Positions 1 to 64,000 of a stretch of 64,000 bases of DNA are shown one piece after another. The notes under the pieces are model-generated. The model had not been told where the DNA came from, did no database searches, and saw only the letters and a list, made by a program, of their open reading frames with translations. Every line of letters starts with the position of its first letter. Within the stretch, counting starts at the first letter, position 1. The stretch is from Candidatus Bathyarchaeota archaeon. Its GTDB lineage: Archaea > Thermoproteota > Bathyarchaeia > 40CM-2-53-6 > RBG-13-38-9. A program made the position numbers and the translations under genes. Where the stretch lies: NCBI GenBank assembly GCA_963807605.1, contig CAWECG010000002.1, forward strand, positions 1-64,000. The letters are read 5' to 3'.

Positions 1-327
1 GGCTTGAAAACAGACGTCTCTCTGCTCGTTACGTTCACTCCTTTGGTTATCGCTGCTTTTGTGGCGATACTGCTTGGAAGAGTACTCAGCGTCTATCCCA
101 TCATCGGTTTGGCAAGCCTGATGGGAGAAAAGGTTCCACGTTCTTGGATCAAGATTCTTGCAGGAGGGGGACTAAGGGGAGTAATTTCCGTCGCCTTAGC
201 ACTCTCGCTTCCCGAGGGCTTTCCATTCAGGGAAACCATAGTTGCAATGACCTTCGGAGTGGCACTGATCTCATTAATCGTACAAGGAGAGTTTCTCCAC
301 GCCTATCTCAAGACGCCAAGACTGTGA
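1..327 (+). CDS. Na+/H+ antiporter (CPA1 family), C-terminal part (runs off window start)
   Basis: Hydrophobic helices with GGLRGVISVALALSLP motif typical of NhaP/CPA1 C-termini. Confidence 0.85.
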   Translation, partial: GLKTDVSLLVTFTPLVIAAFVAILLGRVLSVYPIIGLASLMGEKVPRSWIKILAGGGLRGVISVALALSLPEGFPFRETIVAMTFGVALISLIVQGEFLHAYLKTPRL

Positions 328-356
328 TGTGCGTATAGATAAGGTCAAATCTCCAA

Positions 357-445
357 GGGTTCGAAGCCTCAACGGTATGAACCTGCGTGAATTTTGAGCC
401 CAAATCCGGAGCCGTTAACACGTCGATTCCCGTCGGACTCGCTCA
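357..445 (+). repeat. Degenerate copy of the 13008-13092 att-like element
   Basis: TTTTGAGCCCAAATCCGGAGCCGTTAACACGTCGATTCCCGTCGGACTCGC. Confidence 0.5.
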
Positions 446-923
446 CGAGCCAGCCAGGGTGTGAATCGAGCTTTCGATCGAATTCAGATGCCCCAAAGGT
501 GGGGGATTCATTTAGATACTGAACGTGTACGAGCAAGCGAATTGGTATTCGCACCTAATAAGGTCCGAGTACACGCGGCCCCATTAATTCGAGTCAGATA
601 CCCTTGTTTTTGAACATAGTGAGTGTATTCTGAGGAGACTTGCCCCCACAACAGCCAGACAGGTCCTCTGACGTCGAGTAGGATCTTGACGTCAATCGAT
701 GGCTCAGAAATCTACGCAGGGGGTAGGCCGATAGCATTCGCTAGTGCTTTGAAAACTCCTTCCACCGCTTACTTGCCAGGTCATTTGCAGCTAGGCGTCG
801 TGTCAAATATCGATTACAAAATTACAGGAATGTTTCTCAGGATGACCCTCCATAACTTCCTGCCCTGAAGCTTTTTCTGCCACTTGCAACGTTATGATCA
901 TTTCACTGGAGTACGTGACGATA

Positions 924-1970
924 ATGCAAATCGTCTCGGAACAGAAACGTTGGGAATTGTCTTTCTGCGCTGGGTACTTGGTTCCTCCCTGCAAAGAGCT
1001 ACAGAACCAGTCTCCTCAAACAATGGTTAAAGGTTCGTCCATAAATTTAGACTCTATACCCACAGAGTTCTTTTACCCACTATTCACTGAAAGCACGGAC
1101 GACTTTCCAATAGACGTAGTTTTCGCATCAGAAAGCCCCAATCAATATAATGAAGTGAGGAAACTCGTACGATCCATAGCTTTCGATAAATCAGATAAGA
1201 AGACTTTGGCAGCTCGTGACTTAGCTTACCGATTGGCACAAGTGAGTGATAGAAGATCTCCATCAGGATTGTTCGTAGCTCTTTCCGGTCATACAAAGCA
1301 ACTTGCGAGAGTTCTTCTCTGGAAATTTCCCGCAGACGAAAGCATTGTGGCTGATGTATCTGCAAAAGGTATAACCATTCAACTAATAGAACGTGCTTTC
1401 TCACGCAAATCCGATTACTTCAAGGCAGCCATGTTTGAAGGGACGAAAGCTACCACTTCATTCTGGAAAGGCAAGGTGAAAGATAATCAAGCGAAGCAGC
1501 AGATAGGGGCAGTGTCACAATTTTGGATTGCTGATTTTCTAAGCGCAAACCATAGCCTTACTGACCCAGGAGGCACGAGGATTCTTGCCAAGGCGCTTAA
1601 AGAAACCATAAGACAAACGAAATCTATGGAGAACAAAGAAGCGTTAATCGATGCTGCGAATGTGATCAAATCCCAGACTGGCAGAAGCATCTCCATAAGA
1701 GACTTTTCTGACAACTACCTAGCTGATGGTGTACGGCAAGAGTATATCAGTAGGATACGTGTTCCTCAGGTTACGGACGCAATTTTCAAATTAGACACAG
1801 AGACTCTGAACAAAGAACTTCAATACAAGTCAATCGTAATAGACGGTCTTTTCACAGTGAGGGGCCCCCTAGATCAGTTCGATGATGTAGTGAAAATCAA
1901 CCCGACTGATCAGGAATCTATTGTTGAAGTGTCGCTCCGAGGAACTGTTACAGCGCGTCTTCTCAGGTAA
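924..1970 (+). CDS. YejK/NdpA-like nucleoid-associated-domain protein (ORF track start 894; ATG 924 more likely)
   Basis: Pattern LAYRL..SGLFV..LLWK..FKAAMF..D..FWIADFL..GTR resembles the YejK 37-kDa NAP family; 14 bp upstream of the next gene. Confidence 0.5.
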   Translation: MQIVSEQKRWELSFCAGYLVPPCKELQNQSPQTMVKGSSINLDSIPTEFFYPLFTESTDDFPIDVVFASESPNQYNEVRKLVRSIAFDKSDKKTLAARDLAYRLAQVSDRRSPSGLFVALSGHTKQLARVLLWKFPADESIVADVSAKGITIQLIERAFSRKSDYFKAAMFEGTKATTSFWKGKVKDNQAKQQIGAVSQFWIADFLSANHSLTDPGGTRILAKALKETIRQTKSMENKEALIDAANVIKSQTGRSISIRDFSDNYLADGVRQEYISRIRVPQVTDAIFKLDTETLNKELQYKSIVIDGLFTVRGPLDQFDDVVKINPTDQESIVEVSLRGTVTARLLR

Positions 1971-1984
1971 TCTGAGGCGTCAAC

Positions 1985-2596
1985 ATGAGTCAGAGTGTCG
2001 AGCTAACTAAGAAGTATCAAGAGCGTGTCCCTACCCTGCAGAAAGTAGCAACTGAAATTGAAATGCTTCTAAAGCAGATCCTTCTTGATGTTCCTCGGAT
2101 TGATTCAATCTCGAAGCGAGTCAAGGGCGTATCGAATTTCGTTGAGAAGTCAAACAGAATCGACCCCGATTCTGGGGAACCGAAGTATGGGTATCCTCTC
2201 GAAGAAATCCAGGATCAGATTGGGACTCGCGTTGTAGTTTTCTATAAGAGTGACGTAGAAACAGTAGCTCAAAAGGTTCTAAGTGAGTTTCGACAGATTG
2301 AAGACCGAAAAATAGAATCATTGGAACCAGAATATTTTGCATATGAAGCTAGACATTTTATTTGTCTGATACCTCCAGACATATCAGCTAAGTATGGTTC
2401 TCCTATTGATTTCTTTGAACTTCAGGTCAGTACACTCTTTCAACATGCTTGGGCGCAGGCCAACCATGATCTCGGATATAAGCCAGAACGAAAATTGGAT
2501 TATGAAGACAAACGACGCGTCGCATGGGCTGCCTCCCAAGCATGGGGAGCAGACATGATCTTTGACGAGCTTCGGAACAAATTTCGAAGCACATAA
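1985..2596 (+). CDS. RelA/SpoT-family small alarmone synthetase-like nucleotidyltransferase
   Basis: KRVKGVSNFVEK, IQDQIGTRVV, FELQVSTLFQHAWAQANHDLGYK motifs; synthetase domain only. Confidence 0.85.
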   Translation: MSQSVELTKKYQERVPTLQKVATEIEMLLKQILLDVPRIDSISKRVKGVSNFVEKSNRIDPDSGEPKYGYPLEEIQDQIGTRVVVFYKSDVETVAQKVLSEFRQIEDRKIESLEPEYFAYEARHFICLIPPDISAKYGSPIDFFELQVSTLFQHAWAQANHDLGYKPERKLDYEDKRRVAWAASQAWGADMIFDELRNKFRST

Positions 2597-2655
2597 TGCA
2601 TTCTTGGTCTACCGGCACATCAGAGTGATATTAGAGCGCTCATCCAATCCTAGGG

Positions 2656-2907
2656 CTATTTTGACCGGCTAACCCTATCCTGATCTTCACAGGTTAGCCA
2701 ACGAGCCTTTTTTGGTCTTTTGTTCGGGATCCGGTCTACGTAGACAACAACGTCAATATCATGGCTGTACTTGTCTTGGAGATCCATCCAATAAGAACCA
2801 AAAAGTGCGACGGCCCGCGGATTGAACTTGTTGAATCCTTCGATTATATCAGAATACTTCTTCATCTGTTCCCTGCTTATTGTATTATTATACATCTCCA
2901 AACACAT
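2656..2907 (-). pseudogene. Minimal nucleotidyltransferase (MNT) domain, probably truncated
   Basis: VALFGSYW...DIDVVVY motif. Confidence 0.55.
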
Positions 2908-3063
2908 TTCGTGACTATTTCAAACTTTAGCACGTTAATTTACTTTCAATCCTACAATGGTTCGATACTAACCCTCCCAAGGTTACACGGGCTTCGGCAA
3001 CCAAATAATAACAAAGCGCGCACTGGTGTGCTTATTGCTTCAAGTGACATAAGATTAAGTCAA

Positions 3064-4818
3064 CTAGATAGAATCTAGTTTGAGTTCGGCCATCTTGAGG
3101 CCTTCGCTGATCATTTCTTTTGAGAGGTTCCCAAAAGGAGTTGCTGTTTGGAGAATTCTCTCAGGAATTTCTAAGTTATTGATAGAGAATCCTTCCCTGA
3201 TTCTGAACCTATATTTGTTTTTGAGGATCTTTACTCCTGTTGTCTCTAGGTTTTCCTCAGAGATTTCGCTTCCAATTGTTTTGAAGGCTCTCAATATCAA
3301 TTCTGGCTTGAAGACTCCCCTGGCGAAGAAGCAGACAACAAGGCTTGAGAGTATCTGTCGCCACGCTTCCTCCTTGATGATTCTGTCAATAATCTCCTCT
3401 GGCGTCAATCTGGTGTTCTTCGCTACTGCCTTTTGGTCAATGCTGTATCCTGCACCGTCCAGATGACTATGTCGGGATCCTATCAAGAAACCTAGGTGTG
3501 TTGCAGGTCCTGTGTGATATCCTGGCATTTCGTTGCCGCCGAAAGATAGAGCGAACTCCTTTCCCCCATATATTGATGATGCATATGCAACGCCTTTTCC
3601 TAGAGCTTTAAAGAAGTCGTTGTCCCCAGCTGCGATGTATTTTATGGCTCTCAAATATGGTTCTTCATCATTCCAATTCAATTTTAATCCATTGGTTTCT
3701 TTTGTCGAGATTATTCCTTTTTGCTGGGCTTCAGTTGCCCATGATAGCGCTACGCCTGTGCTCATTGCGTCTAGTCCTAGGATTTCGACTTCATCCATGA
3801 GTCTGAGTAGTGCTTCTGGTGTGGATATTCCTAGCATTGATCCTAGAGCGTATATCAGTTCGTAGTCGTATGAGATCATCTCGGTCTTGTAGAAGTAGGG
3901 TTCTGATTTGTAGGCTTCTCTGAGCGCTGCAAGGTGGATGCATGCGACGGGACAATGTGAACAGGCTACTCTTCTACCTAGGTATTTCTTCTTGAAGGTT
4001 TCACCGCTTATGGCTTCAGCATGTTCGAATCTTGATACTTGTAGATTCCTTGTCGGTAGAGCTCCTAATTCATTTAATGGGATAACATTCATCGATGTCC
4101 CAAGTTCATGGTATTTTCTCATCTCGGCCGATGATAGCAGTTCGAAAATCTCTTTGTAGACCTCTCTGTAGCCTTTCATGTCAGAGACAGGGATAGATCT
4201 TTTCCCTGAAACGACGACTGCTTTTAAGTGCTTGCTTCCGAAAACTGCACCGAGTCCGAGTCTTCCGAAATGTCGGTAGGTCTCAGTCACTACACTTGCG
4301 TAAGAGACTAGATTCTCTCCCGCTCTGCCTATTCTCATTATGCTTCTTATTCCAGATCCGGCTTCCTTCTCTCTTAGGATGCGTCCGACCGTGGCGCTGT
4401 TGGCCATATGCCAGAGGACAGAGGCATCTCTGAATCGAACCTTATCACCGTGTATGGATAGGTAGATCGGAGTCTCACTTGATCCCTTGATTACTATGGC
4501 TCCATATCCAGCGAATCTTATTGCTATTGCACTGCGGCCTCCACAGTGACTCTCGCCGAGATTTCCGGTAAGTGGAGATTTGAACATGGCAACGGTCTTA
4601 GAGGCTATGGGGTACAACCCTGTGAATGGGCCGACTGCAAACACTATAGGGTTCTCTGGACCTAGAGGATCTGCATCTTTCGGGCATTCTTCTTCTAGAA
4701 GTTTTATGGCGACCCCGGATCCTCCGATCATCTCATAAAAGAGTTCGCTTCTGTCTTCGGTCCAGAATCGTTTCTGTGAAAGGTCGATATGAAGAACATT
4801 TGAGAGATCATTTTTCAT
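3064..4818 (-). CDS. aor: Tungsten aldehyde:ferredoxin oxidoreductase family protein
   Basis: KSPLTG..GESHCGGR, GRLGLGAVFGSKHLKA, CSHCPVAC, GLDAMSTG motifs. Confidence 0.92.
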   Translation of the reverse strand: MKNDLSNVLHIDLSQKRFWTEDRSELFYEMIGGSGVAIKLLEEECPKDADPLGPENPIVFAVGPFTGLYPIASKTVAMFKSPLTGNLGESHCGGRSAIAIRFAGYGAIVIKGSSETPIYLSIHGDKVRFRDASVLWHMANSATVGRILREKEAGSGIRSIMRIGRAGENLVSYASVVTETYRHFGRLGLGAVFGSKHLKAVVVSGKRSIPVSDMKGYREVYKEIFELLSSAEMRKYHELGTSMNVIPLNELGALPTRNLQVSRFEHAEAISGETFKKKYLGRRVACSHCPVACIHLAALREAYKSEPYFYKTEMISYDYELIYALGSMLGISTPEALLRLMDEVEILGLDAMSTGVALSWATEAQQKGIISTKETNGLKLNWNDEEPYLRAIKYIAAGDNDFFKALGKGVAYASSIYGGKEFALSFGGNEMPGYHTGPATHLGFLIGSRHSHLDGAGYSIDQKAVAKNTRLTPEEIIDRIIKEEAWRQILSSLVVCFFARGVFKPELILRAFKTIGSEISEENLETTGVKILKNKYRFRIREGFSINNLEIPERILQTATPFGNLSKEMISEGLKMAELKLDSI

Positions 4819-5290
4819 TTTCTGTGACTTCCTCCATTTTGATTACTCCACATGGACAGTAATCGGTGCAGTAGCCACAGTGAACACATGTGACTGGTTT
4901 CTCAGCCAATTCGTCCCAGAATATTGCATCTATTGTGCAGGTTTCTGCGCAGCGTTTGCATCCGATACATCTACTCCTGTTCAGTACTACGCCTCCCCCA
5001 GGTCTTCTGGTTAACGCATTTGTTGGGCAGACCTTCAGACACGGAGGATCTCTGCAAGCTCTGCAGACAACTACTATGAATCCCCGTTCGACCCCTCCTA
5101 CAGACTTGATATGAATTGCTGATTGTGCAATTCCTCCTTCGCCGAACCGTCTGTTACATGCCATCATGCAACATTGACAGCCAACACAGAGGTTCACATC
5201 TACAACAGAAAGCCTGTTGACCAAGAGGTTTTCAACTTTTAGATGACACACAGTTTCAAGAATAACTAGAAGAGACTTATGCTTAAACAT
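4808..5290 (-). CDS. 4Fe-4S dicluster ferredoxin-like subunit (AOR partner); true start may be ~5221
   Basis: Four Cys clusters CVGCQCCMMAC, CRAC..PPC..VCP, CIGCKRCAETC, CVHCGYCTDYCP; overlaps AOR start. Confidence 0.9.
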   Translation of the reverse strand: MFKHKSLLVILETVCHLKVENLLVNRLSVVDVNLCVGCQCCMMACNRRFGEGGIAQSAIHIKSVGGVERGFIVVVCRACRDPPCLKVCPTNALTRRPGGGVVLNRSRCIGCKRCAETCTIDAIFWDELAEKPVTCVHCGYCTDYCPCGVIKMEEVTENEK

Positions 5291-5523
5291 AGGCGTCCAT
5301 CAAGAATTAGTTAACATAAATCACGCTTGGACACATACGAACAACATGATCTATGGTTCGAACGTGGAAACTCTAATCAGCCATGGAAACAAACGAAAAC
5401 ATCTCATCATCTTTAAGGGAAGCGCGCTAGCTTGAAGACTAGCAAGTAATTTCCGTTCGGCCAAGTTGCAACAGAGTCTCTATGAATCACCGTAGCTAAC
5501 GCTGGACCCGCGCTGTGGTGGTC

Positions 5524-7936
5524 TCAGGTTTTTCCTAACGTGTTTTCTGTCTCGACGACTTTAAGTGTAATTTTCATGACTGAATCAGGGTTGAGCGAAA
5601 TAGAGTCTATCTCTTCTTTCACTAGAAACTCCGCAAATTCGGGGTAATCACTTGGTGCCTGTCCGCAGAGGCCGCTATCACGATTGTTCCTTTTAGCGCC
5701 ACGGATGGCCATGGAAACAATTTTCCTCACCCCTGGGTCTTGCTCGGTAAATTCATGGGCCAAAATGGCGGAGTCCCGGTCAACTCCCAAGGTTAACTGG
5801 GTTAGATCATTGGATCCAATTGAGAATCCATCAAATAGCTTGCTGAATTCATCGATCAGTATGACGTTATTTGGGATTTCGCACATGACAAAAATTTTGA
5901 GTCCGTTTTCCCCCCTCCTGAGACCGTTCTTAGCCATTTCAGCCAAGACTCTCTCACCCTCTTCAATTCTCCGGCAGAAGGGGATCATGATGATGAGATT
6001 GCTCAATCCCATCTCATTCCGAACCCGTTTTGTCGCCTCACATTCAAGAGCAAATCCTTCTCTGTACCGCTCATCGTAATAACGGGCTGCCCCACGAAAT
6101 CCTATCATGGGATTGTCTTCGTCGGGTTCAAAGTACTTCCCTCCTATGAGGCTTGCATACTCGTTACTCTTGAAATCGCTCATCCGCACCACAACAGGTT
6201 TGGGGAAGAAGGCTGCAGCGATAGTACCCACGCCATGAGCTAGTTTCTCAATAAAATACTCTTTCTTGTTCGCGTATCCAAAGGTGAGTTCATCTATCTC
6301 CTTCTTCACAGAGTCATCCGTCACTTTCTCGGGATGGACGAGTGCCATCGGATGTATCTTGATGTAATCGTTGATAATGAACTCCATACGGGCCAAGCCA
6401 ACACCATCATTGGGAATCATTGAGAGGGACAGTGCTTCCTCGGGATTTCCGATATTCATCATGATCTTTGTTTTCGGCCGCTTCAAATCTCCGAGGCTAA
6501 CTTTCTCAACCCTAAATGGAAGTGTTCCATCGTACACTATTCCCTCATCGCCTTCTGCGCAGCTCACTGTTACAGCTTGACCTGTTCGAATCTTCTCTGT
6601 TGCATCTTCTGCGCCCACAATGGCAGGAACACCGAGTTCACGGCTGACGATTGCTGCATGACATGTTCTTCCGCCTCTGTTTGTCACGATGGCGGCAGCA
6701 GTCTTCATCACGGGCTCCCAGTCAGGTGTAGTTGTGTCGGTGATGAATATCTCGCCCGGCTTGAATGAGGGAAGATGAGTTACGTCGGCAATTACGTGGG
6801 CCTTACCGCTTGCAATTTTCTCTCCTATGCTCTTACCTCTAGCGAGTACAGTGCCTTTCTCTGCTATGTGGTATATCTCAAGGAAGTCCATAGCTTTCTG
6901 TGACTGGACCGTCTCGGGTCTGGCTTGGACGATGTATAAGTTTCCGTCCGTTCCATCTTTTGCCCATTCAATGTCCATCGGTCTTTGTTTGCCTTCCTTT
7001 TCTGAGTAATAGTCTTCTATTTTGATAGCATAGTCCGCCAATTTCAGAATCTCGTCGTCGGTTAGGCAGAACCTTTTGCGGTCGACATCTGGAACCTCCA
7101 CGTTCCGCGTCAGGACTTTCGAGTCTCCGCGGCCATATATCATCTTGATTCTCTTGTCTCCAAGATTCTTCCTAACGATGGCTCTATGACCTTTTCTGAA
7201 AGTTGGTTTGAATACGTAGTATTCATCAGGATTGACAGCCCCCTGAACAATATTTTCTCCGAGGCCATAGGATGCGGTAATGAAAACTACGTCACGAAAA
7301 CCTGTTTCTGTATCAAGAGTAAACATCACCCCACTTACAGCCAAGTCAGAACGTACCATCTTCATCATGCCAATGGAGAGTGCTACCTAAGTGATCGAAG
7401 TTATTGTCTATTCGATAAGAAATGGCGCGATCAGTGAAGAGCGATGCAAAACACTTGCTGCAAGCTTCTCTTAGAGACTGATACCCACGGACATTGAGGT
7501 ACGTCTCTTGCTGACCTGCGAAGGAGGCTGTTGGGAGATCCTCCGCGGTGGCAGAGCTTCGAACTGCGACGTCTGTGTTTGGGCCATATTGCTCACAGAG
7601 TTTGTCGTAGGCTACCTTGATTTCAGCCCAGAGATCATCTGGAATCCCCGCTTCCAGAATGAGCTCACGTGCCTTCTTTCCTCGTTCCTCAAGATCGGCT
7701 AGGTTGGTTTTATCTAGCCCCGCCATCGCCTTCTCAAGTTCATGTAGAATTCTCGCGGACCGCACGACATGCCAGTATGCCTCAGCGGTTATTGCAAAAC
7801 CATTGGGAATCTCAACACCTTGCGGAACAAGTTCCCTGTACATTTCTCCCAACGAAGCATTCTTGCCGCCGACTAGAGGCACATCCTCAATTCTGATCTC
7901 TTCAAACCATCGGATATAATCAACATCTCCCTTCAC
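5524..7936 (-). pseudogene. ppsA: Phosphoenolpyruvate synthase, one frameshift near 7385 (decay or sequence error)
   Basis: VGGKNASLGEM, AVRSSATAEDLPTASFAGQQETYL in 7346-7936; GGRTCHAAIVSRE and FSIGSNDLTQL in 5524-7368. Confidence 0.92.
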
Positions 7937-8309
7937 AAGATTTCACCTCTCCCAATGTGTAGTCTTGATCATATAAATGAGAGAACCCGAAACCCGATTC
8001 GTATATGCGCGGGAATACGCTCTGGGTTGGTGCGCTCACTAAGGCATCGGCGCTTTATCATTGCATATGAATGGTTCGTCACCCTCATAGACAAACATGC
8101 ATTGGGTTTGTTCTGGCGATGCCCTTACATTACATTGGTGAACGACTTCTTGAAATTTGGGCCCATGAGTTCCTAAACTGCAGCGAGACAAGATCTTGCA
8201 GATAAAGAAATGATAATGAGATAAGCGCGCGAGGTAATTCTCATTTGGCTAGAGACATCAATCTGCGGTCCAGAAATTGGGTATTTTGTTACTAAATGGC
8301 GTTTTCACA

Positions 8310-8780
8310 TCAATTCATTAACGAAAATTCGATGTCTTCCAACCGGTTCCCAATCCGGAGCATAAATCTCGATCTTGCTGGAGAGAAGTTCTGTGAAAAC
8401 ACGACGTAAGTCAGCTCATAAGCTCCCGATCCCCTTAAGGTGTAAGGTTCAACATAGCCTGTGAAATCAACGTTAAATACATTAATGCCCAGTTGAACTA
8501 TGTTTGGGATATTGTGAGCCACACTGAAAGCGTCGAGTCGCATGAAACCATGTGGCGGGATATCTCTTTTAAAATCCACGAAGACTAAGTATTCGGATTC
8601 ACTCAGCCTCCTAAAGATATTCTCCTTCACGCCTCGTAGCGTCTGTTCCTCTACCGCGATGTAGGGATCGAAGCCCATACTTGTTAGTTTATTAGCTATT
8701 CTGCGAGCCACTTGGACTTCATCGGTGCCTCTCTGTTGTCCACAACTTATGAAAACCCTCGCTCTGAGATGTTCTGGGCA
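8310..8780 (-). CDS. TIR/DUF4062-like domain protein, probably chimeric fragment
   Basis: RARVFISCGQ...FDPYIA..E..L...IFRRLSESEYLVFVD resembles a TIR-like Rossmann N-terminus. Confidence 0.4.
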   Translation of the reverse strand, partial: CPEHLRARVFISCGQQRGTDEVQVARRIANKLTSMGFDPYIAVEEQTLRGVKENIFRRLSESEYLVFVDFKRDIPPHGFMRLDAFSVAHNIPNIVQLGINVFNVDFTGYVEPYTLRGSGAYELTYVVFSQNFSPARSRFMLRIGNRLEDIEFSLMN

Positions 8781-8939
8781 TAGCTGGAATGCACCCTCCC
8801 CAAATATCCAGACTTGGTCTTCTTCTCGACCTGAGACCTCCGCCCCTGACCGTTGACGAGATGGATCAAAGTCTTCCTGTAACCTTGATCGTGTCCTTAT
8901 AGTCTGCCTTCTCAACTCCCGGTTCACCTAAACGCGAAT

Positions 8940-9212
8940 TTAGCGCTGCTGGACAAGCCATTGAAGAAGTTCTTCAAGAGGAGCTGTTGCAACACAGCAA
9001 ACCGTATCGGCGGCACCGTAGAAAACGTAGAGAATTTTGTCCCAGATCGTAGCTGCTTCAGGGAAAACGACGTGTTGAACAAACCCATACATCTCGTACG
9101 CTTCCTTCGGCTCAAGTATAGGTGTTCTCGACCTTGCGACGATCTTTTCAGGCTTATCTAGATCTGCCAGAGCTGCACCCGCTCTGTAAACATAGTCGCT
9201 GTCAACACCGTG
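8940..9212 (-). pseudogene. GH130-family glycosidase/phosphorylase, C-terminal fragment (not in ORF track)
   Basis: Manual translation HGVDSDYVYRAGAALADLDKPEKIVARSRTPILEPKEAYEMYGFVQHVVFPEAA...VFYGAADTVCCVA; no start codon. Confidence 0.8.
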
Positions 9213-9382
9213 AATGCCCTAATTCAATATAGCAAGGCGCTTGAAAACATGGCAAGAAAGATGAAATCCAGTGATGTGCAAGAGAGACGAGAGGATTCCC
9301 CTCAAGCTTTCTTTGATCTGCATCATGAGTGCCCCAACTCTGAAAGTTGAAATAGGCACATCCTCGTCAAAGTGCTGTAGGC

Positions 9383-9850
9383 GTGGCTAATGTGGCAGAC
9401 TTGGTCGCAATTGGACATGTCTTAACGGATATTAGAATCTTCGTTGACGAATTCCCTGGACCCGACGGGGAAGCAAAAAACTGATAGGTTGAGTTTCGGC
9501 GGCGGAGGATCGGCTGCAAATGTCGCCGTTGGTGCCTCACGCCTGGGAGTAAAATCCGAATTTGTCGGCACGATCGGCTTCGATACTTTTGGACGAGTAC
9601 TCTTGGAAGAATTGGAGTACGAGGGAGTTGACGTGAGACATGTTAAGGTCATAGCGACTGTCAACTCAGGGTTAACCCTTGTAGCTGTCAATAAGCGGGG
9701 ACAAGTGATGATGTTTGGACACAGGGGAGCCAGTGATATGTTGTTTCCGTCAGACCTGAACGAGAGTTGTATATCTTCGGCAGAACATGTACATATCACT
9801 GGTCTTTCATTCGATACAGCACTCGTGGCCGCCAAGATTGCACGTGAAGC
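9383..9850 (+). pseudogene. PfkB-family carbohydrate kinase, frameshifted in an A-run (~9475) and 3'-truncated
   Basis: DLVAIGHVLTDIRIFVDEFP then GGGSAANVAVGASRLG..VGTIGFDTFG; C-terminal DTTGAGD motif absent. Confidence 0.8.
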
Positions 9851-10477
9851 GATCGTGGAGTTGCCTAGGCACGCTACAATCACCACCGCGTTGAATTCCA
9901 ATTAGTTAGGAGTGCAGCTTTCTAGTCTACTGCGAGTTCCGCGTGTTCAATCCACAGTTCCTTTTTCGATGATCCTGGAACGGTCAAGGATCGTTTCTAC
10001 TCTCTCAGCTGGGCAGCTTTTCTTCGAGAGGGGGCCGAGGGACGCTAGAGGTGTGATTGGGAAGGTGAAGAGGGAAGGTCTTCGCAGGTGGGGGAGGTGG
10101 AGCTGGATTGCCTTCCTATGAATGAGTCTGATTGTTGTCACTGGACAGACTATGTAGATAGAAATTGATGATAGTGCTGCAATCAAAAAAGCAACTATGG
10201 GGATGCAAGAGACGTATTGACTAGTGAAATTGTGCCATATATTATTGCGGTCAAGTGAACTGTTCCGACTAGAGGCAGAAGAAGGATTCCAAAGACCGAG
10301 AATCTTGCGCTAATAGTATTTCTCGGGCATCCTTTCGTGGAATGTGTTGCACTTTTTATTTTGTCAACCAGATTTATTGTCGTGAAGTGTAAGGAGCGCG
10401 CGCCCAGTTCAAGAAGTCAAAAGGTTAGTTCGCAATCGACTACTTATGTCTTGCCGATTCACTACTGCATGACGTTA

Positions 10478-11020
10478 TCATTTCAGGTAGATCCTTTTCA
10501 ATCTGAGAAGGTTGTCGAACTGCTTTTGTTTACCAGCACCGAATTTGTCAATTCTTTTGAATTCTTTTAGCAGTTCTTCTTGTTTTCTCTTTGAGAGATG
10601 TATTTCGGCTCTGGAGTACAGGTCACTTTCAAGCTCAATATCCTCGTTAAGTAACTTCACGTACAGCAGAGCGTTGTGAGAAAATTCGATCAAAGCCTGG
10701 CTCTCACCTGCTTTGTACCTAGCGGCGGCCTCGCCCATAGCCTTAAAGTAATTGCGAAGAGTCTTATGCTCTACAAGCATTAAGCCAACTGCTCCCGCTT
10801 CTGTAGGAACCCCTGATTTTTGCATCGTGGAGAACAAGAGATCCTCTTCTTTTCGGTGATGAATCCTTTCTACATAAATATCAATGAAGCCAAGCATCAT
10901 GTCCAGATCTGTACCATCGACTCGTGTTCCAGTTTCAATTCTTTCACAAATCTTCTTCAACATCCGTACCGCTAGTCTAATTGTCTTGTGTTCTTCCAGT
11001 AATTCTTCTGTTAATCTCAT
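10478..11020 (-). CDS. Hemerythrin (HHE) domain protein
   Basis: LLEEH, HHRKEEDLLF, MLVEH, DIELESDLY motifs. Confidence 0.85.
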   Translation of the reverse strand: MRLTEELLEEHKTIRLAVRMLKKICERIETGTRVDGTDLDMMLGFIDIYVERIHHRKEEDLLFSTMQKSGVPTEAGAVGLMLVEHKTLRNYFKAMGEAAARYKAGESQALIEFSHNALLYVKLLNEDIELESDLYSRAEIHLSKRKQEELLKEFKRIDKFGAGKQKQFDNLLRLKRIYLK

Positions 11021-11040
11021 ATTCTCTCCCTCTGATACGC

Positions 11041-11354
11041 TCACCTATGGAATATTATTCCAGTATGACTCAACAGTTTGATAATAACATTGGCCTTCAT
11101 GAAGTCCGTTATCAAGAACATAATGATGATATACGCCCAAACAAAAAATGCCAAGGTTAGTCCCATTGCAGGAAGCCAAAATCCATATGCCGTAATCATT
11201 GTGGCTATAAGTTGCGTGGTGATCACTGCGATGAGCAAAGGCGCTGGCGGTTTGAGAGACCAGAAGGTCCCTCTGGTTCTTGCAACAAAAACGGTCAAGT
11301 GACCTGCAACAGAGAGTTTGAGGTATATGAAAGATTGAATGACCTCAGGGCTTA
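11041..11354 (-). pseudogene. Plasma-membrane H+-efflux P-type ATPase, C-terminal fragment
   Basis: LSPEVIQSFIYLKLSVAGHLTVFVARTRGTFWSLKP; cut off at a GCGCGCGC run. Confidence 0.8.
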
Positions 11355-11514
11355 GCGCGCGCTGAAGATGATATGATGGGCACTACAACTCCATACCTGA
11401 CTGGATAGGTGTCTTATTGATCAGCGATAGCTAGATAAGATAATTTGACAGCAGCGCAGGCAAGTCAAACCTGCCAAAAGCCAGCGGGATACGTATAACG
11501 GCGGGGTATGATTC

Positions 11515-12876
11515 GTGGGCAGTAGTGCCAAGCGTAGCTCGGGCTTGAGCGTCTTTGCAGCCATAGCCTTCGCGGTTGGAAACATGGTGGGAGCGGGGGT
11601 CTTTGTGCTAAGTGGCATGGTTGCTAACGTTGCCGGACCTGCCGCCATAATCTCATACTTGTTATGTGGAGTCTTAGTCTCATTTTCCGCGCTATCATAT
11701 TCTGTACTTGCCAGTATATTTCCAGAAGATGGGGGAGGTTATTTATTTGTCAGAAGGATGCTTGGAAAATTCCCTGGATTCCTTACTGGCTGGGCTATGT
11801 ATCTTTCTCAACCAATCGGAATATCATTTGTACTCTTGGGTCTGGGAATATACCTCAATCTGTTGATCGGAGCAAACATCGACCCCCGAATTTTCGCCAT
11901 GGCAGCTATACTTCTGCTCATCGCATTGAACGCCAGAGGACTTTCTGAGGCGGGAAAGCTTGAGGTTGCTCTTGTAATCGTCAAGGTTGCCATTCTTGGA
12001 ATGCTCGCGGCGGTGGGGCTTATGCACATTCAGAATGTTCCCTTTACTCCTTCTCTCACTCACGGTGAAAGCGGCCTCCTGAAAGGAATCGAGATGGTAT
12101 TCTTTGCCTACGTGGGGTTTCAAGTGGTTGCTATGATGGGGGGCGAAGTAAAACAATCGAGCAGAAACGTACCCATTGCGATCTTGGCATCTATCGGGAT
12201 AGTGACAGCAGTTTATGCTGGGGTAATGATTGCACTCATTTCTGCAAATCTGCCATCTTACGGCAGTAACAGCGTATTTGATGCTTCTGTCATACTCTTG
12301 GGAGCTGGCGGGGGCATGTTAGTATCATTGGCTGCCGTTGCCTCAACACTCTCATCTGCAAACGCTAGCATAATCGGTGCGTCAAGAATCACTCTTGAGA
12401 TGGCAAGAGAGAAACAGATCCCAAGAAAGCTGGCAAGACTTAGAAACAACCAGCCTATGAATAGCATCCTTCTTGTCTCAGGGATAACGACATTTCTTAT
12501 TATCTATGGAAATCTTAGCTTCATTGTCAACCTCACGAACGTGACAGTGCTAGTTTCCATGTTTCTCGTAAATGCAAGCGCATTCAGACTGCTTAGAAAG
12601 GAGAGACAGCTGGCTTCGGACAAGACATATTTCAGAATTCCATTTGGCGTACTCTTCCCAACACTAGGAGGCATGTCCTGTGCGCTAATTCTAGCAACCA
12701 TTTCGCCAGTCACAATAGCAGTCGGAATCGTTGTCTTGCTATCAGGATCCGTTCTTTACACATTCGAAGACACACCTCAAGGATCAGAGACTGTGAAGGA
12801 TATTCGAATATTACTCAAACGCTTTTCTAGATCCCACTTCATAGCATTTATACAGTATTATTCTTCTAAGAACTAA
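11515..12876 (+). CDS. APC-family amino acid permease
   Basis: GNMVGAGVF, GGGYLF, FFAYVGF..GEVK motifs; ~12 TM helices. Confidence 0.9.
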   Translation: MGSSAKRSSGLSVFAAIAFAVGNMVGAGVFVLSGMVANVAGPAAIISYLLCGVLVSFSALSYSVLASIFPEDGGGYLFVRRMLGKFPGFLTGWAMYLSQPIGISFVLLGLGIYLNLLIGANIDPRIFAMAAILLLIALNARGLSEAGKLEVALVIVKVAILGMLAAVGLMHIQNVPFTPSLTHGESGLLKGIEMVFFAYVGFQVVAMMGGEVKQSSRNVPIAILASIGIVTAVYAGVMIALISANLPSYGSNSVFDASVILLGAGGGMLVSLAAVASTLSSANASIIGASRITLEMAREKQIPRKLARLRNNQPMNSILLVSGITTFLIIYGNLSFIVNLTNVTVLVSMFLVNASAFRLLRKERQLASDKTYFRIPFGVLFPTLGGMSCALILATISPVTIAVGIVVLLSGSVLYTFEDTPQGSETVKDIRILLKRFSRSHFIAFIQYYSSKN

Positions 12877-13007
12877 AGTTCATAAGTTGAGCTAGAAGAC
12901 AGACTTAGTTTTCTCTTTTGTCATCTCTCGGAGCAGCACATTCTGGTGAGTTCCTCATATACAGAATGATACCTACGCTCTGTTCCATGTCTGGTTTCTC
13001 ATGAAAA

Positions 13008-13092
13008 GGTTCAAATCCAGGGCCCGAACCCCGCGCGAGTTTTGAGCCCAAATCCAGCACCGTTAACGCATCGAATCCCGTCGGGCCAGCCA
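13008..13092 (+). repeat. tRNA 3'-end remnant (att-like) with flank homologous to 357-445
   Basis: TCGAATCCCGTCGGGCCAGCCA (T-loop to CCA) preceded by TTTTGAGCCCAAATCC..CCGTTAAC also seen at ~391-420. Confidence 0.6.
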
Positions 13093-13190
13093 AAATCTCC
13101 TCCAGGCGGCATAGCTATTTCTCAGTAAATACAGGATATGCCAGAAAGAAAATTCCGAAAATGCCACGCGCTACCTGAAGCTTTCTATTC

Positions 13191-13787
13191 TTGAGAGTGT
13201 CGAGTAGCTTGTTAGATGGAGGAAAGAGATTGGCATCAAAAATTGCGATAGTAGGGTCAGGTTTTGTTGGCTCAAGCTTTGCTTACGCTCTTATGATTCA
13301 AGGCATCGTGTCTGAGATAGTCTTGATTGATGTTGACAAGAAGAGGGCTCAAGGAGAAGCCTTGGATTTGAACCATGGAATGTCCTTTGTTCATCCTTCG
13401 AGAATATGGTCGGGTGATTACAAAGAATGTAAAGACGCCGATATAGTTGTAGTTACTGCGGGACTGGCTCAAAGGCCTGGTGAAACCCGATTGGATCTGG
13501 TGCACAACAATGTTGAGATATTCCGCCAGATCATACCCCAAATAGTAAAGTACAACCGAGATTGCATAATCCTGGTCGCAACCAACCCTGTTGACCTAAT
13601 GACTTACATAGCCCTTAAGCTCTCGAATTTTCATAGTATCAAGGTCATAGGTTCTGGCACAATCCTTGATACTTCCAGATTGCGCTATTTAATAGCAGAA
13701 TATATGGAAGTTGATCCGAGGAACGTTCAGGTAACAAAAGTGCCCGCTTGGATAAAGTCTCTTAGACGTTCGATTCCTATCCTTTAG
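13191..13787 (+). pseudogene. ldh: L-lactate/malate dehydrogenase, 3'-truncated after ~13728
   Basis: GSGFVG, TAG..QRPGETRLDL, ATNPVD, GSGTILDTSRLR; catalytic GEHG segment missing. Confidence 0.85.
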
Positions 13788-14182
13788 TCTTCAAGTTTTG
13801 GAGGGGTATTGTTGTGCCGAAGGTGTTACAGCATATGATTTCAGACATCACGATTGTATTGCACGTGAGTTGAACACTGTTGTTGCGCGATGATTCTAGG
13901 CGTTGACTGACGGTACGCAATTCTACTCATAATCTATAACTTATCAGGCGATCTTGGGTTGTCAATAGAGTAGGCCAAGCCTTTATGAAACTTGCATAAT
14001 GTGGCTATGAATTTGCTTGAAGAGACTCGCGATCACATGATAGAACTGGAAGAGCTATTGACACCTTCCCGTTCTGCGTGACCGTGGTTATGTATTCAAA
14101 AAGAACTCTTGACGGTTGCTGAACATTCTTTTTTATTTGCAACACTAAGAGTATGGGGACGAAAGTGCTTCCTTCAGCGGTC

Positions 14183-14208
14183 AAAACCGTCCGAGACGGG
14201 TTTTTTTT
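14183..14208 (+). terminator. Hairpin followed by T8 (terminator-like)
   Basis: AAAACCGTC-CGA-GACGGG-TTTTTTTT. Confidence 0.4.
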
Positions 14209-14244
14209 GGCACTTCGCGAAGTTGATGACTAGATACTCTGGGC

Positions 14245-14725
14245 ATGCAGGCGACGATTGCTTCACAGTCAAACATAGTATTCAGCTATGATCAAAGCGT
14301 CGACATTGAAAATTGGATGGTGAATTTGATGGAAGCAAATTACGATTTTCAGATTCGTGCACTTGTAATGGACATAAGCCTCAAGTTTCAAAAAGGCCAG
14401 TTTGTGGATGCTGAGAGGCTATCCTCCAGACAATATGAGCTTCTGGTTAAACTTCAAGAACAGTCAGGAAATCGAATACACAAAGGCGGAGCTTTGTTCA
14501 ACCTAGCCATTTCCCAGTGGTTTCAAGGGAAGACTCCCGAATCGCTTAGACATGGGCTCTTGGCTTATGTCGAAGACTTGATCTCATCGTCAACTGAGTT
14601 CGAAGTAGATGGCTCTCCTGCATGCCTTTTCTTGCGTGACAGGTGCGGAGCAGCTTGGTCAGACCTTTCGCCAGTTGAACAGGAAGTTCTCTCTTGGAAG
14701 AGAAAAACAAGACTTCTATATTACC
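14245..14725 (+). pseudogene. Hypothetical TPR-like protein, 3' end replaced by IS110 remnant
   Basis: HKGGALFNLAISQW helix pattern; ORF tail is antisense IS110 sequence. Confidence 0.45.
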
Positions 14726-14759
14726 CGACAAGATACTTGATTGTAGGCCTGAAGTACTT

Positions 14760-15110
14760 CGCTCTCAACCAATTCTTTAAGGTCTCAATGTCTTCAAGGT
14801 TCTTCTCGAAGCTACGTGTTTCACATCTTCTGCTCGTCAGGATCCTAGCCGTAAAACCGTTTCTATGGACGTCTACACCACACGCCTTCTGAATCATTCC
14901 CTCATACACCTCCATTCACATCGATGATGTGGAGAGAAGCCTCTAGGTCATCCAACTGGGCACGTTGCCATTCAAGCTCAAAGCTTACTCTTCTAACCGC
15001 ATAGGAGGCTCAGACCCTGTTCAGAGTCGAGGTCAAACCTCAAACTACCGACGGTCATCCTCCCACATCACCAAGGAAAGGCACGGAACACGAAGACAAA
15101 ACCCTTCACA
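14760..15110 (-). mobile_element. IS110-family remnant: transposase N-terminus plus upstream non-coding end
   Basis: MIQKACGVDVHRNGFTARIL...SFEKNLEDIETLKNWL (DEDD RuvC-like start), GGAGGTG RBS, structured upstream region. Confidence 0.75.
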
Positions 15111-15141
15111 TGCCGCCTCTAATGGCGAAGCCTCTGTGCGT

Positions 15142-15333
15142 TCAGTTCCTCCTCTTTCTCTTCTTCTTCGGCGCTGGCGTTGGCTTCTCGGCTGTTTTTG
15201 CCTCTTCCTTTTTCTCCTCAGGCTCAGGCTTAGCCGCTTCCACAGGTTTAGCTTCCTCCTTCGCTTCTTCAGGTTTGGGGGCTTCTGTAGGAACGGTTTC
15301 AACAGGCCTCTCAGCGGCTGATGGTTCAGATAA
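15142..15333 (-). CDS. Small E/K/P/A-rich protein with basic tail (no canonical start codon)
   Basis: Manual translation SEPSAAERPVETVPTEAPKPEEAKEEAKPVEAAKPEPEEKKEEAKTAEKPTPAPKKKRKRRN; GGAGGTGA RBS upstream. Confidence 0.4.
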   Translation of the reverse strand, partial: LSEPSAAERPVETVPTEAPKPEEAKEEAKPVEAAKPEPEEKKEEAKTAEKPTPAPKKKRKRRN

Positions 15334-15611
15334 TTCTACTCACCTCCGGTTGATTGATTCTAAATGACCAAGTTCTCCTCATCACTAACGGTTCTTGTTC
15401 GTAGTGGATGAGCTCTTTCTCTTCGAGAGTCCTCTGAAGTGTTGCTGCGGCACGACGTACCTCTACTTGTGGATACTCTCATTCAGTCATCTCTTTTGTG
15501 TCATTTGGTTATCTTACGAACCGCATAGGTTCATGATCGGCGTCCAAGTTCTTTCTTCCTCTAGACCTGAGGTAACTTTGATTGTTTGTTCGTAGGATTT
15601 CGTTGCGATTT

Positions 15612-15887
15612 CTACGGCCTTTCTTGGCACAGCCCTGATTCTCTCAGATTTGACAACGCAATTTTATCGCAAATCCTCTTCAACTGAATAAGTAAAGCTG
15701 TCTTCGAGTTGCTCTTAGTGTTTGACCCCTTCGAAATCATCATAAGGCCTGAGACGATGACGAATACTACAGCGACCATCTGTGTGGCAAGGTGGATTGA
15801 TTGCAGTACGTGAAAGTATGGAACGAGGATACTGAGTCCGAGGAATAGTAGGGCTATCCCAACAAGTATGCTCTCAATGTTCTTCAT
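15612..15887 (-). CDS. Small 2-TM hypothetical protein
   Basis: Two hydrophobic helices; start overlaps the stop of the upstream ORF (ATGA). Confidence 0.5.
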   Translation of the reverse strand: MKNIESILVGIALLFLGLSILVPYFHVLQSIHLATQMVAVVFVIVSGLMMISKGSNTKSNSKTALLIQLKRICDKIALSNLRESGLCQERP

Positions 15888-16123
15888 TTTACTTTTTCAC
15901 TAACTAGCAGCACGCGTCTTCCCATCACCTGGACCTCGTAGCCTAGCTCAATCGCAACTGCAGAGATTGCGCCAGCCAGAATTCCCCAACCGATGCCGGT
16001 CAGGCCTGTATAGCCGAGCTTCTCAAACAGGAGAGTCAAGGGAATTATTGGGCCTCCGAACTCTGTGATCATCCTCTCTATCTTGCCCCTTAGTTTGTTG
16101 ATGTCGTCGACCCGCATGGTCAT
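15884..16123 (-). CDS. Small hypothetical protein
   Basis: 79 aa; AT-rich promoter-like sequence just upstream. Confidence 0.55.
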   Translation of the reverse strand: MTMRVDDINKLRGKIERMITEFGGPIIPLTLLFEKLGYTGLTGIGWGILAGAISAVAIELGYEVQVMGRRVLLVSEKVK

Positions 16124-16283
16124 TCCATTATATTGGAATATATTCCAATATATAAGTTTATTTGAAATGCAAGGCTCACGTCCGCGAATCTACGATAGCT
16201 ACGCTCTACTTCTTCCGAGTCAAACAGAAGAATTCGACTGTTGATGTAAGCGCCACGCGCGCATCATGGAAATTTACTCGCCA

Positions 16284-16592
16284 TCATACATATAACGATT
16301 CAGGAGGCTTTCCAACCATTTTCGCTATCTCAAACTTGACTTTGTCTTCTAGCTTTGATGCATCCTTAGATATTATTATGAACTTTTCCTTTAACGCCTT
16401 TTTCAGAGTATTGTCTTTATATCCAATTTCTTTTAGCAGTTCATATTTTATGAAACCTCCATAGCCACCTATATGGAGTAGCATCTGGTATTCTCGAGTC
16501 AATTCAGAGGGAACTCGCCCAGCTACGCCAAACCACTTCTTTACAAACGCTAAACCTTCTTCAGTCAAAATAACAAAGTCGTCTGAATTCAT
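16284..16592 (-). CDS. Hypothetical protein (possible winged helix)
   Basis: ORF with typical coding composition. Confidence 0.45.
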   Translation of the reverse strand: MNSDDFVILTEEGLAFVKKWFGVAGRVPSELTREYQMLLHIGGYGGFIKYELLKEIGYKDNTLKKALKEKFIIISKDASKLEDKVKFEIAKMVGKPPESLYV

Positions 16593-16729
16593 GATTCTTG
16601 TCTCCCAGTAACTAGATGAATATCTCAAAAATAAGGTCCACGCTATCTTGATAGAAACGTTGATGTCAAGGTAATGACAGGAACCGAAAGAATACTGGAG
16701 AAAGAGATTATATGGGTATGGATCGGCTG

Positions 16730-17800
16730 GGCTGTGGAAAGTTAATGTTCTTCTTCTCTGATGGTTGTGCGGTTGGCGATTCCGATGTTGTAGCTGAGGG
16801 TTTTGAGGTGGAGTTCTCGTCTCTGGGTGGTTCTATTGCGACTGGATAAGTGGTTTCCGTAGCATCGTTTTAAGACGCTGTATACGGTTTCGGCTTTGCT
16901 GCGTTGGTGGTACCGTTTCAGGAAGGATTCCTTATCCTCAAGCCGCAGCCGGATCATGTCGCGCCATGGTTGGCTTCCACGTTTCCGGATGGTTGTGTTC
17001 CGTTTGGGTTTGATGATTGGGGTGTGGCCTTTCTTGGCGACGAGGTTGTTGTTTCGCCGGGAGAGGTATGCGGGGTCTAGGCATGTGTCGCCTCTGTCTT
17101 TGGGTATGGGTTTGAGAAGGCTCTTGAGGATGGGTGAGTCGTGTCTGGTGCCTTTCGTTATGTTCTGGTTTAGGATGGCGAGGTTGTGGAGGGCTATGAG
17201 GATGTGGAGTTTCAGGTACTTCTGTCGTTTCTTCTCTCCTTTGACGGTTAGCCATGTCTGGTAGCGGAGGATGCTGAAGCCTGTGCTGTCTACTGCTAGC
17301 CTCCTTTTTGGTAGGGTTTCGTCAGCCTGCGAAGGTAGGGCTCTGGCAAACGGAGCATGTGGTTCCTGATGGTTGTGTGGCTGGGTGTCTTCTCCAAGCC
17401 GATTTTGACTCGTTGCTCCGGGAAGGCGCGTAGGTAGGCGCTGATGCTCCGGTAGTCGATGCCCAGCCATGTCTTGAGGAGAAGAAGGATGACCATGACT
17501 TTCGTTGGGTAAGGTGGTTGTCCAAGTTTGCTAGGTGTCCATGGGGCTGGGTTGGAGTCGACGAGGTTCTTGGTTTTCGCCAAGAAGAGGTTCACCTCAT
17601 TCCGCCTGTACCGCTCGTAGCCTTTCCAGTCACGTTCATACCTCCGCCAGTCACGGTCTTCTCGACTTTTCCCAGTCATTATCCATCGGATTAGATATCT
17701 TCACGCATAATCTTGGCATTTTAGGACATTGCGGTGACAAGTTCGCCGAGACGGAAACAAGACGTTTAACAGGAGCTTTATATACTAACTTTCCACAGCC
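16730..17800 (-). mobile_element. Complete IS5-family insertion sequence (1071 bp)
   Basis: 15-bp perfect TIRs GGCTGTGGAAAGTTA (16730-16744) / TAACTTTCCACAGCC (17786-17800); 9-bp TSD GATCGGCTG at 16721-16729 and 17801-17809. Confidence 0.95.
16742..17679 (-). CDS. IS5-family DDE transposase encoded in two ORFs joined by a -1 frameshift at CAAAAAG (~17305)
   Basis: orfA 17296-17679; orfB with LAVDSTGF, KLHI, HDS, DPAY, YHQRSKAETVYSVLKR. Confidence 0.88.
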
Positions 17801-18123
17801 GATCGGCTGATTGCTTTTTAGCTATATCTTTTGGCTAGGAAGAGCGAGATAAGTGCTGCAAGTATCACCGTAAATATGACCCCTACGACTTTGGTTCTGT
17901 TATCCATATTTCATTCACCTCTTTCCACAACGCATTGTTGCTGCAAGAATCAACATAGTAGATTAAAAGGAATATTCAAGACTTGCATCTGTCATGTGCT
18001 GAAATATCGAATATCGATATAATAGAAGAATTGCAGAAAGCAGCTAACCTGCGCAGGTAGACATCCGCAGTAATCTCTAAGCCTCTGGCTAAATTATCAT
18101 ACCAACGTTTGAGAGTCTTATCC

Positions 18124-18552
18124 TCAAGAAGTAGAAATATTAGGGTTGGCGTCCTCCTTCAGCGTTGTTTGAGCATCCTTAAGCTTAGAACGAATGAATT
18201 CGCTACGATTCCGCATTTTGCTTAAATTTTCTTTGAGCTCTTTTGAGACGCGAAAACTGATGAAAGTGTCCATTCTACCTGTTTGAACTGATGCTTGAAG
18301 TTCAGATCGAAGCTGTTGTTCTTCTTGGAAGGAGAGAGGTTTCTCACCGTTTACCTCAAGTATTCTGGCTTGTAGTTGGGGACTCAATGCTTGTAGGTGT
18401 GTAATGCCAAGGTTAACAGCGATTTCGGCGATCTTGTTAGTCTTTACGAGGTAATTGTGTTCGCTTTCAAGCAGGTGCAGTTTCTCCCACGTTGTCCCCT
18501 TCCACCTGAAGGAGCGGACTCGCCCACTATACGAAAGGTGAGAAAGAAACAT
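18124..18552 (-). CDS. Hypothetical protein with C-terminal ribbon-helix-helix
   Basis: TFISFRVSKELKENLSKMRNRSEFIRSKL. Confidence 0.5.
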   Translation of the reverse strand: MFLSHLSYSGRVRSFRWKGTTWEKLHLLESEHNYLVKTNKIAEIAVNLGITHLQALSPQLQARILEVNGEKPLSFQEEQQLRSELQASVQTGRMDTFISFRVSKELKENLSKMRNRSEFIRSKLKDAQTTLKEDANPNISTS

Positions 18553-19006
18553 ACTCTGAGGCGAAGTGTCTTAATTGTGGCAAAAGTTTCGTACCGGAGC
18601 TAGAAGAAGCACCATCTCCAAACATCGGCTACCAACCATATAACTGGCTAGACTTGCTACAGAAGAAATTGGTCGTTGAGACAAGAAAAGGATTGAAAAT
18701 TCAAGCCGAAGTTATTAGTGTCTATACCACAGTTAAAGTCACGACTGAGACAGGCTATCTGTGGGCTGGCGATCAGGTGGTGGTCGAGATGAAAGAGAAT
18801 GTAATAGACATAGATTCCCCCCCTAATGGTTATGGAGTCTAACACACTGATGGGGATTATGTGGGCGACCGGCATAAGCCCTCAAGGTTACACAACGGGA
18901 ATCGTTCAACCCATTACGCAACCTCGAATGTTTACTGACGCTAGAAAATGATTCGGTAGCACGTATCCCCTTTATATTGCGAACTAGACATTCTCTTTGA
19001 GTAACT

Positions 19007-20036
19007 TTGGCCGACAGAATGCATGCTTATTTTGAGGATGATGAGCGTCTTCAAAGATGGTTAAATGGGTTAGCATTGGGGAGTCCTATTACAGCTGAGA
19101 CTGCCCGGAGAAGACTAGGCAAACTATGTGAGTTGCTATCAGCCACACCACAAGAGTTGCTGGAATCTGCCAAGAAGGATTTGAATGCTTTTCAAAAGAC
19201 TCTGGAAGTTCTGGTTACCAGACTAGAAGATGAGAAGAAATCCCCAAGCTCTATAGTAGGGATCCTAGGGGCAGTCAGAATCTTGGCTAAAATATAATGA
19301 CCTTACACTTAGAAGAATCAAAGTGAGAAACAGAAACGCTACTCCGACTATAGAGGATGAGCATATCCCAACACAGGCAGAACTGGCGAGGATACTTAGA
19401 GATTCTCCACCTAGGATACGTGTGGCTGAAGTTCTAATGGCATTTGCAGTCCTTAGACCTGGAATCATTTGCAACCATGATGGTAGCGATGGATTAACTA
19501 TCGGAGACCTACCTGAATTAAAGATAGAGAATAACAAAGTGACCTTTGAGAAGATCCCTACCAGGGTCATGGTTAGATTTTTACTAGCCAAGACCGGAAA
19601 GCGATACTTTACATTTCTCTCGCAAGAGGGATGCGACTACCTCAAAGAATACCTTGAACAGAGAATACGCAGCGGTGAGAAAATAACTCCAGACACACCA
19701 TTAATCGGGCATGCACATTCGCATACCCATCGTGGTGCTGTGAAGACAGAATTCGTCAAGACAAGAAACATAACTTATTTCATCAAAAAGTACATGAGAG
19801 CAGCTCGAGTATACAAAATACCCTACGTTCTTAGAGCCTACGCAGAAACCCAACTTAGCATCGCTGAATCCAAAGGAAAGATAAGCCATCCCTACTTACA
19901 ATTCATTGCAGGATACATAGGTGATAGTGAATCCAACCATAGCACAAACAAGGGTAGCATCCAAGACATTATCGAGGATATAAGGACGCAATACCGAGCA
20001 TGTGAACCATTCCTAAACACTTCTTCAGAAGCATAA
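19007..20036 (+). pseudogene. Tyrosine recombinase/integrase, frameshifted ~19290; paralog of 47792-49306
   Basis: LMAFAVLRPG..GLTIGDLPEL, PYVLRAY, HPYLQF; final H/Y residues degenerate (AGYIG...NHS). Confidence 0.85.
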
Positions 20037-20100
20037 GTTACCCATGATTGAATTCATGGACTTTCTTTGTTATTAATACCGCCATTTCAAGCCCATGGTT

Positions 20101-20343
20101 TTAGCCCTGGGTCTCAGACCCGCTTCTCATCTTTCTAAGAGTCTTCATTACCGTCTTTTGTTCCTCCATACTATGACAATCGCCAAATTTCAAGAATTCA
20201 TATAGGCGGGTAACAATATTCGATAGAGACAATGGGATGGCATATAATTTGAGGCGTACCACTATATTTTCTACCAGTTCTTTCTCTGAACCTGTGAACT
20301 TAACATGGTTCTTTTCTTCCAATCTTTCTAGAATTGTACTCAT
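20101..20343 (-). CDS. Hypothetical protein
   Basis: 80 aa, coupled to upstream ORF, GGGGGTGG RBS-like sequence. Confidence 0.5.
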   Translation of the reverse strand: MSTILERLEEKNHVKFTGSEKELVENIVVRLKLYAIPLSLSNIVTRLYEFLKFGDCHSMEEQKTVMKTLRKMRSGSETQG

Positions 20344-20780
20344 GTTGTTACCACCCCCTCCTGATCTTTTTCTTTAGATTCCTTTACTATCTCTATCCCC
20401 CGTTTCCTCGTTCTTTCTTCTCTCCGTAGTAGTTTCGTCTCTTCGAAATAATCTTCATAAGTCTTATTGTTGTTAGGCTTGGTTGGGGGTGTTGTTGGTG
20501 GTGTGGATATCTCTGACGTGAATGTTTCTGGTGGAGGTATAGGGGGTTTTGGTGTGGTTGGTTCAGTTTCTCCTTGAGTTGTTTCTGGTGTGGTTATCTC
20601 TGTTTCTTCCGTTGTGGTTGGTGTAGGTACTGTTTCAGCCGTGGTGGGTTCTTGATCTTGTATTGTGAGTCCTTGAAGGGCTGAAAATGCTGCAAAAGTC
20701 TTTGGATATGCTTGTTTAAGTTGTTCTACACGAGCCACATTTGTAGTATCAAGGAACTCCGAAGCTGTACTTGCATACAT
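20340..20780 (-). CDS. Thr/Pro/Glu-rich low-complexity protein (MGE-like)
   Basis: TTPETTQGETEPTTPKPPIPPPE. Confidence 0.5.
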   Translation of the reverse strand: MYASTASEFLDTTNVARVEQLKQAYPKTFAAFSALQGLTIQDQEPTTAETVPTPTTTEETEITTPETTQGETEPTTPKPPIPPPETFTSEISTPPTTPPTKPNNNKTYEDYFEETKLLRREERTRKRGIEIVKESKEKDQEGVVTT

Positions 20781-20867
20781 TTCTTGTATTACATTATCGA
20801 CGATGGGAGCGTTCTTGTGTGTGTCTGTAAAAGTTGTTCCTTTAGAGCATATTACATGGAAAGGTCA

Positions 20868-21059
20868 AAAAATAACAATCGAAAGATGGAACGATTCAAC
20901 GGTGAAGTGAGAGATAGAGAGAAGGTCATGCGAGGTTTGAAGCGTGAAGACACACCTATTCTAGCAGGCTATCAAATTTATCACAACTATGTTAGACCAC
21001 ACGAAGCACTAGATGGTAAGACTCCTGCCGAGGCTTGTGGAATCAAGGTCGAAGGCTAA
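20868..21059 (+). pseudogene. IS6-like DDE transposase C-terminal fragment
   Basis: NNNRKMERFNGEVRDREKVMRGLK..YHNYVRPHEALDGKTPAEACGI. Confidence 0.8.
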
Positions 21060-21230
21060 GTATCTCTATCTGTTGAAGGATCGAAAGGTTGAGCGTTGGT
21101 ATCTGAATGTTGCTAGAGGTTCGCAGATCACTGCGGATGTCTACTTGAGGCGTTTGGGTTTCTTTTGTTCTGATCGTGGTTTGACGCCTGGACAGCTGGC
21201 GAGGTTGAGTGAGCAGAAGTCGGTGCAGGC
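21058..21230 (+). pseudogene. Integrase N-terminal fragment (same family as 47792-49306)
   Basis: LLKDRKVERWYLNVARGSQITADVYLRRLG vs LLKDEKVRRWLGNLGRGSKITAEVKWRQIG. Confidence 0.75.
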
Positions 21231-21488
21231 AAAGGAAATTCTAGATTTCATTCGAGATAAGATGAAGCACTCTCTATCTAAAGCAGACTAGCATACTGCT
21301 AGAATAAACGGCAGCGCGCGAAATACTCACTATTGCAGGTACACATACGTACGGTCATCGAACGGCTATCAACTACAGCCGCTATTACCTGTGAATCCAA
21401 CGGACGAATCAGAACACAAATATCTATAACAGGTATTCTGTCAAATGACGGTATGCGCTCGGGGTGGATCTGAAGAAGGGTTTTTTGC

Positions 21489-24461
21489 TTGACTCAAGGA
21501 ATTCAAGCTACGCAAGTGTTCTATGGTCGAAGTCAAGAAATTGAGTTATTCAACACCATGCTGGATTCTATGAATGCTTCCCTGATCTTTCTTGGTGAAC
21601 ATGGAATCGGAAAGACCGAGCTCATGAAAGAACTTGTACGTCAAGCACAAACCGATTCGAGCCGCAAAATGGTCTGCGCCTATGTCGAAGCATGGCCTTC
21701 ATTGCTTGCGACAGATCCGTTCGTAGATGCCCTAGCAAAGGCAATAGATTCTGTTAGGACTCTGCAATCAACTGCAGAGAAAGCCAAAAAGCGGTTGGAC
21801 AAACTTGCAGGCGCGCTCGAAAGCGAAGGTAAAGAAATGTTAGTTGCCTTGGCAACTGAGCTTGCTCAAAAGGCTCTTGGGAAAGAGACAGTTGAATTTG
21901 CACAGAGAATCGCATCTAGATATAGAGGCACAAAGTCTGACCTCGAACAAGCTCATCAGAAACTTGCGACTCAACCACAAAGCCTCATTTACAGCGTGAA
22001 CGACTTCCTACATGCACTACACCGAAATAACCCCGATGTGAAACTGCTTCTTGCTTTTGACCAACTTGAGCGGCTCAGCGAGTCTTCATGGTGGCTCCTA
22101 CTCGATCTTATTCGCGGATCGTCCGGGGGAACCTATGTTCTAGCAGCATTTCGACACGAACCAGAGAATATACCGAAAAACCTTGAGAAGTTTCTGCTGG
22201 AAGCATCATTCATCGAAACTGTGAAAGTAAGGGAACTTCAGGGGCTCAACACCGAAGAGATTAGGGAATGGGTTCAAAGAGAAAGACATGTTGGATTGCT
22301 TTTCCCTCAGCTTTCCAGAATCAGACGAAACAGCGGGGGCTTTCCAATTCTGCTAGCTCCTTGGATTCAAAGGTCGACAACTCTAGATCCTGAGGAACTT
22401 AAAGGCAAAGACCTACGCCTTGGAGTCTGTCTAGAAGTAAGTCGCAGAATAAGTGAACCACCGCCCGATCTTGAAATAATGCGTTTTCTACATCAGTTGT
22501 CAGTCTTGCAGTCTCCACCAGTAGAAGGTGGATCAAGATCCTATGAGGATCTAATGGGACTTGACTCAGTCACAGTTGCATCATATAGTCAGTTGCTAGA
22601 GAAAAAATGGATTCTTAATGGAAACATTGAGAGACCTTGGTTCCGACATGAACTGATCAAAGCATGCATTGAAGATGGGTTGCGAGAAGCCGAAAGAATC
22701 GAACTTCACAGGAAGGCCGCTGAGTTCTACGAGAAGCTGTTGAACAAGATCGGAAAAGCTGGCAAGCACCCCGTTCCTTTTGGAGTTGCTCTTGGCTGCG
22801 CATACCATTTCCATGAAGCGTGTGAACACAAGAAATCATATGAATATAACTCCACACTCGCTCGTTTTGCCACCGACGTTGGTGAACTGGATGTTGCTGA
22901 TGAATGCTTTCGTAGAGCAGTAGAGGACGCACAAGCACTGAAAGATGAGGGCGCAGTGATTGCGGAAAAGGGTGATTGGGCGAAGGTTCTTGCAACATGG
23001 GGAAAACTTGCGGAGGCAAAGGCAATTCACTCGGAAGCCCAAGCCTTTTTTGAGAAGAAAGGTGACCTGCGCGGATCTGCAGTAGTCCTTCATCATCTAG
23101 GCGTGATAGAGCAGGACCAAGGCAACTATGATGAGGCCAGGAAGCTCTGCAACCAGAGTCTAGAGATTAAAAAGAAGCTCGGTGACCAGGCAGAAATAGC
23201 CAAAACACTCGGCGAACTAGCCACGATAGCATGTTTCCAGCGTAGCTATGATGAGGCTAAACAGCTCTACAATCAAGTCCTAGAGACTTTCACAAAGCTT
23301 GGTGACCAGGCAGGAATAGCAATAACACTACACCAGCTAGGCAACATGGAGTATCTTGGACACAACTATGATGAGGCCAAGAAGTTATACAACCAGAGTC
23401 TAGAGATTGAACAGAAGCTTGGTGACCAGGCAGGAATAGCAATAACACTACACCAGCTAGGCATCATAGAGGGGCGTAAGGGTAACTATGATGAGGCCAA
23501 GAAGTTATACAACCAGAGTCTAGAGATTGAACAGAAGCTTGGTGACCAGGCAGGAATATCCAGAACACTACACCAGCTAGCCATGATAGAGCAGGACCAA
23601 GGCAACTATGATGAGGCCAGGAAGCTCTGCAACCAGAGTCTAGAGATTAAAAAGAAGCTTGGTGACCAGGCAGGAATAGCTGCAACACTACACCAGCTAG
23701 GCAACATGGAGTATCTTGGACACAACTATGATGAGGCCAAGAAGCTCTGCAACCAGAGTCTAGAGATTGAACAAAAGGTCGGTGACCAGTCAAAGATAGC
23801 CAAAACACTACACCAGCTAGCCATGATAGAGCAGGACCAAGGCAACTATGATGAGGCCAAGAAGTTATACAACCAGAGTCTAGAGATTGAACAGAAGCTT
23901 GGTGACCAGGCAGGAATATCCAGAACACTACACCAGCTAGCCATGATAGAGCAGGACCAAGGCAACTATGATGAGGCCAAGAAGTTATACAACCAGAGTC
24001 TAGAGATTGAACAGAAGCTTGGTGACCAGTCAGGAATAGCCAGTACACTACACCAGCTAGGCACGATAGAACAGGACAAGGGCAACTATGATGAGGCTAG
24101 GAACCTCTACAACCAGAGTCTAGAGATTAAACAGAAGCTTGGTGACCAGTCAGGAATAGCCAGTACACTACACGCGCTAGGCAACACAGAGTATTCACAG
24201 GACAACTATGATGAAGCTAAGAAACTATACCACCAGAGCCTAGAGATTAGCCAGAGGCTTGGTTACCAGCCAGTAATAGCCAGAACACTACGTCAGCAAG
24301 GCGTGATAGCGCAGGATCAAGGCAGATTGAAAGAAGCTGAAGAGAAAGTAAACAAAGCCTTGAAGCTTTTCAAAAGAATTGGTGACAAGCCGATGCAAAA
24401 AGAAGCAACAAAGGAGCTGGAAAGAATCCGAGAGAAACTCAAGAAAAACCAGAAATCGTAA
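21489..24461 (+). CDS. STAND-type P-loop NTPase with C-terminal TPR array
   Basis: FYGRSQE, Walker A GEHGIGKT, Walker B LLLAFDQ, SGGFP (GxP), WFRHELI; 40-aa TPRs. Confidence 0.9.
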   Translation: MTQGIQATQVFYGRSQEIELFNTMLDSMNASLIFLGEHGIGKTELMKELVRQAQTDSSRKMVCAYVEAWPSLLATDPFVDALAKAIDSVRTLQSTAEKAKKRLDKLAGALESEGKEMLVALATELAQKALGKETVEFAQRIASRYRGTKSDLEQAHQKLATQPQSLIYSVNDFLHALHRNNPDVKLLLAFDQLERLSESSWWLLLDLIRGSSGGTYVLAAFRHEPENIPKNLEKFLLEASFIETVKVRELQGLNTEEIREWVQRERHVGLLFPQLSRIRRNSGGFPILLAPWIQRSTTLDPEELKGKDLRLGVCLEVSRRISEPPPDLEIMRFLHQLSVLQSPPVEGGSRSYEDLMGLDSVTVASYSQLLEKKWILNGNIERPWFRHELIKACIEDGLREAERIELHRKAAEFYEKLLNKIGKAGKHPVPFGVALGCAYHFHEACEHKKSYEYNSTLARFATDVGELDVADECFRRAVEDAQALKDEGAVIAEKGDWAKVLATWGKLAEAKAIHSEAQAFFEKKGDLRGSAVVLHHLGVIEQDQGNYDEARKLCNQSLEIKKKLGDQAEIAKTLGELATIACFQRSYDEAKQLYNQVLETFTKLGDQAGIAITLHQLGNMEYLGHNYDEAKKLYNQSLEIEQKLGDQAGIAITLHQLGIIEGRKGNYDEAKKLYNQSLEIEQKLGDQAGISRTLHQLAMIEQDQGNYDEARKLCNQSLEIKKKLGDQAGIAATLHQLGNMEYLGHNYDEAKKLCNQSLEIEQKVGDQSKIAKTLHQLAMIEQDQGNYDEAKKLYNQSLEIEQKLGDQAGISRTLHQLAMIEQDQGNYDEAKKLYNQSLEIEQKLGDQSGIASTLHQLGTIEQDKGNYDEARNLYNQSLEIKQKLGDQSGIASTLHALGNTEYSQDNYDEAKKLYHQSLEISQRLGYQPVIARTLRQQGVIAQDQGRLKEAEEKVNKALKLFKRIGDKPMQKEATKELERIREKLKKNQKS
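23101..24300 (+). repeat. Ten tandem 120-bp near-identical repeats encoding TPRs
   Basis: Repeating core CTATGATGAGGC..AACCAGAGTCTAGAGATT..GGTGACCAG..ACACTACACCAGCTAG every 120 nt. Confidence 0.97.
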
Positions 24462-24942
24462 CCCAACTTATACGTGGCAATTTACACGTCGTTTTCCGGA
24501 CTTCCACAATCCAGCCATACAATATCATTTTATTCATGAATAGGTACTTGAGGCTTGTAGGATTAGATTTCATTAGATTGTCGGCAAAGTCTCCTAGTAT
24601 AGATATTCTCTGCTTGAAACTCTCAAGGTACAACACTATCTCTTTGGTCTTCTCCCAAAAGGCTACTCCATAAGTCTCAAATGGTTTAGTCATAGTATCG
24701 ACTATAGACCGAGCAAGTTCTTCCAGCTTAGCATTGTTTTTGGAATAATCCAAGCAAAACTGTTTCTTGAACTCCAAATATTTCTTATGTGTATCGTCAG
24801 TGTTGTTAGATCTAATATCCTCTGCGATAGACTCGATCAACTGAATAGTGTTGTTGTAACCCTCATCCCTGAAGGGTTGAGCAATAGAGAGAATCTTCTC
24901 TGCTCTCTTGGATGAGTCAGAATACATTTGACCTACCAACAA
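24439..24942 (-). CDS. Hypothetical helical protein
   Basis: 167-aa ORF, no motif recognised. Confidence 0.45.
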   Translation of the reverse strand: MLVGQMYSDSSKRAEKILSIAQPFRDEGYNNTIQLIESIAEDIRSNNTDDTHKKYLEFKKQFCLDYSKNNAKLEELARSIVDTMTKPFETYGVAFWEKTKEIVLYLESFKQRISILGDFADNLMKSNPTSLKYLFMNKMILYGWIVEVRKTTCKLPRISWVTISGFS

Positions 24943-25103
24943 GATTGCTAGATAGGGTGACTATGCATTGGATAGGCAGTCTAAACATATTTGAGATCTA
25001 CCTTTCGAGCCTTCGGAGTCAAGAGACTGTCTAATATTTGTCAAGTAAAAGGGGATATCTAGTTGAAGAAGGCTAAAGAGATCTTCGAGTACTGGGATGA
25101 AAT

Positions 25104-25665
25104 ATGAACTCACTCAAGTGGGTTGAAGTTGATATCAGGGTGACGAAGGCAAAGCATAGGACTCAGGTCATATTAGGCTTTATCAGAGATTTTGTCCAAA
25201 GACATAGAGGTAAGTTCGATCAGTGGCACTTTCTAAGAGAACGAAACCCAAGGACTGGAAGACCTGAGATCTGGCTAAGATTCCAAGGCAAAAAGCACAA
25301 CATCGATAAAATTAAGAAAGATCTTCATCAGAAACTGTCTAGACTTAAACAGTCAATCTAATGTTTTCTCGGATCACGTCTTTGCGAATCAGGGCAAAGA
25401 AAATGACGAGTACGTGGGAGAAGAAGGATTATTCGATAAGAGAGGATTTCCAATATTTGCCGAGTATCTAACTTATACTTCTGAGGTTGCTTTGAAGTTC
25501 ATAAAAGACGAGTTGGTAGTGACACCCGAAAAACCGATTCCATTTTACATGGAACGTTTCATACATTGCTTTTTGAATCAGCTTGACCTAGTTCATTTCA
25601 GACAGATTGATGATGGATCTCTTCTGTTGTGTGTTCTAGATCTTTCAGTGATTAGATACCAATAA
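25104..25665 (+). pseudogene. Lantibiotic-dehydratase C-terminal (thiopeptide-type)-like domain, split ~25360
   Basis: QWHFLRE...EIWLRFQG then EYVGEEGLF...YLTYTSEVALKF..FIHCFLNQL. Confidence 0.4.
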
Positions 25666-25827
25666 ATAGACAAAGACCTAGGGCCCATCTGTAGATCGAG
25701 TCTAGCCGAGTAGTGCTTTCAAGGGGATTAGACGACAGGATTGAAAAGGTGAACCGAAATCGGCAGCCTGGACGATCTACAGAGACTAGCAGAGAAGTAT
25801 GAACGTCAGGAACGTCTCTTCACGGAA

Positions 25828-26460
25828 TTGGGCTACAAATTTCAAGTCGCAACTGAACCGCTTCTTAAAGAGATGGGGTATAAGGTCATCAGAGCTTATC
25901 ATCGAGTCTTTACGAGCGACGCGCAGAAGGAGAAGGGATGGAAATGGTACATAGAGAAACTCGGCAGCTACCTCTGGAACTATTCTGACTATGTGGTCGA
26001 GAGGAATAACAGGATCTATATTGTTGAAGTGAAGAGTCAGGGATACGTTTCACTACAGAGGGATCAAGAAGTCTACAGAGGTGCCGGTGAGACTGTCTCT
26101 TTCTCTACTCAGGAAAAGGAAGAATATGCCACTTCTCCAGTGCCCGTACTTGTCCTTCTCATGCTATACAATTGGGGTGGAAAGGTGACTGAATTGCCCC
26201 CAAGTAAGTTAGAGGTTAAGGCAGTTCTGAAGTACTCGGAGAAGCCAGACATAAAGCGGCTGGGTCCACTTTTCTATAAGCTAGTGCCGTTCTCGGATTT
26301 TCAGTTCAAACAAGGTGCTACTGGCGGAATTCTGCTTGACAAATTTGGTGGATGCAAAAGCCTCTCCTCTCAGGAGGTCTACAATCTCTTTCGAAAGACT
26401 GGAGCACTTGACATCGTAGGAATTGAGCCGGGTGAGGTCTTGAGAGATAGAGGGAGATGA
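25828..26460 (+). CDS. PD-(D/E)XK nuclease (Hjc/REase-like); frame open from 25759
   Basis: LLKEMGYKVI...SDYVVE..IYIVEVKS. Confidence 0.65.
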   Translation: MGYKFQVATEPLLKEMGYKVIRAYHRVFTSDAQKEKGWKWYIEKLGSYLWNYSDYVVERNNRIYIVEVKSQGYVSLQRDQEVYRGAGETVSFSTQEKEEYATSPVPVLVLLMLYNWGGKVTELPPSKLEVKAVLKYSEKPDIKRLGPLFYKLVPFSDFQFKQGATGGILLDKFGGCKSLSSQEVYNLFRKTGALDIVGIEPGEVLRDRGR

Positions 26461-26812
26461 GTTGTTGAGGCGCGCTCACACTAGTGAAGCGGTCAAAAAC
26501 TTTACGAATTAGGCTCGTTTGCTGTATAAGAACGTACTACAGTTTGTGTTGACTCATCCTCTGCAGCCTTATATCGAGAAGATCATTAGGTCCACGTGAA
26601 TACTGAAGTTGATTGAAGCAAGAAGTGAGAGTAAGAGCAAGGGTGATAGGATGTTACTGTACTTTGTAGCAGTTTGACTACATATTTATTAAACACGTAA
26701 TACGTAAACAGTAAGTGCCACCTCAACGGTCGAGGTAGTTCGAGGAAGCTCGTGCTGCGAGCACAACCTTGCTAAAAGTCATGAATGAACGACTAAGTGG
26801 GTGCGTAGGTAA

Positions 26813-27073
26813 GTGTCTCAAGTTCAAGACTTAGATCGTGAGAAGTTGAGGGAATGTTTTGACGCCTCAACGGAGAGTATGAAATACCTCATTCAAAACT
26901 ATGAAGATTTGGCGAAAAGACACGATAAGAAATGGATCGCAGTTCTCGATAGTCAAGTGGTGGAAGTAGCGGACAGTATAGAAGAACTAAGTAACGCCAT
27001 TAAGAAACATCAGCGTTCCAAGTGCATTGTAACCGAATATGTTACCACTGAGCCAGTTGCGATGTTCTTCTGA
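26813..27073 (+). CDS. DUF5678-like small protein
   Basis: NYEDLAKRHDKKWIAVLDSQVVEVADSIEEL. Confidence 0.7.
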   Translation: MSQVQDLDREKLRECFDASTESMKYLIQNYEDLAKRHDKKWIAVLDSQVVEVADSIEELSNAIKKHQRSKCIVTEYVTTEPVAMFF

Positions 27074-27079
27074 TATAAC

Positions 27080-27535
27080 TTGTCAAGAAAGATCCTTGGA
27101 ATCAATGATGGACGAAGACCTAGAATTCCCGTCTTCTTTGTTGTCGAAACACTGCAAGCAAACAAGCTAGTTTGGTTCCTCGTAGACACCGGATCTTGTT
27201 TCTCAGCCCTCAACGAATCTGAAGCACTACTGATGGGGCTGGACCTAGCTGTGTTACCGTATGTCAAAGGAGAGTCGATAGGATTTGGAGGATACTTCAA
27301 GCCTAGGACGATAAATAGACCCGTGAAATTGATCTTCCAAACTGCTGACAATGGACAATACTCATTGCAACAGAGTGGTTTTCGAATAATATCGCCAGAG
27401 CATACCGACGAAGAAACTAGAAGGAAAATAGTAGAGCTCACGCCTTGCGTATTAGGGATGGATATACTTAACAAATTTGAGATTCATATCTACAGCAAGC
27501 GGATAGAACTCATTCCCTATGAGGACCAAGAATAG
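27080..27535 (+). CDS. Retropepsin-like (clan AA) aspartyl protease
   Basis: FLVDTGS catalytic motif and CVLGMDIL. Confidence 0.8.
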   Translation: MSRKILGINDGRRPRIPVFFVVETLQANKLVWFLVDTGSCFSALNESEALLMGLDLAVLPYVKGESIGFGGYFKPRTINRPVKLIFQTADNGQYSLQQSGFRIISPEHTDEETRRKIVELTPCVLGMDILNKFEIHIYSKRIELIPYEDQE

Positions 27536-27792
27536 TCAGGCGCAGACTTACTAGGGAGGTGAATCACTTAGCGCGCACTATTGAAGTCCCCAAACGATCG
27601 AGGCATCGAAGAGCGAAATAGGCTGAAAATAATCCGTAGGCAAAAATGGGAATACCCCCGAACGGACTGTCGAGTCTAGCCGGAGATAACCAAAGGAAAA
27701 CCAGTGTCTATGTAGACACTAAGGCTAAATCTGGTTCAGTGAATCATACTAGGATTGAGATTAGCTCGAGGTTCTAAGAATCAGACGGTGTT

Positions 27793-28509
27793 TTGATGGG
27801 ACTGTTAGATGTTCTATTTCGAATCTTTAGAAGAATCAGGCTTTCAAAAGAGGTCTTCATCATACACGGAAGAGACGAGATCAACAAGAACGCCCTTAAG
27901 GAAATGCTCTCAAGTTGGGGTTTGAAGCCAGTAATTCTGGCTGAGCAGACCAATAGAGGACGAACCCTGATCCAAAAGTTGATTGACCACACATCTGACG
28001 TTGGGTATGTATTTGTTTTGATGACTCCTGATGATGAATGTGCAGGGTTACTGGAGTTTGCTGGTTTTATGAAGGATTTCTCCGATTTCTCTAAGTCAAA
28101 TGAGGGCGATAGGAAGCGACTTTTAGATCAATTTAGGCAAGGAAAATATGACCGGGTGATACTTGGGTCCACTCCGTCTGCAGAAAGGTTATCAGAATAT
28201 GGTGACGTACTCGTCAGAGCGGGACAAGTTTTTAGGAAAAGGGTCCGTCAAAATGTTATGTTTGAATACGGTCTATGCATAGGGTCCTTAGGTACGAAAA
28301 GAGTCTGCCAACTTGTGAAAGGCGATATTCAGAAAGGCGAAATTGAAATTCCATCTGACATATTGGGATATGGATACACTCAATTCAAAGACTCTGTATC
28401 AGAGATAGAGGAGCGAATCAGACGAGAGTTGGAGGATGCCGGCTACAGATTAGATGTCAAAATAATAGATTCAAGTCACCGAAATAAGAAGAATGACGTA
28501 AAACCGTAA
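27793..28509 (+). CDS. CAP12/Pycsar-type TIR-domain nucleotide-binding protein
   Basis: VFIIHGRD, EQTNRGRTLIQKL, MTPDD, RVRQNVMFEYG, IPSDILG. Confidence 0.85.
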   Translation: MMGLLDVLFRIFRRIRLSKEVFIIHGRDEINKNALKEMLSSWGLKPVILAEQTNRGRTLIQKLIDHTSDVGYVFVLMTPDDECAGLLEFAGFMKDFSDFSKSNEGDRKRLLDQFRQGKYDRVILGSTPSAERLSEYGDVLVRAGQVFRKRVRQNVMFEYGLCIGSLGTKRVCQLVKGDIQKGEIEIPSDILGYGYTQFKDSVSEIEERIRRELEDAGYRLDVKIIDSSHRNKKNDVKP

Positions 28510-28559
28510 AAGTATTGAAAACGTCACAATATGGGTAGAAAGCAAGGTGAAACCGAAAA

Positions 28560-29258
28560 ATGCCGCCTAAAGCCCGTTACGTTCCGAATAGGATAGAAAT
28601 TGAGATACCTTCTACGGTCTTGAATTGTCCTTACTGCAAGTCTATAAGTCATTTCACTGATACCAATAAGTCTTTTTTCGATTTGGAGAAATCAGTGTGG
28701 GCAATTCTGCTTTGCGATAACTGCAGAGAACCAGTTCTGGCTATATACAATTAGAACAGGACATGGGTTGTACATGCTGTAGGCATTGGAGTTCCTTCAC
28801 TTGAAAAAGAACCAGTATTGGCTTACCCTTATGGCGACCAAGAGAAGATATATGATAAAGGGGGACTCTACGACTTCTACAAGGACATTGGAGCAATCAC
28901 TAAGAGTGCAAAGAATGAAGTTGCCATATGTGATGCCTACGTTAACGAAGAATTGTTGGATCTCTATATTGCAAAACTCTCGCCGGGCACGAAAATCAGA
29001 ATACTCACAGAGAAACCCAAAGGCAACTTCATAGTGGTTGCGGGCAAGTTTAAACAGAAACCCGGAGTCAACTTCGAAGTTAGAACCAGTTCAGACTGTC
29101 ATGATAGACTGCTCTTTGTAGACGAGATATGCTATGCCTTTGGCCAGTCGGTGAAAGATGCGGGAAGGAAACCCACATACCTTGTGCGTTTGGTAAGCTA
29201 TGATCTCCTTAAGAGGATCTTTGAGGAGCTATGGAAGAACGCAACTCCATTAGTCTAG
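28560..29258 (+). pseudogene. Zn-ribbon + PLD-like nuclease domain protein interrupted by one in-frame TAG (28752-28754)
   Basis: CPYC..CDNC; same frame continues to ICDAYV..IRILT..HDRLLFVD..GQSVKDAG. Confidence 0.6.
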
Positions 29259-29746
29259 CAAGTTGAGAGAATAGGAAAATTGGAAGGCGTAAAGTAATAA
29301 AGCCGTAACGTAATACAGTCGTCAAAGCAAGAATAAGATATAATATGGATAGATGTTTAGTCATCCATACTCAGCTAAGGTGACCTGAGAAGACGAGTCA
29401 GAAGCCGTAAAACCGTTTCAGAACGGGCACGCAGAGTCAACAGTAAGGACACATATTGCAGTAACTATAGGATAGACTAGCATGAGCGGTTACAGATACA
29501 GAATAATATAACAGTATAATAAGAGCAAATGAAAACAGTTAGAAAATATATTTGAGCGACAGAGCGTGATTCTTTTCTAATTTACAAGTGCATTTTCTTT
29601 AGGCTTTTTTCAATAGAAATAGGCATACAGTACCGACTCAAAGCAAGTTGCAATAGGAGACTCAGAGAGCACATTGTTAGGTTAGTTTGATTCAGAGAAT
29701 GTTTTGGCGATAGTGACCTTAAACCGATTTACAGCGGATCAAAAAT

Positions 29747-30544
29747 CTAATGGGCAATAGTCTGAGAGAAGATTCCCTTAAAGTCTAAGGCTGCTATTAT
29801 GATAAGTACAATTAGATACAATATGTGATAGATAGTTGAGGTTAAGCCATCTGACAAAGTAGCCAAGTAAATCACGTAGGCATATGACCCAAAAAATACT
29901 AACCAAGATATCTTATGAAGAATGGTAGGACCCCTTGCAGTCTCAGGCTTAAACATCTTGATATTTTCCATTCGTATGCGACGATCGAAGTTAGCTTGAA
30001 GCCATTGAAGGAGTCTATTTTCTGCTCTAGAAACAGATGCGTTGAGAATGAAGCGACCGAAAGAAAAACCAAAAGAGCCTAACAAAAGAAGATTGAGCAT
30101 AGGAGCATAGTTCTTAGCAAGCTCACCAAGTGGAGAACCGGCGATAAGCAAGAGAATAAATGAAGACCATAGAATAGTATAAAAGACAAGAGTATCAGAA
30201 GCAGTCATTCGCCACTTTAGACTGTCTGAGATGTAAGCTCTGATAAATATAGCAAATGGAAAGGCAAGAAACATTAGATAAATCATGGTGGCCATGAATA
30301 GCCAGGAATCTAGCGGAAGCCCAAAGAACTTGATGAGTTTCAACAGTTCAAGGTTAGAATAGGCAATCATTAACAGTGTGAAACAAAAGAAAAATAAGGG
30401 ATAGGTGAGCAACATTAAGTTATCAAATCTAGAAATCCTCTGTTTTTCTTGAATGTCTTCTAGCATATTTTCTATTTTGTCTAGCTTCTCATCAATACTA
30501 GTGTTCATTCGTGTCTTACTGATAGTCTGCGGCCAGTAGTTCAT
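29747..30544 (-). CDS. Multi-pass membrane hypothetical protein
   Basis: ~6 hydrophobic segments. Confidence 0.6.
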   Translation of the reverse strand: MNYWPQTISKTRMNTSIDEKLDKIENMLEDIQEKQRISRFDNLMLLTYPLFFFCFTLLMIAYSNLELLKLIKFFGLPLDSWLFMATMIYLMFLAFPFAIFIRAYISDSLKWRMTASDTLVFYTILWSSFILLLIAGSPLGELAKNYAPMLNLLLLGSFGFSFGRFILNASVSRAENRLLQWLQANFDRRIRMENIKMFKPETARGPTILHKISWLVFFGSYAYVIYLATLSDGLTSTIYHILYLIVLIIIAALDFKGIFSQTIAH

Positions 30545-30775
30545 TAGGTTTGGCGTTTAAAGCATCATAGAAGCAAAAGGGATCCGTATTAGATGGGATC
30601 CTACTTTGACGTACTGATCTAGAGCTTTCTATTAGAGAATCATTGAATCAAGGAGGATCCGCTGTTGTCTAGATAGGATCCTGCAATGAAGTCTGGAGAT
30701 TGAGGATCCACACTCGATATAAATGGACATACTAGGTTTTATTAACTGACGTAATGACATGTTAATGAATACCGG

Positions 30776-32041
30776 ATGGATAGACTTACAGAACTATCGC
30801 TACGGTACTTACGCTTATTTGAAGAGAATGTCAGCAGGAAGCAACTTTCAACTCAGGATCTTAAGACAGCTGAGGAAGAGAATCGGAAGTTCTGGCTTGA
30901 ACACTCAAAGGAAATGATTCTAGGGCTAGCCAATGAGTCGAGCCTGAAGACTGCCTATTATGGAGTGGTCATGCCAGTCGATCCATTAAACTACGTGAGA
31001 ATGACTGCTCTTTACAGCCACAGAATACTGATCCAAGACTTCTTGAGTATGGATGCTCTATCAGGAATGAACATCAAAATTGCCAGTCAGATAGCTGAAG
31101 TCCTTCGGAAGGATCTGTATAGCCTACGTAGATATGTCGAGGAAGGTATAGTGGTCATAACTCCTAGGTCTGAATACTATCTTTCAGATTCTGGAAAGCA
31201 GATAAAGAAAATAGCTGAAGAAGATTATAACAGAGCATTAAGAAACGATCTAGATGTAATCAATCTCAAACGAAATCCAAGAGTATTGAGAAGTATCGGG
31301 CATTTCATTTTGGAGTCTATGTCACCAGAGGAGGGAAAGACAGTTGCTCCTGTACTGGAGGACATCAAGAGATCCACGACAAGAAAAGAAATGCAGGAGT
31401 TGTTTAACCAACTAATGTTAATGGTTGGTGATAAAGCATATGCCGATGTCTTCGGAAAAGCTGTCTTCGAAGCTGTGGATGAAGGGCTTACTATGAGTGA
31501 TTTTACTAAGAGTGTTCTTTCGACAGAGGACGATTTATGCTATGAATATATGAAACTAAAACTGAAATACACATCCGGCAGACAATCAACATCGCTAGAC
31601 GAAGTTATCGTAAGTGTTCTGCCCAATATTGGGCTATGGTACTTGAAGAATTTGTCTGACGACGAGATTCTAAAGATCAGATCGAAGTCCTCCGAGTTTT
31701 ATGACCTGAGGGAGGACCTTAGAGATATTTTCCGTCGACTGCAAGACGCAAAGCCAATGCTGAAAGATGTCAGGCAGCAAGCCAGCGAGGCCAGAGCTAT
31801 CATAGAAAGCGACTTGAAAGAGATAGAAAGCAGACGCAAGATCATTAAGGGTCTCTACGGTGCTGGTGTGATTCAAGGAATGCTTGCCGCCGGATCGCTG
31901 CTTTTAGGTCTTACACCAATTGACGTTTTGCTCGGATCGTCTATGGCTACGACTTCCATTATCTCTGGATTGCTTGGATATACAAAAGACTCCCAAGAAA
32001 AGAAGAATTCACTATATCTATTCTGGAAAAAGCACAACTGA
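30776..32041 (+). CDS. Hypothetical protein with C-terminal hydrophobic hairpin
   Basis: 421-aa ORF with TTTATTAA promoter-like box upstream. Confidence 0.7.
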   Translation: MDRLTELSLRYLRLFEENVSRKQLSTQDLKTAEEENRKFWLEHSKEMILGLANESSLKTAYYGVVMPVDPLNYVRMTALYSHRILIQDFLSMDALSGMNIKIASQIAEVLRKDLYSLRRYVEEGIVVITPRSEYYLSDSGKQIKKIAEEDYNRALRNDLDVINLKRNPRVLRSIGHFILESMSPEEGKTVAPVLEDIKRSTTRKEMQELFNQLMLMVGDKAYADVFGKAVFEAVDEGLTMSDFTKSVLSTEDDLCYEYMKLKLKYTSGRQSTSLDEVIVSVLPNIGLWYLKNLSDDEILKIRSKSSEFYDLREDLRDIFRRLQDAKPMLKDVRQQASEARAIIESDLKEIESRRKIIKGLYGAGVIQGMLAAGSLLLGLTPIDVLLGSSMATTSIISGLLGYTKDSQEKKNSLYLFWKKHN

Positions 32042-33579
32042 GCCAGAGAAAGTGTTTCCAAATCTTCAAGAATATAGTCTATAGATAGCATATCGGCTTA
32101 CAATGGCTGGATCAACCGTTCTGCCTGCTAAAGACGGTATATAACATCAGTGGATTAAGGTCAAGGATTCTAAGGGTGAACAGGCTCTATCTCAAAAGTA
32201 CCTTAGAAATCTAGGAAGGAGATTCGAAGCCATAGTCGATTCAAAAGACAAGAGTCTGGACTTCTCCTTAATCATATGTTGAAGAAATCGCCCAAAATTT
32301 TGCGGAGCCGCTGTGAAGTTTAGATGTACAAACCTATTTCTCAGACGTAAGTTGTGCCAAAGCTCCTTCTTTTCTCGTCTTGTAAAGGGCGTCTTCGATA
32401 GCCGTTTTTTCTAAGGATGGGCTGCCTAGGATAAGGTCTACCCACCTCTTCAGTAGAGTTGCTTCTGGAGTCAGCGGTTCTACGAAGTGTGTGCGTATCA
32501 AGCCTGCCTCGAACCATTCTATGGCGGCGCTGACTGAATATTCCATTTCCATGTCTATTGCGAAGGAACCTATTGACCCAAGGTACTCTAGAGTGAATCT
32601 TCTTGCTGCTGGGTCGGCTAGAAACTGTTTTACCCACCCGGGTACTCTCCTGAATAGAAAGATAATTAAAAGTGTACATAAAGAAAGTAGTATGGATAGA
32701 AAATTACTAATCCATGCTGAGTTATGGGTCTAGGATGCATCTTTAATCGGTCTTTATCCGACACCTGACATTGAGTGTGTTCTGCGCCTGACTTTTCTTC
32801 ACATGCCATATCGACTTCATGCATTATTTGCTGTTGTGTTAGGCTCCTTGTTTATTGCTTTCAATGGTTGATTCCAAATCTTGCCTTGCCTGAGAGGTAT
32901 CGTGCTAACTCCTGCAATTTCAACGACAGTGGAATGAAGGCCGCTTCTCTTAGTTGTAGAGGAACTGAACAACAACTTGATCTTACCAAGAGTAAGACAT
33001 ATCAGAACTCTCTCAAGACACAAAGGTAAGACTTGGCTATTACATACCCGGAAAGTAACAAAAGGGTACAAAAGGTACACTTTGAGGGCACACCCCCTTT
33101 GACGGCGAATGAACATGGCTAAGACCAAAAATACAGGAAAAACTTCTTTCAACCTCTAAAAATGATGTCATAATAGCCATAAAACTCAGCAATCCTGCCT
33201 TATTTCAACAATTCTCCCTTATTGCACAGAGAAATAGCCGAAATGACTGGTGCCAACCCCAGTTATGGGCGTCGCGTATGGAGTAGATACGTGTGAGGAG
33301 AGGCCACAAAAAGGGGGCCCTTAACTAGCCTTCCATATTCAATAATTATGCCGGGTTAATGCTGAACCACCCTTTTGGTATTACGATGCACCGTTCCCTG
33401 TTAGCAAAGACCGGAACAGACAGAAGGTGTTGAAGCACCAGGATTTCACCGCTCATATGTGATCCAACTTGCCTTTTGCTGGAAACGGAACAAGAACGCC
33501 ATATCTTTCAAGGCATGGATGAATTGTACCAGGACTCTAGGGTTTGAAAAAGAGGACTGCTCTGTCTTCAGAAGAAGTC

Positions 33580-33613
33580 AAAGCCCCCGCAGGCTTCAGC
33601 CTGCGATAGTTCA
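33580..33613 (+). mobile_element. Isolated IS200/IS605-type right-end remnant
   Basis: AAAGCCCC-CGCAGGC-TTCA-GCCTGCG-ATAGTTCA, same layout as the 51469-51502 right end. Confidence 0.45.
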
Positions 33614-33717
33614 GGCTGAGTGAATTTAAGATTCGTAAGGCAGGCCACCTATCCAGATCTTTAAATACCAGTAACGATTTAGTTACTGGCAAGCAACTGG
33701 TTAGAGGTGAATAGAAT

Positions 33718-34248
33718 ATGTACTCATGGTCTGAAAGAGGACAAAGTTGGCAACCATACCAGCAACCTTTCCGTCAGCCGAGAAGTGGACCAATTTACAC
33801 ACCCTCAGGAATTATTCCCGATTCTAGTTATGCAGCAAACTGGCCCGAACTCCGACAATGGGTCCTCCAGAGGGATGGACATCAATGTACTAACACTACC
33901 ACAGACGCATACGGAAACTCATATCGTTGTCCAAATAGAAGTAATCTCCAAATCGACCATATCCTTCCCAAGTCCAAGGGTGGAAGCGATTACGTACAGA
34001 ACCTGCGAACCTTATGCGAGCGATGCCACTCTCAACGCCACCCACACATGTGGGCTCAATACCATACAGAACACCCAGAAGAATTCGGCTATCCACAACA
34101 AGGATCCTATACACAGCAGCCAGGATACTATCCTCAACATGGTTATCCACAGTCCGGCTATCCATATCAGCCTCAAAACTTCAGCTACCCACAAACATAT
34201 CCATTCTTTGCCCAACAAATCCATCAGCCCTACTTTAGATACTACTGA
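33718..34248 (+). CDS. HNH endonuclease with Q/Y/P/G-rich low-complexity tails
   Basis: WPELRQWVLQRDGHQC..C..LQIDHILPKSKGGSDYVQNLRTLCERCH; AGGTGA RBS, TTTAAATA box. Confidence 0.88.
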   Translation: MYSWSERGQSWQPYQQPFRQPRSGPIYTPSGIIPDSSYAANWPELRQWVLQRDGHQCTNTTTDAYGNSYRCPNRSNLQIDHILPKSKGGSDYVQNLRTLCERCHSQRHPHMWAQYHTEHPEEFGYPQQGSYTQQPGYYPQHGYPQSGYPYQPQNFSYPQTYPFFAQQIHQPYFRYY

Positions 34249-34369
34249 CAGGTAGCAGACAATCCCCCTCCCTTTTTGTTCCATCTTTTTCAAGAGGAAT
34301 AGCCACTTTTCAGTAGCTAGATCCAAACCGTTATACTTACTAGCATTCTATAAGGGAAAGTGAATAGGA

Positions 34370-34576
34370 ATGGTCCACATCGCAGAGAGTGTGATCTTCA
34401 AGATACGCAAGGTCAGTGAGGGGTATCAATACCAAGAAGTTCTGATCCGCGTTCCACGCAGCCTATGGGAGGATCCACGCTTCCCCATGGATCTCTCTAA
34501 GAAGCGAAGACAGAAAGTGATAATTGAATTTAGCGAGGATAAGATCACCATCTCTAAGCCACCAAAACCACCGTGA
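34370..34576 (+). CDS. AbrB/MazE-like small DNA-binding protein
   Basis: KIRKVS..EVLIRVPRSLWED...KVIIEFSEDKITISK. Confidence 0.5.
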   Translation: MVHIAESVIFKIRKVSEGYQYQEVLIRVPRSLWEDPRFPMDLSKKRRQKVIIEFSEDKITISKPPKPP

Positions 34577-34624
34577 AGACTCAAATCGTCATTCTAGTGA
34601 AAAATGCACATTCTGGCTTCAAGA

Positions 34625-34678
34625 ATCGGTTTTACAAGGCAAACATCGGTTTTACACACGACGGACATCGGTTTTACA
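34625..34678 (+). repeat. Three direct repeats ATCGGTTTTACA (iteron-like)
   Basis: Copies start at 34625, 34645, 34667. Confidence 0.85.
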
Positions 34679-35884
34679 ACCCCGAATCTTTCATTTTGCA
34701 TAGATGTAAGCCCTAAATCCTATCAAAATGACGGATTTACATGCCCATCTCAAAAGGTGCCATAGATCCCTCCTGTGTAAATCGGTTTTTCATGCTCTGT
34801 TAATCTGTCCAGTGTGTGCATTTTTGCTGTTTTAGTCGTTCTGGGATAGTTACTATGGGATTTTAGTGTGATTGTTGCTCTTTGTTGTTTAGTGGTTCTT
34901 ATCTTATTGTTATTCTTACTTGGTTCTTTTCTATTTCCTGTTTTGTATTCTTACTCTGTTACCTTGCTCTTTACTGTATTGTGATATTGCCTATTATGGC
35001 TATAATGGGTTGGTATAGCTCTTTTTGTCTGTCTTGTTTGTTATCTCTTTCTTTGTTCCTATTGTTGATTGATCTTACTCTATATTGTGTTCACGCTTAT
35101 TGTTGTTATGTTGTTCTTTCTCTTTGATTTGCTCTTTACAGCTTATTTAGGTTGTATTGTTGGATTACAGCCTATTTTAGCTGTTCTTTCTCTATGTTAG
35201 AGTGTAAGAGGTGTCTATCTCTCTTTCTCTCTTATCTCTTCCTGCTCTCTCTAATATTGAATAGCTCTCGTGTTCACTCTTGCTAAGTGCACTCAAGCAC
35301 CGTGGGGCTTTCTTGCACTCTATAATATGGGGATGCTCAGTCGCCGCTGGGCTTGTTAAGAGGAAATCTTAACAATCTCTCTTATGGTGTGCTTTATTGC
35401 TCTAGGATTCAATGGGTCTTTTGTAGCTAATCTTAGCAAACTCCATCCCTGTATGAAACGGCAGGGTTCTCCAAATTTGGAGAAAGCTGTTTGGTTACCT
35501 AATGTAGTTATGGTCTATCTCTCTTAATGTTGAAGTGGTTTATGGTTTGAAGTAGGGATATGGATTTAACTTGTAGGTTAATGGCTAATTGGTTATATCT
35601 GGTGACCTGGCTTTATCTCTATTCCGTATTAACCGCTTTTGCCAAATTTGACAAAATCGGTTTTGTTCTTCTGGTGGTTTAATCTCTTATCTCTATGGAT
35701 GCTTGGTATGATTGGGATATACCGCTCTTAATACTATGTTTACAAGGTAGAATGATAGGATTTAAGACAGCAATTTGGTTTTATCTCTCTATATGGGGGG
35801 TTGGGTTTGGGTCTTGGTTTCTGTCATTTTGATAGGGAGCCGGTTCCCCTACAAATTGACATCTTTTTAATCTCTGTAGGTGGT

Positions 35885-36265
35885 CTGGTAGGACTTGAAA
35901 TCCCTCACTCCCACCTGCCATAGGATCGACTGCCAAGTCATTCTGTTTGGCATAGTAATACAGGACGTTCAGTAAGATGCCGCCTGGAATCGCCCCGGGA
36001 TATCCTTCTTTGCCAAACAGTACCGACTCCTCGAAGGTCCATATGTTGTGGATCTTCGGTACGAAGGGGAATTGGCCGGCTCGCTCAAACTCTTCTTTCT
36101 TCTTGATCTGTCTGAGATTCTTCAGGGCCTCCTTCCGATTGTCTGCGTTCTTGACATCGTCATACCTGCTAGCGTAGTCGACCAGCTCCTTGTCACGTGT
36201 GATCGTTGTTCTTGAGACACCTAAGATCTCGGCTGACTTTGCCTCTGACCAAGACCCTGAGAAAC
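35885..36265 (-). pseudogene. HTH + DNA methyltransferase internal fragment (ParB-methylase type; not in ORF track)
   Basis: Manual translation WSEAKSAEILGVSRTTITRD...NIWTF...YPGAIPGGILLNVLYYY..DLAVDPMAGG. Confidence 0.7.
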
Positions 36266-36557
36266 TGGTGAAAAACAGCGATTAGACCTCTATCGGCACC
36301 ATAACTATAAGGGAACTGGAATTCTGGCTAATTCAAGAAGAGGGCACTCAGACCAGTTAGTTCAAATACGATAAACAGCTAAACCGCTAGAATCTAGGAT
36401 ACGCGACCCTAAAAAGTTCTGAAGTCTGTTGCAGCGGAGTGAAGGGTTACACTGGACCACGCATGTAGTTCTACGAGATTTGGGCGAACGAAATTCGAGT
36501 TGAATTCTTGGCAGATTTTTTGTTTAAGTGTAAACTATAAGTCTGAACCTATTGTGA

Positions 36558-37052
36558 TTGTTACAAAACTTAGGCGAGAAAATGTTAGCCCAAGTGCAGC
36601 AGGATGATCCTTCCGTGGAAGCATGGATGAGCATTGTAAGTGCTTACAGAGTTGTGCATGTTCTTTTGAATCAGCAACTGGCCGAAAGCGGACTGACCTT
36701 TCCTCAATATCGAGTGATTAGGGCGCTGGGAAAATTTGGAGCTATGCCGATGAACAAGATTAGTGAACACATGCTTGTGACGCCTGCCAACATCACGGGT
36801 TTGGTTGATAGACTTGAAGGAAGAGGCCATATCGAACGCGTCGAAAGAGGCACTGACAGAAGAGTCAGCAGAATAAAACTCACAAGAAAAGGAAAGACCT
36901 TGTATCAGCGAACAAGTGTGCAAAATAGGAAATCGGTCAATCGAATCATGAGAGTTTTAACTAATGATGAGCTACTGCGCTTAGGCAGACTTCTCCAGAA
37001 AATCAAAGGGGCAGCCCTTGAAGAGGGGAGTATCCGTAATGAAAGCCATTGA
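36558..37052 (+). CDS. MarR-family transcriptional regulator
   Basis: GLTFPQYRVI..ANITGLVDRLEGRGHIER..DRR. Confidence 0.92.
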   Translation: MLQNLGEKMLAQVQQDDPSVEAWMSIVSAYRVVHVLLNQQLAESGLTFPQYRVIRALGKFGAMPMNKISEHMLVTPANITGLVDRLEGRGHIERVERGTDRRVSRIKLTRKGKTLYQRTSVQNRKSVNRIMRVLTNDELLRLGRLLQKIKGAALEEGSIRNESH

Positions 37053-37974
37053 AGTGCAGAGTCTAAGCAAGACCTACTCCACTCTGAAGGCGGTTGATGA
37101 AATATCGTTCAGTGTGGATGAGGGGGAAATCTTCGGGCTTGTCGGCTTAAATGGAGCTGGCAAGACAACGACGATATTAATGCTGTCGTCTCTTCTAAAT
37201 CCTGATTCTGGCGGCGCCACCGTCGGCGGTTATGACATCGTAAAAGAGAAGGATGGCGTGAGGCGGTCCATCGGGCTTGTATTCGAGGAGGAGGCTGTTG
37301 ACATCTACCTTACGGGCAAGCAGAATCTGGATTTTGCGGCACGCATGTATAACCTTCCCAAACAAGTGAGAGAGAAGAGGGTGGCAGAGGTTCTCAAGAC
37401 TGTTGGGTTGGAAGCACATGCTGATGCACAAGTAAATGATTACTCCGGGGGGATGTTACGCAGGCTTGAGATAGCGAGAGGAATGCTGACGTCCCCTGAG
37501 GTTCTCTTTCTTGACGAGCCGACGATAGGGCTGGACGTGCAGACGAGAAGATATCTCTGGGATTACATCAGGCGAGTGAACAAGGAGAAGGGTATAACCG
37601 TTCTGTTGGCCACATCATATCTTGACGAGGCTGATTACCTCTGTAATAGGATAGCAATCATAGATGAAGGCAGGATAATCGTGACCGGCACGCCAGAGGA
37701 GTTAAAAACCTCAATGGGTGAAGATCTGATAACGCTCAAGCTATCAAAGGGCTCTGAGGAGGATTTTGTAGCACGTCTGCAAGAGATGGATTGGGTAAAC
37801 AACATTGAAAAAAATGACTCATTAATGTTGAGCATGAAAGATAGAAGTGTGGGAATACTGGAAATAGTGAGGTTCGCCAGAAAGCACGGATTTGGTGTTT
37901 CCTCCATAAAATCGCGCAGAGCGAGCTTGAACGATGTCCTTCTGCATTACACGAAGAAGAGAGCGGAGGAATAG
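37039..37974 (+). CDS. ABC exporter ATP-binding protein (DrrA-like)
   Basis: GLNGAGKTT, YSGGM, FLDEPTIGLD. Confidence 0.92.
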   Translation: MKAIEVQSLSKTYSTLKAVDEISFSVDEGEIFGLVGLNGAGKTTTILMLSSLLNPDSGGATVGGYDIVKEKDGVRRSIGLVFEEEAVDIYLTGKQNLDFAARMYNLPKQVREKRVAEVLKTVGLEAHADAQVNDYSGGMLRRLEIARGMLTSPEVLFLDEPTIGLDVQTRRYLWDYIRRVNKEKGITVLLATSYLDEADYLCNRIAIIDEGRIIVTGTPEELKTSMGEDLITLKLSKGSEEDFVARLQEMDWVNNIEKNDSLMLSMKDRSVGILEIVRFARKHGFGVSSIKSRRASLNDVLLHYTKKRAEE

Positions 37975-37979
37975 GAAAG

Positions 37980-38979
37980 ATGGAAAACGTCATAGAGATA
38001 AACGAGCTCACAAAGAAGTTTGGCGACTTCGTAGCGGTTGACCACATTAGCTTCACAGTCAAGAAAGGCGAGATATTCGGATTTCTCGGTCCGAATGGAG
38101 CTGGAAAAACAACAGCCATAAAGATGTTGACAACACTTCTGCATCCAACATCAGGTTCTGCCAAGATTTGCGGGCATGATGTAGTCAAAGAGCGCGATGA
38201 GGTAAGAAGCTGCATAGGAATAGTCTTCCAAGACCGCTCCAGCGACTGGTGGTTGACAGGAAGAGAGAACCTTGATTTCCATGCAAGGATGTATCAATAT
38301 AAGTAGCGAGGATAGGAGGAGAAAGATAGAGGAGGTTCTTGACTTGCTTGAGCTGAAGGGAAAAGAGAACATCAAGCTTTACGATTTGCCTGAAGGGGTT
38401 CGACGCAGATTTGAGGTGGCGAGAGGCTTCATGACTTCTCCTGATGTTGTGTTCCTCGATGAGCCGACAATAGGGTTCGATATAAAGGCGAGGATGGATT
38501 TGTGGAGTCAGATAAGGAAGGCGAAGGAGAAGGAAGGTGTAACGGTCGTACTCACAACGCATTACATAGAGGAGGCGGATTACCTCTGCGACCGTGTGGC
38601 AATCATCGATCAGGCAAGGATAATTGCAATAGATACGCCTAAAAAACTGAAGGAGGCTGTAGGCGAGGATTTAATCTCACTCCAAATTGCTGATGGGAAA
38701 GAGAAAGAGGCTGAGTTCATGGAGAAGTTAAAAGAGCTTGATTGGGTGAAGAGCGTTGAGGAGTACGGCAACTCCATATTGTTGAACGTGAAGAGCGGTG
38801 AAGGGAGGGTGGCTGACCTCGTAGATTTCGCAGATAAACATGGGTTTGTCATAACGTCTATAGATGAGCATGAACCAAGCTTGGAGGACGTCTTTGTGCA
38901 CTTCACCGGCAGGACAATAAGAGCGGCTGAAGGCGGCGTGAAAGAGATTAAAATGAAAAGAAGCATGAGAGGGAGCTAG
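37980..38979 (+). pseudogene. Second DrrA-like ABC ATP-binding protein, +1 frameshift ~38297
   Basis: GPNGAGKTT in 37980-38306; FLDEPTIG and TTHYIEEA in 38272-38979. Confidence 0.88.
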
Positions 38980-39049
38980 GAAGATAAAATGGGAGTGAAA
39001 GGAGTAAAACAAAGAAGAACCGATATTTGAAGGGCAACCGATTTACAGC

Positions 39050-39820
39050 ATGTGGTTGAGGGAGGTGATACGATTCTTCCGCATGAAACCACGAGTCATC
39101 GCTTTTATAGTCTCGCCGTTCACTTGGCTCATTCTCCTAGGCATCCCACTGAGTAGGCTGTTCCCAGGAGGGAATCTGCTCGGAGGGATGTCCTTCTTCG
39201 CATTCATCGTTCCCGGAATCCTCGGCATGGGCTTGCTCTTCGGAGGCACGAATAGCGGGGTAACAGTCCTCTGGGACAAGGAGTTTGGCTTCCTGAAGGA
39301 GGTGATGGTCGCACCTGTGAGGCGCACATCACTCATGATAGGCAGGAGCCTCGGCGCAATGACGGTCGCAATTCTTCAAGCTCTAATCACAATAGGACTT
39401 GCTCTACTCTTTGGTATATGGTTCGGTTTCCAAATAAACAGCGTTGCTGGTTTCTTCCTGGCGGTAGTCTTCATGATAATCACCTTCTTCGCTGCTGTTG
39501 GTTTCGGCTTGACGCTTGGTGCTTTGATTGAGGAAACGGAGGGATTTATGACTATTGTGCGTGTGATAGAGATGCCTATGTTCTTCCTGTCCGGCGGTAT
39601 GTTTCCAATAAATCTGATTAAAAGTATACCTGTTTTGTATCAAATACAGTTCCTCAATCCCCTTACTTATGGTGTTGACGGGATTAGGGGCGCCGTCAGC
39701 GGTGTATATCTCCTGCCGCCATGGATTGATTTCACTGTCATAGTCGCTTTCGCATTGGTATTCCTGTTCCTTGGTACCTACTGCATTCTCGAAGATGGAA
39801 GTTGGGTAAACGCACACTAA
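39050..39820 (+). CDS. ABC-2 type permease (DrrB-like)
   Basis: FIVPGIL, DKEFGFLKEVMVAPV, FFLSGGMFP, NPLTYGVDGIR. Confidence 0.9.
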   Translation: MWLREVIRFFRMKPRVIAFIVSPFTWLILLGIPLSRLFPGGNLLGGMSFFAFIVPGILGMGLLFGGTNSGVTVLWDKEFGFLKEVMVAPVRRTSLMIGRSLGAMTVAILQALITIGLALLFGIWFGFQINSVAGFFLAVVFMIITFFAAVGFGLTLGALIEETEGFMTIVRVIEMPMFFLSGGMFPINLIKSIPVLYQIQFLNPLTYGVDGIRGAVSGVYLLPPWIDFTVIVAFALVFLFLGTYCILEDGSWVNAH

Positions 39821-39933
39821 AGCACTGTATACATCGCTTTTCGATTACTTGACCAGTGAATGAGTTTTTATGTCAAAATTTGACTGAGCAACTTGGCAAT
39901 TGTTAATATTCTGGGATATCTATCAATGCGTCA

Positions 39934-40305
39934 GTGACGGTAAGCCTACCATCGATCAATGAGATCCTAAGAAACAAGGATCTCTGGAAGGTCGTGCTCT
40001 ATTCTTCTCTTCTCGAGTTTTTCGGAAAGATCAGGCTAAAGGAGTTCTTTGAAGCTCGCGAAATAAAACAGGAAAAAAGGCTCAGGAGGCTAGACAAACT
40101 TTCTCTTAACCCGGTGCGTGAGACGCTCAAAGACCTTCAACTCATAGAACAGACAATATGTGAGAGGATTGGAGATGTACAGAAAGTGAGGAATGAGTTT
40201 GTCCACAACATACTTCTCTCCTCCATACTATTTGACGAGGACAAGGCTGAGAAAGCAGCTGCATATGCAAAGCGATGCATCTCTGCACTGAGCACTTCCA
40301 CATGA
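39934..40305 (+). CDS. HEPN-like protein
   Basis: RNEFVH (R-x4-H) in a helical protein. Confidence 0.5.
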   Translation: MTVSLPSINEILRNKDLWKVVLYSSLLEFFGKIRLKEFFEAREIKQEKRLRRLDKLSLNPVRETLKDLQLIEQTICERIGDVQKVRNEFVHNILLSSILFDEDKAEKAAAYAKRCISALSTST

Positions 40306-40406
40306 AGTACCTCATCAATGTTCAGTTTTCGCACATCAAAGAATTACTGTCCAAAAGCCTATTGTACCTTCTTTGTTTGAACTAGCTTCCTGCACACTGA
40401 TGATGG

Positions 40407-41924
40407 CTAAGCTGCAGAAGATTCTAGAAGAGAAGGAACTAATCTACTACGACAAGGTACAGATTCGCCCCCTCGCAGCCCTTGCCCGCTGTCGCTTAGT
40501 TCGACCCGTTTCGACCCTTTTCTAAGGTTTTCCCATTCATTCAGGTTCTTGATGCATCCTACATCTGGTGCTAGGTAGTCGGAGAAATAGCCTAGAGCGC
40601 GAGCTCTACATCCGCCGCAGACGTATCTGTTTTCGCAACTACCACACCCCGGCTTTAGCAAGTCCTTATTCCGTAGTTCTTTGAGAATTTGGTTTTCTTG
40701 CCAGATCTTTTCGAAGTTGGAAGTTCGGAGATTGCCCACAACCAGGTCTGGCATGAAGACGCAAGGAGTGACGAGACCGTTAGGCTGAATCGCGCAGTAG
40801 AGTCTACCGGCACCGCAACCTCCAATGAACTGAGCCAGATCCCGGAGGCCCCAGTTCCTGCTTTTTCCCACATAGAAGTGTGTAGGTGCGGATAGTCCTC
40901 CACAAGACTCCTCCACAGCGACTCTTCCGAACTGAGGCGCCGTGGAGAGGACTTCGATACCTGGGACTTTAGACTCTTTGATAAGAGTCCTTAGCAGTTC
41001 CTCCCTCTCCTCAGGCGTTATGTCCGCTTGAATGATCCCGCGACCTCTGCCAGTGGGGATGAAATTAAAATGAATGAAACGGTCAACCTTCATCTTGCGT
41101 CCTAACTTGATGATGTCGCAGACTTCCTTCAGATTATATCTAGTTACTGTGGTAGCTATCGATGTGAAGATCCCTGCCTCTACACAGTTCCTTATCCCTT
41201 GAAGCGAGAGAGCATGCGAACCGGGGACCCCTCTGAAGACGTCGTGTAACTCTGGGGAGGCAGCGTCCAAGCTGACCTCCACATAACAGACATCGATCTT
41301 CCTAAGCAGTCTAGCTGTCGCCGGCGTGATCAATGTGCCGTTGGTAGCTAGGGCAACATGCATATCGCTCTCTCTGGCGACTTGGGCGACATCAAAGAAG
41401 TCAGGACTCATCAAGGGCTCGCCGCCGGAGAATGCGATCGAGACAACACCTGCATCCCTAAGCTCCTTGACGACGCCGAATTTCTCCTCCAAGGACAGTT
41501 CATCGCTAGCCCTTTTACCAGCGTTTTGATAACAGTGTCTACACCTCAGATTGCAGGCATTTGTGAGGTTCCAGACCACTAAGAAGGGAGCCTTCAAGAG
41601 CTGGGGGCGTGTAACGCCGTAATATCCTATACTGCTCAGTACTGCTACTACTGCCCTTCTGACAATTGGATCCCTAAGGTATTCTCTGATTGATTCCACA
41701 TTTGTGCCAAAAGCTTGGCAGCCAGTGCTGAGTATCATCTTGACCAGAAAGAAGTAGATACGGTCGGTCAAGCCTCCAGAGGACTCCTCGAATGCAAAGC
41801 TTCTTAAAGCTTGATCTAGCCTTGACCGGTCTTCTGATCCGGTTCTGTCGCCGACTCGTATAATAGCTCTTGATATGGGATTATTCATTCCTACCTGTAG
41901 GAGCCGTACCGTATCCAGGAGCAC
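40407..41924 (-). CDS. Radical SAM/SPASM domain protein
   Basis: CNLRCRHC, SGGEPL, GCGAGR..PC..CGSC..CGGCRARA. Confidence 0.92.
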   Translation of the reverse strand: MLLDTVRLLQVGMNNPISRAIIRVGDRTGSEDRSRLDQALRSFAFEESSGGLTDRIYFFLVKMILSTGCQAFGTNVESIREYLRDPIVRRAVVAVLSSIGYYGVTRPQLLKAPFLVVWNLTNACNLRCRHCYQNAGKRASDELSLEEKFGVVKELRDAGVVSIAFSGGEPLMSPDFFDVAQVARESDMHVALATNGTLITPATARLLRKIDVCYVEVSLDAASPELHDVFRGVPGSHALSLQGIRNCVEAGIFTSIATTVTRYNLKEVCDIIKLGRKMKVDRFIHFNFIPTGRGRGIIQADITPEEREELLRTLIKESKVPGIEVLSTAPQFGRVAVEESCGGLSAPTHFYVGKSRNWGLRDLAQFIGGCGAGRLYCAIQPNGLVTPCVFMPDLVVGNLRTSNFEKIWQENQILKELRNKDLLKPGCGSCENRYVCGGCRARALGYFSDYLAPDVGCIKNLNEWENLRKGSKRVELSDSGQGLRGGESVPCRSRLVPSLLESSAA

Positions 41925-42373
41925 AACTCATCCCTCCATCAATCCAGACAGTTGAGACGGGTTGGGTGACAGAATCCATAGAGAAAATGGTCGTCCACAC
42001 TAAAATAGTTTAAGTAGATTATCGAGTGTCGCAACAGCACTATTATTATAGGACGCTTTGCGCATGAAAGGCGCTGGATTGTTCGCAGAAGGCTTAAAGC
42101 TGGAAGATTGCGAATATCGCTGAAGCATATCATCCCTATTTTCTCCCTTTTTTGACCGGCAGTCTATATCAGGCGCTCGTCCTCAGACTACCTATCTCTA
42201 TTGGGCAGAAGAATAGGGAAGCACAGAACGATTCTTAAACTTGGAGCGCCAGACGTGCTTCGCGAAATCGATCTATCTGTAAGTGAAAACATTCATGATT
42301 TCCTGGTGGGAGATGGCTCAATGGGCGTTGATCACTTTCGCAACACCTCTCATCATTGCATTGTTTCCGTTCT

Positions 42374-43345
42374 TCAAGAGACAGGTTTGTTTTTGAATGG
42401 TACGACTCTTCTCGCAACCTTGAACATTCTAAACCATTCGGTATCAAACAAGACTAGTCCTGAGTATGCACCCGCATTACAGCCCATTCCACATCTTTCA
42501 CATATGGGGGTAATTCCATTCTCATCAGTGTTAGATATGACACAAGACCGTTTTGTTCTGCCGCTAGCGTCCAAGTTCACAAAAAACCATTTTGGACAAT
42601 TAACAGTCCACTTCCCGTCTCTGAATAAATTCAATTGCTTGGACGTGTTGACAACAAAACCTGGGTAGTCTTCCTTCACTTGTAGCATCTTATCAATGGT
42701 TCTATCTCTTAGCTTTCCGTATGGTAGCCATAATCTATCATCGTGGGAAAAAGGAGTGTGGAATTGAAATGTCAAACCTCTCGCGTAACCATACCAATCA
42801 CGAACCACCTCTTCCACACATTCATAGTTTAGCGTATTCACAGTCATATTAATGAAAACAGCATCTACTTCCGGATGATCAATGACGTTCTGTTTCACCT
42901 TCTTGTATACGGGCATACCTCTAATTGTGTCGTGAATCGTTTCGGTTCCATCTATTGAAATGAAATATCCTACACCAAAATCCACCAGCGGCAATGTACC
43001 ATTTGTTACTATGGAAACAGTTCTCCATCTCATTTCTTGGATTATGACCTCAACAACGTCTGGTCTAAGAAGCGGTTCACCGCCTGCCAGAGCAATAGAG
43101 ATTACACCTTTCTTGATGAAGTTCTGCCTTACAACATTCCTCCATTCATCGGGACCTAATTCTTTTTGCGCTTCTCTATTCAGCCACCAATAACAATGTT
43201 GACATTTCAGATTGCAGCGGTTCGTAACATCCGCAGAACCAAAAATAGGAATTTTTCTATTGAAACACCTTATTTGGATTAGTTCATGAGCAAATTTTGG
43301 AATGCCAATTAGTTCTTTCAAATTAGAAGATGGACGAATAACCAA
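42374..43345 (-). CDS. Radical SAM protein
   Basis: CNLKCQHC, AGGEPLLR, TNG. Confidence 0.9.
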   Translation of the reverse strand: MVIRPSSNLKELIGIPKFAHELIQIRCFNRKIPIFGSADVTNRCNLKCQHCYWWLNREAQKELGPDEWRNVVRQNFIKKGVISIALAGGEPLLRPDVVEVIIQEMRWRTVSIVTNGTLPLVDFGVGYFISIDGTETIHDTIRGMPVYKKVKQNVIDHPEVDAVFINMTVNTLNYECVEEVVRDWYGYARGLTFQFHTPFSHDDRLWLPYGKLRDRTIDKMLQVKEDYPGFVVNTSKQLNLFRDGKWTVNCPKWFFVNLDASGRTKRSCVISNTDENGITPICERCGMGCNAGAYSGLVLFDTEWFRMFKVARRVVPFKNKPVS

Positions 43346-43639
43346 TAGTACCTACACCCAGATCGGTTATGAACGCTGTTCTCGCTAACGACTCCTAGAC
43401 CCTCTCGTCGGGGAAAGCAAATCCATCTCGTCTCTAGTGTTGACTAATTCAATATGGAATCTGGACATTTCACAAACCAGTATTAGTTGGTGACTTGCAA
43501 ATATTAAACTCAGACGAAAAAATGTAGTAAACGGGCTGGGTTTCTAATATGTCTCGCATATCAGACCATCGCGCTATGTGGAACCGGGCTAAGCCGCTAG
43601 CATAGAGTCAACTATTTCCTGATTTCAAGTCCCAAGAAT

Positions 43640-44173
43640 TCATTGCGTCGAAGAAAACTTGGTCAGTTTCATGTATCGCTTATTCGCCAATGCACTGAGT
43701 AACTCGACTGTGTCCTTAAGAAGTTTCCAGGATTCTCTTTCATTAACCCAAAGCCGATAGGGCTTATTCGTCGCATCTTTGTAGCGTTCTTCGTCGATTC
43801 GCTGGGCAATGTGAGCACTCAAATCACCCATTTCCTTTATGTGGCTAGCCATCTTTGCCTGTCTCGGGGTCATCACCCCGTCCCCTACTGACCACTTAAT
43901 GAGACTCACGAGCCTCGCACGGACAACTCGCCCTAAACAATATCGGGCGCCCTCTCTTCTCCATGCTTTTAGCGTATGAAGCATTGATTCAAGAGCACCA
44001 CGACACATTACCGCAGATGCCACGTAAAACCTGCTCTTATGACACCCAGCCGCCTCTTGCACCAGGTCCAGAGTTTTTAAGAAAAGGAATCGGTCTATGT
44101 GGCAAAGTTCTTCGTAAGCCTTGAGCCATAACTTAGACGCCGGATCAGATTGTGTCTCCGATACTCCTTCCAT
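43640..44173 (-). CDS. DUF4145/HEPN-like protein
   Basis: ASAVMCRGALE...HIKEMGDLSAH. Confidence 0.6.
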   Translation of the reverse strand: MEGVSETQSDPASKLWLKAYEELCHIDRFLFLKTLDLVQEAAGCHKSRFYVASAVMCRGALESMLHTLKAWRREGARYCLGRVVRARLVSLIKWSVGDGVMTPRQAKMASHIKEMGDLSAHIAQRIDEERYKDATNKPYRLWVNERESWKLLKDTVELLSALANKRYMKLTKFSSTQ

Positions 44174-44389
44174 GATTCTGTCAGCAGCGTCAAGGTGTCA
44201 CATATGATTTGTCTTCTGCCATGTTGTGTTGCGTGAATTTACATGGTTGCTTATAAACGACTGTTTGAGCCGGCAGTCTGTTGGCATGGGCGCGGCTGAA
44301 AGATCGATATAGCCTGCGAGAGAGTTGTTCTGCGATCGTGATTCGTTGCAGAGATACGCCTATTAGTTTTTCAAGACGATTTAGAGAGT

Positions 44390-44950
44390 ATGACTGATAA
44401 AAAGATCAGAATTCTTGGCTTTGCCGGGAGTCTTAGGAAAGGGTCCTATAACAGAATGGCCCTTAAGGTTGCAGCGAAGCTGGTTCCAACAGACGCAGAG
44501 GTAGAAATCTTCGATCTAGAAGGAATGCCCACCTTCAACCAGGATCTAGAACAAACTCCAGGACCAAAAGTGGTAGAATTTAAGGAGAAGATTAGGAGAG
44601 CTGATGCAATTCTGATTGTAACCCCTGAATACAACTATTCGATTCCTGGTGTCCTGAAAAATGCCATCGATTGTGCTTCAAGACCGTACGGCGATAATGC
44701 TTTTGAAGGCAAACCTGTCGCTGTGATGGGCGCTTCAACAGGCATGCTTGGCACTGCAAGAGCTCAATATCATCTTCGTCAGTGCTTTGTATTCCTGAAC
44801 ATGCTTCCAATAAATACCCCCGAAGTAATGATTCCCTACGCCAAGGCGAAATTTGACGAAAACGGCAATCTGAAAGATGCAGAAACAAAGGAAAAAATTA
44901 GAAACCTTCTACAGGCGCTGGTAGACTGGACTAAGAAACTGAGCAAATGA
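44390..44950 (+). CDS. NADPH-dependent FMN reductase
   Basis: GSLRKGSYN, TPEYNYSIPGVLKNAID, GTARAQ. Confidence 0.93.
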   Translation: MTDKKIRILGFAGSLRKGSYNRMALKVAAKLVPTDAEVEIFDLEGMPTFNQDLEQTPGPKVVEFKEKIRRADAILIVTPEYNYSIPGVLKNAIDCASRPYGDNAFEGKPVAVMGASTGMLGTARAQYHLRQCFVFLNMLPINTPEVMIPYAKAKFDENGNLKDAETKEKIRNLLQALVDWTKKLSK

Positions 44951-45647
44951 GCACACTTCTGAGTTGCATACTTTAGTGCTGCCTGGCTCGAATTTGAATC
45001 TAGGTCCTGCTTCAACGACTCCGAACTCGGACAATATATCAACTATCTGAGGCGGAAGTACAGATCTGCATCGAAGATCTGAAAAAGGACCACTTCACCC
45101 GATACAATCGCGTGGTAGCCTGTCAGTGGTATCCCCTTGATTTGGAACTTGAATTTTTTGAACCACCACCAAGCATTGAGAGAAGTCTCCTACTAGTAAA
45201 CTGGTGCCGAATCCCACCCCCACCATCCGCCATCACGGCTTTTCGAAGAACCAATCGCAGGAATGGCAGACGGAGAACAAGGACTCAAAGAGTTTATCTG
45301 ACGGCCCCTGACTACACTATATTGATCATTGGTCTGCTGGAAGCACCTTGGTGACGCTGCCCTCTTCCCTAGTAGGGCTAATGCCCCTAAGGAGTAGGAT
45401 ACCTTCTAAAGAACACAACCCTGAGAAACCTGAAAGCTGCTGTAGAGATTTTCCAACCGAATGTTCAGGTTGCGATTTCTATCGAAGCGAACTTCCGAAA
45501 TATGCATACTTAACGACTCTATATTACGGAATATATCAGCCATGTCCAAGAATCGTTGAGAGATGTCTGAAGTATAAGTATGAAAAAACTACGTTTTGAC
45601 AAGGTCACTTCAAGTGTTCTCCGATTACTTGGAGTGGTGGTGATTGA

Positions 45648-45947
45648 ATGTCTGAACATCCTTTGAAGATTCTGGAGAAACTCGATCCAGAGCTTCTCAA
45701 GCTCGTTGAAAGTACTAGTAACCTCGCTCTTAGTGACGGTGCTCTACCCAAGAAGTTTAAACTCCTAATCGCGATGACTTTGGATGCGTCTCAGGGAGCT
45801 GTTCAAGGTGTGAAGGCATTGGCTCAGGCTGCAATACAAGCTGGCGCTACGAAAGAGGAGATCACAGAAGCCTTGAGAGTTGCTCAATATATTAGTGGAG
45901 TAGGAAGCGTCTACACCACTGCACAGGCTCTTAAGGAAATCCTCTAG
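45648..45947 (+). CDS. Carboxymuconolactone decarboxylase-family protein
   Basis: GALPKKFKLLIAM..GATKEEITEAL. Confidence 0.85.
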   Translation: MSEHPLKILEKLDPELLKLVESTSNLALSDGALPKKFKLLIAMTLDASQGAVQGVKALAQAAIQAGATKEEITEALRVAQYISGVGSVYTTAQALKEIL

Positions 45948-45959
45948 CGAGCGTGGTGC

Positions 45960-46655
45960 TCATTTTGATTGGTTCCCGATGACTGTAAGTTTGCCGCTTT
46001 TGCCAACACTAACTTGCAGCTCTCCTCTAAAGGTTCTTACCCGTCCATTCTCAATTTGAACTGTGTCACCAATCGAGACCATGTTTATTTGGTTGTTCCA
46101 GAGCGGTAACTTGATAGAACCAGTATCATCAGAGATTGTTGAGTTCGATAAACCGAAAGGATTACCCCCGTACCTCGAGAAGACCGTCCTCGCGATTGGT
46201 TTCTCAACAACCCGGGCTTTCAGATTGACCCATTTGACTCCCGAATTTACATCTTTGACTTTCATGTCGACAGGTATCGGCTTTTCCATTTTGTTAAGTG
46301 TCGTGTATTCGTTCCATGGAGGGCTTTCAAGGTCAATTTCTGGCATATGCTTCAATGTTGCCTCGGTAAGGCGTAGTTGAGTGATTACCTTTTGATCTTG
46401 TGTTACGAGAAAGACACCGTCATTCTTTGTCTTTTGGCGGCATTGGATTGATATGTCCTTGTACGACGATCTCTCATGCGTCCACGCATCGAAGAAACAT
46501 TCAAAAAATTTGTGCGGTTCAAGCCCGTATTTCTTCGAAACGAAGAACAAGTACAAGAGGCGTGTCATATCAGGCGTAAATTGCCGTTGGCCACGGCGTC
46601 TACCCCGTCCATAGTGCAACATCTCTCTTCGTAGAACATGTAAGCCTGTCAACAA
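45960..46655 (-). CDS. OB-fold single-stranded DNA-binding protein with N-terminal extension
   Basis: VNLKARVVE..ISDDTGSIKLPLWN..IGDTVQIENG..FRGELQVSVG. Confidence 0.85.
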   Translation of the reverse strand: MLTGLHVLRREMLHYGRGRRRGQRQFTPDMTRLLYLFFVSKKYGLEPHKFFECFFDAWTHERSSYKDISIQCRQKTKNDGVFLVTQDQKVITQLRLTEATLKHMPEIDLESPPWNEYTTLNKMEKPIPVDMKVKDVNSGVKWVNLKARVVEKPIARTVFSRYGGNPFGLSNSTISDDTGSIKLPLWNNQINMVSIGDTVQIENGRVRTFRGELQVSVGKSGKLTVIGNQSK

Positions 46656-46834
46656 GATCAGTTTAGAGTGAGTTGTCTTGCTCTTTAACTTTTGATCATC
46701 AGCTAGCGCGTGGTTACTGAGGAATCTGGATGCGACGGATACTTTGCTAAGCCCTTCACTCTGAAGATCTTTTGGTAGAGGTCAAGAGATATCTTAAGAG
46801 ATACTGAGCCTCTTCTCCGTTTCTTCCCTCAAAG

Positions 46835-47296
46835 TTGTTAAGATGGCTGCTGCATATAACAACTTATGAAGACTATCGATGGAGTTGTGAAATTTCGGCA
46901 AAGGAGAAGGCGGTCGTAACTATACAGAATGTTGTCGCCACGGCAAATCTAAAACAACGCCTAGACCTAGATATCATTGCGCGATTATTTCCTGGAACTG
47001 AGTATCGACCAGAACAATTTCCAGGGCTTGTTTTCAGATTGAAGAAACCGAAGACCGCGACACTCCTTTTCAGCTCTGGAAAGATGGTTTGCACCGGGTC
47101 CAAGTCAGAACGGCAGGCAAAAAGAGCAGTGACAAATATCGCGGCTGAACTCAAGAAAAATGGAATGGTAATCGTTGGCAGACCCGACATTCAGGTACAG
47201 AACGTTGTAGCTTCAGGCGGACTAGGCGGCTCCATCGACCTGGATAAGACTACGTATTCACTGAAGAAGACGCAACAAAAGAGGCAGAAAAGATAA
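46835..47296 (+). pseudogene. tbp: TATA-binding protein paralog, 3'-truncated in second repeat
   Basis: IQNVVATA, EYRPEQFPGLVFR, LLFSSGKMVCTGSK, VQNVVAS; second YEPEQFPG missing. Confidence 0.88.
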
Positions 47297-47791
47297 AGAA
47301 ACTATACCCCAAAGCCAAACTCCTCACCCCATCCCAATACGTGTGGATACGCACGATTGCCAAGCTTTTGGACTAAGATCCTTTGAAGGTGAGGAGTTGG
47401 AGCAGGACGAGATCCGCACCATACTAGCAGCCTCAACAGAAGAAGCAAGAAGCTGGAATCTCAAGAGTAAATTATTATAAGGATACTGAAACGCTTTTTT
47501 ATCCTGATTTTTTTCAAATCTCTATATATCTAACTATTTATCTAACCTATCATCTTACAATTTCCTGCAGTAGTAGGACATTCAAACACCCTATACACAC
47601 CCTACATATGTAGTACCCTTTACATTCACAGAAACGGTGGGGGTGGGTATGGCGGTTCTGGTAGCTGTAAGTGCTGTCCTGTTTTGATACCTTTTTTCAG
47701 CTCAAAACAAGCACTAAGATCTAATAATAATGCCACATATGGTCTACACTAGGAGTTGCCCACTCTCCGTCAGGCGGAATTTTTTGGTTTT

Positions 47792-49306
47792 TCACCTGTC
47801 TTCTTGTGATAGTTTGCTGAGTCCTGCTAGAGCTTTCTTGGTCTCTTTTGTGAGTTTGAATTCAGCTTCCTCTTCAGTCTTGACATGAGGTTCTTGTGTT
47901 TTTTTCTCTTCTTGTGCGAGGTAGGATTCTATTTTTTTCTGTTTTTCTTTTGTTTCTGGGGTGTGGAGTCTTCTGCGTATGAGTATTTTGCTGTTTATGT
48001 TCTGGACCATTTCCCATCCATTATTCAGGTACTTTTCCAGCTTGTCTTCTGTGACGAGTTTGCTTTCATATTTCTGTTCTTCATCTTCGTGTGGTGGTCT
48101 CTCTCTGAGTATTGAGAGTTCGTTTTCATAGAGTGCTATCTCCTCCTCTATCGTGAGTTCCCTATTGATTCCTGTTACTTTGCCGATTTTGGCATCTAAC
48201 AAGTCTATTCCTGCATTTTTTGCAAGGGATTTTAAGACTGCTAGTTGTGTTCGTTTGACAACTTCGCTTTGATCCGAGATTGTATTTGTGGTACCTAGAT
48301 AGGATTCGCATGCTTGATATTGTGATCGCATAACATCGATCATGTCGGGGGGTAGTCTTCCTTTCTCCGTGCTGTATGTAGCTTCGATGTCGCCCTTATG
48401 CCCGGCAAAGAATTGAAGATATGGGTGGGTGATCTTTCCTTTACTCTCTGCGATGGTAAGCTGTGTCTCAGCGTAATGTCTCAAAACGTAGGGTCTCTTT
48501 TTGACCCCTGCATCTCTCATGTACTTTCTTATGAGGGTTCCAATCCGCCTTGTCGAAATAAACTGATTCTTTTTATTGCCGGGCTTTTCGAATCCCATCA
48601 CTGGAGACTCTGGAGTTAGTTTCTCACCGGCTCGTAGACGTTGTTCAAGGTATTCTTTGAGGAGGTTACATCCTTCTTGAAACAGGAATGTAAAATATGG
48701 CTTTCTGGTCTTGCTTAGCATAAATCTAACTTTGACCATAGTAGGGATCTTCTCGAAGGTTACCTGTCCATTCTCAATCTTGAGTTCAGGTAAGTCACCA
48801 ATAGTTAGTCCATCGTCTCCGTGGAAATTTCCAATGACTTCAGGTCTTAGATCTGCGAATGCCATTAGAGCCTCAGCAAATCGTATTCTTGGTGGGGAAG
48901 CATGCAGTATCCTGGTCAGTTCTTCCTTGGTTGGGACCTGTTCATTAGCAATTGTTGGGGTAGCGCTTGCGTTGCTGACCTTTATCGTTCTGGTCATAGC
49001 GATGTTGTTGTATTTCATCCATGATTTTACAGCCTTCTGGAGTGATATGATGTATTGTGGTGATTTCTTTTGTTCTTCCAGTTTTGTAACCATGTCTTCA
49101 AGTGAGTCTTGAAATTTATCCATATCCTTCTTCGCAGAATTCACCATCTGTTTTGGTGTTTTGTTGATAAGTTCACATATCTTTCCAATCTGTCGCCATT
49201 TCACTTCAGCTGTTATCTTACTTCCACGTCCAAGATTACCAAGCCAACGGCGTACCTTCTCGTCCTTAAGCAGATGAGCATGTTTCATACCAGGTTTCGT
49301 TTTCAA
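47792..49306 (-). CDS. Tyrosine recombinase/integrase, apparently intact
   Basis: ADLRPEV (R), SKTRK (K), PYVLRHY, AGHKG..ATYS (H, Y). Confidence 0.9.
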   Translation of the reverse strand: MKTKPGMKHAHLLKDEKVRRWLGNLGRGSKITAEVKWRQIGKICELINKTPKQMVNSAKKDMDKFQDSLEDMVTKLEEQKKSPQYIISLQKAVKSWMKYNNIAMTRTIKVSNASATPTIANEQVPTKEELTRILHASPPRIRFAEALMAFADLRPEVIGNFHGDDGLTIGDLPELKIENGQVTFEKIPTMVKVRFMLSKTRKPYFTFLFQEGCNLLKEYLEQRLRAGEKLTPESPVMGFEKPGNKKNQFISTRRIGTLIRKYMRDAGVKKRPYVLRHYAETQLTIAESKGKITHPYLQFFAGHKGDIEATYSTEKGRLPPDMIDVMRSQYQACESYLGTTNTISDQSEVVKRTQLAVLKSLAKNAGIDLLDAKIGKVTGINRELTIEEEIALYENELSILRERPPHEDEEQKYESKLVTEDKLEKYLNNGWEMVQNINSKILIRRRLHTPETKEKQKKIESYLAQEEKKTQEPHVKTEEEAEFKLTKETKKALAGLSKLSQEDR

Positions 49307-49531
49307 AGCTGTTCAACATACATTAAACGTTCACATATATAGGTGTTTGTATGAATAAAGGTGTAAACCCATTAGTGTTTGAACGAAATCTTCCAAGTAG
49401 ACAGAAAATCTTGCCGATATTAATGTATTCCCCAGTTGAACTTGTGCACGAGACTCTTAGGCTCTTTTTGCGCATAACATTTTAGTGTCAAGAAAAATTC
49501 GAGATAACTAGAGCAGGAAATGACTCGCCAC

Positions 49532-50107
49532 TTAGGAGGTATGAGTCTGATCGACGAATACGGCCTCAACAAGATTCTTGATTATTCTTGCAGTTGCCCC
49601 CCAAATCACACGTTGCGGCAGGTCATAATAGTAGACTGGGCAGGGCTTTCCGTGCCGGACAACATATCCGACCCGTGGCAGCTTCCTGAGCTCACTGAGA
49701 GGAGTAAACACCAACTCGCTGACCTCTCTCCTGTTAATCTTGAAATCATACGGATATGGTATCCTCCCGACGAAAGGAGTTATCAAAAAGCCTGTAGTAC
49801 TTTCGTAATCATCAAGCTCCCCCAAGAACTGAATATCGTTCTTTAGAACACCAAGCTCTTCTAGTAACTCGCGCAGGACAGTGCCTTTCAGAGTTATATC
49901 CTGCGCCTCGAATCCTCCGCCTGGAAATGATATCTGTCCAGGATGGTTCTTCAATTCTTTAGGCCTCTTTGTGAAGAGGAGGTAGTATTCGTCGGCGTTT
50001 CTCAGTAGTGGAACTAAAACGGCCGCCCGAACTAGATTTCGCGGTTCCAGAGCTAGCCTCTTCCGGTTTGCTAGAATTTCTGCAATTCTCGTCTCAAGAC
50101 CGCTCAT
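49532..50107 (-). CDS. Nudix CoA pyrophosphatase (NudL-like)
   Basis: AAVLVPL, HPGQISFPGG, VLRELLEELG, IWGATARI. Confidence 0.92.
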   Translation of the reverse strand: MSGLETRIAEILANRKRLALEPRNLVRAAVLVPLLRNADEYYLLFTKRPKELKNHPGQISFPGGGFEAQDITLKGTVLRELLEELGVLKNDIQFLGELDDYESTTGFLITPFVGRIPYPYDFKINRREVSELVFTPLSELRKLPRVGYVVRHGKPCPVYYYDLPQRVIWGATARIIKNLVEAVFVDQTHTS

Positions 50108-50177
50108 CGAAACGCCCTTTCTCTATTAGTTCGGCCGATCTCTACGTCCTTGTGACTTATTTCCATTCATGATTTAT

Positions 50178-51502
<1,325 letters not shown>

Positions 51503-51635
51503 GTAATTCTTGAACTCATTCCTTCGGGTGAAAAGAAAGTCTGTTGATTAGGTTTGCTGTTTTAAGCTGGACTCAGACGGGTTAACAATAAAGAGATATT
51601 TGGGATGAATAATCTTAGAGTTGATGGGGTAGCAT

Positions 51636-52551
51636 ATGCGTGTGCTCAAGATAGCTTTACCTAAGGGGCACCTTTGGGATGCGGTGAAGGCCCTTCTTGA
51701 CCGATCCGGTTACAATCTTTCAATAAAGGGTGAGCGCTCATACATGGTCGAGTCCAGAGACTTGGAACTAGAATGGCGAGTACATAGAGCCCAGAATATC
51801 AGCCTCTTGGTTGAGCAGGGAAGATACGATTCTTGGAATAACTGGTCTCGACTGGGTTCTGGAGCCACAAGCCGATGTTGAAGAGTTGACTGATCTTAAG
51901 ATTGGCAGAGTCGATGTCGTCGCTGCTGCGCCTGAAAGGTATGGACTCAATGAGAACCTAGGCCCAAGAGTCTTCTCGAATTTCGAAGATAAGATGCGTC
52001 AGGAGAAGAAGGAGAGGGTAGTAGTAGCCTCCGAGTATGAGAATCTCACAAGAAGCCTTTTTGACACGCATATGCCGAAGATGGCTTATCGATTCATACG
52101 GTCATACGGTGCGACAGAGACATTTATCGAGGTGGCGGATCTCATAGTCGACTGTACCGAGACAGGCGTCACCCTTAAGGAGAATGGGTGGGCAATCATT
52201 CATAGACTCTTCGAATCTACTGCACGAATAATAGCAAACAAGGGAACTATGAAGAACTCTTGGAAGAAAGAGAAGGTTGAGGCGATACTGTCGCTTATTG
52301 AGGGTGCCAGAGATGCCAAAGGCCTTAGGTTGCTTAAGATGAATGTCCCAGAAAGCTCGATGAGCAAGATCATGAGCGTCCTTCCAGCTATGAAAAGCCC
52401 AACAATCTCCAAACTCTATGGTGAGGGGGAAGCGGGTTATGCCGTTGAAGTTGCTGTTGATGAGGCGCAGATCGTTCAGCTTATCCCGCAGCTCAAGAGA
52501 AATGGTGCGACAGATATTCTTGAACTTCAAATAGAAAAAGTCGTAAGGTAA
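51636..52551 (+). pseudogene. hisG: ATP phosphoribosyltransferase, +1 frameshift ~51831 (possibly a sequence error)
   Basis: KIALPKGHL, GITGLDW, SYGATE..ADLIVDCTETG.TL, LPAMKSPTIS. Confidence 0.9.
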
Positions 52552-52716
52552 GCTTGGAATCAGAACTCTGCTTCTTTCCTAACAAGGGCGAAGTCCTCGA
52601 TATTGAAAACTCGGTACTCTACGGATTCAACATAGTGTTATGAACAGGGCGGTGGCTTACTGTTAGGGACAGAAAGAATAAAATGCTAGACGGCATATCT
52701 ATCCTGTGTGACTCGT

Positions 52717-53043
52717 ATGAGCTATTATGATCCTGGCTATTGGAGACGTTTCGGCCGCTACAATCCGTACACTGACCCGTATACTCAACCGTATACTCAA
52801 CCGTATACTCAACCGTATACTCAACCGTATACTCAACCGTATACTCAACCGTATACTCAACCGTATACTGAACCATATCCCACAATATATCCCGCACCCA
52901 CAATACAACCCTACAAGCCGGCTGACCCCCTTGAACAGTTGGGCCTTGGTAAGAGAACCATGGTGGCTTCATGTGCCTACTGTGGAACTCTAATCTCAGC
53001 TGATTTACAATTCTGTCCTCAATGCGGAGCACAAAGGTTCTAA
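52717..53043 (+). CDS. PYTQ-repeat protein with C-terminal double zinc ribbon
   Basis: (PYTQ)7 tract; CAYCG..FCPQCG. Confidence 0.7.
   Translation: MSYYDPGYWRRFGRYNPYTDPYTQPYTQPYTQPYTQPYTQPYTQPYTQPYTEPYPTIYPAPTIQPYKPADPLEQLGLGKRTMVASCAYCGTLISADLQFCPQCGAQRF
52765..52872 (+). repeat. 12-bp tandem repeat CCGTATACTCAA
   Basis: 7 perfect copies 52777-52860 plus one imperfect copy each side. Confidence 0.97.
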
Positions 53044-53335
53044 GGAGGTTCCCTTACGGCTGCAAACCTCAAACTGATCGAGATCAACGGTGAACAGTAC
53101 ATCTTCGAACATATAATTGCTCAGCCTAACTGAGGCTGACACCAATCATATTAATTCCCAAGAACCAGTAGGAGCCGTAGGCCTCCACAATCCCTCATTA
53201 TACCGAGCCAATCTTTTTATCCTCAGAAGGCTTGCGTTTCAGACCTTAATGTCTATTGGCTTGCAAGAATAGAAAGGCCGTAACGCAACACATTTATTTG
53301 GATTCTTGTTTGAGTGACCTCTGGGTCCCGCGGAT

Positions 53336-53549
53336 CCCGCGGTAAGATGTAAATCAACATCCCGTAAGCTCAGCTTGGTAGAGCTTCCGATCACGCCAAT
53401 AACGTGAGGAGACGCTGTAGAGTTGCACCTAGTGTGCGACCGTTCAGCCTATCAGGCTAACACAGATACCGGAGTGTCGCTGGAGAGCCCAAAGGACTCG
53501 GCGAATTCAAAATAGGCAGTTGCCTATGAAACTCCGGCCCGCGGGACCA
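53336..53549 (+). tRNA. tRNA-Tyr(GTA) with five BHB introns
   Basis: Exons 53336-53344, 53368-53389, 53414-53420, 53468-53483, 53506-53511, 53533-53549 join to CCCGCGG TA GCTC AGCTTGGTA GAGC T TCCGG CT GTA GA CCGGA GTGTC GCTGG TTCAAAT CCGGC CCGCGGG A CCA (77 nt, full cloverleaf, C1-G72/A73). Confidence 0.93.
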
Positions 53550-53711
53550 CACCCTTCTTAATGTAAGAACCATCTCAGCCACAGCACGTGAATTCTGACC
53601 AAGGTTCTCCGTCAATTGTCATCTCGCCATCCGAAGAAGCGCGCCGGTCTAGATCTTCCTGCAACAATAAGCTGGGGCAGCACAAAACGTTTTGATCCAG
53701 TGTTAGGAGTG

Positions 53712-53753
53712 TGGCGGGCCCGGTGGTACTCGCATTCAATCAAGTGCGAGTAC
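53712..53753 (-). repeat. tRNA 3'-end remnant (att-like) with 9-bp dyad
   Basis: Minus strand GTACTCGCA-10nt-TGCGAGTAC-CACCGGGCCCGCCA. Confidence 0.55.
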
Positions 53754-54481
53754 TGAATTTGGCTTCTCGCGCGAAACCTTTTGCATTAACTAGTCGGAGC
53801 GGCCATATATAATAAGCGCATTTTTGAACAGTTTCAACCTGCTCATGCAAAGCAACCGAATCCAAACAACTCAAGCGCCCGTGGAAGTCTAATCTGCAAG
53901 GCGTTCCGTTGCATGCGTTGATGCCTATAAAAAGATAGAAACCGGTTTTCTAGATTAAGCCGTTTTGACTTGGTAGTTTCCTGAGCAATATCAGGTAGAG
54001 GCAGATGGCAGAAGGGGAATGGGGCCCGAGCATACTAGACAAACTAGAGGACGTGTTCGACTACGTCAAGAGACATCCGAGATACTAAAGCAACTAAATG
54101 GTGGGGGTCGTCTGATCAGATCTTCTAAACATTTCTTGACAACTATCTTGAAATTGGAATGCTTGGCGATCGTTACGCTACAACAATCATATCCCATAAC
54201 ACAATACAGCCATGCTTGGCTGGACACTATGGTGGCTCTACCGAATCATACTGTTATCAGTTACGTAATATGCACCAATAGCACAAATGACACAAATCAG
54301 ACCAATGACACAGGCAGCGCGCCGATTGCCTGTCTGTCCTTTTTGATACCGGTCACTATCATATCTAATCCGCTTGCTGGCATACACAATCACCTCCGTT
54401 ATTGTATGACGCTATTTAATATACGCTATAAACCTAAGACTTATATATCTGTCATTCACTCTACTGATAATTTGAGAAACA

Positions 54482-54808
54482 ATGGTACTCGATCTACTTG
54501 ATAAGGAACTCAAGTTTATACCTGAAGAGGAACTACCTGGAAAGGTTAAGAAGAAATCTGGTGAGTGGCTCAGGTTTCTAACAAAGATACCAAAGGGTCA
54601 AGCTCTAGTGGTATCGGAGAAAGAATTAGGAGTTAAAGCCGCTTCACTAAAGTCCATGGTTAATCGACTGGTAAGGAATAGAGCATTACCTCCAACCTAT
54701 TATGTTACGCAGCGTACTACTGACGATAAGACGACAATCTACGTAGTTAACTCTGCACAGAGAGGATCTAGGGAGAAAGGGAAACACTCCACAGTGACAT
54801 TATCATGA
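54482..54808 (+). CDS. Small basic hypothetical protein (possible DNA-binding)
   Basis: 108 aa; TTATATA box upstream. Confidence 0.6.
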   Translation: MVLDLLDKELKFIPEEELPGKVKKKSGEWLRFLTKIPKGQALVVSEKELGVKAASLKSMVNRLVRNRALPPTYYVTQRTTDDKTTIYVVNSAQRGSREKGKHSTVTLS

Positions 54809-54864
54809 ATCTAGAGGATATTTTAGTTATGATAAATTTATATGCGGATAAGACATAAGTGTAG

Positions 54865-55050
54865 TTAACGGAGCTTCAGATGTTGTTAATTGTTCAACAA
54901 AATGGTCATGGCTCTAGAAAGTCAGGATGAGAGGGGTCTTACCCTAGCTTCAGTGGACGAAGGGGGATAAGAGTGTATGCTTCTCATTCTGGTCTAGCTT
55001 AGCCATGACCTTAACGCTACGGTATCCACTGTAGCGTAACACCCTTTTGA
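54865..55050. ncRNA. Candidate structured ncRNA
   Basis: Nested stems GGTCATGGCT/AGCCATGACC, CTAGA/TCTAG, CAGGATGAGA/TCTCATTCTG, then ACGCTAC/GTAGCGT hairpin; TATA-like boxes on both sides. Confidence 0.45.
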
Positions 55051-55140
55051 TGTGCGTGATCTGTCTTATAATATTTTCTGCAATTACCGGGTTCTGTCAA
55101 GTCCTTATCGGTTGCCTTGGTTTCTCCTTGTTGTCAACTT

Positions 55141-55797
55141 TCATCGGGTTGGCTCAGTTAATGCCTTGAGAAGTTGGTATTCAGCAACGACATCACCGAT
55201 TGCATATTCATAAAAGAGAGTATTCTTTTGTCCTCCACTCCCAACAAATTCTAGGTACGCATCGAAGATAGCGTGACCCCCCGCTATCTTGTCGAGAACG
55301 TACTCACGTGCAAACTTAGGGCCCCATCCCTTATTCTTCACGAGGTCTTCGGTCTTGGTGTGAGCTTGAGCCTTGATGTCTGGCCTGACTTTGTACTTTT
55401 CGGCTTTCTCACTCATTTTTAGTTTGTGGGGAACGTCAATCCCGCACTTTGCACATACTTCTTCAAGCCTATGTTTCTTCATCTTATTGAGTTCAGTCAC
55501 TTTGGGTGTTTCACACAGTTCGAAGATGTTTGATTCGGGTATTTCGACTCCTAGAAATCGCTTTAGGAGTGGAATGTCGAACTCCTTGACGTTATATCCC
55601 GCGAAGATATGCCCTTGAGATAACAAAGATGCTATTCGCTTCTCGCCCATTGCCAAAGTCCATTGCGGATCTTTTGAATCATCATAGTATAATTCCTGTT
55701 TGATGGCATCCCCTAGCTGAATTGATAAGATTTGTTCATTATCTTTCATAACATCCGAGCCCAAATTCTTGGTTTCAATGTCCAATACGACATACAT
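55141..55797 (-). CDS. DEDD 3'-5' exonuclease (RNase H-like fold)
   Basis: VVLDIET, GYNVKEFDIPLL, EYAIGDV. Confidence 0.8.
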   Translation of the reverse strand: MYVVLDIETKNLGSDVMKDNEQILSIQLGDAIKQELYYDDSKDPQWTLAMGEKRIASLLSQGHIFAGYNVKEFDIPLLKRFLGVEIPESNIFELCETPKVTELNKMKKHRLEEVCAKCGIDVPHKLKMSEKAEKYKVRPDIKAQAHTKTEDLVKNKGWGPKFAREYVLDKIAGGHAIFDAYLEFVGSGGQKNTLFYEYAIGDVVAEYQLLKALTEPTR

Positions 55798-56124
55798 AAC
55801 CTACTAGCTCTCTCCTAGCCGTGGGTTGTTGTTACTCTTTGATTATCCATTCTCGAATTTGCTTTCTGCATGGTCTATGTACTCTTCAATGGTCTTGTCC
55901 AGTTTCTTCCAGTATAAGTCACTGTGTGTGACGCCACAGATGGTGAGAGTACCCGAATTTGAATTGTTAGAATGACAAGTGTGATATCTTAGAGACGCTG
56001 ATCATCCGCTGGTAATTAGTGTAAGGTTAAGGAACCGAACTTAATCCAAATCCCACCCTCCGCACCAAACCTTAGGTCAAGTTTGCACGCTATTTGTATG
56101 TCTCGAGTTCAAAATTCCCTATTC

Positions 56125-57362
56125 ATGACCGCGCAGCTAGTCTCTGATATTCATCATTATGATCGAAGACTCATTGGAGCGCTCTCCATCCTAGACGGTG
56201 ACGGGAAAATACTCGAGAGCAACCGCAAGAAGGTCAAAGAATTTCTCGAGTACTCCAAGCCGAGGGGCTGAGTGCACCAAGACAGGTCAGATATGTCTAC
56301 GTACTCAGGAAAGTCTCGAGACTACTAGGCAAAGAATTCAAACGCACGACGAAAGATGTCTTGGCGACAGTTGTCTCCAAGCTCGAAAAGCAGGATACTT
56401 CCTACGAGACAAAGCGGTCTGAGAAGGAATGCATCAAGAGATTCTACGCGACTAAGAAACACTGAAGACTACTATCCAACTGAAGTCAAATGGATCAAAG
56501 CCACGCGCAAGAATAACCACAAAATCCTGCCTAACATCTTCTGACTGAAGATGAAGTGAAGAAGCTTGCCGAGGCTTGCCAGAATCAGAGAGACCGAGCC
56601 CTCATACTTGTCACATATGAGACCGGCTGCAGAGTTGGAGAAATACTAACCCTGAAAGTAGGCGACATCTAATTTGACCAGTACGGCGCCGTCATGGTTG
56701 TAAAAGGCAAGACCGGCCCTAGAAGAGTGCGAATCATCTTCACGGCTAAGGCGTTATCAGAATGGTTGAATTACCATCCAGCAAGAAAGGATCCTCAGGC
56801 GCCTTTGTGGACAAGTCTCGAATCCACCAACTCAACTAAGCCTTTCGAGTACTATGCGTTCAGGAAAATGTTGTCCGTCGTAGCTCGGAGAGTAGGCATA
56901 GACAAGCGGGTTAATACTCACTCTTTCCGGCATGCAAGAGCTTCGAATCTGGCAAACGTGCTTACGGAGGCGCAGATGAAGGAATATATCGGCTAGGTTG
57001 GCGACTCGAGAATGGCCTCAACTTGCGTGCATCTCTCTGGAAGAAACATTGACAATGCGTTACTCAACCTTAACGGCATTAAGACAGAAGAGGAGGTCAA
57101 CAAGGAAGAACACAAGTTAAGAATTAAGACGTGTTTGCGTTGTCAAGAGTCTAATTCGCCTACCAGTAGCTTCTGCTCACGATGTGGATCCCCGCTGGAC
57201 ATGAAAACTGCTATGCTACTGCATGAGGAGGAGTCGAAGAGCGATAGCGTGATGGATAATCTCATCGACGATCCTGATGTCAGAGCGCTTTTGCGGTCCA
57301 AGATGAAGGCCATGGCTACGTCAGCACATCCACTTTCATCTACTTTCTGGCTGTCTAACTAA
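56125..57362 (+). pseudogene. XerC/D-like integrase with Zn ribbon; several stops and frameshifts
   Basis: RDRALI..YETGCRVGE, GKTGPRRV, HSFRHARAS, G*VGDSRMAS.VHLSG, CLRC..FCSRCG. Confidence 0.85.
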
Positions 57363-57562
57363 CGTAGTAGGAATCCCTAGAGACTAACGCCGACAAAAAA
57401 ACGGTTCAATTTCCACTCCTCTCACCAGCTAGGGCGACGACAACGACGACTCTTCCTCTACCCTTCGCTTTCACGCGTCGAAAACTGCGCCGTGCACGTC
57501 TTCTCGGTTACGACTTTGATAATCAATGAAGAGGTCTGTTTTTTCCATGACTTTCCTGCTTA

Positions 57563-58156
57563 TCATCTACTTGTATTCCATATTTTCTCGAACTCTGCCT
57601 CGTATTTTAAGGCGATGTCCGAGTTTCTTAGGATTATCATGTTTTCGTTGTTTCGGGTTTCAGCTTCTTTGCTCCAGTTGTAGCTTCCAGTTATTACGAT
57701 TGATTCGTCTATGACTGCGATTTTATCGTGCATAAGGGCTGGGTTCGTGTCGTTTCTAACTTGTACCCCAGCATTCCTCAAGTCGAAGTATTCATTACCT
57801 TTTTCTTGCTCTACCCCCTCCTTCTCGAAGACAATTCTGACGTCTACGCCTCGATTCTTCGCAGAGATGAGCGCATCGCGAACATCATTGAGAGTGAAGC
57901 TGTAGATCAAGACGTGGATCGACGTGTTGGCTCTATTGATCCAGTAGATCAGTCTCTCTTTGCAGCCTCCGTTAGGTGAGAAGTAGACTTCATAGCCAGG
58001 AGGGAGATTTGATGGTTGAATGTTGGTCTCGTTTGCTGTAGAGCCTTGAATGGTCTGTGTAACCGTTTGAGTTAATGTCTGGGTGACTGTTTGGGCTTGT
58101 GGTTTTGAACTGGATCCTGCACCTATGACTAAGCCTAGAATGAACAGTATGCACAT
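57563..58156 (-). CDS. Membrane-anchored PLD-family nuclease (Nuc/EDTA-resistant type)
   Basis: N-terminal TM, T/Q linker, YFSPNGG, MHDKIAVID, TGSYNWS. Confidence 0.88.
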   Translation of the reverse strand: MCILFILGLVIGAGSSSKPQAQTVTQTLTQTVTQTIQGSTANETNIQPSNLPPGYEVYFSPNGGCKERLIYWINRANTSIHVLIYSFTLNDVRDALISAKNRGVDVRIVFEKEGVEQEKGNEYFDLRNAGVQVRNDTNPALMHDKIAVIDESIVITGSYNWSKEAETRNNENMIILRNSDIALKYEAEFEKIWNTSR

Positions 58157-58240
58157 GAGCGCTACTAGTTTGGGAGGTATTGGGTCCTTTATTTTTTCAG
58201 TCCCTCTTTCATTGAAAGCGCGTGAACCGATAGGCGTAGT

Positions 58241-58819
58241 TCACTTTTTACTACGTCTGGTTCTCAGCACGTAACCTGATGCCACTGCTATTGCCGCTAA
58301 CGATGCAACTGGAACCACAAGATTTTCTCCCCCGCCGGGGGAAGCGAACATTGGGGTAGTAGTTGGTTCGGGTGTTGAAGTCGTTTCTATTGCTGTGGTA
58401 ATGGGTGACTCGGCGGTTGTCGGCGTTGCCATAGGCGATGGAGTCTGAGTGGGAGTTGGCGATGGAGTCGTAGTTGGGGTGGGCAATACCGTCGACTGGG
58501 TAGATGTTGCAGTCGCATTGGGTGGAGCTTGAGCAGCATTACATACAGGCGGCTTGCATATTGAACAGGGTCTATATCCTTTACTTTCTGCGTCGCATTC
58601 ATTAGTAAACCAAACCAGATTTGCAGGCTTTATTCGTTTGGCCTCAGGGCAGTTAGGGTAATGGTATACGTTGCTGTTCTTGCTACCGCAAAACATCCCT
58701 TGTGGAGTTCCAAGGGTCTGTTGATAATTGAGGAGGATTCCGGAGAAAGTAGTCACCATAAGTATGCATAGAAAACTTGCGTATACGACGGGGCGCAAAT
58801 CGATCCCCGTTATAACCAT
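58241..58819 (-). CDS. Surface protein with Ada-type metal-binding domain, T/P linker and C-terminal anchor
   Basis: GSKNSNVYHYPNC..F...AESKGYRPCSICKP; TM + RTRRSKK. Confidence 0.8.
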   Translation of the reverse strand: MVITGIDLRPVVYASFLCILMVTTFSGILLNYQQTLGTPQGMFCGSKNSNVYHYPNCPEAKRIKPANLVWFTNECDAESKGYRPCSICKPPVCNAAQAPPNATATSTQSTVLPTPTTTPSPTPTQTPSPMATPTTAESPITTAIETTSTPEPTTTPMFASPGGGENLVVPVASLAAIAVASGYVLRTRRSKK

Positions 58820-59138
58820 TTTAAAGGAGATCTGAATTTAAGACTTTTATCGAGCTATAGCGTTGTCGAACATTAGCATTTGGACGTACCAATAGACGAG
58901 TTTTACTGGTTCTTAATGGGGCTGTTGTGTTCTGAAATGTTTAGAGCACTCCATCTCCATCTGCTCTGATTGTTGGGCGAAGTATCTACACGAAAACGAA
59001 TTTCACACATATCAGGTTGAGAAAATCGGTTGTCCAAAAGGATCATGTCGAACTGAACCTACAAAATCCAGCACACGCGCGTGTTTTCCGCAAGAGCTAA
59101 CTAATTCTTCAGATGATTGATTTTAGTGAAGATAACCG

Positions 59139-60167
59139 TTGCCTTTTTGCATGAATTGTGGCAAGGAACTGAGCCGCTTCTCAAATGTGCCCTACTGCTC
59201 TGATTGCGCCAAAGTGGATACGCCTCGTTGTTCAACCTGCAATTCTCCATTAGTCACGGTCAAAGTTTCCACTGGTTTAGACAAGTTCTCCAAGCTTAGA
59301 GGAATCGATGAGTACCTTACTGCGGAGATGTGCAAGACATGCATGAAGGTAACAGTGCGTCTGGACCTGATCTCTGACGGTTTGATGTCTGTCTTTGTCG
59401 GTCGTGTGGTCCGAGTTGATCGTGAGCGCTATGGCAAGCGGATAGTTCAAATACCAACAAGTTATCCTGAGGAGGCCTCAGGAAAGATTCTGAGATTTTC
59501 TTTCTATCATCCGATCAGAAGAGGAGATAGAGTAGCGATTGCAGGACAGCCGTCAACCGATTGGATTGAACCAATATTAATCAGGAACCTGTCTGCAGGC
59601 TCAGAGAAGATAGGAGGATCACTCTACGCCCAAGTCTTGGTTGAAGACCGGAAGAACCTCAAGATTGCGAACCCACTAGTCATGAAAGCTCAGAAACAAA
59701 TTGACGCAGCCTTGAAGTCATATGAAGAGCAATTAGCGAGAATTGTGACGCGTTCTTCCGAATCTAGGATGCTGAGCCCCTCGGAATTCGAAATGTTGGT
59801 GGCTGACCTCTTTGAGCGACTAAGCTTTCAGAACGTTATGATTACCGGCGGAGCGGGCGACAAGGGCGTAGACATAGAAGCATCCCGAGTCGAGGAGGGT
59901 AGCGGCAAGCTTTCCAGAATCATAGTTCAGTGCGCGCACCAAAGCATGATCAACCGAGTAATGCCCACGCAGGTTAGAGATTTCGCCCATACGATAGAAA
60001 GAGAAAAGAAAAATGATGTTTGTCGCGGGTACTTTGTGACAAGCTCTTACTTCTCTCCAGAGTGTTTTGACAAAGAGAACTGTGGAGACGACATGGAGCT
60101 TATAGACCGTGACCAGCTGGAATTATTGTTGAAGAAAGCGGGACTGCCCTTTCCTGAACTACGATAA
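59139..60167 (+). CDS. Zn-ribbon + Mrr-type restriction endonuclease domain protein
   Basis: FCMNCG; SEFEMLVADLF, GDKGVDI, VQCAH, VTSSYF, ELIDRDQL. Confidence 0.82.
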   Translation: MPFCMNCGKELSRFSNVPYCSDCAKVDTPRCSTCNSPLVTVKVSTGLDKFSKLRGIDEYLTAEMCKTCMKVTVRLDLISDGLMSVFVGRVVRVDRERYGKRIVQIPTSYPEEASGKILRFSFYHPIRRGDRVAIAGQPSTDWIEPILIRNLSAGSEKIGGSLYAQVLVEDRKNLKIANPLVMKAQKQIDAALKSYEEQLARIVTRSSESRMLSPSEFEMLVADLFERLSFQNVMITGGAGDKGVDIEASRVEEGSGKLSRIIVQCAHQSMINRVMPTQVRDFAHTIEREKKNDVCRGYFVTSSYFSPECFDKENCGDDMELIDRDQLELLLKKAGLPFPELR

Positions 60168-60228
60168 TGGTTCATGTTTCAGTCACGTTCGCTGACGACG
60201 ACAAACCAAAGAATAGGGGTATAGTGGC

Positions 60229-60378
60229 ATGAAGATTTTTCACAACTACGTTCGACCGCACGAAGAACTGAAAGGTAAGACTCCTGCGGAAGCTGCTGGA
60301 ATCAAGATTGAAGGAAAAAACAAGTGGATAACACTAATTGAGAATGCCTATGAAATCGCAAAGGCTAGGCGAAACTAG
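60229..60378 (+). pseudogene. IS6-like transposase C-terminal fragment (not in ORF track)
   Basis: MKIFHNYVRPHEELKGKTPAEAAGIKIEGKNKWITLIENA, homologous to 20868-21059. Confidence 0.8.
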
Positions 60379-60902
60379 CTGAGTGTTGCTAGAATGAGGT
60401 AGCCTCCGAATGCCGTGACAATGATGCCCACCATTAAGAACAATAGCCCTAACTGTAGGTAGATGAATTTGCACTTGTTCGTCTTCTGATGAAATTCAGT
60501 TGCATCACTTAGTTGCATAGCAATCTTCTCTAAGCTATACTTGCCCTTGCCCGAATAGAAGAATTGAATTGAATCTAGCGGGTTATTGTCAGGCATTTGT
60601 GGAACGATTTCCCATTTCGGCTCCTTGAAAGCTAGAAGTGAAAAAATCGCTGTTAACATGTATGAAGCAAAACCCACCATTATCAATATCAGAATCTCAG
60701 AGTAGTATGAAGAAAGATGGAGAAGTGCACGTGCGTCTTTGTTTGTGGCTAAGGTGATCATTAGACCAATCAAGACTGTTTGGATGATTCCAGCAAAGCT
60801 CATCAGGCTAGCAGCTTGACCTGTAAGGGTCTTTTTTCGGTCTAGCGTCAGATCATATGCACGTTGTAAATCGGTGTATAACTTGTCCAGTTCATCAGTC
60901 AT
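60375..60902 (-). CDS. 3-TM membrane protein (Pycsar-effector/SLATT-like layout)
   Basis: DRKKTLTGQAASLMSFAG TM1, TM2, N..K before TM3; AGGAGA RBS. Confidence 0.5.
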   Translation of the reverse strand: MTDELDKLYTDLQRAYDLTLDRKKTLTGQAASLMSFAGIIQTVLIGLMITLATNKDARALLHLSSYYSEILILIMVGFASYMLTAIFSLLAFKEPKWEIVPQMPDNNPLDSIQFFYSGKGKYSLEKIAMQLSDATEFHQKTNKCKFIYLQLGLLFLMVGIIVTAFGGYLILATLS

Positions 60903-60917
60903 ATGTTTCTCCTATGC

Positions 60918-61052
60918 CTAATCATTGTTAACCATTTCACGTAGCTTGTTCGGGTAATAGCACTTACCAGATGATTTGTCATACCACTGACACTTATGAG
61001 GGTCACCTTTGCCAGGGCACTTGCTATCTGAAATCCCTTTCGGGCAAGTCAT
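60918..61052 (-). CDS. 44-aa four-cysteine microprotein
   Basis: MTCPKGISDSKCPGKGDPHKCQWYDKSSGKCYYPNKLREMVNND, 15 bp upstream of the 3-TM gene. Confidence 0.5.
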   Translation of the reverse strand: MTCPKGISDSKCPGKGDPHKCQWYDKSSGKCYYPNKLREMVNND

Positions 61053-61729
61053 GGTCGAACAACCGTATTCATCATGACCTATTGTGTTTTTATCAGTTTG
61101 TATTTGATTGCCTTCTGTCCAAGGTCATATTGCAAAAGCCCATTCTGTGATAATCAAAAAGAACAGGAGCATCAACCGATTTTATCCGCTCGAATTCTTC
61201 AACCGTCAACTATCCGCCACATAAGAAAATGGCTTGAACCAATTAGAAATCGACTCCACGAAAAGTGACGCAAAATCGTTCGGCAACCGATTTTTGACAC
61301 GAAAAATCTACCGGTGCGGCAGCCGTCATCTTGACGTTACCCGCCAGTTTCCACTCCATCTCTAATGAAACCAATGGTCAAGCTTTGGTTTAGCGCTAGA
61401 CGTGAACCCACTTTAGACATCGACGAGCTGAATTACCATCCATGATGTCCACGATGTCCATGATTCTGGCATATTACAAGTCTATCGTAGTTGTGGTCGA
61501 TGGCGGATCCAGTGGTCAAACAGCTCTTGTGGTCTAAACTGAAGGCCATGACTACGTGAAAGCATCCTCTAAATGTGATTCTTTCATCAAGAGATATACG
61601 CACACTAAAACGATTAGCTCGCTACGTTCACTAAGATAAGAAGTGTGTGTGATCCCATTGGCGAGCAAATACAAGATTTCATTTTGTTGTTTTCGATTTC
61701 TCGTTAGGTCCTATCATTCGAAGTCAGAG

Positions 61730-62278
61730 CTATTCTCTGGCTTGTTCGACAAGTCTCTTTGCTAGTTCTCTGTCTCCTCTTTCAATCGCCTTGGAGGCTT
61801 CTTGTAGGAGGTCGTCTTTTGTAGGTGGGTAGGTTTTGCAGTCTTCACAGTACCATTTCTTGCTTTGTGACAAGTATGTTAGGGGTTTACCGCAGTTTGT
61901 GCAGTAGTATGTTGATTGAATAGCTGGTTGTGCAGTTTCAATTGGTTTCTCTTTTCTAATCAGTGCAACTATTCCGGCAACGATCAGAAGTAGAGCACCT
62001 ATCCATAGTCCTAGAGCAACAAAGAGTCCAAAAAATCCGCTGATCAGCATTACTGCGCCTCCTGCTTTGGGATGGCTTTTCACGAATGCTGCCCCAATAA
62101 GCCCAATGATGGAAAGCAGTGCTCCTCCAACAGCAGCACCAAGCAAAGTGGCTGGTCCCCCAAATGCTGCAATAAACCCTCCTAGGAGGAATAGGCCAGG
62201 GGCTGAAAGTATTCCGAAGATTCCGCCTACTAGGCCGAGGATGAATTCGGCTGTTCTTTCCGCCATTAACATGCACAC
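61730..62278 (-). CDS. DUF4064-like membrane protein with Zn ribbon
   Basis: RTAEFILGLVGGIFG; YCTNCG..WYCEDC. Confidence 0.75.
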   Translation of the reverse strand: MCMLMAERTAEFILGLVGGIFGILSAPGLFLLGGFIAAFGGPATLLGAAVGGALLSIIGLIGAAFVKSHPKAGGAVMLISGFFGLFVALGLWIGALLLIVAGIVALIRKEKPIETAQPAIQSTYYCTNCGKPLTYLSQSKKWYCEDCKTYPPTKDDLLQEASKAIERGDRELAKRLVEQARE

Positions 62279-63117
62279 CTACTGGTTGCAACAATAGAAG
62301 ATTTGGATTCTTCCATCAAGCTGGGTGTATTATGTTTGATAGTTGGACTATGTTTGATAACATCAGAGCAGAAACTGATGACTGAGCTCTCATACGCACA
62401 AGCAGTCTTCGTCAATATGGATTCGTTGCGAATATCCAGAATAAATGTCGGACCTGTACTCACGGCGTTGCCGAAATAGTGTACCTCTAATGGATTTGTC
62501 GTCGCAAGGATCTCGAATACAACATGGCCAATCTTTGTGTCTTCCGGTCGAAGTGAAATTGGTAAATCGTCGGTCATAGCTTCATAGATATAGCCCTTAT
62601 CAACTATGACCTCCCATCTATAGAAGAATAGGTGTGTTTCCTTGATTCCGATGTTTCTTACCTGAATTTCTAAGAGCAGAAACTTGTATCCCTCATCTGC
62701 TTTGTCGTGACCATACTCTGATGCATACCATACTGACGTGAAAGTGTACTCAATAGGGACGTCATCAACATACTCTTTCATAATGAAAGGCTTTCTCATC
62801 TCTACTGTACCCCCTTTCTGTAAGGGAGTTGGAGTCGGTGTCTCGGTCGTCGGAAGTGGGATCGCTGTTGGAGTGGCGATTTCAGGTTTAGGTCTAGACA
62901 AAGCAGCCGTGAAAATTCCAACAATTAAGATGAAGATAATAACGATCGCTATGTTCCTGTTGGTGTGCGATGGCTTTGCGAGCGACGGTGGAGTAGCTGT
63001 TGGTAATGGAATGGGCGCCGTGATGGATGTTCCGCAATTCATGCAGAATTTCGAATTAGGTGGAAGTTCCTTTCCACATCTTGAGCAGAATTGCACAATG
63101 GTAGCCGTCCTTTTCAC
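62266..63117 (-). CDS. Zn-ribbon + TM + DUF4352-like protein
   Basis: FCSRCG..FCMNCG; ADEGYKFLLLEIQVRNIG; LRPEDTKIGHVVFEI. Confidence 0.75.
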   Translation of the reverse strand: MKRTATIVQFCSRCGKELPPNSKFCMNCGTSITAPIPLPTATPPSLAKPSHTNRNIAIVIIFILIVGIFTAALSRPKPEIATPTAIPLPTTETPTPTPLQKGGTVEMRKPFIMKEYVDDVPIEYTFTSVWYASEYGHDKADEGYKFLLLEIQVRNIGIKETHLFFYRWEVIVDKGYIYEAMTDDLPISLRPEDTKIGHVVFEILATTNPLEVHYFGNAVSTGPTFILDIRNESILTKTACAYESSVISFCSDVIKHSPTIKHNTPSLMEESKSSIVATSRCAC

Positions 63118-63405
63118 ACAGTACCACAGAAATTTGTGGCAACATGTTGGAGATAGCTCTTTCTATACTGTTGAGAGACTAGCTTACAGGGTCGACATGT
63201 TGCAGAAGAAGGTACACGATTGATCAGAAAAACAGAATGATATGCACTCGCGAATAACTTCGTCTGATTCGCGAAGACTGGGTAACGATTCTCTGCTGAC
63301 GTTGATATAACTGTAGTAGGGAGTGGGAGAGAAACGGGGATCGATCGTGATTTGGTGCGACTTGGCGTCCGCTATGTCCTCGATGTCCATGATTCTGCCA
63401 CATCA

Positions 63406-63879
63406 CTAGTCTGCTTGAGTCACTCTTTGGAGTGACGGCCCGGCACTTTGGGCGTTCAAAATAGTTTTCAATAGCGGTAGTAGGGTTTTCAAGTCCTTAG
63501 CCCGGTAATATGGGCAGAATTGGCCCCAAGTCCATTTATTTTTGACTCTTGGTTTCTTTCCGATAATATAATAGCCGATCCTGATCCTTTCTTCCTTTCT
63601 CCCTTTTCGTTCAAATTGAAATCTCAGAATCTCGTATATCATCTTGCTCTGTTTTAGATCACTTCGTGGCATGAACCATTGCTCAAGTATTGGAGATTCG
63701 TGTCGTTTTTTTTCGAGCGGCCCTTTCCATGTAACTCTGTTCCTTGGTTCGAATTTTGGGAGCCCATTCTTTTTTAGGAATCTATTCAGCTTGTCGAGGT
63801 TCGGTCGACTATAGACTTTGGCCAATAGTAATCTAATACGAACGGTAATTCCAGAGATTAAAGACTTATTTTTCGTCAC
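63406..63879 (-). CDS. Hypothetical basic protein
   Basis: 157-aa ORF, IRIGYYIIG..WTWGQFCP. Confidence 0.55.
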   Translation of the reverse strand: MTKNKSLISGITVRIRLLLAKVYSRPNLDKLNRFLKKNGLPKFEPRNRVTWKGPLEKKRHESPILEQWFMPRSDLKQSKMIYEILRFQFERKGRKEERIRIGYYIIGKKPRVKNKWTWGQFCPYYRAKDLKTLLPLLKTILNAQSAGPSLQRVTQAD

Positions 63880-64000
63880 CAGTAGTATTTGGTTTTGGAA
63901 CGAGAGTCCTCAATCTTAAATCCCAATTCTTGAACCGCCCTGCCGGCCCGCCCTATTGTGTTGTGTGGTGGTTGTTGTGGTGGGTTGTGTTTGAAATTGT

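Follow-up and report, generated by a model that had tools for sequence, protein, structure and literature searches.

How a precursor tRNA divided into six exons, two of them 6 and 7 nt long, might be reassembled, and whether its introns must leave in a fixed order, is the question raised by a single locus in a Bathyarchaeia genome. An earlier note on this DNA had proposed that the micro-exons imply a sequential splicing pathway served by a broad-specificity splicing endonuclease. Here, that proposal is weighed against the structure of the intron motifs, their conservation among relatives, the splicing enzymes encoded in the genome, and predicted folding energies.

A tRNA-Tyr gene in six exons

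Positions 53336-53549 on the forward strand of the window (the whole 64,000-nt stretch that was analysed) constitute a tRNA-Tyr(GUA) gene with six exons and five bulge-helix-bulge (BHB) introns. In tRNA numbering, the introns are located at 9/10, 30/31, 37/38, 53/54, and 59/60, with lengths of 23, 24, 47, 22, and 21 nt, respectively. Neither ARAGORN nor Rfam reports a tRNA in the unspliced window, and a permissive Rfam scan of 53300-53580 returned two chance-level matches and nothing else. Joining of exons 53336-44, 53368-89, 53414-20, 53468-83, 53506-11, and 53533-49 yields a 77-nt RNA that ARAGORN identifies as tRNA-Tyr(gta), with a full cloverleaf, a C1-G72 pair, a TTCAAAT T loop, and an encoded CCA. 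The C1-G72 pair is typical of archaeal tRNA-Tyr. Exon joining and the ARAGORN result thus bear out the micro-exons of 7 nt (GCTGTAG) and 6 nt (TTCAAA) described earlier. The exons and the upstream element are as follows:

53293..53299, forward strand: TATA-like putative promoter element TTTATTT, kept in 14 orthologous loci whose flanks diverge
53336..53344, forward strand: exon 1, tRNA positions 1-9 (ARAGORN on the spliced RNA; invariant in orthologues)
53368..53389, forward strand: exon 2, positions 10-30, comprising the D arm, 26, and 27-30 (ARAGORN on the spliced RNA; orthologue alignment)
53414..53420, forward strand: exon 3, the 7-nt micro-exon GCTGTAG, positions 31-37, with the anticodon GTA (invariant across all orthologues)
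53468..53483, forward strand: exon 4, positions 38-53 (ARAGORN on the spliced RNA; orthologue alignment)
53506..53511, forward strand: exon 5, the 6-nt micro-exon TTCAAA, positions 54-59 (in every gene with both T-arm introns, 64 of 99)
53533..53549, forward strand: exon 6, positions 60-73 plus the encoded CCA (ARAGORN on the spliced RNA; orthologue alignment)

The TTTATTT element sits about 25-30 nt upstream of the leader, and its retention among the orthologous loci suggests that it acts as a promoter element. Within the genome (2.65 Mb on five contigs, 94% complete, with only 19 Rfam tRNA matches), the exact Tyr exon strings, namely the 22-nt D-arm exon and the 3' exon, occur at this locus only, and the five-intron gene is the sole tRNA-Tyr gene found. 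A second candidate, reported by ARAGORN (option -i) at C3:354582-354686, was rejected based on its G1-C72 pair and long variable arm, which mark it as a class II, Leu(CAG)-like gene. This class II gene carries an intron near the D stem.

Structure of the five intron motifs

Every junction displays a 4-bp central helix (H) and two 3-nt bulges, with the cut falling after the second bulge base, and in all five introns the inner helix (h') begins directly after the 5' bulge. With h denoting the outer helix, the H/h'/h lengths in genomic context are 4/5/0, 4/5/2, 4/4/1, 4/3/0, and 4/6/0 for introns 1-5. When intron interiors were shuffled, the combination of H = 4 with h' of at least 3 arose at P values of 1.4e-4 to 1.3e-3 per intron, or about 6e-18 jointly. 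The introns are listed below, with their positions in tRNA numbering in brackets:

53345..53367, forward strand: intron 1 (9/10), 23 nt, HBh'; H GCGG/CCGT, h' GATGT/ACATC (H 4, h' 5)
53390..53413, forward strand: intron 2 (30/31), 24 nt, HBh'; H CTTC/GGAG, h' TCACG/CGTGA (H 4, h' 5)
53421..53467, forward strand: intron 3 (37/38), 47 nt, hBH-like; H CTGT/ACAG (h' unconserved, inner hairpin covaries)
53484..53505, forward strand: intron 4 (53/54), 22 nt, HBh'; H CGCT/GGCG (H 4, h' 3, and h 0 in every context)
53512..53532, forward strand: intron 5 (59/60), 21 nt; H TTCA/TGAA, h' TAGGC/GCCTA (three h' pairs compensatory)

The motifs of introns 1 and 4 are already formed in the minimum free energy (MFE) structure of the precursor. 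Four h' pairs are compensatory in each of introns 1, 2, and 4 in the orthologue alignment, and the H of introns 2 and 4 is 100% paired; intron 2 also has an h of 2 in every splice context. In intron 3, h' is paired in only 66.7% of cases in orthologues, and a separate inner hairpin covaries. Since its inner helix is unconserved, intron 3 is hBH-like in most relatives and dependent on the anticodon stem; judged from the alignments, it is the only intron of this type in most of them.

The motifs extend into the exons and, in part, into one another. In exon 3, G31 doubles as the third bulge base of intron 2, while CTGT and the following AG supply the H and a bulge of intron 3. As had been pointed out previously, T53506 is both the third base of the intron 4 3' bulge (53504-06) and the partner of A53530 in the intron 5 helix TTCA/TGAA (53506-09/53527-30). 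Likewise, the anticodon stem is indeed contiguous only without intron 2, where TCCG (53386-89) and G53414 pair with CCGGA (53469-73). Without intron 2, intron 3 has an outer helix of 6 bp in place of 1 bp, and removal of intron 4 lengthens that of intron 5 from 0 to 5 bp, in the form of the T stem; introns 1, 2, and 4 gain no outer helix when other introns are removed. A strict hBHBh' motif, with an outer helix of at least 2-3 bp, is not present in the precursor (h = 0, 2, 1, 0, and 0) and is seen only for introns 3 and 5, once their upstream neighbours (introns 2 and 4) have been removed, with intron 5 becoming canonical hBHBh' only upon loss of intron 4. The observation that most motifs lack an outer helix therefore stands, but the label "hBH" that had been attached to them does not, as H plus h' alone constitutes HBh'.

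Conservation among relatives

A DNA search of 60 related genomes recovered the locus in most. Thirteen orthologues share all five introns, and in the resulting 14-row alignment the exons are almost invariant. The proposed helices are 96% paired, versus 37-41% when partners are slid, and 18 pairs have changed on both sides, versus 6.6 in shuffles. Pairing in the H helices reaches 96-100%, and 3-4 compensatory pairs are seen in each inner helix of introns 1, 2, 4, and 5. Intron 3 lacks both helices, inner and outer, in the precursors of 12 of the 14 five-intron family members.

The comparison was extended by spliced alignment of 47 loci from genomes and 80 from metagenomes (L001-L047 and L083-L162). 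Metagenome contigs were scanned with one pattern spanning all four T-arm splice states; the matches were DNA contigs of at least 1 kb only, and these served as extra orthologues. Clean motifs were obtained for 99 Bathyarchaeia tRNA-Tyr genes in 15 intron configurations, although these genes, like the orthologues, are relatives, and gene counts are not independent. Introns occur at 9/10, 22/23, 30/31, 37/38, 44/45, 53/54, and 59/60 only, aside from one gene with an apparent 38/39 intron, probably a 37/38 intron placed wrongly. The 37/38 intron is universal among the 99 genes, and micro-exon sizes are fixed at 7 (31-37), 7 (38-44), 9 (45-53), and 6 (54-59) nt. Both T-arm introns are present in 64 genes, 59/60 alone in 15, and 53/54 alone in none. 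This co-occurrence suggests that new introns are placed 6-7 nt upstream of existing ones, but the pattern may stem from a few events only, given that the genes are related.

Several apparent introns of relatives, at 45/46, 49/50, 63/64, 64/65, and 40/41, had an H of 2 or less and were excluded as alignment artefacts. Similarly, a pair of 36-nt and 12-nt introns in eight environmental genes reflected a misplaced micro-exon, owing to a second TTCAAA; six of these genes were re-checked and corrected, and the two at contig edges were excluded by alignment score. In L083, L088, L101, L131, L135, and L160, this second TTCAAA, identical to the micro-exon, lies in the intron 5 hairpin loop, and only BHB geometry tells which copy is the exon.

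These data bear on the simplest alternative, namely that the locus is a decaying or unexpressed gene copy whose introns are irrelevant to splicing. At 94% completeness, another gene could be missing from the assembly. Against this stand the invariant exons, the compensatory helix changes across 14 to 99 genes, the conserved TATA-like element upstream, and the finding of no other tRNA-Tyr in the genome, all of which make decay a highly improbable explanation.

Predicted long-range pairings in the precursor

Two further elements are predicted to connect distant parts of the precursor:

53323..53335, forward strand: 5' leader; its segment 53324-53333 (GGTCCCGCGG) can pair with the 3' acceptor strand plus CC (53539-53548)
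53445..53458, forward strand: conserved intron 3 element CAGCCTATCAGGCT, which pairs with the D loop/D stem (53372-53381) and the micro-exon (53414-17)

The leader is a copy of the acceptor 5' strand and forms a 10-bp helix with the 3' end in the precursor MFE structure. This helix is 96.9% paired in 13 distinct orthologues; it is nearly invariant, and hence offers no covariation. The intron 3 element is divided in the MFE structure, with 53449-58 pairing with 53372-81 and 53445-48 with 53414-17. Across 71 distinct Bathyarchaeia tRNA-Tyr genes, the pairs of the intron 3 element with the D loop/D stem and the micro-exon are formed in 93.7-97.9% of cases, six cells have changed on both sides (versus 0.8 in shuffles), and the "loop" positions of intron 3 vary almost solely by pair-preserving transitions. 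The pairing is predicted to form in 64 of 70 precursors, is also kept in genes with 37/38 as the sole intron, and is predicted not to interfere with motifs 1, 2, 4, and 5. With the 37/38 motif, however, the pairing forms a pseudoknot, and this crossing accounts for the predicted cost of that motif being the highest of the five. Complementarity between intron and D loop is absent from the other tRNAs of the same genome, and by this measure the pairing appears specific to tRNA-Tyr within the genome. In most orthologues, an ACA triplet follows the conserved intron 3 hairpin (53458-53465; GGCTAACACAG).

The pairing between intron 3 and the D loop may serve for tethering, for timing, or as a modification signal. 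In this genome, removal of intron 2 lowers its predicted stability, with the cost rising from 0.1 to 2.0 kcal/mol. Release of the clamp by intron 2 removal was rejected as a general rule, being weak across 70 relatives (0.34 to 0.72 kcal/mol).

Splicing enzymes encoded in the genome

The genome encodes two EndA paralogues, a 188-aa alpha and a 175-aa beta, together with one gene for RtcB. The best PDB matches of the alpha subunit are Sulfolobus tokodaii 2CV8 (E 1e-38), Aeropyrum pernix 3P1Z_B (E 3e-37), and Pyrobaculum aerophilum 2ZYZ_B. It retains the catalytic His, the residue that is Ala in the mutant chain of 3AJV, and its GIPKPKP segment aligns with DVEKPRG of A. pernix, placing Lys at both K44 and R46 of the Crenarchaea-specific loop (CSL). 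The beta subunit possesses both domains at full length and is devoid of the catalytic His. Among 30 records of EndA relatives, 29 are labelled Bathyarchaeia or Bathyarchaeota and one is labelled as an Acidiferrales bacterium.

In A. pernix EndA, the CSL and K44 confer broad substrate specificity, and CSL-bearing EndAs cut bulge-helix-loop and off-position introns (PMC3241643). The need for a broad-specificity endonuclease, and the suggestion that EndA subunit architecture be determined in the genome, have thus found an answer at the level of sequence: a catalytic alpha subunit of crenarchaeal type that carries the specificity-loop Lys, accompanied by a non-catalytic beta paralogue. As predicted from these genes, a crenarchaeal-type (alpha-beta)2 EndA would cut the relaxed HBh' motifs, and RtcB would join the exons.

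Folding energies and the order of intron removal

To compare motifs, a core consisting of H, the six unpaired bulge bases, and two h' pairs was forced, and ensemble free energies were compared over all partly spliced states; the nearest-neighbour energies used ignore tertiary folding, modifications, and protein binding. In the full precursor, the cost of forming the core is 0.2 kcal/mol for intron 1 and 2.3 kcal/mol for intron 4, both of which are present in the MFE structure, and 5.0, 9.6, and 6.1 kcal/mol for introns 2, 3, and 5, respectively. The cost for intron 3, otherwise the highest, falls to 3.4 kcal/mol when the h' constraint is dropped. Pairwise coupling between the five cores is predicted to be about 0, and they are able to form side by side provided that the 3' bulge of intron 4 gives up T53506 and is one base shorter. 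Of the earlier claim that both T-arm motifs cannot be fully formed at once, the base common to both is real, but the cores are otherwise able to coexist. Since the cores are predicted to be independent, and two motifs need not co-occur in time, the micro-exons and the shared base alone force no order.

Context, by comparison, has systematic effects across relatives. Removal of the 53/54 intron lowers the cost of the 59/60 motif from 5.1 to 2.2 kcal/mol, and does so in 56 of 56 distinct genes. Conversely, the 53/54 motif becomes harder to form after 59/60 removal in 50 of the 56, and in 54 it costs less than 59/60 in the precursor. At the anticodon arm, the 30/31 motif is cheaper than 37/38 in the precursor (67 of 70 genes) and harder to form after 37/38 removal (63 of 70), while the gain for 37/38 from 30/31 removal is weak, at about 1 kcal/mol in 45 of 70 genes. 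With every other intron removed, intron 2 costs 8.4 kcal/mol in the five-intron family, up from 4.9 kcal/mol. The predicted drop in cost after removal of a neighbour is 1-3 kcal/mol. Taken together, the predicted energies suggest that the order is a preferred, kinetic one set by context, and is not strictly forced. Sequential splicing, as proposed earlier, is thus retained to the extent that context favours an order, and loses its original premise, in that micro-exons by themselves do not imply one. A plausible preference, as predicted by these energies, would see introns 1 and 4 leave early, followed by intron 2, intron 5 after intron 4, and intron 3 last.

Two opposing readings frame this conclusion. 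According to the first, there is no meaningful order, and the introns are autonomous HBh' hairpins cut stochastically by a broad-specificity EndA; a motif would need six exon bases upstream and one downstream, and 6-7-nt exons would simply represent minimal spacing. The near-zero coupling of the cores and their ability to coexist fit this reading, as does the presence here of H = 4 and h' of at least 3 in every intron, intron 3 included, and the acceptance of bulge-helix-loop and off-position introns by CSL-bearing EndAs (PMC3241643). On the other hand, the predicted costs of the motifs lie 3-9 kcal/mol apart and respond systematically to removal of a neighbour (in 50-56 of 56 and 63-67 of 70 genes), the inner helix of intron 3 is unconserved, such that most relatives need the anticodon stem, and two-sided cutting of a micro-exon ahead of ligation would leave an unheld 6-7-nt RNA. 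Moreover, the independent BHBs of Cyanidioschyzon merolae, the sole system tested experimentally, are still processed in order (PMC3728597). We consider stochastic cutting unlikely, albeit a serious contender.

The second reading holds that the order is strictly obligatory, as in nested introns, with intron 5 leaving only after intron 4 and intron 3 only after intron 2. T53506 is unpaired in one motif and paired in the other, introns 2 and 4 split the outer helices of introns 3 and 5, and intron 3 is without both of its flanking helices in the precursors of 12 of 14 family members, as one would expect. However, the motifs need not co-occur, each core can form with its neighbour present, the costs amount to a few kcal/mol and are not infinite, and there is no true nesting, as no strand of a central helix is interrupted by another intron. 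A strictly obligatory order is accordingly quite improbable.

The reading that we favour, and regard as probable without being secure, is a functional tRNA-Tyr gene whose five introns are spliced in a context-dependent order by (alpha-beta)2 EndA and RtcB. The order, the fold of the precursor, and the tethering role of its pairings are what we infer from the predictions above; the following scheme is conditional on them. The precursor is probably not a cloverleaf and would resemble intron hairpins set in a row, which two long-range pairings hold together, one between the leader and the 3' acceptor strand and the other between intron 3 and the D loop. The ready-made motifs of introns 1 and 4 would be removed early, and intron 2 would be cut best before the tRNA body closes. 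Once intron 4 is lost, the T stem would close and serve as the outer helix of intron 5; closure of the anticodon stem upon loss of intron 2 would provide that of intron 3. A downstream intron would thus keep a tRNA stem open for its upstream neighbour, and the maturing stems would compete against introns 2 and 4. Intron 3 would leave last, as its D-loop pairing must also melt. A micro-exon whose two sides were cut ahead of ligation would become a free 6-7-mer; cutting and ligation on one side first would therefore be the safe route, and the 7- and 6-base pieces would never be released.

Four junctions are diagnostic of the partly spliced states:

TTCCGGCTGTAGAGYTG: intron 3 retained after removal of intron 2
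GGAGAYGCTGTAGACCGGAG: intron 2 retained after removal of intron 3
GTCGCTGGTTCAAAATAGG: intron 5 retained after removal of intron 4
GGCGAATTCAAATCCGGCC: intron 4 retained after removal of intron 5

A bolder version, which we put forward only tentatively, is that pre-tRNA-Tyr, instead of forming a cloverleaf, is a dedicated splicing scaffold with two clamps, the leader on the 3' end and intron 3 on the D loop and micro-exon, in which each excision closes the stem that licenses the next cut. The clamps would hold the six exon pieces and present the five intron hairpins, and the anticodon intron would leave last. If true, the scaffold would amount to a built-in RNA assembly line that is conserved across Bathyarchaeia.

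Other tRNA genes of the genome

A tRNA finder anchored on an intact D or T arm yielded about 22 credible genes; its false positives included long "introns", and the catalogue is partial and provides examples only, not totals. Two of its genes, for tRNA-Leu(TAG) and tRNA-Arg(CCT), carry the 30/31 and 37/38 intron pair around a 7-nt anticodon exon, and a tRNA-Ser(GGA) gene carries a similar pair around an 8-nt exon. Loss of the other intron extends the 37/38 outer helix of tRNA-Leu(TAG) from 1 to 6 bp. The three loci are:

C1:490648-490781, reverse strand: tRNA-Leu(TAG)
C3:712616-712719, reverse strand: tRNA-Arg(CCT)
C3:1145313-1145427, forward strand: tRNA-Ser(GGA)

Of 12 multi-intron tRNA genes that were reconstructed, 11 encode CCA immediately behind the discriminator base. 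An apparent six-intron tRNA-Thr(TGT) was rejected as a misreading by the finder of a repeat of about 340 nt with a T-arm-like segment. The repeat, which may be a tRNA-derived mobile or repeat element, is present in at least five copies:

C1:359532-359870: repeat copy
C1:382318-382656: repeat copy
C3:247283-247621: repeat copy
C3:1079182-1079520: repeat copy
C4:42378-42716: repeat copy

Significance

Archaeal tRNA genes contain "up to three" introns according to the tRNAscan-SE 2.0 paper (PMC8450103), and a gene with five introns and 6-7-nt exons pushes this known limit of tRNA gene fragmentation. The host lineage is abundant in sediment and soil, and standard tools miss most of its tRNA genes. 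The 99 natural variants, in their 15 configurations, represent a conserved substrate set for the handling of adjacent motifs by EndA and RtcB, and the same set is suited to testing whether RNA folding alone orders a multi-step maturation. Since ordered processing of BHB motifs is an established principle, the value of the locus lies in the extreme case and the comparative data, and not in a new mechanism. The predicted order is reasonably viewed as a kinetic preference and not as a logical necessity.

Comparison with known systems

Ordered and nested BHB splicing has already been published (PMC8450103, PMC3728597, PMC3978253). Our literature search found no paper on tRNA introns in Bathyarchaeota and no report of four or five introns in an archaeal tRNA gene. 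The closest genes are the multiple-intron tRNA genes of Thermoproteales, as described by Sugahara 2007/2008 to the extent cited in PMC4090602 and PMC8450103. Like them, the Bathyarchaeia gene has BHB or relaxed BHB introns, several per gene and at non-canonical positions, belongs to a Thermoproteota lineage with an alpha/beta EndA, and is missed by standard tRNA finders. It differs in its five introns, its Bathyarchaeia host, and its exons of as little as 6 nt, and in the recurrence of the 30/31 plus 37/38 and 53/54 plus 59/60 pairs across 99 genes.

Nested archaeal pre-tRNA introns with an obligatory order have been described by Sugahara 2007 and Tocchini-Valentini 2009, as relayed in PMC3978253, PMC3728597, and PMC8450103. 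In both cases, introns lie close together and the removal of one alters formation of the next motif. Unlike the nested introns, as far as those accounts portray them, only outer helices and one base are shared here, making the dependence graded and not absolute.

The enzyme most closely resembles the (alpha-beta)2 EndA of A. pernix (PMC3241643; PDB 3P1Z), with which it has in common the loop Lys and a separate beta subunit. The beta subunit here, however, is full length and, in sequence, resembles the EndA of M. kandleri and M. jannaschii more than it does crenarchaeal beta.

Finally, the order itself has a parallel in the red alga C. merolae, where RT-PCR showed that the independent BHBs of pre-tRNAs leave in the order of motif free energy, with 37/38 last (Soma 2013, PMC3728597). 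Both systems feature autonomously folding BHBs, with 37/38 also predicted to leave last here from folding. The algal genes are eukaryotic and nuclear, with at most three introns, whereas the present gene is archaeal and combines five introns with micro-exons.
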